DNA from: Heptranchias perlo
Lineage: Eukaryota
Assembly (NCBI RefSeq): GCF_035084215.1
Contig: NC_090351.1
Span: 11,532,001-11,596,000 of the forward strand
Length of the DNA stretch: 64,000 nucleotides
Reading direction: 5' to 3'
Shown here: one piece after another, positions 1-64,000 of the stretch
Layout of the letters: every line of letters begins with the position of its first letter
How positions within the stretch are numbered: position 1 is the stretch's first letter
Program-made: the position numbers and the translations under genes
Notes under the pieces: model-generated
What the model was told of the DNA's origin: nothing
Database searches by the model: none
The model's input: only the letters and a program-made list of their open reading frames with translations

Positions 1-913
1 TCAAAGACCTTCCCTCCATCAAAAGGTCAGAAATGGAGATGTTCGCTGATGATTGCACAGTGTTCAGTTCCATTCACAACCTCTCAGATAATGAAGCAGT
101 CCGTGCCCGCATGTAGCAAGACCTGGACAACATCCAGGTTTGGGCTGATAAGTGGCAAGTAACATGCGTGCCAGACAAATACCAGATAATGAACATCTCC
201 AACAAGAGGGAGTCTAGCCATCTCCCCTTGACATTCAACAGCATTACCATCACCGAATCCCCCATCAACCTCCTGGGGGGGTCACCATTGACCAGAAACT
301 TAATTGGACCAGCCACAGAAATACTGTGCCTACAAGAGCAGGTCAGAGGCTGGGCATTCTGTGGCGAGTGACTCACCTCCTGACTCCCCAAAGCCTTTCC
401 ACCATCTACAAGGCACAAGTCAGGAGTGTGATGGAATACTCTCCACTTGCCTAGAGGAGTGCAGCTTCAACACCACAAGAAGCTCGACACCATCCAGGAC
501 AAGGCAGCCTGCTTGATTGGCACCCCATTCACCACCATAAACATTCACTCTCTTCACCACCGGCGCACCGCGGCTGTAGTGTGTACCATCCACAGGATGC
601 ACTGCAGCAACTCGCCAAGGCTTCTTCGACAGCTCCTCCCAAACCCGCGACCTCTACCACCTAGAAGGACAAGAGCAGCAGGCACCACCTGCACGTTCCC
701 CTCCAAGTCACATATGAGCCCGACTTGGAAATATATCGCCGTTGGGTCAAAATCTTGGAATTCCCTACCTAACAGCACTGTGGGAGAACCTTCACCACAC
801 TGACTGCAGCGGTTCCAGAAGGTGGCTCACCACCACCTTCTTAAGGGCAATTAGGGATGAACAATAAATGCTGGCCTTGCCAGAGACGCCCACACTCCAT
901 GAACGAATAAAAA
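1..913 (+). mobile_element. 3' part of a non-LTR retrotransposon (CR1/L2-group LINE), RT C-terminus and 3' tail, decayed
   Basis: MFADDC RT motif near 40-57; ORF 447-803 KKLDTIQDKAACLIG...HSLHHRR; ends ...CCATGAACGAATAAAAAA; the same family recurs at 21526 and 62272. Confidence 0.85.
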
Positions 914-2334
914 ACTCAGCTGGTACCTATGTGTTCAAACTAATCAGTCTCCAGAGTATTTCTATATCATTGCACTGTGAAGAAAATTCTTAAATAAAAA
1001 AAGTTACATAAAGTGCTTGCCTGTAGAGTTAATTTCTCTTTAAGCACTTAACTATTCCTATGTGGAACTGCAGGTTCACAGAAGTACGAGAATCCTATCA
1101 CCATGTCATACAGATTTTTGTGAGTTCATACGCACACTGTGTCTCTAAATATTTGGGTGGCATAAAAGATGTGAGAAGCAGCACATAGTTCAATATGGAG
1201 CTCAAGCCACCAATAATCATCAGGTCACCCTGATCAATAACCTCTTCCTTAGCCTAAATGATGTTATGTGGTCAATTAAGACATTTTATTCCCCAAATAA
1301 CATTTTTCTTATATATCTGACAACAAACCTACCTCTGGAAATATTCCAGTCATCTCAAATATTCTAGACTTTATTACTGCGATAAACAGTACAAGGTCTT
1401 AATGATGTTACAATAACAACTTGAATAAAACATGATTTGGGTAGGAACCAAGATCCAATATTCACAGCATCTACATTTTGCTACAAATACTGAAATATTT
1501 GCAAATATTTCAGACATTATAAATACATTTATAGTAGACGTTTCAGACACACATCATGAATACTTACATTTTTATAGTGCATTTAAACGTCAGCTCTTTG
1601 GGAAATGTTTGTGTCAAGGACTCAGTATTGATATGTAATGGATGACTCAAGTCTTAAGTCAGCACATACAGAAAATTAGCATGAAGGAGCTGACTGAATT
1701 ATCCCCCAGCTACATTATTCCAAAAATAACTACAAGTACTACTAAAGGAAGTCAGTGCTGGGGAATAGAATATCCACTTCCTGAACCCAGTGTCAGCATC
1801 AACTGCAGGACGATTAGACACACAACAAAACCACACTACTCTCTCTGAACGAAGTACATTAACTCCAAACACACACTAAACATCAGTGCAATATTTTCCA
1901 TTTCCCACACCACAGCCTGCCGATTATGCCATGAACTCTTGCCAACAAGGAATGGGGTTAAACAGAATAACATATTGCACTTAGGGCTTTTACATACTAG
2001 AGAGGAGAGACTTTCACACTATCCACTTTTTAGATTTCATGAAGAGCCCATAAAATCAGTAGACAGTTTGCTAAACTGCTACATCACCATGTGCAGCCAA
2101 TCACTACTTGCAAGACCGGAATCTCAAGCCATGCTTCAAAGGATTTAACAATGTTAACCGTGGTTCAAAAGCACACAGGCACGCCTGTCTAGGTTAAGGA
2201 GGGCAGCAAGCACCCATGAAACCACACCAGTGGGTCCACCTTCAGGATGGAGGAGGGGGGACAGTCTGGGTCCATACTGTACTAGCCCGAATCCAGAGTA
2301 GAAAAATGTTCCTGCCTAAAAATGTAACTGTGGC

Positions 2335-2590
2335 AGCTCCCCCAGTTTAGCTAGTGAGTAATTGAGCCATTCAGACCTGGGAGGGCCCAGATTCAATTTT
2401 TAGTTTGTGCAGTTAGCTGGTGGAAGGCTGGCTACAATTAGCTTCCTTGCTCTTGTGTTAGGAAGGAAAAAAAATCTCACCGATGTTCCTCGTCCCTGAT
2501 TGCTATCCAGTTACACTGATGGAAGTGTGTGCATGTACACTCATCATGTACACTTATTTACAACACAGGAGGCCAATCAGCCCTAACCAA
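2335..2590 (+). mobile_element. Old tRNA-derived SINE fragment (LF-SINE-like family)
   Basis: Similar to copies near 26670-26880, 28470-28670, 36990-37130(-) and 45240-45390(-) (GTTAGC..ATCTCAGC motif, degenerate B-box). Confidence 0.45.
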
Positions 2591-2592
2591 TA

Positions 2593-3325
2593 TCTTGTAC
2601 AAATTCATAGTCATTGTTTTATTTTTATGTTCAATGCCCTGCAGTATAAAATCCAGACCCATTGCTTTTTTATGGTGTTTCCTATCTGCACTTCCAGCTT
2701 TACAGATCTATGTTTCTGAACCCCAAAATCTCAAATTCCTCTACTCTGTTAAGGATCTCATCCTTTCGGGTAGATTTCCTTTCACTATTCTCTTTCCCAA
2801 ATTCTACTATTTCACATCTTTTTGTATCTGTCCACTTTGCTAACCTGCCTTCTGAATTCTTCAGCATAGTTTGCCATATCCTTTAATTTGCCATCCTCAG
2901 CAAACTGGAAAAAACAGGTCCCAACATAGATCTCTGGGGAACAACACTACCCACATATCGCCAATCCAAAATAAATCTATTCACGTCTATTCTTTGCTTT
3001 ACGTTCCCTAGTCATCCATTTTTGTTTATATTCCTTTTAATACCATGCATCTTAGCTTTCATTATGTGGCATCTTATCAAATACCTTTTGAAAATCCTTA
3101 TAAACAACATCTACTACATTTCCCTTTATCTACACTCGAATTTACTGAAAAAAAATTCAATTAGTCAAGCATGACCTACCTTTTACAAATCAAAGCTGAA
3201 TGTCTCCGATTAGCCCAAGCCTTTCCAACTGTTCACTAATTTCGATCTGTATTATGGACTCTAGAAGTTTACCTACAAATGAAGTAAGACTAACTCATTT
3301 AATTTCCTGGCTTATCCCTTTCTTC
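2593..3325 (-). mobile_element. Decayed CR1 LINE RT fragment
   Basis: Reverse strand resembles DVVYxDFQKxFDKxPH and VPQxSxLGPVF motifs; similar to 7411-8656. Confidence 0.65.
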
Positions 3326-4058
3326 CCGATATCAGGCGAGGATAGGATTGGACTCATCTGTGATGGACACTGCAGCCCACTAGTACTCACTACCGAGGTT
3401 TACTCATGAATAGCAACCACTTAAGCGAGTACAAAAAAGGTGAGCAGCATACATGGAAAAGTACCCAGCCATAAGGGAAGAGGTGAGGTGAGGGACAAAA
3501 GGTGCAAAAAACCTATGTACTGTATCACATTCACATGACAACAATCTTAGCAGTAGACACTTTAATTACTTGGTATCAGTACATTGTTGATGACTCATGT
3601 TTCAAGTCTACACAAACAGGAAGTTAGTGTGAAGAGGTTGGTTGAGTTTTTCCCTAAACTACACTACCATAAATGACAACCAGAAACATTAAATGTATTG
3701 GAGCTATATAGAAGATCTAGGATAATAACCTGTAGCCATGTTTATTGCACATAGGTTTCCAATTTTGCCGAGTCAGACAAAAAGGCAAAGATGCTGCCAC
3801 GCTCTTCTCCATAAGGAGGGGACAAAGGAAAACCATTGCCATACAGAGCCTCTCTCGCATACCTCCAATGCTTAAAAGGCAGCAGAATCTGGAGCTGACA
3901 AGTCACTGACCCACTGTAAAGATCACAGCAACATAACAGAAACCAAAAAAGGTATTTGTACACCGTTCACGTGTTTGTTGGAGGCGATTTATAAAAAGAC
4001 AACAAAAGCAGCTCTGTGTGGTAGCACACTAAAAGAAGCAAACCTCAGAATATATTCA

Positions 4059-4333
4059 ATAGGAACATAGGAACAGGCGTAGGCCATTCAGCCCCTCGTG
4101 CCTGCTCTGCCATTTGATAAGATCATGGCTGATCTGTGATCTAACTCCATATACCTGCCTTTGGCACATATCCCTTAATACCTTTGATTGCCAAAAAGCT
4201 ATCTATCGCACATTTAAATTTAGCAATTGAACTAGCATCAATTGCTGTTTGCAGAAGAGAGTTCCAAACTTCTACCACCCTTTGTTTGTAGAAATGTTTT
4301 CTAATCTCACTCCTGAAAGGTCTGGCTCTAATA
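4059..4333 (-). mobile_element. CR1 LINE 3' end fragment
   Basis: ATAGGAACATAGGAACAGGCGTAGGCCATTCAGCCC tail shared with many copies in the window. Confidence 0.75.
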
Positions 4334-5259
4334 AACCATCAAATTACCCATTCTCCTCTCTGGTCCATTGTCAAAGTGACTGTCGCAGGTCCAGCGGACC
4401 AATGTTAACGGAGTTATGAGCAATTAAAAAGCAGTATTGCAGAGACTATTGAACAGGTTGCATGTCCTCCCTCCTGTTTAAGGCGAGAGCATGACAAAAA
4501 CTACAAGCATATGCTATCAAAGAACTGATTTAAATCAGTTTTGAATTCTGTCAGGAGTTTGAATGAAATGGTATTTTAAAATCATCTTAGTGCATTTAAC
4601 AGGATTTGTTCTAGAATGGGCACCCATGCTAGGAATTTCAGAACAAGCCCATCTCAATTTGTGAAACCAAATTACCACAAAGGTAATCAGGACCTATGTA
4701 TTTTTTCAGTCTATGCATTTATAGAATTAGTAATTGTTTGGGTTTGCTGATAAATATATCAATTATGCATAAAGTAAAGATAGCACCCTCCCAATTCCTC
4801 TGTGTGAGGGTGCAGAGTTTCTTCTGTTCTCCCTCCTTTATGAATGCAAAAGCTTGCCCTTCTGTGTGGTTTAATAAGCAATAATGACCCTCTGGTACCT
4901 TTAAGTGACCATCCTTCATGCCTCACAATGGACAACAAATGCATACCCGGTGAGGAAAAAAGCAGCCTCTGCCATGATGTCCTCACAATTAAATGCTCAC
5001 CAACACTTACTATAAGAATTACAAATCAGAAATGGCCAGTGGTACAAGACATCAATGGAGCACAAACCTGCCATTTAATATAGGACGGGATAGATTTCAA
5101 TCACGACAGCACACAGAATACAATGGGGGGGAAAAAAATCACTAAACTTTATGTTTTATAAAAATATATGAAAAATATATAGATCAGAAACTCAGTAGGT
5201 ATAATTTAGAACAGTCGTTACCAATTAAAATCCAAATTATGTAAAGACAACTTGCTTAT

Positions 5260-5745
5260 ATAGGAACAGGAGTAGGCCATTCAGCCCTTCGAGCCTGTTC
5301 CACCATTCAATTAGATCATGGATGATCTGTATCTTAACTCCATCTACCCGCCTTGGATCCAAAACCCTTAATACCCTTGCCTAACAAAAATCTATCAATC
5401 TCAGTTTTGAAATTTTCAACTGACATAGACAACAGCTTTTTGGGGAAGTGTTCTAGATTTCCACTACCCTTTGTGTGAAGAAGTGCTTCCTAGCATCATC
5501 CCTGAACAGCCTACCTCTAAGATTATGCCCCCTTGTTCCAGACTCTCCCATCAGAGGAAATAGTTTCTCTCTATCTACCCTATCAAATCCTTTAATCATT
5601 TTAAACAAATCAATTAGATCATCCCATAATCTTCTATTTTCAAGGGACTCCAGGCTAGTTTATGCAACCTGTCCTCATAACTTAACCCTTTTAGCCCCAG
5701 TATCATTCTGGTGAATCTGTGCTGCATCCCCTCGAAGGCCAATAA
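5260..5745 (-). mobile_element. CR1 LINE 3' end fragment
   Basis: ORF 5614-5799 contains QHRFTRMILGLKGLSYEDRLHKL; typical CR1 3' tail. Confidence 0.8.
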
Positions 5746-5911
5746 ACGAAGCCTGTTTTTGTGTTCCTCTACTTTTACAAAGAAAAAGTCAACAGGCAAT
5801 TAGGTTGTTCAGACGCTTCCCCCACTTCTAGCGGATCTATATTTCTAACAAACGTATCTGTAGAAATATAGGATGCACAATCTTTTTCATTACTAAAAGG
5901 CTAGCACTCAC

Positions 5912-6005
5912 CTGTGACAGGTCTTGATGGGTGCCTACAATGGTTCTTTTGCGCTTTGGCTGGATTAGTTCTGAAAGGGTCTCCATCGCTGCCACCTGAA
6001 GCCAT
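5912..6005 (-). CDS. BAK1: First coding exon of a probable BAK1 (BCL2 antagonist/killer 1); the gene continues leftward and no further exon was recognised in the window
   Basis: Exon 5912-6041 with TTTTGTAG acceptor, strong Kozak GCACCATGG and AG|GTGAGT donor in phase 1. It encodes MASGGSDGDPFRTNPAKAQKNHCRHPSRPVT, resembling the MASG(N)DGDP N-terminus and phase-1 first coding exon of non-mammalian BAK1 as I recall them. BAK1 and RPS10 are linked on human 6p21.3. No BH domain is visible, so identity is inferred. Confidence 0.62.
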
Positions 6006-7410
6006 GGTGCAACCCAGTTGGCCCAAATGACTGCAGTCAGCCTACAAAATCAAAGTTATAAAAGTCAACACGCAACACAAGGGAATCAAGATTTTTTTTC
6101 CCCCCCCCAAGTCTCCGTTGAAGAGGGCTGAAAAACAAAAATACAAAATTAAAATACCCTTGGCACTGGATATTCCATCTGATATAAGTGCTACTAACAT
6201 TGAAACAGAAAGAGATAATGTGTGTATGTGCAGGATCAGGCTTAGTTGTGAAGCCCATTCCTCCCAACAGATGAATAGACTGCCAACACTCACCATCTAG
6301 GCTCATACAACGAACAGCCACTTGCGATAAGTATTGGAGAGCAACCAACACCCATGGAACTGTTCTCCAGCAAGAAGTTAACAGCTTTACTATAGGAGAA
6401 GGGTGGCAGGACTTTGCAAAACATGTTATACATTACACATACAAATTCACTATGTAAGAGAAATAGCTACAACATACACCATACCACATATGAAGTGTCA
6501 GTGGCAATGTACAACACTTGGTATGAATGAGAGAAGAGCTATCTGTATTCCACTTTGTTACTTAGTCTTCATTATGCATCCCTGCTTACCTCAAGATCTA
6601 CAATTCTCCTGTAGAGGTTTCAAATAATTATGCTGGTCATGAGCCTTATAGGTATAATCAATTTATAGTTTTGTCTGTTGATTATCAATAACAAGACAAA
6701 CATCTCAAACAGCTGCTATAGTCACTTAACCTCTATTTCCAACACAATGTATTTCTGTAAAACCGGTCAAAAATGCCTATCATTTAAATTTGAGTATCAT
6801 TCATATTTCTTCATGTATTTGTTACAACTCAGCACACACACACCCTGCTCAAATCCAAATCTCTGATAAGCTTTGCTATACTATTTATTATACACACATG
6901 GGGTTGGTTACAAAGTGACATAAGGGGTTTAAAAGGCTGACAACTCAAAAAAGTTAAATCTCACGCTGTTAACAACTCAACTAACCCATAGGTACGTTAA
7001 CTGTTTTCTACCACTCCTAGGTATGCACTGAACTCACACATGTAAGAGGCAATGAAGTAAACGAGCATAACTTCATCCATTTGTACAGGCATGATGTTCC
7101 AGGACCATCCGAAAACGAGAAGTGCTAAAAAGTCATTATAGAGATATTAAAAATGCATTAGAAATTTAATAAGGCTTACATAATTAATGGCAGCGTATTA
7201 TTTCTCTAGTCTCAAAAGCAAACAGGTTTTAGACCCATTTTGAGTCCTACACAATTATGTAGTGGTTCTATCATCTACCATCACTCTGCAACACTGGTTT
7301 CTCCTGCCAGTATCCCTTCCCCTTAGAAAATGGTGATAATGACAGAACAGTAGAAAAGTCAAGAACCAAGACAAAGTTATTCAAATCATCTAACCTCATT
7401 ATTGTGGATA

Positions 7411-8656
7411 ACATACAAATTAAGAGCAAGAGTAGGCCATTCAGTCCCTCGAGCCTTCTCTGCCAGTTGATAAGATCATGGTTGATCTGATTGTGACCTC
7501 AACCCTACTTTCCCGTCTACCTACTATAACCTTAGATTCCTGATTAACAAGGGGGTCAATCTAACTCAGCCTTAAAAATATTCAATGACCCTGCCTCTAC
7601 TGCTCTCTGGGGAAGGGAGTTCCACAGACTCACAAACCTCAGAGAAAAAATTTCTCTTCAGCTCAGTCTTAAATGGGAGACCCCTTATTTTTAAACTGTG
7701 GCCCCTAGTTCTAGTCTCTCCCACAAGGGGAAACATCCTCTCAGCATCTACCCCTTCAAGTCCCCTCAGGATCTTACAGGTTTCAATGAGATCACCTTTC
7801 ATTCTTCTAAACTCCATCTACACAGGCCCAACTTGTCCAACCTTTCCTCATAAGATAATCCCTCATCCCAGGAATCAGTTGAGAGAACCTTCTCTGAACT
7901 GCCTCCAATTATGTCCTTTTTTAAATAAGGAGGCCAAAACTGTACACAGTATTCTAGGTGTGGTCTCACCAATGTCCTGTACAACTGTAGCAAAACATCT
8001 CTACTTGTACATTCCGTTCCCCTTGCAATAAATGGCATTTGCCTTCCTAATCACTTGCTGTACCTGCATACTAACTTTTTGTGATTCATGTACTAGGATA
8101 CCCAGATCCCTCTGCAACTCGGAGTTCAGCAATCTCTCTCCATTTAAATAATATACTGTTTTTCTATTCCTCCTGCCTATTTGGACAAGTTCACATTTTC
8201 CCACATTATACTCCATCTGCTAATTTTTTGCCCACTCACTTAACCTATCTATATCCCTTTGCAGACTCCTTATGTCTTCTTCACAACTTACTTTTCTACC
8301 TACCTTTGTGTCATCAGCAAATTTAGCAACCATACATTTGGTCCCTTCATCCAAGTCATGATACAGATTGTAAATAGTTGAGGCCCAAGCACTGATCCCT
8401 GTGGCACTCCACTCATTACATCTTGCCAACCTGAAAATGACCCATTTATGCCTACTCTGTTTCCTGTTAACATGGATAAAGGATTGGTTAGCTAATATGT
8501 TACCCCCTACACCATGAGCTCTTATTTTGTGTAGTAGCCGTTGATGTGGCACCTTGTCAAAAGCCTTCTGGAAATCTAAGTACACCACATCCACAGGATC
8601 CCCTTTTATCCATGTTGCTTGTTACTTCCTCAAAGAACTCTAATAAATTAGTCAAT
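7411..8656 (-). mobile_element. CR1 (HER1-like) LINE, RT to 3' tail, frameshifted
   Basis: ORFs [51 protein letters not shown]; CR1 tail. Confidence 0.9.
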
Positions 8657-10939
8657 ATAAAAATAAATCACTCAAAGAGGAAGAACAACAGCCACTATAA
8701 CAATGCTGTTGAAGGGCATTAGGAGTTGTAACAACCTTTGAATTCAGATGATGTGTACAGACAGCTCAAGATTCTTGTGGTTAGGAGGTCACCAGTATCT
8801 TGTAATTGCATTACAGTATTGAACACAATTATTTGGAGTAGATACAAAACTGCAATGTCGTTCAGGGGTTCAAATAACATTCTAAACCGTAAGACCGAAG
8901 TTCAAGAAGTCGAAGATCGTCATCTGAATCCAGGTACTGCATCATAAGTTTGTAACACATTCCAATACAATTGCTAATGAAACAGACAGCTCTCACTGTA
9001 CCATTGGGGAAGCAGCTTTCCTCCTGGAGGAAAAAACAGCAAAACCAATGTCTACCTCTAGAGGCAAATTCAAGAGCAACACTAGGAACAGGTCATTTAA
9101 TTGTTCTCGCTGCTAACTGGAGCAAGAAAGACAAAAAAACTTTAAGAATTTAACTCTTCCATGCACTTTATCTTATGCAAAGATTTGGCAAACAAAAAAC
9201 CCTAAATTTCCATTTGCTTGCATGGGTACAGGTGCAAAATTGGACTTCTTAAACACAAGCACATTTTTCACCCATTTTCTTTAAATGAGCCATCATTTGC
9301 CAATCCAGGACATGAATAGCCCACTAATCTAAAAAGGAGCTAATTCTCCTTTCTGTTTACACGTTCTCAACCACTCTTCAACACACAAAATTGGCTACAC
9401 TGACAACTATATTGCACATCATGGAAATTCACTTTCATTCGTCATTGCAACTTGCACGTTATCTACTAGGAAAATAACAATTGATATTGTAGATGAATTA
9501 GGCTGACTTTCCATTTGTTAGGTCCCAGTCCACCTCGGGGAAATCCAACAGCCAGTGACAATGCTCTAATGGGACATTCATTACCACAAGTCTCACTTAT
9601 CTATCATCAGATCAGTCACTACATGAATGTCATTTGTTAGCTCAGCATCTTACCCTACAACATTACACAAACCTGCTGTATTTTTAAGGTACAGTTGCTC
9701 AATATGAAACTAGCTCCATCATTTAACAAAAATTACATTTGTCCAAAACAAAGACCCCCAAAAAATGCCTCAACCTCTTGACTTGTGGTGCTTTCAGAGC
9801 AAGCTGCCATAGAAACCAAGATGTATCAATGCACTCTTCCTGCAACCACTGTGCAATAAAACTGTACAATGGCTTCATAAAATATGCATCTTAATGTACT
9901 CACAAAATATAGGTGAGCATAAACTTGAGAACTCAATATAAAAATAATATTTTTTATTAACTCTGGAAATGAATGTATTTTACAAATTCAAAGATCTTCA
10001 GGACACAGAAGTCTTCACAAAAAGATATTTGGGTATTTTTAAAATATAGTAAAATAGATAGCTTCTGAGTACATTAGAAACCTGAAGGGATTAAGGGATT
10101 TGAAGAAAGTCACAATCATGGATCATTAAGAATGAGCCAACTTTATGAACCATTCAAGTAAGATTGCATTGCAGCTCTCTAATATTACCCAAGACAACGA
10201 TTATTATTTTAATACATATAATACTAGCCCCCCACCTCCTTCCTCCATTTTGCCTTCAGAATAGAAGCCATTTATAACTTTTACTTTTTCCCACATCTTG
10301 CTTTACTGCGTCTCAAAGTAATACTACTTTTTTTTTAATTACTTGGAGCATCAACTCTTCTTACTTCCCTGTACTCCTTTTGCACAAATCTCAACAATTA
10401 TGGACATCCTTACCCTCTTTCACTAACTAACACCTGCTGTCAAAAAGAGATCCAAACAGTGGACTTGGAACATTGGGAAGTTGCTACTTGCATACTTACA
10501 AAGATTGATATGCACACTTGGATCAAACTCCCTAGTCATTAAACTAGTAATCAATTAGTACCAAACTAAGGAGCAAAGTCTCATTCTAAAGCACTTACAA
10601 AATTCTGTTTGACATGAGGAAATTATAATTTCTAGGAGTATAAAAATATTACATAAGCCATTTTGAAATTTATACAAGGAAATGGCAACAAATATTGATT
10701 TTGAGTGGTATTAATCCAGCCTCTTGACACCACAGAAGTTTATGCATGGACCTGGAAAATAAGGATGCAACACCAGCCACACATTTGATTTTGATCTGCC
10801 CAAGTATACACACTTACTGACATGCAATAAAAACTTTAAAGTACAATGTCCCACAGTACTTTGCAGAGAAATAAGAGAACGAACACCAGGCTATGGGAAA
10901 GAGGTTAGGAGAGGTGACTGAAGTCTAGGTTGAAAAGAT

Positions 10940-11098
10940 AAAGAACATAAGAAATAGGAACAGGAGTAGGCCAATCGGCCCCTCGAGCCTGCTTCGCCAT
11001 TCAATAAGATCATGGCTAATCTGATCCTAACCTCAAATCTAAATTCATGTCCAATTTCCTGCCTGCTCCCCGTAACCCCTAATTCCCTTTACTTCTAG
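10940..11098 (-). mobile_element. CR1 LINE 3' tail fragment
   Basis: AAGAACATAAGAAATAGGAACAGGAGTAGGCC terminus. Confidence 0.75.
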
Positions 11099-11427
11099 AT
11101 GGGCTTCGAGAACAATTTTAAAATGTAGGAGTGGAGAGGCAAAGGGGTTTAAAGAGGTGGTTCCAGAGAAAATGGTTCAGGTAATTGAAAGCTCTATCAC
11201 CCATAATGGGGCGAAAGGAGAGATTTGCACGTAAGGCCAGCAGAGTGTGAAAGGGGATGTATGGCTGGAGGAGGTTGTTGAAGTAGGGAGAAATAAGACC
11301 AAGAAATGAAAACAAGGATTTTAAATTGGATATGTACAAGGAATCAGTGTAGGTGATTGTAGGCAATGGAGGAGGAGGTTAGGCTTTGGGGCAGCTGCAC
11401 CCTCGACAATTTGGAGTTTATGGAGGG

Positions 11428-11660
11428 AGGTGGTAGTGTGGTGGTAATGGCAGTGTGCTCGCAAATTCAAATCCCACCGTCTCAAGTTATGAAACTGAAT
11501 TCAATAGATCTTGTAAGTTATGGGCTGGCACCACAAAAAAAACTCACCAAAGTTGGATTGTAGTAAAACCTAACTGGTTCACTAATGTCTCTCAGGGAAG
11601 TGAACTTACTACCCCTCACTGGTCAGGCCTACATGCAATACTAGGTATACACTAGGCCAT
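11428..11660 (+). mobile_element. Degenerate tRNA-derived SINE (same family as 25984-26399)
   Basis: Shares GGATTGT.GTAAAA.C..CTGGTTCACTAATGTC...GGCCTACATG with the reverse complement of 25984-26399. Confidence 0.6.
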
Positions 11661-12079
11661 GGCAATGCCTCAAACTTACACAGAAGTACAAAATTTGTGT
11701 TGTAGTCAAAATGATATTCAATGTAAATCCAGTTCGACATCCCTCCAAGTGAAGTATTACAGTTATAATGAACATTCCAAGAGATTTAGAATCCATTAAC
11801 AGAAATCAACTGAAAAGCCCAATTGCAAAGTAAAAATACCATTGCGATATACAATCACAGGTGAAAAAGTTATCTCCCAGTCCCTTTTGATATAAAGTTT
11901 TATCAAATTTCCTGGGTTACAATGTTGCTCTTCTACCATAAAACCTATTTCATAGTGCAAGCACCGACTAGTCAGAGCCTATTGCTCACACCCCGTTACT
12001 CAAACATTACCAAGCCTGTTTGTGTGATACCAATACTAGAAATGAAGGTACGATTATTGTTCCCCATTAAATTCGTTCA

Positions 12080-12460
12080 CTTGAACCGGCGGCTGTACCT
12101 GTCCCAGTTTTCAGTCTCTGTCTGTCTGTTTGCCGGCCGGCTGGCCGGCGAGCCAACCAAGTCGACTCTCTAGGTTGCCGCTCAGCTTCGCCCGCCCCGG
12201 AGCCGCGTCTTTTGCCCAGTGGTCTGGAATTGAAAGAACGAAAGCAGCTTTTAAACAGTGATCGTAGGCCGGAGACAGCAGTCACCCGCTTGTGGGTCCC
12301 GGTTTGTGTCCCCAGGCCCGGCTTCGTCTCCTCTCAGCTGCCACCTCGCACCCCGACCGTATCAAATGCGCCCATTGGCCCTCGGCCAGACCCTCAACCG
12401 CTAATCATGAGCGCCCGTGATTGGCTCCTCTCCACGCCTCCGCCTACAACTGCATTCTGA
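12080..12460 (-). promoter_or_regulatory. CpG-island promoter and probable non-coding first exon of the BAK1-like gene
   Basis: CpG-rich in an AT-rich background; two minus-strand CCAAT boxes (ATTGG near 12374 and 12420); candidate minus-strand donors near 12098 (CAG|GTACAG) and 12285 (G|GTGACT). Confidence 0.6.
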
Positions 12461-13379
12461 TTCGCTCCTAGCAGAAAATAGGCAAAAACAAAAGGACAAA
12501 AAAAGAAAGCTGTACATGCAGGAGGCTGCTTCCTGGTAAATGCCAGGAGTAAATAAAAGCGCTCATGAGGAAACGCAATCATTAACAAACCAATGGCCGC
12601 CGAAAAATATAATTAAAAAAAAGAAAACCAAACCCGCAAGATGAAAGTCTTAATATAAAAGTTCCAACAAATGGCAGACCATTCTGCCTTGGCCGAGAAC
12701 TGAATCAACTCAAAAACTGTTCAATTGAGTGATAAAATCCTATTAAGAAAATGTCCATATAAACAAAGGTCACTGCCCTTATTTAGCTTATCACTCATTT
12801 TGTAATTACTACTCAATGTTCAGTCAACATAAACATTGCATAAAAAAGATATAACTTGTTGCATTTATAGTACTTTCAACATTCCAAGAGGGTGTATACA
12901 CGCACCTTGCAAGTGTCACATATACTTCCTGAATTACTTTTCCCATCATGCCGATACAATATCAATTCATACTTACCATATACAGCCCCCACCACTTACA
13001 CTATTTTTACTTACACCATCCCTGTTTATCCCAGACACACACCGATATCGGGCAAATGGCTCTAGCCATTTTCCATTACCATAGGCATTAATTACAAAAG
13101 CGCCATGTAAACCGTATTAAGCGGGCCAGCTATTTCAGGCAGTTCAGCAGATGTTTGCACCTCGTTATAGTGCGATTACCTGTCATTAGGTCTTGTGGCA
13201 GTTGTATTATTGCATTTGCCTGCTGTCACATTTGATCTATTCCCCAAATAGAAAGCATTGCAAGAGAAAGCAACAGGCGTGTTTAAAGGGGCAATCTTCC
13301 CTTCATTCTTGGTAATTAGGTTTGATAATGATTCTGCACACAAGACTATTGAACTTTTAATGACCAATTTATCTCAGAG

Positions 13380-13830
13380 AAATCAAGAGGCTTAACAGGT
13401 TAGATTATGAGGACAGATTGCATAAACTTGGTTTGTATTCCCTGGAGTTCATATGGTTGAGGGTGATCTAATCAAGGTGTTTAAAATGATAAATGGATCG
13501 CTACAGTAGATACAGAGAAACTATTTCCTCTCGTGGAGGATTCCAAAACAAGAGGGCACAATCTTAAAATTCAGGAGCCATTCAGGAGTGAAATCAGGAA
13601 GCACTTTTTCCACACAAAGGGTAGTGGAATCTGGAACTCTTTCCCTTAAAAGACTGTGGATACTGGGTCAATTGAAATTTTCAAGACTGAGATTGATAGA
13701 TTTTTGTTAGATGAAAGTATCAACGGAGCAAAGGAGGGTAAATGGAGTTGAGGTACAGATCAGCCATTGTCTAATTGAATGGCGGAAAAGGCTCGAGGAC
13801 TGAATGGCCTACTCCTGATCCCATATTCCC
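13380..13830 (+). mobile_element. CR1 LINE 3' fragment
   Basis: Reverse-complement similarity to 5260-5745; ends GAATGGCCTACTCCTGATCCCATATTCC. Confidence 0.75.
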
Positions 13831-14049
13831 AAGTCAGCATGCTAGTTCGCAACATTTCTACAATTAATATTTTTTGGATATGAAAAAATGTGATTTTTGT
13901 AAAAAATCCTTTCATTTCTATATCTGTGCATCAGTTACACAGGTTACTGGAAATGCCACTTTGGCCATTTCTCTGCAACTCTTGCAGATTATAATGCTTT
14001 TACTAAGTTTTGTTTTAAAAAAAGTTTCTTTCTCCCCAAATTTAGAATT

Positions 14050-14075
14050 AAGATAGATAGATAGATAGATAGATA
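14050..14075. repeat. (GATA)n microsatellite
   Basis: About 6 AGAT units. Confidence 0.9.
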
Positions 14076-14488
14076 TAGTATTTACAACTTCCAGTAAACT
14101 CCAAAACGTCAGAAGGTGGTGTTAAGTCCAAGCGCACCAGGAGATACACGGCAGAGGCAGCTTGAATCACCGCCTGCCAGCTACAGGTTGACTGGCTGCA
14201 CATTCTGACAGTACAACTGCTGATTCTGCATTGGTGCAAACTATCTGGTCACTGATACTCTTATGCAGTTCAGAGACAGATAGGGCAAAGTCAGGTGCAT
14301 GTTACAAACCCTTAGCTTAGTGAAGTCAGAAGATAGTAACCTTAAAAACAAGAGTCAGCTGCAAAATGCCATCAGCAGCATAGTCCACAAAATTTTACAA
14401 TGGTATAGTATGGGGCAATTTTCAGATGTACAATAATTTTACCACCTGGTTGTTGCTAAGCAGACAACTTTGGTATTACCACTAGACT

Positions 14489-14580
14489 GTATTATCTGAA
14501 ATAGACCTAATACAGTGGTATCAGATTATCACCCCTGAAGTTCAGGAGTGATAATCTGACACCACTATTTCAGATAATAC
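14489..14580. repeat. Compact imperfect palindrome (hairpin/MITE-like)
   Basis: Outer arms GTATTATCTGAAATAG / CTATTTCAGATAATAC; inner arms AGTGGTATCAGATTATCACCCCTGAA / TTCAGGAGTGATAATCTGACACCACT. Confidence 0.8.
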
Positions 14581-15032
14581 ATTATTGCAGAAAAGGCCTG
14601 GTCAAAAAAGCACTTCCAATTTCTGCTTTTTAAAGCAGTGTACTTATTTCAGCACCATAGAGTCCAATTTAAAGTAGATTTTAATATTTTCTACAAGTGT
14701 ATTATAAATAGGTAATGAATCTTCAACATCTAATTTTGTTGTTAAAGCTCAGCAAATCTGTTATATGAACCACGAGGCAATCTAAATTATACTTTTGTAC
14801 ATTAAAAGCTCATATATGTGCATAACTACTCACTGTTACTTTATCTGACACTAGTTTTTGTCCTCTCCTTCCAAAAAAAATTCTGCCCTCCTTTCCTGAG
14901 CATGCTTGGTAAGGTTCCAAAGTGCCAACTGCCCACCAATAGTTTACCCAGCAGCCATTCTTCACATTTGAGCCTAAACAAGGGTCAATGTGGCTCAGTT
15001 GATAACACTCATCTTTGCGTGACCAGATTGTG

Positions 15033-15810
15033 GGAGAACGCTTACCCGAAGATCAGTGGCTGAATGTCCTTGACTGCTGAAGTGTTCCCCGACTGGGAGG
15101 GAACCCTCCTGTCTGGCAATTGTTGCGCGGTGTCCGTCCATCCATTGTCGCAGTGTCTGCATGGTCTCGCCAATGTACCATGCTCCGGGGCATCCTTTCC
15201 TGCAACGTACGAGGTAGACAACGTTGGCCGAGTCACAGGAGTATGAAGGGTACTCTGTTGGTTGCGTCCCGTGTTTGTCTTCTGAGGAGGTCTATGCGAT
15301 TTTTCGCTGTGGCCTGTCGGAACTGTCGATCGACGAGTCGAGCGTCATATCCCGTTCTTACGAGGGCGTCTTTCGGTGTCCATCGCGTTCCTCCTCGTCT
15401 GAGCAGATCCTGTGTATTCGCAGGGCCTGTCCATAGGGGATGGCCTCTTTGATGTGGTTAGGGTGGAAGCTGGAAAAGTGGAGAATCGTGAGGTTGTCCG
15501 TGGGCTTGCGGTAGAGTGAGGTGCTGAGGTGCCCGTCTTTGATGGAGATTCGTGTGTCCAAGAAAGAAACCGATTCTGAGGAGTAGTCCATGGTGAGTTT
15601 GATGGTGGGATGGAACTTGTTGATGTTATCGTGTAGTCTCTTCAGTGATTCTTCGCCGTGGGTCCATAGGAAGAAAATGTCGTCGATGTATCTGGTGTAT
15701 AGCGTTGGCTGGAGGTCCTGTGCAGTGAAGAAGTCTTGCTCGAACTTGTGCATGAAAATGTTGGTGTATTGGGGTGCGAATTTGGTCCCCATGGCTGTTC
15801 CGTGTGTTTG
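15033..15810 (-). mobile_element. Penelope-like element (Neptune-type), inverted truncated copy: RT core plus part of GIY-YIG, with an internal deletion
   Basis: ORF 15358-15792 MGTKFAPQYTNIFM...YTRYIDDIFFLW...TSLYRKPTD...IPYGQALRIHRICSD; 15033-15247 is the reverse complement of about 16250-16464. Confidence 0.9.
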
Positions 15811-16629
15811 GGCCTACAGACGCTGAAAGACGCCCTCGTAAGAACGGGATATGACGCTCGACTCGTCGATCGACAGTTTCGACGGGCCACAGCGAAAAAT
15901 CGTATAGACCTCCTCAGAAGACAAACATGGGACGCAACCAACAGAGTACCCTTCGTCGTCCAGTACTTCCCCGGAGCGGAGAAACTGCGCCATGTTCTCC
16001 GCAGCCTTCAACAGGTCATCGATGACGACGAACACCTCACTAAGGCCATCCCCACGCCTCCACTACTCGCCTTCAAACAGCCACCCAACCTCAAACAGAC
16101 CATCGTTCGAAAGCAAATTACCCAGCTTTCAGGAGAACAGCGTCCACGACACCACACAACCCTGCCACGGCAACCTCTGCAAGACATGCCAGATCATCGA
16201 CACAGATACCACTATCACACGAGAGGACACCACCCACCAGGGTACATGGTTCATACTCCTGTGACTCGGCCAACGTTGTCTACCTCATACGTTGCAGGAA
16301 AGGATGCCCCGGAGCATGGTACATTGGCAAGACCATGCAGACACTGCGACAACGGTTGAACGGACACCGCGCAACAATCGACAGACAGGAGGGTTCCCTC
16401 CCAGTCGGGGAACACTTCAGAAGTCAAGGACATTCAGCCACCGATTTTCGGGTAAGCGTTCTCCAAGGTGGCCTTTGAGACACAAGACAACGCAAAATCG
16501 TCGAGCAGAAATTGATAGCCAAGTTCCGCACCCATGAGGACGGCCTCAACCGGGATCTTGGGTTCATGTCGCGCTACACGTAACCCCACCAGGGGAAAAA
16601 AAAAGTTATCTGTTTTTAACACAACTGGT

Positions 16630-16850
16630 CATTCTCTCTCTTTCTCTTTCTTTCCCCTTTCCCCTCTCCCCTTTTTCCCTCTCCCCTTTTTCCCTCTCCC
16701 CTCTCCCCTTTTTCCCTCTCCCCTTTTTCCCTCTCCCCTTTTTCCCTCTCCCCTTTTTCCCTCTCCCCTTTTTCCCTCTCCCCTTTTTCCCTCTCCCCTT
16801 TTTCCCTCTCCCCTTTTTCCCTCTCCCCTCTCCCCTCTCCCCTCTCCCTC
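16630..16850. repeat. Pure polypyrimidine tandem repeat, 15-bp unit CCCCTTTTTCCCTCT
   Basis: Directly visible, about 220 bp of C/T only. Confidence 0.95.
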
Positions 16851-16897
16851 TGGAATCTTACAACACCAGGTTATAGTCCAACAATTTTATTTTAAAA

Positions 16898-16934
16898 TCA
16901 CAAGCTTTCGGAGATTATCCCCTTCGTCAGGTGA
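16898..16934 (-). ncRNA. Minimal type I hammerhead ribozyme motif (Penelope pLTR)
   Basis: Reverse strand reads TCAC-CTGACGA-AGGGG ATAAT CTCC-GAAA-GCTT-GTGA. Confidence 0.8.
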
Positions 16935-16938
16935 AGAT

Positions 16939-16975
16939 TCACCTGACGAAGGGGATAATCTCCGAAAGCTTGTGA
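16939..16975 (+). ncRNA. Minimal type I hammerhead ribozyme motif (Penelope pLTR)
   Basis: Stem I TCAC/GTGA, core CTGACGA, stem II GGGG/CTCC, GAAA, palindromic stem III AGCT, cleavage triplet CUU. Confidence 0.82.
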
Positions 16976-17245
16976 TTTTAAAATAAAATTGTTGGACTAT
17001 AACCTGGTGTTGTAAGATTCCTTACATTTGTCCATCCCAGTCCATCACCGGCATCTCCACATCATCTCTTTCTTTGGTTCTGGCCGTTTGTATATTCAGT
17101 TGTCTGGGGTATCTAAGGTTTCTCTGTCTGAACACTATTCAATTAATTTGATGGCCTTGATAACGGGCAGTTGGAAAGATTATCTGTAATCACCAGGCAT
17201 TGTTCTATGACTATATATGCGGTAATTTTCAATGAATCTCGACAC

Positions 17246-17282
17246 TCACCTGACGAAGGAGAAAGCCTCCGAAAGCTTGTGA
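17246..17282 (+). ncRNA. Minimal type I hammerhead ribozyme motif (second pLTR copy)
   Basis: TCAC-CTGACGA-AGGAG AAAGC CTCC-GAAA-GCTT-GTGA. Confidence 0.82.
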
Positions 17283-17372
17283 TTTTCAAATAAAACAGTT
17301 GGACTATAACCTGGTGTTGTAAGATTCCTTACATTTGTCCACCCCAGTCCATCACTGGCATCTCCACATCTT

Positions 17373-20300
17373 GGCTTTATAAAGCCAAGGATCCCAAATG
17401 CTTTTTTTTTTAAACAGGCTTCTCAACTTGTCCTGCCACCTTCAAAGACTTGTGTACGTAAACTCCAGGTCTCTCTGTTCCTGCACCCCTTTAAAATTAT
17501 ACCATTTAGCTTATATTGCCTCTCTTCATTCAGCCTTCCAAAATGCATAATTTCACACTTCTCTGCATGAAAGTTAATTTACCACATGTCCTCCGATTTC
17601 ACCAACCTGTCTATGTCCTCCTGAATTCTGCTACTATCCTCCTCACGGTTTACTACTTTTATGAGTTTGGTTTCATCTTCAAACTTTGAAATTATGTCAT
17701 GGATTCCCAAGTCCAGGTCATTAATATATATCAACCTAATACAGATCCTGGGGGACACCACTGTATACTTCCCTCCAGTCTGAAAAACAACCGTTCCCCA
17801 CTATTCTCTGCTTTCTGTCCCTTAGCCAATTTCGTATCCACGCTGCCACTGCCCCTTTAATCCAATGGGCTTCAATTTTGCTAACAAATCTATTATGTGG
17901 TAATTTATTAAACACCTTTTGAAAGTCCATAAATATATCAACCCTCTCCGTTACTTCATCAAAGTACTCAAATCAAGCTCGCCAAACACTTGCCTTTAAC
18001 AAATCCATGCTGGCTGTCATTGATTAACCCATGTTTTTCCAAGTGACAATTAATTTTGTCCCAGATTATTGTCTCTTAAAGTTTCCCCACCACCGACGAT
18101 AGTCTGACTGGCCTGTAGTTACCTGGTTTATCCCGCTCCCCTTTTTTGAACAGGGGTGTAACATTTACAACCCTCTGGCACCACACCCGTCTCCAAGGCG
18201 AATTGATAAATTGTCACCAGAACCTCTGCTATTTCCACCCTTACTTCCCCCCTCAACAACCATCTACCTTGAGCACCGCCAACCTTTTAAGTACCTCTTG
18301 TATCTATTTTTATCCTTTCCAATTTCTCTACCATGACATTAGCAGCATCCTCTTCTCTTGTGAACACAGATGCAAAATGCTTATTCAGTACCTCAGCCGT
18401 GCCCTCTGCCTCCACAAGAAGATCTCCTCTTTGGTCCCTAATCGGCCCACCCTTCCTTTGACTATCTGTGGGCCGAATTTTGCTGTAAAAATAATGGAGA
18501 GACTAACAGCGCTCACTACTGTTTATGTGCAAATCAGACAGCAACTTCTGGCAACTGCACAAGCGCAGTTAAACGCGGAAATCCAGAAGTTGCTTTCCGA
18601 GATGCCCTGCTCCTCCAAAAGCTGCACGAAAATGGCGACTCACTGGTCAAGTGTATTGAACAGTGTGAAGTTCCTGTTCTTACCTCATAGATACGTACTA
18701 AACTCGACAAAAAAAGTTAGAGCTTGTCCATTCCAGTGCAAGTTCCTTTTTAACGGCGTGATTAGTCTTAATTACTGCCAAACAACCTCTCTGGCACTGA
18801 AAATTAACTTTTACTAGTGTGGCGTCTCATTGCATCAGCTTTTAATTATTTTTGGAGATTTAAAAAAAATTTAAATAACTTGTTTTGTTACATTTTCTTT
18901 CTGTCTCTTTTATATCTCTCTCTTAATCCAATCTTTCTTTCCCTCTCTTTACTTTGCTTCCTGTGCCTGATTTGACATTGAATTCACTATTCTAACTGAC
19001 AATTCCTGGTTCAGACGCTGCGCTCCTCATTAATGATTCTTCAATCTGATTGGTTAAGGAGATACACAGTTGTTTCACACAGGTCCCAGATGTCCTGTAG
19101 AGGGCGCTGCACTTTTTGGCTGGTTGGCTGATAGCGACTTGCCGTGCAAAAGCCCACAGACAGTCTATGGGCAAAGGCAAGTCTAACGGACGGCTAGCAC
19201 CGCCAGTTCGCTTTTCAAAGCAAAATCCAGCCCTATATGTTCATAAAATACTTCAGTGTTCCCTTTTATGTTACCGCTAATCTATTCTCATACACTCTCT
19301 CTGCCCCTCTTATTTCCTTTTCCAGTTCCCTGCACTCTGTATTCAGCTTGGCTGTCTACTGCATTATGAACCTGACATTTATCATAAGTCTCCTTTTCCT
19401 GTTTTATTTTAATTATCCAGGGAGCTTTAGCTTTGGATATCCTTCCTTTACCCTTCGTGGGAATGTGTCTAGTCTGTACCCAAACTATCTCCTCTTTGAA
19501 GGCCTCCCATTTCTCATTTATTGCTTTACCTGCCAATCTTTGATTCCAATCCAGCAGGGCCAGATCCCTTTTCAACTCACTGAAATTAGCCCTCCTCCAA
19601 TTGAGTATTTTTACGTTTGATTGTTCCTTATCTTTTTCCATAACTACTCTAAACCTAGTGATATAGTGATCACTGTTTCCCAAATGCTCTCCCACTGAAA
19701 CATGCTCCACTTCATTCCCCAGAACTAGATCCAGCACTGTATCCTTCTTCGTTGGGCTGGAAACACACTGATCAAGAAAGTTCTTGTACACATTTCAGGA
19801 ATTTTTCCCCCTTTACACTGTTATTTTCCCAGTCTATATTAGGATAATTGAAGATCTCCATTATCACTACCCTTTTGTTTTTGCATCTTTCTGAAATTTG
19901 CGGCTCTATCTCCTTCCCACTGCTTGGTGGCCTATATTATACACCCAGCAGCTTAACAGCTACTCTTCTGTTCCTTAACTATACTCAAATAGATTCTATG
20001 AACCCTGAAGCACATCATCCCTTTCCAGGGCTGTAACAGCATCTTTGATCAATTGTGCCATGCCCCCTCCTTTTTATTTCCCCTTCCCTATTTTTCCTGA
20101 ATACATTGTAGCCAGGAATATTAAATTTCCCTTCCTCCCCTTGTTTGAGCCAGGTCGCCATTATTACCAATATGTCAATTTATACCTGCAGTTCACCAAT
20201 CTTATTTACCACGCTCCGTGCATTTACGCACATGACCTCCAAACCCACCTTAGTCTGCCTTGTATTTCTCCCCTATCTGATCCCTCCTATTTCTGAACAA

Positions 20301-20470
20301 CTCTTTATTCTAATGCTGTTTGTCTCTCCCAGACCTCTGTGCACCTTGTTTCTCCTCTCTGGATGCTTCATCCCGGTTCCCCACCCACTGCCAAATTAGT
20401 TTAAACCCTCCACTAGTTACCGTTCCCGCAAGAACATTGGTCCCAGCCCTGTTGAGGTGCAACCCATCCA
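17373..20470 (-). mobile_element. Long decayed CR1 LINE (endonuclease through RT), interrupted by a TIR element
   Basis: ORFs ...VLDLVLGNEVEHVSVGEHLGNSDH...LNWRRANFSELK, MDFQKVFNKLPH...WIRNWLRDRKQR, IYINDLDLG...KFEDETKL. Confidence 0.85.
18470..19233 (+). mobile_element. Non-autonomous DNA transposon (MITE-like, possibly PIF/Harbinger-derived) nested in CR1
   Basis: Terminal inverted repeats GGGCCGAATTTTGCT ... AGCAAAATCCAGCCC; related copies at 20760, 22640 and 49193-50080. Confidence 0.7.
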
Positions 20471-20496
20471 TCTTGTACAGTTACCTAAGTAAGAGT

Positions 20497-20757
20497 TCTG
20501 TACACAAATGCATGTAGCATAAGAAATAAAACAAATGAGTTAGAAGTACAAATTCAGCATAAAGGGTATGATATAGTAATCAACAAGAGACCTGGCTACA
20601 AGCTGGGTATGACTGGGAGCTAAATATTCTGGGCTATAGAATCTTTAGAAAGGACAGGGAAATTTGGGAAAGGAAGAGGAGCACTACTAATAAAAGACAC
20701 AATTACAGCAGTAAAGTGAAGGTTTCAGTAAGTGATCAGGCAGTGGAAACACTGATA
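20497..20757 (+). mobile_element. CR1 endonuclease N-terminal fragment
   Basis: Reads YTNACSIRNKTNELEVQIQHKGYDIV...ETWLQ...WELNILGYRIFRKDR across a frameshift. Confidence 0.7.
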
Positions 20758-20759
20758 GT

Positions 20760-21420
20760 GGCCCAGAATTTGCTGAAACAATAATAGCGTGTGAACTGTT
20801 ATCAATGTGCAAATTAGCTAGCAACTTGTGGCGAGGAAAAGATACCCCGTGAATTGCAATTTGCCACAAGTTGCTGGCCAATTCGCGCCACTCCACATTA
20901 GCTTCGCAAAAACAGCATCTCGCCCTTAACCTCCCCCAGATTTTCATGAAGCTCCTGCATTTGCACATTAATTTCCCATTAAACTTGGCACAGAAAGTTA
21001 AGTCTAGTAATTAACAGCAGAAGTACCCTTTTAACAAAACGATAATTGTTAATGACTGCCACTCAACCACTCTTGCCCAGTACGTGAACAATTAAAAGTG
21101 TACAGTCAGGGAATGAATTGTTGTTGGAGATTTTAAAAATGTTTTTCATACTTTTCCTGTCTCTTAATCCAATCTTTCTTTTCCTCTCTCTGTAGTTGAT
21201 TTAACATTGAATTCACCCACTCTAATTCACCCTCCTTCTCAGTCCTTTGTTTATTTCTCAATCCTTAAATCTCATTGGTTAAGGAGATACACCGTTTGTC
21301 CCGTTGTTCACCAAGGTCCCAGGTGCCCTGTTTCCCTCTGTTATCAGCTGGCGCTTCCTGCAACATAGTGGGCAAAAACTTTAGAGCTGAAGGGTGCAGG
21401 AAAAAGTCTAACTAATCAGG
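20760..21420 (+). mobile_element. TIR-element copy related to 18470-19233, right TIR missing
   Basis: Starts GGCCCAGAATTTGCTG; shares TAATCCAATCTTTCTTT and ATTGGTTAAGGAGATACAC blocks. Confidence 0.6.
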
Positions 21421-21525
21421 CAAATGGGTATCTGGTGATCATGATGGACTGGGTGGCTTTTTTTTTACTTCATGGGTCAAGAATGTTTGTACATTTTGCA
21501 CACCTACCCTGCCATTCACTCACTC

Positions 21526-22195
21526 CCAGGGATCACCATTGACCAGAAACTTAACTGGACCAGCCACATAAATACTGTGGTTAAAAGAGCAGGTCAGAGG
21601 CTGGGTATTTTGCAGCAAGTGACTCATCTCCTGACTCCCCAAAGCCTTTCCACCATCTACAAGGCACAAGTCAGGAGTGTGATGGAATACTCTCCACTTG
21701 CCTGGATGGGTGCAGCTCCAACAACACTCAAGAAGCTCGACACCATCCAGGGTGGTGAATGGGATGCCAATCAAGCCCGCTTGATTGGCACCCCATTCAC
21801 CACCCTAAACGTTCACTCCCTTCACCACCGGTGCACCGTGGCTGCAGTGTATACCATCCACAGGATGCACTGTAGCAACTCGCCAAGGCTTCTTTGACAG
21901 CACCTCCCAAACTCACGACCTCTACCACCTAAAAGGATAAGGGCAGCAGGCACATGGGAACACCACCACCTGCATGTTCCCCTCCAAGTCAGACACCATC
22001 CCGACTTGGAAATATATCGCTGTTCCTTCATTGTCGCTGGGTCAAAATCCTGGAACTCCCTACCTAACAGCACTGTGGGAGTACCTTCACCACACGGACT
22101 GCAGTAGTTCAAGGAGGCGGCTCACCACCACCTTCTCAAGGGCAATAAATGCTGAACTTGCCAGCGACGGCCACATCCCATGAACGAATTAAAAA
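21526..22195 (+). mobile_element. 5'-truncated LINE, same family as 1-913
   Basis: GITIDQKLNWTSHINTVVKRAGQRLGIL...YKAQVRSVMEYSPLAW; tail CCCATGAACGAATTAAAAA. Confidence 0.88.
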
Positions 22196-22639
22196 TACTT
22201 TTCAAGGATCAATACAATTCTCAAACACAACTAGGTTACAATGTCCTCCTCTTCTGCTTGTTCTTTTTAATTTTTTTTCTTAATTTTCCTTTCTGTCTCT
22301 TTTTTTCTTTCTCTCTTAATCCATTTTCTTTCCCTCTTCAGCAAATTTTGATCCAACATGATTGAATTTGATATCAGGTTTGAGGGGAATTTGATGTTAG
22401 GTTTCAGGGAGAAGGGAGAGTCACAAACCAAGGTTTTAAATTCAAGTAACACAAAATTCAAAGTGATGAGAAATAAATTGACCACAGTAAACTGGGTTGA
22501 ACTATTAATGGGTAAATCTACAAGCAGTGGGAAGTATTCAAGAAGAATTTTGTACAATACAAAACCAGTACATACCCATAAAAAGGTACAGGCTCCACTT
22601 GTGCAATTAAGCAAGTCCACAAATGAGCCAAGGGTCAGT

Positions 22640-23000
22640 GGGCCAGAATTTGCTGCAATGGCACATCTTGTGGCAAAAGACATTAATTGGACTTTTTAAC
22701 CTCACCATACACATCACACTATATTTGCACCACAAATTGCTGGCATGTCAAAACAATAATGGCACAGCAATGTCAATGTCACATCTGGGACCTCATGAAC
22801 ATCATGCCCAATGGCTTACTTCCTTAAATAATGAAAGAAAAGGACAGGGAAAGAAAACAAAGCAAATGACAGAGAAGGAAATAGGGTGAATTAGAGTAAA
22901 ATTAGAGACAGAAAGAGAAATAAAAATAGAAAGAGTGGATTGAGAGAAAGAAGAGACAGAAAGGAAAATTAAGAAAAAAAATTAAAAATTAAAAAACAAG
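22640..23000 (-). mobile_element. Partial TIR-element copy in opposite orientation
   Basis: Starts GGGCCAGAATTTGCTG; contains the purine-rich TGGATTGAGAGAAAG...GAGACAGAAAGG block seen in 49193-50080. Confidence 0.55.
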
Positions 23001-23779
23001 CTGAAGAGGAGGATATTGTAACCTAGTTATGTTTGAGAATTGTTGTATTGGTCCTTGAGAAGTTAATGAGTGAATGGCAGGGTAGGTGTGCAAAATGTAC
23101 AAACATTTTTGACCCACGAAGTATAGAACCAGCCACCCAGTCCATCATGATCACCAGATACCCATTTACTAACCAAGCCATTTTGGGAGTCCAAAACATC
23201 TTTACATTAAATGGTTTTCTATAGCTTATTAGATAGGACTGGGTGTCATAAAATTAAACATTTAAAGATTTTTTATTCCAGATTTCAGCCATGCTTCCAG
23301 GATGACAGCACTACCAGCAAAGATGAAAACAGAAAACAATAAACCAGAGTGAGAAATCAAAAGAAAAAAAAATTGCAAATGCCAGAAATCACAAGTAAAA
23401 TTATTTCAATCAGAAATCATCACTATGTCTTGTTATAATGCCCAACACACTGAATATGTTGCAAGGCAGGATGTCTCAGCGTTGTGCTACCCTCAGACCA
23501 ATGAAGTCTCGCTCATTTCGGTTTAAATATTAAACTCATTTTGATTTGATACATCACACTCCTAAAAACATACACGACTCCAGATAACAAAACAGAAAAT
23601 ACACAACAGGACGGTCAGTTGGTGAAAAGACTGGTGAACGTTTTGGGCAGAGACCGTTGCTCTGAAGGAACTCCAAACCTTCCAGCTCTTTCCTTTCTAA
23701 CACGACAGCAGAATGCATCAAAAAGCGTTTCCGATCCATCTCACTCTATTCCATCACAAATCTTACCACTAACCGTTTC

Positions 23780-24130
23780 ACCGTTGTTGACAGTTCGAGT
23801 TAACCCGTGCACTCGCCCACACGTTTACAAGCGGTAACCGTTGGCAAAAGAAGCCGGCACTGCAGCTCTACTCCCGCTCGCAGCCTCGTCCCGAGGGCAA
23901 ACACCACGCGCTGCATCACGGGATATATCGGGAGGCCAAACTGGGCTGGGGGGGGGGAAACTACAACTCCCATGATGCCGCTCGGGCACGCGTGCGCAAA
24001 GGGGAAAGGAACCGGTTTTGCTCGGTGCGCATGCGCATTGGCCCTTGCACCAGGCCGGCCGTGGAGGCTGCCTCGGTTTGATTGAGGTGAGTTGTCAGAT
24101 CTTCGTGTTTCGCGGCCAGGCCTTCCCACA
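23780..24130 (+). promoter_or_regulatory. TTLL1 CpG-island promoter with ZNF143/SBS-type and NRF1 motifs
   Basis: ACTACAACTCCCATGATGC at 23960-23978; perfect NRF1 palindrome TGCGCATGCGCA at 24026-24037; donor-like GAG|GTGAGT at 24087. Confidence 0.75.
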
Positions 24131-24150
24131 TTTCGTATTTCATTAATTAA

Positions 24151-24291
<141 letters not shown>

Positions 24292-24959
24292 TGAGTGGAG
24301 CACAGGTACTGCTTTGTGCTTTAAATTAAGTTATCATTCATTTGGTATTACGTCTTGAGATTTTTAAAAGGATACTTTCTGCTAAACCGATGCTTGGGAC
24401 ACAGGAGGAGCTGCCCCTGGACACTCCGGTTGCCCCTGTGAGTGCTTAATGTGGTCACCGCTCATGCAGTGTAGTCAGCAGCATCCCTGTGCAGCATCCC
24501 CACCCTCACACTCTGTAACAACCTGCCAGATGTCAGGCTCTCTTTGTCCTTCTAGTCTTCCCTTTCTGTACTTGTGCCTCTCTTTTGATCTTGTCTACAT
24601 CTCTATCTGTTGAAGCCTCCCTATCTCTATCAGCTTGTTGCTCTCACGTACTATCCTTCATGTGCGCCACAAGTTTAGCATTGGTGTGAAGTCATTTTAG
24701 CTTTGCACTGATACAAAACGCGTGAAGTATAAATCAGGTGTTAAGGCCTGAGCTGACTCCAAAAACAAAGCGGATTGCAGACAATGTGAAGGGTAATTCA
24801 CCTAAGCAACTATTGAGCAATAAAATTATAAACATAAAAACACTGGCACAACCACCACTTTGGTACTTTCCTGATCAACCTTTTTGGGTACAGAAAAAAC
24901 AAACAACAATGTCTGCGAGCAGGAGTTATCTGCGTGAGAGCTCCTCTTCCAGGGAATCT

Positions 24960-25860
24960 CACTCTGCTTCTCTCTAGTGTCAGATTCGGCCCTGGCCTAG
25001 GGAGCAAAGATAACCCCCGGCTTCTTTTCACCACTACCGAACATCTTATTAAACCCCTTTCCATTGCCCCATCTACCCTCACCTCCAATAACAAGTGCAA
25101 GGAGCTTATGGACTTCTTTGTCACTGAGATTGAAACCATCCATTTAGCTGCCTCTGCTGCTCCCCTCCGCCCCATTCTCCATGCCCACCAAGCCAAACAT
25201 CCTCCCAGGCTCCCATCTAGCCCTGAACCCCTCTCGCTTTAGTTTCTCTGTTATCTCCCCTCGCCCTTTCCAAGCTCATCTTGTCCATGATACCCACTGC
25301 TTGCTCCCTTGACCCCATTCCCATTAAACTGCTAACCAGACAACTTCCCATCCCAAGCCCCCCAATGCTAACCTCGTCAAAAAAAAACACCCTCGCCCGT
25401 TTCTCCATGAAAACTACTGCCCCATCTCCAACCTCCCCTTCCACTCCAAAGTCCTTGAATGTGTTGTTGCCTCCCAAAGCTTTCCCACAACTCCCTGTTT
25501 CAATCTCTTTAATCAGGTTTGCGTCCCTGCCGCAACGGCTAAACACTATAACAAAAGTCAGAAATGACATTCTCTGTGACTGTGACAATGGTGCATTATC
25601 CCTTCTGGTCCTCCTTGACCTCTCTTCAGCCTTTGACATGTATGGTCAACCACACCATCCTCCTCCAAAGCCTCTCCTCTGTTGTCTATCTCAGTGGAAC
25701 TGACACTTACCTATCTGATCGTGGCTATAACATCTGCAGCAATGGCTTCTCTTCTCACCCCCGCACGGTTATCTCTGGAGCTCCTCAAGAATCTATCCTT
25801 GACCCCCTTGTCGTCCTCATTTACATGTAGCCCTTTGGTAACATCATCCGCAGACTTGAG
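24960..25860 (+). mobile_element. Decayed L2 LINE fragment in TTLL1 intron 1
   Basis: PTACSLDPIPIKLL and KVRNDILCDCDNGALSLLVLLDLSSAFD, APQESILDP motifs. Confidence 0.8.
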
Positions 25861-25983
25861 GTTCAGTGGCATTGTACTGTATGATGCCTAGGAAACTGTG
25901 TGGAAAGGGACAGGAACTACAGTTCTATTAGGTCTCCCATGATAATCTAATGGCCATGATGGGTAGTGAGAACACAAGTTTGC

Positions 25984-26399
25984 TTTTTTCAATTCGTTCA
26001 TGGGACGTGGGTGTTGCTGGCATTTATTGCCCATCCCTAATTGCCCTTGAGAAAGTGGTGGTGAGCTGCTTTCTTGACGACTGATTGGCTTGCTAGGGTG
26101 CTACATTTCATAGGGCAATTAAGAATCAACCACATTTATGTGGGTCTGGAATCACATGTAGGCCAGACCGGGTAAGGACAGCAGGTTTCTCTTCCCTAAA
26201 GGACATTAGTGAACCAGATGGGTTTTTACAACAATCCAGTAGTTTCATGGCCACCATTACTGATACTAGGTTTTTATATTCCAGATTTTATTTTTAATTA
26301 AATTAAATTAATTTAAATTCCCCAGCTGCCATGGCAGGACTTGAACTCATGACTCTGGATTACTAGTCCAGTAACATAACCACTATGCTACCGTACCCT
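25984..26399 (-). mobile_element. tRNA-derived SINE with a LINE-derived 3' tail
   Basis: Reverse strand has A-box TAGCATAGTGG and B-box GTTCAAGTCC; the 3' ~90 nt match the tail of the LINE at about 820-913. Confidence 0.8.
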
Positions 26400-27474
26400 T
26401 ATCAGATGGCTGTTCACTAATTTACAGAAATGGAAAGGGGACAGAAAATTTCTAATTTTCCAGTGCTGGATTTTGAAATGCCTTGTTTTGTATTCATGCA
26501 TGTGTGAGTGATCAATTCAACCATGTGCATATCTTGAAGGACAATGGTAGATAGCTGATTTCTACTTGCGTGGTATGGAGGAAACTGAGAGAATGGAAAT
26601 TCTTTTAATGAAGTAGCAGGGAAAAACGTATGAATTGCACAGTTTGAGTAAAATCCTTAAAAGAATGGGTAAATACATCGCTTGGTGTGGTACTGAGTGA
26701 TACAGACCAGTAAGTCCAGATTCAGTTCTTTGTCTGTACTGAGCTGCCTGATCTCAGCTCCTGATAGCTATCTAGTGACTTGTGTTGGAAAGCGAACCTA
26801 TGTGTGGACAGAATTGGGCTCAGTTATGATGTCCAAAGCCTGCCAACGCTTACTGTCTACACTCATGTATGGCCTGTAATGTATTAGAGTGCTGCCAGTT
26901 CCAAGGAACTGTAACTCACTGTGAAGCAGGACCTGTAAGGGAGGAGGTGAGAAGTGGGAGAAAATTATTGAGGGGTGACCGTTCAATACTATCTAGTCGG
27001 TATTGATGGGAAAGAACATTTTCCTCAAATTCTTGAATAAAATGACTACTTGTTTAGAAAAACACTTATTTAAACACAAATAATCAAGACAGAGGAATTT
27101 ACCACAGTGTTTGAAATAATTGCAGCTGTTAATTTGCTTTGTTAAAATTGGGTGGATACAATAAAAAGGTTGAGAATGGGTTTAACAAATCTGTAATCTC
27201 AAATCCATATTGTATAATTGGGACTCCGTCTTCTCCACGGACGAGAAGGATTTTCCAGTGACACTATAACATACCTCCTTCTGGTCTGCTGGTCATTATC
27301 AGAGCAGGACTGGTAAAGGCCTCACAGCTGGAGATGGTATGTGATACAGGGAGATCCAAGCAAGAGGAATGGGAAAGGGAGGAATGTCCTAATAACAAGA
27401 AGGGGTTTGTGTCCTTAAAAAGTGAATGTAGATATTTAAATGTCCTGAAAATGGTACATTTAAAATTAATATAA

Positions 27475-27804
<330 letters not shown>

Positions 27805-29399
27805 TAATCTTCTGTTATTTGATTACATTACATAATTTAATACAGTCATTATAACCGCTGCAGCTTCCTTACAAATTCATTGCCTTGCACCAGTGTTGAT
27901 CATATTGCAGTTTTAGACCAACATAGATGTCTGTGATTTAGATAACAAGAAAAGCCCCAAAAAACTACTTCAAGATTTATTCATTGCTAAAACTATGACT
28001 GTGGTCTTCCACACTTAATCAAATATTGGCTATTTTGATAGGTTAATTAATAGATTAATTCTGTGATTAATTAAGATTGTCAGTAGATCACAGAGCAGTT
28101 GTAGATAAGATGAAAGGTTACTTCACAATCTGGCTGTTTTCCTGTCTTCAGTTGATAGAAATTTGAGAGACCAGAAGCATAGTGTGCTTTGATTTCTCAG
28201 AGGCCTACACGATTCCTGAATTTCACTTAGTGTCCTGCACCATGAGCAGTTGAAGTACACTATGCTACAAAATGCACAGTCGCGTGTGAAAATGTATCTT
28301 CAATATGTGCTTGTTTGGGTCATTTTGGACATCAATCATGTAACATGTAATTGAATGGGACTTGTGAAAGTATTTTTATTCTGTGCAGCTGTGTCCATAA
28401 AATTCCATTTTTTTTGAGGTAGCTTAGAAGTTCTATCACAGTTTACAGATGTTAGAGCTTCCACAATAGATCTCCAATGTGGTACTGAATCATGTGGACT
28501 GGGAAGTTCCAGGTTTGACTCCTGTTCTGTACTGAGTTAGCCAATCTCAGCTGGAGATGTTTGTAGGGCACTTCAGTTGGCCTCACTGCCCTTAGGAAGG
28601 GGAAAAATTGTCTAGTTATCACTTCTGATTGCCATGCTTGAACGTGTGGTTGTAGGTCAGATTGGATCGACTGTTGGTGGAGGTATGTACCATTTGCCCT
28701 GAAACAGCTGATGGATCAGAAGGTAAGTGTAGATGAGAGCAGCATTGTTTTCTGAGTGCTAGGACACCTCAATAATGGGATTCTGCCTGAAAGTAACGGT
28801 TACCATTTCAAGGTATTGTACATTGGAAATACTTCATCAAAATTTGTTTTGGACTTTTGGGAAGTCATTCTCACATCTATGGGTGAAGAACTCTCAAGGA
28901 TAAAGTAATATTGGGAAAATAAATCTACTTTACAGAGCTCATGTGAGAGGGAGGGGGTGCAAGGACAAGCAATATTGCAGTAATATTAGTGGTAACCATC
29001 TTAAACTTGGCAGTTAAGATCAGTACAACACCTCAAAAGACAAGGGAATGCAACCTGTGTCATAGTACAGTGTAATGTATTTTTGGTTGTCTCATGTACA
29101 TGCTGGGCCAGTGAATTTGCAGATCGAAATTCAAGCTAAAGATAGCTCTGGTGTACAGTGCTGCTCTACCTTTTTAAATGATAAAATTTGCTTTGACAGT
29201 TTAAAAGTTCAACACTTTCAGTAGTATATTCTAAGTACAGTGCATTCTTCTTAAGACTACGATTGATTACATTTCATGAGGAGTACATTTTTAAAAGCAG
29301 GAGCACTAAAGGTGCTTAAGAGCATAAAACTAGTAGTTGGTGAATGCAAATAATGAAGTGTTAAGCTGATTTGTTTAGATAAACAGTTCAGTTAACAAC

Positions 29400-30800
29400 T
29401 CCATCCTCTTCACCCGCTGCTCTAGAATTGTTCATCCCTGTAGGACTGCCTTTTGCTTGGTTCCATTCTTACCACTCCCAACACCCAGCATATCTTTAGC
29501 AATGGCTCCTCCTTCTGCCCATGTGGTTACCTCCAGAGGAACCCAATGTTCCATCCTTGGCTCCTCTTTGTCCTCATTTACACGTGTCCCTCCTCAGTGA
29601 CATTATCTGTTGGTATAGGATCAATTTCCATATGTATGCCGATCACACGTAGCTCTACCTTTCGACCACCCTCGATTCGAACATCACCTCTGTTGTCAGA
29701 CTGCTTATCCAACATCATCATGGATAAGCCAGAATTTCCTCAACCTGAAAATAATCGTGCTTCAGGCAAAAACTCTTTAACCTTGGTTCCAACTCCATCA
29801 CCCTTTCTGAACCAAACCATACACAATGTTATTGTCCTATTCAACCATGCGTTAAGCTTCACATCCTTGGCATTGTGTCTCAAATGAGGCTTAACTTTCT
29901 CCAGCTAAACACTAGGAAGACCAAAACCATCCTACACATCTTCATCACCACCATACTCCAATGCTGTCCTTGTTGGTCTCCCATCCTCCACCCTTCATGA
30001 ACATCAGCTCATACAAAACTATGTTTCTAGTATATTACGCCACAGCTAGTCATGCTTCCCCCATCGTCCCCATCCTCACTGACATCTCTTGGCTCCCAGT
30101 CCCACAACGTACCAAATTTAAAATTGTTATCCTTATATTTAACTTCTTCATGGCTCATCCCTCCCTATCTCTGTAGCCTCCTTCAGCCCTACAACCCCCT
30201 GCAAACTCTCTGTTTTTCTGTTTCCGGCTTCTTTTTCATCCCCCTCCTTTTGCCCCAACATTGGCAGCTGTGCTTTCTGCCCCTAGGTACGACTTTCTCG
30301 ATTTCCCTTACTAAACTCCTCCCCTTTCACCACCCTCTCTTATTTTGAGACCCTTTTTTGAAAAAAACACCTCTTTCATTAAGCTTATGTTCACCCACGC
30401 TTATTTCTCCTTGTTTGGATCGGCATTTCTTTCCCTCTGTGAAGCCCTTTGGGATGGTTTTCTATTTTAAAGGTGCTATGTAATTGCAAGTTGTTACCAC
30501 ATCTGCAACTTCCTCCAACCCTATATTTTCGTCTCCTGTGCATCACCTCCATCTCCACCAATTCAACCAATGGCGGTGGAGCCTTCAGCTATCTCAGCTT
30601 TACTCACTGGAGCCTCCTCTTTAAGTCCCTTTGCTTTGCTGGTTCTCACCCTCCTTCCAAAAGCCCCCTTGAAACCGATCTTTTTGACCATGCTTTCAGA
30701 ATATCTCCTACCTTTTCTATGCCGAGCACCCATTTTGCCTTTTGTGAAGTGTCTTGGGCCATTCGCTACATTAAAGGTGCTATATAAGTTGCTGTTGAAC
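29400..30800 (+). mobile_element. Decayed L2 LINE 3' fragments (tandem tails)
   Basis: PIVPILTDISWLPVPQRTKFKI motif; tails GTGAAG..CTTGGG...AAAGGTGCTAT near 30440-30490 and 30745-30795. Confidence 0.7.
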
Positions 30801-30988
30801 AGTTAAAAGACGAGTGTTTGCAAAGGAAGGATTGGGGCTACTAAGTGACATCAATCAAGCGTGCAAATTATTGAGCTGCTTTTATTGGAATCTGTTCAAT
30901 CATTTTAAAGGGATATAAGTTCCTTTAGTCCAAATCCACTCTGACTTGAGGGGAAGAAAAGGGAGAGTAAAGGACTTCAGAGCTTTAG

Positions 30989-31201
<213 letters not shown>

Positions 31202-33492
31202 TAAGAATGACTTTGTTTTTGTTTTGTTGCTGCTATTATTGGCAACAGAAGGAACTGAGCAGCACCCATAAAAGGGACAGTGGACTAGTTAACACCCTTT
31301 AAATTTACGGGCATTGTATCATCAGAACTTTCTGAAAGTTTTTGTAGTTGAGTTAGAAATGTGAAGAGTCAAAAAATCTTCAATTCATTTCAATATTTTC
31401 ATACCCCATTAAGTTATTTTTTCTCCTTACAAGTAGAATGCCACAGCTTGAGTCACCATTATCCATTCCTCCAGAGAGGCAGAGACACAGTCCATTCCAG
31501 GCCTCTGCCTGTGTCAGCCTGTAACCAGCTCGTAAGAGATCCATGAAAGTGGCATGAGGTGAATTGGTCTCTGCTTATTATTTTTAATTTTTTTCCCTTC
31601 TTGCGGGGAAGCCCATGTGCCTCTACTCTGTTCTTTTCTGCAGCCACCTTGCTGATATCTGGAACTTGCCAAATGAGGAAGTCCTACTACATTGCTTTTT
31701 ATTTCTTGAACTAGTTTTAAAAGAAAGTATCCTACTAGGCTTTAGAGGGTTGTTAGGCTCATACACATAGAACTGAAAGGGAATCAATGAGAATTTTCCA
31801 GAATGTTTGCCACAGATTGAAGTCCTCGCTATTTTACTACCTTCTCCAAGGTACCAGTTGTAATATTGTTTCAAAGTAACCACAGGCAGCATACTATAGC
31901 GGCTGCTAAGACAATTGCTCTCTTCTAGCTTTTCAATGTATAGACCAGAAGGTAAATCGGAGGTTGATCAAACAAAAAGGATTCCCCACTGGAGATGTTA
32001 TCTCTCCAGATTTACCTGTTGCTTGCAGCATGGAGCAGATTTTACTTGGCTGCTGCCTGTCTCCCTTCTGGCTTAAAAAACGTGACATGTAGAGGGGGAT
32101 CGGATGGCTGCCAGTGAAATGCATTTGTCCCTTAAAATGCATTTACGATGTTCTAAGTCGCCAGAGTAAAGCCAGAATAGTCTGTGGACATAAACTGAAC
32201 CCCCAAGATGCCAGCCACTTGTTCTGTATTTTTAAATCCTGTTTTAGATTTTTCTCACTGTCATGAACCTGTTGTGCTGAGCTTGTTTATATGGGTACAA
32301 CAACATTCCAAGTTTAAATTTTTAAAAAAATGTCAGTGAATTTCATTTAAATAAATCAATACAGTATGTGGGGCTGGCATATACTTCATTTAAAATTTTA
32401 AGATTTGTATGTTCATAAATTAGGAATTTGAACTAATGAATTTTAATCATACAAAATTCTTTTATATTCTCTGTATTGATGACTTTTTACATTTTTCTGG
32501 AACTTAATGCACCATTCATAATCGTAAATGGCAAACACAAGAGACTTTTTCTTTTCTGAAGGTGATTCCTTAAATGTTACTGTTTTCCTCTCTTCCTTTC
32601 CCTTGGATCTCCCTATGCCATATCTCATTCCTAGTCAAGAGTTTGATGGGATGGCCATCTTCTAGGTCCCTACTCATGAAACCGATGACTAGGAGATGAA
32701 TGGGAGTAGTCAGGGTGACTTTCCTGCCTGTGGAGAAGTGGTTCGCCCCTATTAGTACTTCGCCCCGCCACATGCTGCAGATGAGATTGGTAACTTTCCG
32801 TGGTAACTTTCCATGTGGAAGATCATGGATGCACAGTCTCATTCTGCAGCGCTGTGGCACAGTCATTTTTTTTAATGGAGAGGCATTCATTTATGAGTAG
32901 CCATTCAAACAAGACAGGTCAAGAAATGAAAATTAACTATGTTAAAAGTCTCTAAACTGATCCCAGCTTGGAGCTGGCTTTGTTTTGAAATGGGCAATGT
33001 ATAAATTAGCACAAAATCTTAAATATTATAAAAGGATATACATATATTTGTTCTTTTTCCTTTTCAGGAGAGTGTTTCAATATGTGTATCTTTTTATGAA
33101 TTGATTGCCAAAGCAGGAACAATGGGATTAATTGGAGCTTGTAAGGGTCCTTAAATAAATGGGCAGTCTCCATTTGATACTGACTCACAGCTTAACATGA
33201 GAGTTAGGACTGGGAAATGGGACAAGTCACTCTGCTGTAATAGGATCTCAGTCCTGCTGAGTCAGTTGGCTGCATTATCTCTCTCAAGGTATTTTTATAG
33301 TGTTTGAATTAAGGGACTGTGGGATCGTCCTCAAATCTGAGAAGATGCAGTCTAAAGAAATAGCAGAGGATGCCAGTGCAGATTTTTGCTATGTCATGCT
33401 GGTGTTTGTCACAAGTGCCCTGGCATCTTGCTTATTAAATCATCCTTGATGTAGCTTTAGAATTGTGAACAAAAAAGGTTCAAGTCAACTAA

Positions 33493-33645
<153 letters not shown>

Positions 33646-35632
33646 TAAGTGTGAAAGTATTCAATTTAATTACTTCTGTACACATATGTGTTTCACCACA
33701 GTTGTAGAGATTTTGGATGCAAGACTCTTCCTTTGAGTGTACGTAATCAATCACGTTAGATAAGTCCAACGTAATTTTTTGAATTTTACAGCTGCTAATC
33801 TTTTCCTCCAAAAAAAACTTCTGAGAAACCTATGCATTTGAATAGAGTGAGGAAAATAATCATATCAGTATTGTAGAAGTTATGGTTTATTGGAGGCTAT
33901 CCAGTGAAATCAGTGCATTGACAGAAAAGAATAAAAATGCTTCTTCATATATTTTTATTGCAATTAGTTTTCTCCTATTTACATTGTTAATTTCTCCCTT
34001 AAGCCCCATGTTATTCTTTATCTGAGGGGTTTGTTGGAAAATGTCATCCCGACCTTTGCCGGGGCAAGTGATTTGTTATCACTTAGATCCATTCAGAAAC
34101 TGGCATTTTCATTGGCATTCACACTCATACGCAAAATTGCAGTAATTAGGCAACATATAACACTACAGAAATGTATTTTGGGATGTCACATTGAGAAGAA
34201 TTGCTTACTCTATATCAGCAGCCGATTGTAGATTTTACAAATTCAGACTCGTGCTGCAGTGCTCTGCCTACTAGGAGCTTATATTGGGAGATTTAAGGCA
34301 TGGAGACCAGCACACACTGGGGGATTTTCCATGCGTGCACAGATTTGTCAAATCTATGCTTTATCTCTGTTATTTATGGCTTTCTGAAAAAACTATTTTA
34401 AGATCAACCCACAAATGCACGACTCAAGCAATTATAAGGTCCTCTTCAGCAAGGTCATCGCCTGGCAGATCATGTGACAACTTGAGCCAAGATACATGGG
34501 AATGAAATTCGTGACTTCCTTAAAACAGAAAATACTGATGCAGTTGATTTTTCAAATGGCTGCTAGGATATACGTCAGTTAAACTTTCTGTTTAGCCACG
34601 AGGAGAGCTAAGGAGCGAGTATCTAAAGAAAATCTTTCAAATATCAAAATAATTCAAAACCATCAAAATCCAGACACAATTGTCAATGCTGCAAGCACCT
34701 AATTGAGGCCTAAAGTTACATGGTTTCAAAGAGTTGAATATCACATGATTCTCATGGCCAGAATAGGAGATTCGTTTAATTGGCCAATCGGATCACCAGG
34801 AGAGGACACAGATCAATGTTTTTAATAGTATAGACAGATACAAAGCATGAAAGTTGACAAATCCTAAAATTTAATATGTAGAACCTTGCACACAATTTAT
34901 GACGTCCATAATGGGAATTACCCTTTGTAAAATCATCTTTGGGCGGAATATAAGATTCTGTGATAAGGTTTGGTTTCCGAATGGCAAATTCAGCCAGTTT
35001 TTGTCGTCTTCTGCTCAAATCTTTGCCCAGGGTATGTCTCCACGATCTTTTATCCCACTTTTTTTTTGAAAGAACTATCACATTGTTTTAAATTTTTGCT
35101 TTTAACTTCTTAGGTGGTCAGAACACTCTGGAAAATTACAATTGTCACATTTCCCAGGTCAAAGTAAATAACATCTTGTGCAGTTTTCTGATTAGCAAAG
35201 TAGATCGCATGTAGGTGGCTCCCCAACCAACAAGCAATACTTCCTACATAAATTCAGTTCAATGTAGTAAAGAGATTGCACTACTGTATACATGCACCTA
35301 TGATTAAATACATGGTTCAAATGGAGAACTAGAAAAAAACGGAGAGCATTACACAGAGCTGGCTGTGATATAAAGAGTGCTGTTTGGTTAAGACAAATGG
35401 GCAATTGATTGATGTCCATTGACTCATAAGTCAGTCAGGACTGGAACATTAATCAAAAGGTCTGATCTGTAAAGTTCAATTAAAAGTAGATTACTCCTGC
35501 CAGCAGTTGTGTGATAGTGACTTGCCCACTTGCTAATACAGAAGATAGACTGGAGAACTCACTAGGAGGATAATCTGTTGATCTTACGAATAATTTTGAT
35601 GAAGTAAGGTCATTATTACTGCATGCTACTGA

Positions 35633-35830
<198 letters not shown>

Positions 35831-37150
35831 TGATAAGCTGTTGCATGCTGAGTGATGAATTGGCCAATATAATCATCCAGTTTAGACAACTACACATTGT
35901 GGTCAGTAGTTTGCAGATGAAAGCTGGTGTAACTGAGCTCTGTAGTGAGTTTGCTTGGTGCTGTTTTACTTCTGGAACCAGCATTCAAATGTAGCCAGAA
36001 TGATGGGATAAGTTTCTTCTCTCTGCTAGAGTTATTTGTGAAGTGAGTTTAGGCAGTCTTAACCCAGTTATCGGTGACCACAAGAACACAGCACAAAACT
36101 GCCCATAAAGGACAGACTTGTTGGTCCCTAATGGCCTTTTTCTGTTCCTAAAAATACACTTGTTCAGCACTAAATTGACAATCTTGTTCAGATAGACCTC
36201 AGGATAGCAAGTGCAAAGTGAATATTCACACTGGTACAGTAGGAGGTGCTGGGATTGGGGTTGAGGCACATTATGAGGAGTAGAGGGGGCTTTCTTCTGC
36301 AGCAGACCATACTTTACCAGCCCAGAGGAGCTTGGTGTGGACACTGGGACACCCATAATAACAACAGCAACTTGTATTTATATGACGCCTTTAACTTAGT
36401 AAAACATCCCAAGGCGCTCCACAGGAGCGTTATCAAACAATGTTCTATTTCTCAGCATCGACCTCCTCACCTTGATCAGCACAAAAATTGAACAAAAGTG
36501 AAGGGATCGGGGGGGAGAAGTGAAAGACAGAAACTGAAGTAGATAGAAGACAATCATCAGAGAGTAAACTGCTGTAATTCTAAAATGATACCGATCTGTC
36601 TGGTCATTTTTGTGTCACAGGTAGGTCGTTCTTTTCAGAACCATGGGAATAAATAAATAGCCTGCACCTGGATCGAGCTGTTTGTATTCAATATCATTGG
36701 GATTTACAAAGCTGACTGGCACTTAAATAAAGGTTATTGTTCTCCTTCATAGGGAAATATTTGCAATTTTTTTCTGCAGATTTCTCTTCCCCCCCCCCCC
36801 ACTAAAGTGCTGACTCATACAGTGGAACAGCCTCACTAGCAGCCCTCTGAAACCTCGCCGCAGTGGTCATTCCTCATGTTGGCAGGTTATTTGGCTGTGG
36901 GGGACGTAACAGCCCACCCCAATCCTGTCCTCACCAGACAAGCATGGGTTACTCGTTTACCATCAGAAGTGGCTCCTCTCCAGTCCAGGGGTGGTGATGC
37001 TAGTTGTACTGCTCTGGCTGCTGCCCCGGCTGAGATCAGCTAACTTGGCACAGGCCAAGGGCTGAACCTGGGACCTTCCTGGCCTGTATACCTCAGTGCC
37101 ACAACTGGATCTCCATTTGCCTTTTGAGTCATTGGGAGGCAACTGTATAA

Positions 37151-37423
<273 letters not shown>

Positions 37424-37986
37424 TAAAAAAAACAGAAAGAAATCAATGCTTCATGGTGGAGGGAAAGTCACTTTGAGTAGGTACTTTGCAATTAATATGA
37501 GCATGTTTACTCTTCGAGCACTGTGTGGGAAGGATTCTTCTATGTTGTTCACTTGAGGTGGGCATGCTCCAACAATGTCAAGGGATAAAATCAGAATGTT
37601 TTAAATATGAATGTAGCTGCTGTTTCTAGATAAATGAGAAACATTTTTTTCTGAGTTAGTTTTAAAATAAAACTGGTTCTGATCAGTCTGAAAACAGACC
37701 AGCTGCATTGATATTGTTCCATGGTGATTCCTGTGGCTGATGTCATGCAAGCATGCCCACTTCAATTCCTCAACAAAATGACTATGTTCTGAGCTCTTTG
37801 AAGAAACCCTATAGAGACAGATTGTTTGTAAAATCATGACTTTGAAAAATCACCACAAATTACTTATTTTTAGTCGCCTTCTTTAAGATAAACATCTTGC
37901 AAATGGATATTTAATTTTCGCTTTAATTACCATCACTTGCTTCATTTAGCGATGACACAAATTAAAAGGTAGAAGATGTTTCTTAA

Positions 37987-38282
37987 CCTGTCCCATTACC
38001 ACCTTCCTTGCCTGCACCATCATCCCTTTTGTCATTTAATCACTCGTGCCCCCTACCCTATCACAGACCTTCCCTTTTGTTCTTTCCTCCCCTCCCCTCC
38101 CCTCTCCTCCCTCCCCTCCCCCCCCCCCACTTTCCCTGGCTCTGTACTTGCTCAAAAACTTAAACTCCTTTAACATCTTCCAGTTCTGACGAAAGGTCTT
38201 CGACCTGAAACGTTAACTCTGTTTCTTTCTCCACAGATGCTGCCTCACTTGCTGAGCTTCTCCAGCATTTTCTGTTTTTATA
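37987..38282 (+). mobile_element. Penelope-like 3' UTR/pLTR fragment (second PLE family)
   Basis: Closely similar to 52505-52765; contains a hammerhead motif. Confidence 0.8.
38182..38218 (+). ncRNA. Minimal type I hammerhead ribozyme motif
   Basis: AGTT-CTGACGA-AAGGTC TTC GACCT-GAAA-CGTT-AACT; stems I and II intact, palindromic stem III ACGT. Confidence 0.8.
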
Positions 38283-38371
38283 TAAAATCTATTTGTGCTT
38301 GTTTCAAACTTATGTTCCCAATGATATCTAGAAAAAAGATGTGCTAGGACACAAATTACGAAGCTACACAT

Positions 38372-38467
38372 TAGCCCAGAATTTCTTGGAGACTTGCGCC
38401 ATTGTAATGGCACATCTACGACGTAGGGCCCGCTTTACAGCGTAAAAGTCCCAGGAAATTATGGCGT
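38372..38467. mobile_element. Short MITE-like element
   Basis: Imperfect TIRs GCCCAGAATTTCTTGGA / CCCAGGAAATTATGGCG resembling the larger TIR family. Confidence 0.5.
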
Positions 38468-39039
38468 CACAAGGAGTGCTAGGAGTCACAAGGTAGTATT
38501 TTTTAAAAGATTGAGAATGCCATTTAAACCACAGGAGTGAAGTTCAGTGAGTTTTTGAGGATACAATAGTTTATGTTCTGATATTTATTATCTGCTTTTA
38601 TATAAGATGGAAAATAAAAATCCTCATTGTTGTCTTTACTCCTGCCTCAGCTTCAGTCTATTTAGTTTGAAATTATGTTACTGTGCAGTGCAAGATGGCA
38701 AAGATGTGGGAGCTCAGGAGAAAATTAAAGAATATGTTTAGAAAGCATCGGCTTTATCTAATAAGCATAAATTTTAATTTTTAAAGATCCATTATGTAGA
38801 ACACAATTTCTGTGATGTGTGGCACCTAAATTTATTGTGGAATTAATGTGTGAAATAAAGCTGCATTGCTTCTGCTGGAGCTGATGGTCAAGTGATGACA
38901 GAAGTGAACTTAAAGAAATAGTTGGCAAATGAGAGATTGATAGAGGTTATGTAAAACAATTCAGAGGTAATTTGTGGCTGGGAGAGGGGATAAAACAAAC
39001 CAAATTTCTTACCGTGTCAGTTTAATGGCACTGTCACAG

Positions 39040-39430
39040 CTGAGGCAGAAGGACGTGGCTTCAAGCCCCACTACGGATTTGAGCGCACAATCTAGGCTGA
39101 CACTTCAGTGCAGTACTGAGGAAGTGCTGCATTGTTAGAGGTGCCGTCTTTCGGATACGACATTAAACCAATGTCTGCCTTTCCAGATGGACATAAAAGT
39201 TCCCATAGCGCTCTGTGAAGATGCACAAGGCGTTCTCCTGGTGTCCTGACTTACATTCTTCCCTCAAGCAACAGCACTAAAAAACAGACTATCTGGCCAT
39301 TCATCTATATGCTGGTTGTGAGACTTTGCTGTGTGCAAATTGGTTGCTGCATTCGCCTACATAGCAACAACAGTTACACTTTAAAAGTAATCCATTCATT
39401 GTAAAGTGTTTTGGTGGTGCTTTCTTTACC
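39040..39430 (+). mobile_element. Deu-domain SINE (SacSINE1/AmnSINE1-like)
   Basis: GGTGCCGTCTTTCGGATACGACATTAAACC...GGACATAAAAGTTCCCATAGC...TTCTCCTGGTGTCCTG Deu-like core; B-box-like TTCAAGCCC. Confidence 0.75.
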
Positions 39431-40285
39431 TGCAAACTGTAACACTTGAGCAGTTTGATTACAAGATATCTGAAAAATATATTAGCACGCTTGAAATACA
39501 GTGCGGTGCTATAATGTGACATAGATCAAGCATCCAAATTGTCTTTTTGGGCCACTTGGGTGAGTACCATGAAGCCTCAGGGGCCAGATATAAGGTTTAA
39601 ATCCATAGTCTCATTAAGTTGCGTATATCTCAGATTGCTGATACTGACAGATCTTGGTGTTCCTAAGTTAAGATTTATCCACTAATGAGGAAATGGCCTT
39701 TTCTAAACCTCTAGCTTCATAAAATTCAAACAGGACAAACCAGCAATTAAGGAATAGTCTGAAGGGCACCTGGCACTGAGATCCCAGGGCTTTGATGGCA
39801 TGTTTGCCAGGGCCACTGGTGGCCCTAGAGTCTCAGGTTGTACACATCTAATATAACCTATAGGTATAATTGTAGGTTGTGACTATATATCTCCAGGACG
39901 TACACATATATAAGCTGTCCTGAGATATTAAAAACTGTAATTCTATGTAACTGTGTTATTTCCCCATAATAGCCTCTGGCTCTGTCTGCTGAGCCCATCA
40001 TAAATCCTCATATAGTTTTACGATGTCTCGCAGCCCACTCTCTGTCAGCTGATGCAGTACTGCACAAGAAATAAAAGCTCAGCTGGCCATAATAATGGAA
40101 GATACAAACTCTAGTGACTTTCCCAAAAGAAAACTTGATGATAAAGAAACCTGTATATATTAATATGTTCATGGTTACATAATCCTCTCAGGGTTTGAAT
40201 AATTGTCTTGCGTTTCATTTTTACAATTTTTTGATGTCTGCACCATGTGCCTGTCACAAAGATGCAACACTTTTTTTTAAAGTAA

Positions 40286-40450
<165 letters not shown>

Positions 40451-40535
40451 TGACTGAGAGGTTCTTTTTAAAACAATTTTGCAGTTTGCACCTCAATTTT
40501 CCACTTAAGTCTTCATGTGTTGGTCTAAATTCTAG

Positions 40536-40700
<165 letters not shown>

Positions 40701-40944
40701 TAAGGTTTTGGCCTGTAGCAGATTGTTATGACTTCCTGTTTGCTTTTTTGTTCCTGTCCTCACCTTCACCTGAAGGTGTGACTCATCTTTTGGATCTGAC
40801 AGGTGTCTAGTATCTCAACCAGGTGGCCGTGCTCCACATGCAATTCTAAATAGTGAAGCTCCCCATGGTTATATAACCTCATACATAGAATTGTATTACA
40901 AATTTAATAATACACTTGAAAAAAATTTGGTTGGCAAGATAATT

Positions 40945-41885
40945 TGTGACTTGGACTTGGTGCACAGGGCACAATTTCAAAATTTGCAAATGACACAAAA
41001 CTTGGAAATGTAGTAAACAGTGAGAAGGATAGTGATAGACTGCAAGAGGATATAGACAGGCTGGTGGCATGGTTGGACACGTGGCAGATGAAATTTAACA
41101 CAGAAAAATGCAAAGTGATACATTTCGGTAGGAAGAATAAGGAGAGGCAATATAAACTAAAGGGCACAATTCTAAAAGGGGTACAGAAACAGAGAGATCT
41201 GGGGGTATATGTACACAAATTGTTGAAGGTGGTAGGGCAGGCTGAGAAAGCAGTTAAAAAAGCAGATCGGGTCCCGGGCTTTATAAATAGAGGCATAGAG
41301 TACAAAAGCAAGGAAGTCATGAACCTTTATAAAACACTGGTTCGGCCACAATTGGAGTATTGTGTCCAGTTCTGGGCACCGCACTTTAGGAAAGATGTGA
41401 AGGGCTTAGAGAGGGTGCAGAAGAGATTTACTAGAATGATTCCAGGGATGAGGGAGTTTAGTTACGTGGATAGACTGGAGAAGCTGGGGTTGTTCTCCTT
41501 GGAACAGAGAAGGTTGAGAGGAGATTTGATAGAGGTATTCAAAATCATGAAGGGTCTAGACAGTTGATAGAGAGAAACTATTCCCAGCGGCGGAAGGGTC
41601 AAGAACCAGAGAACATAGATTTAAGGTGATTGGCAAAAGAACCAAAGGTGACATGAGGAAAAACCTTTTCACACAGCGAGTGGTTAAGATCTGGAATGCA
41701 CTGCCCGAGGGGACAGTGGAGGCAGATTCAATCATGGCTTTCAAAAGGGAACTGGATAAGTACTTGAAACAAAAAAATTTGCGGGGCTACGGGGATAGGG
41801 CAGAGGAGTGGGACTAGCTGGATTGCTTTTGCATAGAGCCGGCACGGACTTGATGGGCTGAATGGCCTCCTTCTATGATTCTATG
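40945..41885 (+). mobile_element. CR1 LINE 3' portion
   Basis: ORF 41064-41567 WQMKFNTEKCKVIHFG...[16 protein letters not shown]...RRLRGDLIEVFKIM; tail TTCTATGATTCTATG. Confidence 0.92.
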
Positions 41886-43354
41886 GGGATTAATATGGTC
41901 CTGGATGTTATCGTCCAACCCTGACCTCACCCAATATCCACACAGACACCTTACACTTAGGGTCAGTCTGTAGCGATTAAGAGCTGGAATGCCCAATGAT
42001 TTTTTTTTAATTGTTTTTTTTGTTGTAGTGAGCCAACATGTTGGCTGAGACCATTAACTCAACACAGACCAGGACCTTTTTGGTCAGCACTACACCATGC
42101 AGTGAATTTATCATTTATTTACTGATAACAAATGCAAGAGCATACTAATCCCCATAAATTATCCTGCAACCGACCTGGTCATCCACCATCAGTTCTGACG
42201 AGCATCTCAAGCATTATTGCCACTCCCCTTCCGCTGCTAAATCACCCCACTGTTCCAGGAATACCCTGGAGGGTAAAGTCTATCCCAAACCCCTCCACCA
42301 CAAACTGCCTCCTTTGACCTCTTTTCCCCCAATCACCCATTGCACCTTTGATACCAGATGCGAGGAGCTCATGGATTACTTCTTCCACTACATTGAAATC
42401 AGTAGTTTCCTGATTATTATGCTGCAAGTAACTAATAGATGCACATTTGGTCATTTTATGTGCTCCTTAAAAATCAAAATAGTTATGCTAAGGAACGTAT
42501 AAATTTCAGCTGCTTTGAAACAACACATTACGATTGGAAAGTCTGATTATCCAAACAGTAAAATGGTTAATCATAGGGCACCCAGATGGACTGACTGAAC
42601 TCAAATTGTATCTTGACCTAATGATTGAGCTCAGCTACTCCTCATTAGGTGAATTTTAGCTGGGCCATTAGGTGAAATACTTCTGCAGCAGTGGTATAGT
42701 CCACCTTGGGGCGGGGGATTAGGGGAGCAAGGCTCTGCATGACAAAAGCACATTATACATCATTAGTCTGCTATGGAGAGCCATCAACCTCAGTTGTGAA
42801 CATGTGCAGCTGAGGAAGGATGGGGAACAAAAATTGTGGTGAGGATTGTATTAATCAATTAATTGTAAAGTGGGTTAATTTTTCTGTAACTAAGGTATTG
42901 TATAATCCCAATGTCAATATAAGAGATATTTCATTATAAATGATTATGTAGGAAACCTTTGGGCAGTTGTAAAAAGATCAAAGAACACTTGACAAGTGCA
43001 GTGTGTGTTCGGCACAGATGAGATCTATTTTGCCATCTTTTATTTAGAAGATTAGCTGCATTTTGAGCCAAGCTGGAGTAGAAGTGAAAATTAAATTGAA
43101 ACTTGAACTGGCCATAGTCAGGCGCGCAGTGATGGTAGTTTGGGGTCCTCGCTGTGCTGATTTGGTGGGACGCGCCTGCCGCACAGTTTGAGAACCACTG
43201 TCATTAGAAGGCGTATGAAGGCTTGAATGGGAGGGAACCTGCTATCAAAGCATCCTCCTGGCACAAGGCTGGTCACGGTCTACAATGAATGAAAGAGGAA
43301 AAGGACCTGTTTACAGGTAAAAGTTCTACCTGGCTAGTGTAGCATATTTATCTG

Positions 43355-43557
43355 TCAACTGCCTGAGGGGGTGGTGGAGGTAGATTCAATCGTGGCTTTC
43401 AAAAGGGAATTGGATAAGTACTTGAAGAGAAAAAATTTGCAGGGCTACGGGGAAAGGGCAGGGCAGTGGGACTAGCTGGATTGCTCTTGCAGAGAGCCGG
43501 TATGGACTCGATGAGCCGAATGGCCTCCTTCCATGCTATAACCATTCTATGATTCTA
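43355..43557 (+). mobile_element. CR1 3' tail fragment
   Basis: Similar to 41700-41885; ends ATTCTATGATTCTA. Confidence 0.85.
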
Positions 43558-43789
43558 ACTCCTGTAATATTCGCTGCCCAGACTGTCCATAGGAAAATGC
43601 TATTGCCTGTATCAGCTCTTGCTTCTTGAGTTAAACTTTATATGTGCACAGCGGAGCTTGTAGAGTCCGAATGAAGTTTAATTATTGCCTACTAAGTTTT
43701 TTCTAAATAAAAAAACAACTCGATCGAGAGACTGTGCTTTCAGTTAGTTCTTGGCTTGAAGTATTTTGGTCCTCTCTTTCTTTCCTCAG

Positions 43790-43913
43790 ATACGATGAAG
43801 AGCTGGCACAAAATGAGGGCGTGGAATGTGAGGGGAAGCCTCGTGTGGGGCCTTCTCTGAACAAAGGCAATCGACTGAAGGATACTAGAAAGCCTTTTTC
43901 AACTTGGAAATAA
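43790..43913 (+). CDS. TTLL1: TTLL1 coding exon 9 (last)
   Basis: YDEELAQNEGVECEGKPRVGPSLNKGNRLKDTRKPFSTWK*; joined CDS is 1266 nt, 421 aa with no frameshift. Confidence 0.94.
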
Positions 43914-44288
43914 AATCGCTGATATTAAATCTCAGAACAAGTGCTCAGCACTGGAAGCATGGTTCAAAAAGTGTTTGTTCTCCCGCATCCACGTAGCTCA
44001 AAGCCATTCCAATTACAGTATTAAACTCGTACAATCTTTTGAAGGGCATTTCCAGACTAAATTGATATGTACTGAATGTAAATTGGTACAAGTGATAATC
44101 CTGGACCTATATTATAGTATTGCAACTACACTCCTGCTGAATACAGTTCAATCGACCTGGTAGAGAAGACTATGCAAAAAATACATTATTGTTTGTCGAG
44201 AAGACAAAGATGCAGAAGCACTAAAGATACCATCACTAAAGAACTTTCATATGCTATGGAGTGTAATTTCTTTTGTTTTTAACTACTG

Positions 44289-44294
44289 AAATAA
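44289..44294 (+). terminator. Candidate TTLL1 polyadenylation signal
   Basis: AATAAA about 375 nt after the stop; ATTAAA alternatives near 44890 and 44967. Confidence 0.35.
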
Positions 44295-45459
44295 AAGGGA
44301 TGGGGGGGGGGGGTTTCTATGTGATGCTGTAGGTTAATGCATGTCATGTAACTGAAGTGGTAAGTGGTTACACAAGGGAACATTGTAAAACCATAACAGT
44401 GTCACCAAGCTAGTGAAATAGTATACATTCATATGAATGTGTTATACCACCAGTTAGCCAAAGATCTTTTGAAGTCGGTACACTGAGCTTTCATAGAATG
44501 AAGCAGAATTACATTGTATGCTGTTCCTACTGCACTGCTGGGGTCTGTGTCCCTACAGTTTATCATGTAGGATTCCCCGTATTTTATTTGTAACCACTTG
44601 ATACACTGACAGGCAGTGCCTGTTGACCAGGAACTTAGTCAAGATGTACTTCTGAAAGTTTCTCTGGTATTATTTCTTTACTAGCTTTTGAAAGATGTCA
44701 GATTCTTAAGATACATGTGTAAGTGTCACTGTATAATTAATGGTTTTGTCCTGGGCCAAATCCCTTTAACCCTTAGTTGTGTACTGTTCTGACCTCTAAT
44801 GCAACATCTTGGTGTCCAGGAATATGGTTTACAACAGAAATTTGCACTGTTCATTATTTCATTATTTATTTGCAACCAGAATGTACCTCATTAAATCTAA
44901 GTTGGTCAGTAATGTTTTGCATTCCCATCTATAACCTCCAATAAGCAGAGACTGTTAAGTTATTACATTAAATTGTATGTGATTTGAGATTGCATTCTTT
45001 TTTTAATTCAATTGTCAAAAATTGTTCCATTGCCTGTTTACATTCCTCTGTTCAGAGTTTAATGTATCTCTGCCACATTTGTCTACTGCATAACACTCAA
45101 CACATTTGTTATCCCTCTCTTCCTTCCCCCCCACCCACCTAGCATCCACACATATCTATTTCCACAAAGGGTAACTGAATAAAATCCGCAGAAACCCTGG
45201 TTTAGTTTTTTTCTCCCCCCCCACCCCCACCCCTCATTAACCCAGAAGTGTTGAAATCGATTACAGTTCCCCTACCCACCACTTCAGCTGAGATCAGCTA
45301 GCTCAGCATAAGATAGGGGAATCAAACCTAGGACTCTCTGATCTGTATGGCTTTGTGCCACACTGAGTGGTTCATTTAAGCAGAGCCGTCAGGGATGTTG
45401 TTTATCACATTACACAGAAGACTTAACGTTTTGATTCAGATTAGGTCAATGAAGCCTGC

Positions 45460-45908
45460 TGTTAGCCTTGGCCCAGTGGTAGCCCCTTTGCCTCTAAGTC
45501 AGAAGGTTTTAGGTTCAATCCTCACTCCAAAGACTTGAGCATATAATCTAGGATGGCACTTCAGTGTAGTAGAGGGAGTGCTGCATTGTAGGTGGTGTAT
45601 TTTGGATGAGATGTTTAACCGAGGCCCTGTTTGCCTTTGCAAGTGGAGATAAAAGATCCCATGGCAGTATTTTAAGAGCAGTGGAGTTTTCCCAGTGTCC
45701 TGGCTAACGTTTATCCCTTTGCCAACTTCCTTATAACAGATTATTTGGTTGTAACTCTCATTGACATTTGTGGGACCTTGCTCTGCACAAATTGGCGACT
45801 GCATTTTCCCACATTACAAAAGTGACTGCACCTCAAAAGGTACTTGATATGCTGTGAAGTACTTTGGGACAACTAGAGGTTGGAAAAAGCACTATATAAA
45901 TGCAGGTA
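45460..45908 (+). mobile_element. Deu-domain SINE, near full length
   Basis: tRNA-like head (TGGCCCAGTGG, GGTTCAATCC), Deu core GGATGAGATGTTTAACCGAGGCCC...TAAAAGATCCCATGGCA, L2-like tail ...CACTATATAAATGCA. Confidence 0.8.
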
Positions 45909-46529
45909 CTTTTGTGAACGTGATCCTCAGCTGAAGTCAGACCAGCTGTTATGGTAACAGTCCATTGGAAGTGCCATTAACAATACCACTATCTGAACCT
46001 AATACTCTTCTATTCTCATTTTTTCCTTACCTTTCCTGATGCAGGCCCCTATGCTGCTTGGTTGGATTGACCTCCTGGAAACCGGGATCCATGCAACCAA
46101 ACTCAGCTCCTTTATCCCAGATTTTTTTTTGAGTCTATAGCTCTGCAGTAGGAGAAATTCACCTTAACTTTAATCTAAATATCAATATAAATGCAGCTTT
46201 ACAAAGTAGCAGAGTTCCACAGCCAGCAGCTCCCCCCTGGTGCCTTGTGCAAATGACCAAGCAAGCCTGGAAAATGAGCGGTTTAAGCACGGGTTAATAC
46301 AGTCATCATCACCTCTGCTCCTCACCACCACATAGCCACACACGGGCATACCCACAAGCATCACAATGTTAATAAGCAGAAACTCTAGCCAATTTGAACG
46401 ACTCCCTAACCTGAGGATACAGACCAATTGCAGCATGTACCCCAACCCAACTAATTCACCAGAGCAGGACACTTTCTTTTTTAAAAAGAGGGTTGGAGGC
46501 TGTGGAAAATCACTACTAGTGATTGAAGC

Positions 46530-48070
46530 AGACCATATCAAAATTTAAAGGAATAGGTTAGATAGGTGGTTGAAGGGGAATAAAGGGATATGAGAGTAGA
46601 GCAGGCAGGTGAAATTAGGACTATTGCTCATGTGAAAGATAAAACACCAACACAGACTAGTTGGACCGAGCAGCCGGTTTCTGCAGTTTCTATGTAATAC
46701 TGACGGAGGTTGGGGAATAGCAAGGCACCAACCAGAATTTTCCAAAAATCTTAGGAAATGGCAATTAGGTCAAAGGATTGGAGTGGCAATCGTTACAGTC
46801 CCATTTAGAAAGAGGATAATACTGGAAATTATAGGTCAATTAGTCTTCAGTTATGGGGAAATTTCTAGAGTCCATAATACAGTATGAAATTAGTAAACAC
46901 TTAGACATGGCCTAATCAGCATGGATTTGTAAAGGACAGATCCAGTTTGACAAACTTAATTGAACTTCTTGAGGAAATCAGAGTGCATAGATAAAGGGAA
47001 TGTGGTGGATGTTGTATATATTTTAAGAAAGCATTTGATAAGGTATTGTTAATTGTTAAGCAAATTAAGGCACGTGGTATTAAAGGAATGTAGCTGCATG
47101 AGGGATAGCTAAGAGACAAGAATGATGTACATGGATTTTTAAAAAAAATTTCAGGATTTTAGTATTGGTGTGCTCCAGGGATCCACACACCTTTATTTTC
47201 CATTTATAAAAATAATTTGGACATAGGTACAAAAGTAATTATCTAATTCCTTTAAAAAAAAAATTCAACAATGGTTTACAGAAGAGAATCCCACCTTTGA
47301 ACCAACCTCTGGCTAAAGAATTATTTCCAATCTCTAATTATTTTTGAGATTATATTTGTCCCATCTGATTCCACTGGTCAGCAAGACAGTGATAAATGTA
47401 TTGCCATGTCAGCTCTAGTGAAAAAAGCTTTAACTTTTAAAATTTAACAATAACTCCCTGTTAACATCCAAATGCTTTGATATCTTTCCAAAATTGGGGT
47501 TCTCAAAACTGTACATAATACTCCAAATGAAGCCCAAACTAAGGGATTGTACAAGTTCAACATTACCTCCTTGCTTTCATATTCTATGCTTAGTTACAAA
47601 GCCTGGGATTCGTTTTTTTAAAAAATAGCATAATCCACTTGTGCTACCACCCTTTAATGACCTGTGCATCTGCACACCAAGCTCCTTGTGCTCTTCCACT
47701 CCATTTAAAATCCTACCATCTACTTCCTTTCTCTGTTCTTACTTCCAAAATGTGTTACTTCACATTCTTCTACACTGAACTGCATTTCCCATCCATCTGC
47801 TGATATGGCTAGCCTACCTGAAGTCTTTCACAATTTTTGTTACGATTTGCCATAGGCCCCTCAATTTATCAGCAAACATTGATACTGTTTCTTTAATTTT
47901 TAAATCCAGATCATGTATCAATAAATTAAGAGTGGCCCCAATAGAAATTCCCATGGAACATCCCTCACTATATATTTCCAGGCTGAAAAACTTTCTTTTA
48001 TCGTCTAACATTTGCTTTCTGCCCTCCAATCATTACTTTATCCATATGGCCACATTCCTCTTAATTCCAT
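46530..48070. mobile_element. Cluster of decayed CR1 fragments (plus strand about 46530-47250, minus strand about 47265-48070)
   Basis: GNYRSISL, QHGFVKDRSSLTNLIE and FKKAFDKV on plus; MFADK and CR1 C-terminal similarity on minus. Confidence 0.65.
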
Positions 48071-48411
48071 GTGCCATTATCCCAATCCGTGCTTTTACTG
48101 TTTTATTTCTGACTGATGATTGGGATTCCACCAAACAATCTGCCGTTTAATTTGCCCCTTTTATAGCCAGGCCTCATAGTTCTGTTTAATTAGCCTCCCC
48201 CTGAATGAAAGTTGAAGCACTATCACTGGTATGATCAACGGAGTTTGCTTCCCCGCAAAAAATGAATTCACAGTTAGACAAAAGCAGACAGAAATATATT
48301 ATGTAGTCACAACCTGACATGCAAGTCAAATAAAACGGACAAAAAAAGCAAATGCCCCATTTGAGTACAACGAATAAATGTGCAGAAGCAGGTTAATGTA
48401 TTTCAATTGAC

Positions 48412-48417
48412 TTTATT
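48412..48417 (-). terminator. RPS10 polyadenylation signal
   Basis: AATAAA on the minus strand 22 nt after the stop codon. Confidence 0.75.
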
Positions 48418-48439
48418 TTACACAACAAATCGTACACAT

Positions 48440-48478
48440 TTATTGAGGTTGTCCACGACCACGACCAAATCCGCCTCT
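48440..48478 (-). CDS. RPS10: 40S ribosomal protein S10 (eS10), last coding exon
   Basis: RGGFGRGRGQPQ*; TTTTACAG acceptor; joined CDS is 492 nt, 163 aa. Confidence 0.95.
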   Translation of the reverse strand, partial: RGGFGRGRGQPQ

Positions 48479-48640
48479 CTGTAAAAGAAACATAAGTATA
48501 ACGGTTAGCAATTTGCAAATCTCTGAAACATCACCAATATAGTTTAGGAAAATACTAACTCATAATTCACTCAACAACCATCTGTTCTAAAAGTTAAAAG
48601 TATACAACAAATCAGTGCTAGTTTATCAACCCTAGTTTAC

Positions 48641-49177
48641 CAGGGATGTCTTACTGCAGTTATACAGGGCCTTGGTGAGACCACATCTGGAGTATTGTGT
48701 GCAGTTTTGGTCTCCTTCTCTGAGGAAGGATGTCCTTGCCACGGAGGGAATGCATGAAGGTTTACCAGACTGATTCCTGGGATGGCAGGACTGACGTATA
48801 TGAGGAGAGATTGGGTCGACTAGGCCTTTTTTAACGGGAGTTTAGAAGAATGAGAGGTGATCTCATCGAAACATAAAATTCTAACAGGACTAGACAGACT
48901 AGATGCAGGGAAAATGTTCCCGATGGCTGGGGAGTCCAGAACCAGGGGTCACAGTCTCAGGATATGGGGTATGCCATTTAGAACCGAGATGAGGAGAAAT
49001 TTCTTCACTGAAAGGGTGGTGAACTTGTGGAATTCTTTACCACAGAAGGCAGTGGAGGCCAAGTCATTAGATGTATTTAAGAAGGAGATAGAGGGATCAT
49101 GGGGTATGGGGAAAAAGCAATGATCATTTTGAATGGCGGAGCAGGCCTGAAGGGCCTACTCTTGCTCCTATTTTCTA
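48641..49177 (+). mobile_element. CR1 LINE 3' fragment in RPS10 intron
   Basis: [19 protein letters not shown]; ESRTRGHSLRI...RVVNLWNSLP. Confidence 0.88.
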
Positions 49178-49192
49178 GGGAGAATGCACATT

Positions 49193-50080
49193 GGGTCATA
49201 ATTTGCTGTGGCAGGGCATCTAATGGCATCTGCCATTAGTTAGACTGGCCCTTGCCTGTTTAGGTTTTTTAAGTTTTTGCATGGCAAGTTGCTGAAAGTG
49301 CAAAGTGATAACGTCGCAGCGAGGGAAAATGGGCATCTGGGACCTGAGTGAATAGGGCAAGCAAGTGGGTATCTCCAGATTGAAGGATTGTGAAATTATG
49401 TATGTTCTTATATCTGGGGATCAGGCGGGATAGTGGAATGAGGTCGAAGATCAGCCAAAATCTGATTGAATGGCGAAGCATGCTCGAGGGGCCCTATGGA
49501 CTACTCCTGCTCCTACTTCTTATGTTGTTAATTTAAACTTCCTTCAGTCTTTGTACTGTTAAGAGTGGGTGAATTCAATGTCAAATCAGGTACAGGAGAA
49601 AGAGAGAGGGAAAGAAAGATTGGATTAAGAGAGAGAAAAAGAGACAGAAAAGTAAAAGTCTTAAATGAGATTTTTAAAAATCTCCAACAATTAAAACCTG
49701 AAGGAATGAGACTCCACACTTGTAATAGTTAATTTTCAGTGTCAGAGGGGTTGACTGGCAGTAATGAACACTAATCACATCATTAAAAGGGTACTTTAGG
49801 CTAAAATGGACAAGACTTAACTTTCTATGGCGAGTTTAGTTCACATCTACCGTGCAAATACTGGAACTCCATGCCCTTCAATGAATTTCAATGGTGAGGC
49901 AGATGGCGAGATGCCGTTTTTGCAAAGCTAACGGCGGAGTGGCGCATCTCGGACAGCAACTTTTGGATATCGACGTTTAACCGAGCACCTGCCCCTTGCT
50001 TGAAGTTGCTGTACCATTTGTACATAAATAGCTGTGAGCGCCATTCGCCTCACCGTTATTTTGACAGCAAATTCTGGCCC
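49193..50080 (-). mobile_element. TIR element (same family as 18470-19233), interrupted by a CR1 3' tail at about 49388-49527
   Basis: TIRs GGGTCATAATTTGCTG ... CAGCAAATTCTGGCCC; interior similar to the reverse complement of 18470-19233. Confidence 0.72.
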
Positions 50081-50428
50081 AAAATAGTTGTCAGCAAATC
50101 AATAAATGTTTTAGTAAATCTGACTTTACTCTAACAATATTGTATTTAAGGAATGAGATCTCTGAATTTAGTACTTTACTAGAACAATCCAATGGTTGTG
50201 GGCTATTAAAGTGCAACTACAATAGTGTAATTTGTAAAAATGTGATAAATACATCTACAACTAACGTTTTAACAGCATTGACAATGGACAAGATCTTTTA
50301 CATTGCTTACAAACAGACTATTTGCTGCAGTGGACCTGTAAGACATGGTCTTACTTTCTTAGGGCCACTGGGTCAATAACTTTCAAATGCATTTTTCCAC
50401 CTGGGAACAGTGGAAAAACAATACTTAC

Positions 50429-50484
50429 AAACTGGAATTCTGTGGCTGCACCAGCACCAGCTTCAGCCTTCTTATCTGCACCAA
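50429..50484 (-). CDS. RPS10: RPS10 coding exon 4
   Basis: (L)GADKKAEAGAGAATEFQF; CAG/GTAAGT. Confidence 0.95.
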
Positions 50485-51822
50485 CTGTAAAAATAGTAAG
50501 AGCAAAGGTGATTTATTACTCAGTTCCTACAGGAATAGAATCAAAACATCCATGGATTTTATTAATTTTAAATCCAATTCCCAAATCAAGAGCACTCACT
50601 ACTTTTGAATCAATACCACCCCCCAACCGGGCACCCTCTTGTGGTGATGGCCCTGCTAGCAACCGGACTGAAGTAGCAGACTAAGACCAGATGTCTATTT
50701 CTGAAATAAACCTCACCCAGAGAGCCAGGTGAAGCAAGGCAATCTAACCTCACCATGCTGACCAAGTAAGCACAAAAAAGATTGGATTCAGTTACCCTAA
50801 AATTTAAAAAAGGACCCAAAATCTCTGCATCGCCCCCAAGCTGTTACCTGACCGAAGACAGGCCTTTGAGCTCCAACAACCGTGGAACCTCATGGGATGT
50901 CCCTGTGATGACTCAATACTGCTGCCAGGATTATGCCTATGGCAGAATGGCAGGTTCCCTGCTGTTCCCCAAACTTCCCTGCCCCGGCCTGTCAAAACCC
51001 GACAGACCTCAACCTTTAAAATCCTACCGGCACACTCTGTATCGAAGCAAGCAGTTAGCAAGGAAAAAGGAAACACTAAAGTTTAACTCAGAGCTGCTGT
51101 CTGATAATGGCCCAGATCTCTGGGTGCTGCAATCAAGCACTCGATTTAGCACTGAAAAACAAAAACAGCTGTTCAACCAAATCAGGGAAGGGGCAGAGAA
51201 CTCTCAAGACCAGTGGCTGCATTCGAGTTACCTGTGGTGGTCCTGAAGCCTGCAACAGACCCCATTCTCTAACAATTTTCCATCCGAGATCAATCCCTGA
51301 AATTTCAATAACCTGACTGCAGCCCCCTTCCAGATCAATCAAGGATGCCCTGAACTTACTCCGTCATGAGGCAGCACTGTCAATGCTGAACAGCCAGGAG
51401 CTCCAAGCAGCTACCTGCAGAGTAACAATCTCCAGATGGAAGCAGGACACATGACCCAAACAGAATGACATCACAAATAGACCCACTGCATAGTAAGTAA
51501 CAAATAGGCATGACTACAATGGCGAGACCCAGAAACTTCAATACTTATATGGGGAAGCACACCTCAGGACCCTGCAGCACGCAAATATCATGTGTCACTC
51601 ATCGCCCCTTAATCTGAAAATAACTCACGCAGCCAAACACAAGACAAATAGAACACAGCCCCAGCCATCTTTGAAGCCCTACTCCCAATTTCAAAACCAT
51701 AATGAGAACTTCACAACAATGGTCAGAAAGAAGCAAACAGAAATTCGGAGCACTCCAACGAGCGAGATCTGTGTCCACAAAAGTGAAATAGTTACAACAA
51801 ATCCGATCTCTCAGATAACCTA

Positions 51823-51960
51823 CAGAAAATGCTGGAAATACTCAGCAGGTCAGGCAGCATCTGCTGAGTATTTCTAGCATTGCCGAATACCTGCTGAGTA
51901 TTTCCAGCATTTTCTGTTTTTATTTCAGATTTCCAGCATCCGCAGTATTTTGATTTTGTT
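51823..51960 (+). mobile_element. Short Penelope-like 3'-end insertion with inverted 5' part, flanked by a 12-bp TSD
   Basis: TCAGATAACCTA at 51811-51822 and 51961-51972; interior matches 52715-52795 in both orientations. Confidence 0.8.
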
Positions 51961-52034
51961 TCAGATAACCTAGCTGCATCAGCATGATCAAGATAGACTA
52001 TGGACGACCTTGGCAATGGGGTGAAACGGAAAAC

Positions 52035-52071
52035 AGTTAACGTTTCAGGTCGATGACGCTTCGTCAGAACT
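52035..52071 (-). ncRNA. Hammerhead motif with imperfect stem II
   Basis: Reverse strand reads AGTT-CTGACGA-AGCGTC ATC GACCT-GAAA-CGTT-AACT. Confidence 0.65.
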
Positions 52072-52795
52072 GGAAGAAGAAAGATTAAACAGTTTTTAAG
52101 CAAGTACAGAGCCAGGGAAAGGAGGAAAGAACAAAGGGGAAGGTCTGTGATAGGGTGGAGGGCAGGAGTGATTAAATGACAAAAGGGATGATGGTGCAAG
52201 GCAAGGAGGGTGGTAATGGGACAAGTAAAGAAACAAAAGGTGGGTCTAGAGATGTAAATGGCAACAGTAGAACCATTACCAGCACCTGCTGTCTGAAAAA
52301 AATGGAAGCAGTGATTATGATCAGAGGTTACTGAAATCCAGGAAGTCCAGAAGGTTGTAAAGTGCCGAATCGAAAGATGAGGTGCTGTTCCTCGTGCTTC
52401 CGATGAGCTTCGCTGGAACAGTGTAAGAGGAGAGGACAGAGAGGTCAGATCATAACCACTGCTCCCATTTACAGCTCCTCTAGACCCATCTTTTGTTTCT
52501 TTATTTGTCCCATTACCACCCTCCTTGCCTTGCACCATCATCCCTTTTGCCATTTAATCACTCCAGCCCTCCACTCTATCACAGACCTTCCCTTTTGTTC
52601 TTTCCTCTCCCCCTTTCCCTGGCTCTGTACTTGTTTAAAAACTGTTTAATCTTCAATTTGTTCCAGTTCTGACGAAGTGTCATCGACCTGAAACGTTAAC
52701 GGTCTCTTTCTCCACGGATGCTGCCTGAATTGCTGAGTATTTCCAGCATTTTCTGTTTTTATTTCAGATTTCCAGCATCTGCAGTATTTTGCTTT
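52039..52795 (+). mobile_element. Penelope-like insertion with inverted 5' arm, flanked by a 17-bp TSD
   Basis: TGAAACGGAAAACAGTT (52022-52038) and TGAAACGAAAAACAGTT (52796-52812); minus-strand GIY-YIG C-terminus LLHCSSEAHRKHEEQHLIFRFGTLQPSGL near 52340-52430; arms about 52036-52270 and 52460-52700. Confidence 0.85.
52666..52700 (+). ncRNA. Hammerhead motif with imperfect stem II
   Basis: GTT-CTGACGA-AGTGTC ATC GACCT-GAAA-CGTT-AAC. Confidence 0.62.
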
Positions 52796-53369
52796 TGAAA
52801 CGAAAAACAGTTGAGTCTTCAGGATTCAGGAAGGTTTTGAAAAAGGCATCCATATCAAGAGCTGTGGGAAATTTCACTGCATGCCAAAGACAGCATCCCG
52901 CTAACACCACCACAGACATAAATATCACCCACACAAAGATTAAGGCAACTAACCAAGACCCCTCACAACTGCCCTTCATAGATTCTTGCAAAAGGCCAGT
53001 TCAGGTAAGGAAGCACCCCATGGTTGCACGAACTTTACCGATCTGATAGGAGGCCTGTGCACGACTTAAGATTCCACTGGGGCCGACAACCCTCCCCCCA
53101 TACTGGCACAAAGAGCGCCCAGTGAGTTCAGATCTTGACTAAAGAATATCACCAAACACAGGGACAAGATCTTGTCTTTTCAACAACTGATGTACATCTC
53201 ACACCTTATTCCACAGGATGTGTTTAGGTACTTTCAATCAAGCACTCCTTCCAGGTGCCAGTGATATGTTATTTCAGCAAAATCCAACCCCCTCTAGAGC
53301 TATTCATTCTCAACCCCTATGATACCCACAAATGTATATTTCCTCTGTGCACTGCACTCGCTTCCATTG

Positions 53370-54470
53370 ACAGCTATTGAAAAAAGGCCACAAAACAGAC
53401 ACAGGTAACTACAGACCTATTACTCTCACCTCAATTCCACATGAAATTATAGAATCAACTAACAGAAGTGAACTTAAAAGATTACTGTACAGCAACCAAC
53501 AAGTAAACAGCAGTCGATACACTTCAGAAGCGGCAATAACCTATCTGATCAACCTCCTTGGCCTCTATTCAAAAGACAACCCAAATGGACTGTAGTAAGC
53601 CTGCAAATGTTATGTACTTAAGACTTCCATAAGGTATTTGATAAAGTTCTACACAAAAGGCTACTAGTCAAGCTCAGGATAAAACTTGGGAATGGATAAG
53701 AAATTGGCTTAGGATAGTAAACAGCAACTTGAATTTATAGAGCACCATTAATGTAATGGTTACAAGAAACATATTTGGGTGGGATATGGGAGAAATGCTG
53801 AGTGGGTGCCACAGGGCTCAAAGTTGGGACCACTACTGTTTCTGAATTACATTAATGACTGAATCAGAACCTTAATGCAAATTGTTCAAATTTGCAGAGG
53901 ATACCAAACTTTGGTGGGGGCAGGGGGGGCAGTGGAATCAAAGGCAGTAGCTCAGAAATTACAGAACGAGTTAAACAAAATGCTTGAGTAGGGAGAACAA
54001 AGGCATACTAAATCTAATGTGGATAAGTGTAAAGTGCTGCACACAGGAAGGAAAAATGGGCGAGATGCTTATTCCATGAATGGCGTTGAAACAGTTAAAT
54101 TGAGACACCCAGGAGTTTTAGGCTGCCAACCAATGCAGAGCAGCAATCAACAAGGCCAACAGAATGTTGAACCACATAGCTAAACCAGTAATAGTCAAAG
54201 GAAGCTGTGATCTGGTCAGATCACACTGTGACTACTGCGCCCAGATCTGGTCGCTAAGAACCAAGGGAGACATTCAGGCCCTGGAAGCAGTGGAGACAAG
54301 ATCCATGAGGCTGGCCCTTAATGTCAACGGGCTCAGTGTGATGAAAGGAGACATTTGAGAGTTAACTATATTTTATATCTCTGTAAGGTTAAGGGAATGG
54401 AAAACATTAATCCAGAAAATTATTAAATTAAAATGTGGGAGTAGGACAGGGGGGGCCACAGGTTCAAACA
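53370..54470 (+). mobile_element. Heavily decayed CR1 RT region
   Basis: KKGHKTDTGNYRPITLTSIP; DFHKVFDKV; VPQGSKLGPLLFLNYIND; KFAEDTKL. Confidence 0.8.
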
Positions 54471-55873
54471 AAAATTGTATTTTGCAACTGAAGGAACCAA
54501 TCCAGGTCCCGTCCGCCCAATTTCCAGATTAGCTGGAGGACATTGCTGATGCGCATCTGTTCAGAAAACCTTATGCAAACTAGTGACCTTGGTGACAAGC
54601 ATGCTATTCCACATTTACTGCCTAATTAAGGGATGTACTGTTCATAACTGTATGGCATTACTGAAGTCACAAACCTATATCCTAACTATACAACCACCAT
54701 AAAGTGTTTTTTTTTTACTCACTTTCCTAACACTCCCATCTACCTGAATCCACGCTTGCACCACTATTAATCAAATTTAATTCTTAACTATGTGGCAGCA
54801 TTCCCAATCCTGATCCAGGACTCCCTGTTGGAATTGCACACATGTTAACACTGCATAGGGTCTGGCTTGGCTCCAACAGTTCAGAGTAATTCAGCAAGCC
54901 AACACTTGCTGTATAAGGCTCACATATAGGGGTTTCTCAATGTCTCGATGAGTAATGCACTATCCAGTACGGTATTACTTAGCCACAAAGAACGAAAACA
55001 TTTCACGTTCCACCCGGCAGTGCAGTTAACTGATCTCAAGCTAGGGGAGGAAACAGATGGGGGAAATGGTCACATTCAAATACCACCATTTAGATGTCAT
55101 TAGGCCACTGCTTATGGAGTCATATCTTAGCATGAGTTTCCACCTCCTGTAGCAAGGTGAGAAAATCATGAAAAAGTACAAATCATGCAGCAAGACACTT
55201 GTTGCACATGGAGTTACATCTAAAGTTAACAGGATTCACAGATAAAGCCCCGAGATGACGGTGCAGGATTTTCAGTCTCTATTCACACTAACAGACAAGC
55301 AATTACACACTCCTGTCCTTGGCTTCCACTCCAAGAATTTTATAAGATCACGCTAAAGTCAACTGCAGGTTAAGGGAGCACCTAAGGAACCTCACTTTGG
55401 TTCAGGTTTGAATTTAGACCCACGACAACGAGTTCATATGGCAAGAGTGCGAGAACAAGGAAAAGTAATTCCAGTATTCTTTAAAAAGACAGGGCAAGAG
55501 AGAACTCATTAGCTGGGGTGAGTTCATTATTTCTCAAATTGATCAGTTAACACTGCAGAGAAGTAATTTAAAAAAGATCAGACAACTTTTCATTTGCTGC
55601 TGTCCTTAGAATATACAAATTAGTTATTCATATACTGATTTATAGTCAAAGGGGGTAGACTTTTTGAAGTTCTGGAAGTGAAGAGAAAACAATCATAAAT
55701 TTAAGCTACCAAGTATCCAACAATTTGTTCCATTATATATAAATCCTATGTCTGGCTTCAGAACACACACTAAGACCAGATTCAGCCGCATTACTTAAGT
55801 TAAATGTCAACCACACAATACTACTGCTAACCCGACAATGATCAATAAAAAAATTACATTGTGCAATACTTAC

Positions 55874-55945
55874 GGGGTGCAGTCCGTCTGTAAGTGTCTC
55901 TGTCAGCTTCACCGCGAAGTCGAGCTGGACGCTCCTCACCCAGAC
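55874..55945 (-). CDS. RPS10: RPS10 coding exon 3
   Basis: (G)LGEERPARLRGEADRDTYRRTAP; CAG/GTAAGT. Confidence 0.94.
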
Positions 55946-56064
55946 CTGCAAAAAGTTTCATAATGTTACTACCATAGTCCAGATGCTAGATTTTAAAAAG
56001 TCAAATGTTTCTAGAAGCTACAACTAATACACAAAATTTGCTTTGAAGATAAAAGATTAGAAAA

Positions 56065-56490
56065 AATGACCTTGCATTTATACAGCGTTATTCATGTCCT
56101 CAGGACATCCCAAAGTACTTCACAAGCAATAAAGTACTTTTGAAGTGTAGTCACTGTTGTAATGCAGGCAAACACACCAGCCAGATTGCACTCAGCAAGG
56201 CCCAAAAACAGCAATGAGATAAATGGCAAGATAATCTATTTTAGAGATGTTGGTTGAGGATCAAGACACCGGAAGAATTCCCCTGCTCTTCTTTGAATGG
56301 GACCATGGGATCTTTTACATCCACCCGAGAAGTCAGATGAGGCGCGGTTAATGTTTCATCCAAAAGACTCCGCTAGTGCAGTACTTCCTCAGTATCAGCC
56401 TAAATTATGTGTTCAGTCTATGGAGTGGGACCTGAACCCATGACCTTCTGATGTAAAGGTGAGAGTGCTGCCACTGAGCCAAGGCTGATA
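56065..56490 (-). mobile_element. Deu-domain SINE
   Basis: Reverse-complement similarity to 45460-45908; head TGGCTCAGTGG...GGTTCAGGTCC. Confidence 0.8.
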
Positions 56491-57821
56491 TTAAATAAGA
56501 TCTTAACCATTTGTGGAACTACAGGGGGTCAACTAATACTGAAGCAACTGGTATGCAGCATTGTAACACAAAGCAACCATCTTAACAACACTAGGGCTGA
56601 TAGTACAATTAGGCCAGTGATGCAATAGACGACTTAAGGCAGGGGTCTGGGGATTTTCATACTGCAAGCCCTGCTTATCTGTCCCAAAAAGCCCAGGTGA
56701 CACATGTAATATGCTCCTGAAAGAACGGGGAAATTCAAATAGTAACAAATATAAAGTTACTTTACAACTTAGCTTAGGGTGAGAATGCTTTGATTTTTTT
56801 TACTCATACAAGTTTGTAATGCAGCAACAGGGGGTAGGGGGAGAAGGACACAAAAAAGATTGTGCCTTAATACACACTGCTTGAACTGGGGGTTCTGCAT
56901 AGTCATTGTTCATTAGTAGCACCCAAGGCTCTATGTCACACAACAAAGTGGCCCTAGATGACAAAGGACAAAGTTTGGACAACCTTGATTTAGATGGACA
57001 GAATCTTGGTGTAAAGTGGGTTCTAAAATTACAGCACACAAGGAAACTGTTCTACACTATATTTGAACATTTTATATAGTGCATCACCACATTTCCCATG
57101 AAATGTCTCAAAGTACTTCATGTACAGTCAATTACTTTGAAGTATAGCAACCTCGTGGGCAAATCCAACAAAGATTTGTTTGACAAACAGTCTGGCCTGT
57201 GAAACAGACAGATGCAATATGCCGGTAACACCACCAAAATGAGGCACAACTTAAGTATAAAACATTGGCAAAATAAGTTGAGCACCATGTACTGTCAATC
57301 ACAGTTTCAAAAGCGTGATCAGAGAATTTTAATATCTGGGGAATATAAAATCTCACATTCTAAACACTACTAAATCACAACCAAGCTCAAGTTATTTACT
57401 TCCTTTCATCTCTGATCAAAATAGGCTGCAGACCTGTTAAATGGCCTTCATCAATCCTCTGAGTGGGCTGCTTTGTTGTGCAGGAGGTGCTTGGGTAAAT
57501 TTGCTCTGCTTGTGGGGAAGCATCCAGAGATTGGAACTCAAAGGTAACAGTGGATCTGAAACCATAGAACTTTTGAGCTCCAACATACTGTGCTACCATT
57601 TATATTTCTCGGGCAGCATGCTACACAGCCTTAATATAACATGTCCCCTCAAAGCTTGTCATCGTAAGTTCACAATCTTTGCTCTGCTCGCAGGAACGGT
57701 ACTGGGCAGGCACCGGGCACGTACCATTAGAAAGGAGAGTTACTCCAGAAACCACCATCAGTAGGTTACACAGCAGCATTAGCACAAGCCCAGGAAACTG
57801 TCCATTTACTTAGGATACTAA

Positions 57822-58108
57822 GGCATTAGGAACAAGATCAGGCCATTTAGCCCCTTGAGTCTGTTTCACCATTCAATTAGATCATGGCGGATCTATATCT
57901 TAACAACATCTACCCGCCATGGTTCCGTAACCCTTAATACCCTTGCTTAACAAAATCTATCAATCTCAGTTTTGAAATTTTCAAATAACCTAGCCTCCAC
58001 AGCGTTTTGGGGATAGAGTTCCAGATTTCCACAACCTTATGTGTGAAGAAATGCTTCCTGATATCAGCCCTGAACAGCCTAGCTCCAATTTTAGGGTTAT
58101 GCCCCCTA
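57822..58108 (-). mobile_element. CR1 3' tail fragment
   Basis: Closely similar to 5260-5535. Confidence 0.8.
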
Positions 58109-58798
58109 TTACGGGCTGATTAAAATATAAACGTCACTCACAACCATTACCCTTATAACTTCTATGATGACAACACAACCTTATTTTGGTTTGGATCAAT
58201 ACACAACAGTAACGGAGAAGCCTGTTTTGAGCTGGATGTATAGGAATCTTGTCACACAGGTGCTGTTGCCGCTTCAGCTGGAAAGTGAGGCTTAATAAAA
58301 TAACCCCGAGAATGCCCATTATTAATTGCTACGGACACAACCTTACCATAAAAAAATGTACAAAACCATTACCAGCTTCTCAACATAGATCCTTTCTGCC
58401 TGGGGCCTTCAGGGTAGCAATTCTGCAATTTTGTTTTTTATTCCTATCTACCCCTATGATCTTCATTTTTTCTTTCCCCAGTTCATTTTTCCTGACACAA
58501 TGACTCAAGGTGAATGTGTTCGCCAAGCCCTATTTGACCTCAGGGTAAAAAAAAAACAAGAGTTGACAGACATGTCATCTGGAAAGAAAGGCCCCATCGA
58601 GAAATCTGCAACCATTATTCCAAATCTGCCTACTTCCCGATGGTATTGCACTAACATTAGGCACAGGAACCAATGAAATAGCAGCACTGCAAAATGAAAA
58701 TTGATTATAAAGTGCTGTGTTTAAATGTACATAATTGGAGCCCCAGTCAAGCTTGTATGCTTTTGGCAATTGAGGATTAAACATGAGTAATGTTTTAC

Positions 58799-58973
58799 CT
58801 TTAGGCCTTGGCCTGGCAGTCTCAGGACGGGTCTGACGACGTAGAGTAGCAGGAACAATTTCTGGAGGAAGGTGAAGGTAGTCACGCAGGTACTGGATGC
58901 CCTCATTAGTCAAGTACCAGTAGAAGTGCCGCCAAGCAAACTGCTCCTTTACGTAGCCACGAGATTTCAAAGA
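58799..58973 (-). CDS. RPS10: RPS10 coding exon 2
   Basis: [58 protein letters not shown]; CAG/GTAAAA. Confidence 0.97.
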
Positions 58974-59894
58974 CTGCACATCAAGAACAATTGGGGGAAC
59001 TTTAGTGTCAGATTTTCCCAACTTGTTTTTCAAAATGATTCCTTCATGCATAACACACAACAGGATTCTGAATCATTGGCTCCGGTAAAGCAAACTAAAG
59101 AGACAGACATGCAGCTTTTGGGCTAAAGCAGGAATCAATCGTTTTGTTCTAATATCCAAGGTGTACTTTCCCTTGTTACCAGTCTAATTCTCAAGTTACT
59201 AGTTCATATACTGTAATGCATAGGTTTACAAACTGGCATCCCCAGAACCTAAATGATCCATGAGATAGTCCACCAGGTCATCAGATTTCTGTTTTCAACC
59301 GTAGGGTTTTTAAAACTTATTAACACATTATTTCTGTTGCTGCATATTAATTCAAAAAAGTTCTCTGCCATGATTGGACTATTTTCTTTTGGTAACTGAC
59401 ACTGTCTTTTTGAATTGAGGCAAAGGTATCACCAGGACTGTATCAATATTTGGAGGAATGAGATAGAATGCTGTTGTGAATAGATATTTCTGTGGTTACT
59501 CAAGACTGCTGCTGGTAGATTCCTCCTTTTTAAGTTTCTTTCCTTTTTCTATTGCTGCTTGTTAATTCTGGCTACAAATGATGAACTGGAGTTCAATATT
59601 GTCCCTTGTATGAATCTCAGGCTATACATTCACTGCTCCGGATTTCTCAAATATTTTCTGCTGGTCTTCATCTGAGCACCTTGGACTAGTGGAATATTCT
59701 ACCCACGAGTCCAGAATACCCTCAAAGCACTTCAACAGTCATTAGATCTTTGCAAAGATTGAATAACTGATGAGGTATGTATGTGCTATCTTTTGATTAC
59801 TTTTGTAAAAAAAAAATGGAATAATGCAGGACAGCATGCAATCATGCCGAATTGGAAATAGCATCTATGGCTGAACTTGCCTAAGCTTTTGTTA

Positions 59895-60104
<210 letters not shown>

Positions 60105-60149
60105 CTAATTTGTTTGCACCCTAATTATCAGCTGATCTCTCCCAATATT

Positions 60150-60450
60150 ACATAGAATATACAGCACAAAAACAGGCTATTCAGCCTAACAGGTCCATGC
60201 CAGCGTTTATACTCCACACAAGCCTCCTCCCTCCATACTTCATCTAACCCTATTGGTATATCCTTCTTTCCTTTCTCTCTCATTGTGTTTATCTAGCTTC
60301 CCCTAAAATGCATCTATGCTATTCGCCTCAACTACTCCTTGCGGTAGCAAGTTCCACATTCTAACCACTCTCTGGGTGAAGAAGTTTTTCCTGAATTCCC
60401 GATTGGATTTATATTTATGGCCCCTGTTTCCAGTCTCGCACAAGTGGACA
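60150..60450 (-). mobile_element. CR1 3' tail fragment
   Basis: ACATAGAATATACAGCACAAAAACAGGCTATTCAGCC terminus; reverse strand FFTQRVVRMWNLLP. Confidence 0.75.
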
Positions 60451-61241
60451 CCTTGCATTACCATATGAATACATTCACTAATAACTTTTCATACCTTTTA
60501 TATTATGCATTTAGTAAGTATATCCTAAAACTTTTATACTACTACTGAAAGCTGTATCTTGTCTGCAAGACAACAAATTCACACAACCTAAAATAATAGA
60601 CAATGTAATCACAATGGATTATGCTGGTTTTAGGTTTATTAGTTTATTTACAGATAAAATATGATCCCATCTTGTAGTTTGAAATATATAGTGTAACAGG
60701 GCTACTACAAGGTAAACTTGAGAATACAGCCACTACAGCCAAGTTATGGTCTTTTGGAGACTACCAGAATCGCGGGTTTTTTGCTAAGTGCTCTTTGGTT
60801 ACTGTTCATATTATACATGATATTAAATGCTCAGCACCCTCAGTTACAATAACTCATCTTTAATACACCGTACTACAAGAACATTTCCTGCTAGTGATGA
60901 CAAGCAACTTGCATAAAATTTCAATTTAACTCTCAATCTTAATGGCAACAGCACAAAGTAAACTAAACGAACACCGTTACAGCCACGGTAGATTTTACAG
61001 AAATATTTTACTGTAACTTTTACTCATAGGATTGATGCAGCCTGAGGCCTAACCTCTCCCTACATCACCACAACCGGTAAGCAACTTATAATAAGTCATC
61101 CAATGAACATATATCAAGTTATGGAAATGATTGAGTGAATAAATGCAGATGACGTGTGTGAACCATTACTGAGCCCCTGAAGGTTAAAGTAAGTGAGATG
61201 TCACAGATATTTAAGGATTTCGACAGTCACGGTTTACATAC

Positions 61242-61281
61242 CTTGAGTTCTTATAATGGGCCTAAAGCTCGAAAGGCAGAG
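61242..61281 (-). other. RPS10: RPS10 non-coding exon 1 with 5'-TOP/TCT-type start
   Basis: Reverse strand CTCTGCCTTTCGAGC...CTCAAG|GTATGT; pyrimidine start typical of ribosomal protein genes. Confidence 0.75.
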
Positions 61282-61760
61282 CATGCGCACTCGCAGCCCC
61301 TTCTTCCCTCAGTGAGGGCCTCCGAACGGAGCCTGCCCAAGACGCCTGATTGAAATTAAACGTTTTTCTTTTCGAACAAAATTTAAAATCCAACTTTTTG
61401 AGCAGTGTTTAGCAGAAATAAAAGATGGTTATTTTCCAGCCAAAGTAAAAATACGGCGGTTTGGTCAGGAGCAGCAGCGGGTCTCTAAGGTGAGCCGTTA
61501 GTCCTGATTTAAACGAGCTGTGGCGGCTGCGCGAGCAGCGGGCGGTTCAGGTAAGTCTGGTGGTGGTGGTGATGGTGGTGGTGATGGTGATGGAGGGTTT
61601 GGGTTGAAGTTGTAGTTGCAGTGTTGTGGGGAGGATGGAACTTTTTCCATCTCTTAGTTTAACGAGCGGTTCGGTTCGGCTAGGCCGCGGCGCCTTTTGG
61701 GAGTTGTAGTTCCTGTGGTCAGTGACTCGCCTTTGACCACTGCCCTGGAGCATCACTGTC
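61282..61760. promoter_or_regulatory. CpG-rich, probably bidirectional promoter
   Basis: NRF1-like GCATGCGCA near 61281; ZNF143/SBS-type TGGGAGTTGTAGTT at 61698-61711; plus-strand donors at 61490 and 61551. Confidence 0.65.
61558..61593. repeat. (TGG/TGA)n trinucleotide repeat
   Basis: TGGTGGTGGTGGTGATGGTGGTGGTGATGGTGATGG. Confidence 0.85.
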
Positions 61761-62271
61761 ACCCAGGGGAGTGAGTGACATTTATTAGCAGCCAGGGTGA
61801 CCCGAGATATTAAACCCATTCAAAAGTATGGATACAGGTATGAATATGCTGGGAATCTGCAATGGTAAGAGTAAATGCTGGAACTACACAGCAGGTGTAA
61901 CACAACACTGGTAAATGGAAAGGGCAGATTAACCTTTCTGAAGTGTACCTTTGGTCAGAACTGAAAACTAAAAAATATGTTTAAGCAGTGTTTATTTTTT
62001 CAAGAGTGATTTACACCATAGAAGCTTTGGAAAATACACGACTGGAAAAGGCTGCAATCCATCTTGCTGGTGCCAAAATCTAATATCCCTCAATTGCCCA
62101 GTTCCTTCAACTATCTGTAGTTCTCCCTTAATTTTTTTCCACAATATCCGCCTCTGTCCCGTTTGTTCCACAGGTTAATTACTCTCTGCGTAAAATAGTT
62201 AAATGCAAACTGCCTGTACACCTTCCTTTCCCAAGCTTGAACCCATGTCTCCTGGTTGTACAATTTTTTTA

Positions 62272-64000
62272 ATATTATTCGTTCATGGGATGTGTGTGTC
62301 ACTGGCAAGGCCAGCATTTATTGCCTATCCCTAATTGCCCTTGAGAAGGTGGTGGTGAGATGTCTTCTTGAATCGCTGCAGTCCAAGTGGTGAAGGTTCT
62401 CCCACAGTGCTATTGGGTAGGGAGTTCCAGGATTTTGATCCAGTGACAATGAAGGAACGGCGATATATTTCCAAGTGTGACTTGGAGGGGAACATGCATG
62501 TGGTGTTGTTCCCATGCGCCTGCTGCCCTTGTCTTTCTAGGTGGTAGAGGTCGCGGGTTTGGGAGGTACTGTCGAAGAAGCCTTGGAGAGTTGCTGCAGT
62601 GCGTCCTGTGGATGGTACACACTGCAGCTATGGTGTGCCGGTGGTGAAGGGAGTGAATGTTTAGGGTGGTGGATGGGGTGTCAATCAAGCGGGCTGCTTT
62701 ATCCTGGATGGTGTCGAGCTTCTTGACTGTTGTTGGAGCTGCACTCACCCAGGCAAGTGGAGAGTATTCCATCGCACTCCTGACTTGTGCCTTGTAGATG
62801 GTGGAAAGGCTTTGGCGAGTCAGGAAGTAAGTCATTTGCTGCAGAATACCCAGCCTCTGACCTGCTCTTGTAGCCACAGTTTTTATGTGGCTGGTCCAGT
62901 TAAGTTTTTGGTCAATGGTGACCCCCAGGATGTTGATGGGGGATTTGGCAATGGCCCTGGGGCTGAGATGATTGGCCTCCAACAACCACTACCATCTTCC
63001 TTTGTGCTAGGTATGACTCCAGCCACTGGAGAGTTTTCCCCCTGATTCCCATTGACTTCAATTTTACTAAGGCTCCTTGGTGCCACACTCGGACAAATGC
63101 TGCCTTGATGTCAAGGGCAATCACTCTCACCTCACCTCTGGGATTCAGCTCTTTTGTCCATGTTTGGACCAACGCTGTAATGAGGTCTGGAGCCGAGTGG
63201 TCTTGGCGGAACCCAAACTGAGCATCGGTGAGCAGGTTATTGGTGAGTAAGTGCCGCTTGATAGCACTGTCGACGACTTTGCTGATGATTGAGAGTAGAC
63301 TGATGGGGCGGTAATTGGTCGGATTGGATTTGTCCTGCTTTTTGTGGACAGGACATACCTGGGCAATTTTCGACATTGTCTGGTAGATGCCAGTGTTGTA
63401 GCTGTACTGGAACAGCTTGGCTAGAGGCGCGGCTAGTTCTGGAGCACAAGTCTTCAGCACTACAGCCAGGATGTTATCGGGGCCCATAGCCTTTGCTGTA
63501 TCCAATGCACTCAGCCGTTTCTTGATATCACGTGGAGTGAATCGAATTTCCTGAAGACTGGCTTCTGTGATGGTGGGGATATCGGGAGGAGGCCGAGATG
63601 GATCATCCACTCGGCACTTCTGGCTGAAGATGGTTGCAAACGCTCAGCCTTGTCTTTTGCACTCACGTGCTGGACTCCGCCATCGTTGAGGATGGGGATG
63701 TTCACAGAGCCTCCTCCTCTCGTTAGTTGTTTAATTGTCCACCACCATTCACAACTGGATGTGGCAGGACTGCAGAGCTTTGATCTGATCCGTTGGTTGT
63801 GGAATCGCTCAGCTCTGTATATAGCATGTTGCTTCTGCTGTTTAGCGTGCATGTAGTCCTGAGTTGTAGCTTCACCTGCTCATTTTTAGGTACGTCTGGT
63901 GCTGCTCCTGGCATGCTCTCCTACACTCCTCATTGAACCAGGGTTGTTCCCCTGGCTTGTTGGTAATGGTGGAGTGAGGAATAGGCTGGGCCATGAGGTT
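62272..64000 (-). mobile_element. LINE of the same family as 1-913, RT region with an internal deletion; continues beyond the window
   Basis: ORF 62912-63610 KAMGPDNI...NYRPISLLSIISKV...QFGFR...ALDIKAAF; ORF 62410-62985 LGVTIDQKLNWTSHI; tail CCCATGAACGAATAAT. Confidence 0.92.

Follow-up and report, generated by a model that had tools for sequence, protein, structure and literature searches.

A perfect palindrome with two hammerhead motifs in Heptranchias perlo as a probable truncated Penelope-like element insertion nested in its own family

The locus and its features

The window, a 64,000-nucleotide stretch of Heptranchias perlo DNA, contains a perfect palindrome (Table 1) located about 7 kb upstream of the start of a plus-strand TTL-family gene. 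The apparent first coding exon of this gene lies on the plus strand in a CpG island (23750–24300), further parts with TTL matches follow at 27505–27711 and 31034–31198, and we take the gene to be TTLL1-like; a minus-strand donor-like site at ~23767 suggests a divergent gene. A second CpG island (12000–12500) carries CCAAT-like boxes and is accompanied by a strong minus-strand donor-like site near 12975, these being possible alternative first exons. Pfam identified no host exon in 88 of the 131 minus-strand frames of ≥42 aa in 1–24000, the 43 over evident repeats having been dropped. Exons of a ribosomal protein S10-type gene lie at 58600–59072 and ~50473 on the minus strand (Pfam S10_plectin, E-value 1.5e-25).

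Table 1. Features of the insertion and of the older element that hosts it (window coordinates)
Feature	Position	Strand	Remarks
Inverted, internally deleted 5′ copy of older element	15033..15811	-	RT core, then pieces matching 15819–15954 and 16250–16464
Older Penelope-like element, 3′ part of ORF, frameshifted	15812..16583	+	RT C-terminus, linker, GIY-YIG; stop 16581–83
CX4CxxC linker	~16163–16189	+	From translation of older element's ORF
Minisatellite	16654..16851	.	198 bp, all-pyrimidine, 15-nt unit, 13.4 copies, near-perfect; at insertion site, abuts palindrome
Inverted pLTR stub (left arm), without tail	16852..16935	-	Minus-strand hammerhead at 16934–16898
Spacer GA	16936..16937	.	A aligned to native A17244 of older copy; G has no counterpart there
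Sense pLTR stub (right arm)	16938..17021	+	Minimal type I hammerhead 16939–16975; predicted cut after 16971
44-bp tail, sense end only	17022..17065	+	Starts in a short stem-loop
Older element's 3′ UTR, resumed past insertion	17066..17245	+	Exact TATA-type box 17212–17218
Older element's own pLTR end	17246..17370	+	Second hammerhead 17246–17282, plus tail

The two arms are 100% complementary around a 2-nt spacer (84 + 2 + 84 = 170 bp, 0 mismatches), just as the original prediction described them; the longest perfect arm in 50 local shuffles was 12, versus the 84 observed, and the other perfect palindromes in the 64-kb window have arms of 12 bp at the longest. While the extent of 170 bp is exact for the palindrome, the element continues past it to ~17065 as a right-hand tail, giving an insertion unit of ~214 bp (16852–17065) of which the palindrome forms the 5′ part, and in which an inverted pLTR stub stands head-to-head with a pLTR stub that is followed by the one-sided tail. 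Neither stub (84 and 128 bp) carries an ORF. The sense arm has 7 mismatches in 83 bp against 17246–17328, and the insert pLTR has 9 mismatches in 125 bp against the pLTR of the older element (116/125 identical), an alignment that includes the tail; the inverted arm lacks this last piece. A separate 94-bp palindrome at 14488–14581 is decayed, has no detectable hammerhead core, and has no second copy in the window.

Stem I of the sense hammerhead is formed by 16939–42 and 16972–75, and between its strands lie CUGACGA (16943–49), one extra A, stem II (16951–63), GAAA (16964–67), GC, U16.1 and U17. Both strands encode the identical hammerhead and the palindrome centre lies 1–3 nt 5′ of stem I, so that core numbering upholds the earlier description of a centre directly 5′ of stem I with the same CUGACGA...GAAA hammerhead on each strand. 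By numbering and predicted fold the motif has the features of a minimal type I hammerhead, i.e., a core of C3–A9, G12–A15.1, U16.1 and H17, an extra base at 9/10.1, a G10.1–C11.1 pair, and a palindromic 15.2–16.2. A covariance-type search, which had been put forward as a check on the motif, did not detect it: Rfam returned 0 matches at gathering score across the 64-kb window and 12 weak matches in 14500–18000, none of them a hammerhead. A miRNA precursor was rejected as a candidate, MIR7533 scoring 106 bits against a gathering threshold of 230 and matching by pairing only. The ribozyme cut was likewise ruled out as the palindrome centre, which lies 33–35 nt upstream of it.

The older element that flanks the insertion has an RT followed by a C-terminal GIY-YIG endonuclease with CCHH-type residues and two cysteines between GIY and YIG (Pfam E-value 1.3e-4, at cutoff), an RVT_1 match in its inverted copy (Pfam E-value 5.2e-5, below cutoff), and a pLTR with a hammerhead at its 3′ end, after the ORF and 3′ UTR. 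Its own head-to-head pair differs by 16 mismatches in 351 bp; the inverted copy has an internal deletion and extends deeper into the RT core than its sense partner (15812–16464). Abutting the outer end of the inverted copy (~14980–15030) is what we take, by resemblance, to be a tRNA-derived SINE remnant. These features, together with an inverted 5′-truncated copy and a one-sided tail, are those of EN+ Penelope-like elements (PLEs), and the non-coding insert is assigned to this family because of its 116/125 identity to the pLTR of the host copy. Anatomy and hammerhead type thus agree with the original prediction of an inverted insertion of a Penelope-like pLTR with minimal hammerheads, and the 9 mismatches in 125 bp with its nesting within an older member of that family. 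A CX2-5CxxC linker upstream of the GIY-YIG is common to Neptune and Nematis and absent in Penelope/Poseidon (PMC8557442), while the PLE clades reported in vertebrates are Neptune and Poseidon only (bioRxiv 10.64898/2026.07.22.740005). On the strength of this one linker motif, which Nematis shares, the older element appears to be of the Neptune type.

The insertion sits in the CT tract of the older element, whose natural order is kept on both sides (ORF to the left, 3′ UTR to the right); Neptune elements have been tied to microsatellite targeting (PMC8557442). Target duplications run to 8–10 bp in rotifer Penelope-like copies and are absent in some. Here the candidates lie in low-complexity DNA, and are either 3 bp (16849–51/17065–67) or 11 bp (16643–53/17065–75), the latter reading placing the 198-bp minisatellite inside the insertion as though made during it. 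Synthesis of the minisatellite by a telomerase-like action of the RT, considered under the 11-bp reading, was left at low odds because a loose end in organism B fits a native CT tract and the 3-bp duplication.

Formation of the insertion

The anatomy of the insertion, its nesting, its family and its hammerhead type are directly observed, and it is probable that the locus is a dead, non-coding, 5′-truncated insertion of a Neptune-type PLE, in the form of inverted pLTR plus pLTR plus one-sided tail, within the CT tract of an older member of its own family. For the route by which it arose we give slightly better than even weight to priming on both target strands. The GIY-YIG nuclease of the element would cut both strands of the target, and the RT would be primed from both target 3′ ends at two internal start sites flanking the tail (17065 and 17021), one cDNA beginning at 17065 from the right target end and the other at 17021 from the left end. 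Both would be copied off uncleaved RNA through the hammerhead, halting at the 5′ edge of stem I, and the joining of the cDNA 3′ ends would yield head-to-head arms that are identical by construction, with the tail on one side only. The hammerheads would be passengers, both being buried in the 84-bp duplex that forms in any read-through RNA. Both arms extend 33 nt beyond the predicted cut, so the template RNA would have been uncleaved. A Poseidon protein was reported to cleave and extend both strands in vitro, to begin reverse transcription at two internal sites delimiting the tail, and to use uncleaved RNA (PMC11167929); this biochemistry is that of a lizard Poseidon element and not of Neptune, and the same source declares the PLE cycle after first-strand priming unvalidated.

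Priming on both strands is also supported by the older inverted pair of the host element itself and by the pair of a second hammerhead family at 52033–52703. The two halves of the latter stand inverted and head-to-head around an unrelated spacer, match at 90% over 246 bp and carry hammerheads at 52067 (minus) and 52669 (plus), and a solo copy of the same repeat lies at 37977–38281 with its hammerhead at 38186 (plus).

The original prediction had explained the palindrome by fold-back, i.e., by self-priming of one cDNA, or of an antisense template, at the centre to make the mirror arm. Such a route has been proposed in print for palindromes at inverted junctions (Arkhipova et al. 2013, PMC3846280), and the centre departs from symmetry by no more than 2 nt; moreover the minus-strand centre matches 7 letters of the older copy upstream (17232–38), which on a template missing the following 6 nt would allow a 3–4-bp snap-back. 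It is possible, and yet by itself it leaves the unequal outer ends, with their one-sided tail, unexplained. The putative cDNA ends fold at merely -1.2 to -2.5 kcal/mol and away from the observed centre, most of the family joints listed from public contigs are asymmetric, and the 6-nt deletion allele at 17240 is absent among the 12 indel rows listed of 21. We therefore place fold-back well behind priming on both strands, and give other routes together slightly less weight still.

The family joints come from contigs of four public runs that we placed on 16836–17480 (645 bp) at 85% likeness. In run X1 alone 39,779 of 38.6 million contigs fall on this stretch, so the family is abundant. There were 205 joints, and among the 15 listed, 14 connect a sense copy with the antisense arm; the left ends of these 14, given in sense-strand coordinates, lie at 16980–16999 (12 joints) or 16960 (two), and their right ends at 16938–17039. 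Their positions are varied and mostly asymmetric, all are more than 3 nt away from the predicted cut, and two begin at the stem I edge, one of them after a single G. For most joints the short side is just 20–25 letters, and many have intervening sequence that is not known. The right junction of the insertion is fixed by family contigs that pass from CT repeats into the native 3′ UTR at 17065. The summed contig depths, which are not copy numbers and carry no weight in our reading, gave ratios of stub to upstream UTR of 4.0, 7.9, 6.0 and 70. In organisms B and C the depth at 16938 was nil, contig absence being weak evidence; run X5, which is only guessed to be RNA, has family contigs and nil depth at 16938 and says nothing either way on expression.

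These contigs also bear on whether the palindrome is a fold-back artefact of the assembly or library. In favour of this, the arms are perfect and adjoin the 198-bp pyrimidine repeat, the exact centre is spanned by none of the 32 contig pieces listed (of 46,144), and the best run contains 0.83 of the sampled words. We consider an artefact very improbable, since the inverted part is short (84 bp) and ends at the tail boundary, and both flanks are in natural order; in addition, independent contigs carry joints of this kind in the family, some of them placed at this same centre with small differences (six with T>C at 16938, one lacking 8 nt at 16936).

Searches of metagenome contigs with the family pattern identified two near-identical loci of a related family (L001 and L002), both without the palindrome, L001 ending at a contig edge; at 596–645 they carry a related hammerhead (about 80% over 47–50 bp), and they are probably animal DNA in environmental samples. 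The family pattern gave 0 matches in viral contigs. The centre pattern matched 23 viral-contig loci, none similar to the element by BLAST, and a loose hammerhead-like regex match in one of the 23 was judged to be chance.

A more tentative reading, which we hold to be possible and rather unlikely, concerns the centre itself: it may be the capped 5′ end of the element's transcript, with the stubs as run-off cDNAs and the spacer G as a copied cap. Transcription from a TATA-type promoter in the pLTR would begin with the A immediately preceding hammerhead stem I, and the RT, starting from the internal tail sites in the 5′ pLTR, would run off after ~128 and ~84 nt, giving products that we liken to retroviral strong-stop DNA. 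An RT can copy an RNA cap as an extra G. The exact TATA-type box of the older copy lies 32 bp before A17244, the base that matches the spacer A; 0.4% of 7-nt windows contain such a site, and the box was spotted after the fact. The second hammerhead family has a CCAGTTC initiator-type site at stem I with a TATA-like box 31 bp upstream of it (measured in two copies), and in one of three copies the box differs from the TATA consensus by no more than one mismatch; the box and the initiator-type site are presumed to be such from consensus motifs. Contigs with unrelated flanks join at 17246–48 in organisms A, B and C, and from this and the TATA spacing it follows that the centre may be a capped start. 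Against this, 12 of the 14 head-to-head joints listed lie elsewhere, two other joints also have a single G, upstream of 17246 the reference is diverged, and L001 and L002 have no TATA box. The Drosophila Penelope promoter is TATA-less (PMC2377424), and a rotifer pLTR with TATA and initiator-like motifs has been published (PMC3846280). Our literature search found neither a run-off proposal for PLE stubs nor a paper on the copying of caps. If true, run-off would account for the abundance of hammerhead stubs, both solo and palindromic; stub boundaries would then map PLE start sites and promoters from DNA alone, and dual-strand priming would become testable by counting thousands of stubs.

Age and folding of the arms

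The insertion is younger than the host copy, as follows from the nesting. Its arms have 0/84 mismatches versus 16/351 in those of the host (p = 0.05), and 0/84 caps divergence below 3.5%, or ~25 million generations if the published shark rate of 7e-10 per generation (PMC10587355) applies. The description of the insertion as very recent is consequently not sustained by a count that permits up to 3.5% divergence, and what can be stated is a relative order only. The insertion might also be older, its arms having been made identical later by arm-to-arm conversion in the course of cruciform or hairpin repair, a proposal that touches age only and is compatible with priming on both strands. Arm-to-arm conversion does occur in palindromes, and the DNA hairpin is very stable (-100 kcal/mol). 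We regard it as improbable here: it is superfluous, because arms copied from one template start identical and the mismatch counts above fit mere youth, and the palindrome at 14488–14581 has decayed.

It had further been suggested that a transcript might switch between a long hairpin, as a substrate for siRNA production or ADAR, and an active hammerhead. The catalytic core is intact in both arms, and the donor-like sites suggest that the locus may fall in an intron of a minus-strand gene. With the left arm removed, the predicted cost is just 1.3–1.8 kcal/mol for the ribozyme fold and +8.4 kcal/mol for a dimer drawn in cis with the 17246 hammerhead. With the left arm present, however, the ribozyme fold is predicted to lie 63.4 kcal/mol above the hairpin on either strand, the corresponding costs being +31.9 kcal/mol where the antisense arm can pair with the older copy instead and +121 for the in-cis dimer. 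Owing to the head-to-head order the antisense arm comes first in any read-through RNA, on both strands. Minimal type I hammerheads of PLE pLTRs were reported to show no cleavage as monomers and little as dimers (PMC4209133), and a review reports likewise (PMC6765202). The centre has no detected promoter motif, and there is no sign of conservation, the nil depth at 16938 in organisms B and C being weak, contig-based evidence. From the arm order, the cost of the fold and the lack of monomer cleavage we judge a functional switch extremely unlikely; in the folding models both ribozyme copies are almost certainly trapped in the hairpin instead of switching. If the site is transcribed, double-stranded RNA (dsRNA) could plausibly arise as a by-product, and a genome rich in such perfect hairpins is a likely source of dsRNA.

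Comparison with known systems

As a single locus this is a minor finding, being one more stub of a high-copy retrotransposon family in a known type of insertion. It is useful as a cleanly preserved record of a single PLE insertion, in which an uncleaved ribozyme was copied and both cDNAs ended at one point. An inverted 5′-truncated copy with a tail at one end is a published layout (PMC8557442, PMC3846280, PMC8969392), and the insertion resembles those of EN+ PLEs (PMC3846280; PMC8557442) in its head-to-head truncated copy, its junction palindrome and its tail at one end, and also in its location, such elements inserting into or beside older copies and their duplications being hard to see in microsatellites. 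It differs from the usual EN+ PLE insertions in that the halves are here stubs of 84 and 128 bp without an ORF, and in that the tail is 44 bp versus the 30–40 bp quoted. The closest biochemical counterpart to priming on both strands is the Anolis Poseidon element PAc in vitro (PMC11167929), whose two tail-bounding RT starts, extension of both strands and uncleaved template would yield this anatomy; PAc belongs to another clade, however, its ORF begins inside the hammerhead, and the formation of inverted junctions is not treated in the available text of that source.

The locus also recalls the non-LTR retrozymes (bioRxiv 10.64898/2026.07.22.740005), as it is PLE-derived and non-coding, with type I hammerheads of which two in sense lie 307 bp apart. 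This spacing is an accident of the nested insertion, and whereas retrozymes are head-to-tail tandem units the palindrome is head-to-head. By the definition in that preprint a non-LTR retrozyme was rejected, there being no head-to-tail array in 14000–18000 and the upstream unit being the insertion without a 3′ UTR part. Finally, the motifs match the minimal type I hammerheads of PLE pLTRs (PMC4209133) in the extra nucleotide at 9/10.1, the G10.1–C11.1 pair, the palindromic 15.2–16.2, the 4-bp stem I, and the absence of stem III. Opposite-strand pairs of such hammerheads 100–700 bp apart are already on record there; unlike those pairs, the two motifs described here, which are known from sequence, abut one another, with 8 nt between their stem I starts and a stem II of 4–5 bp.
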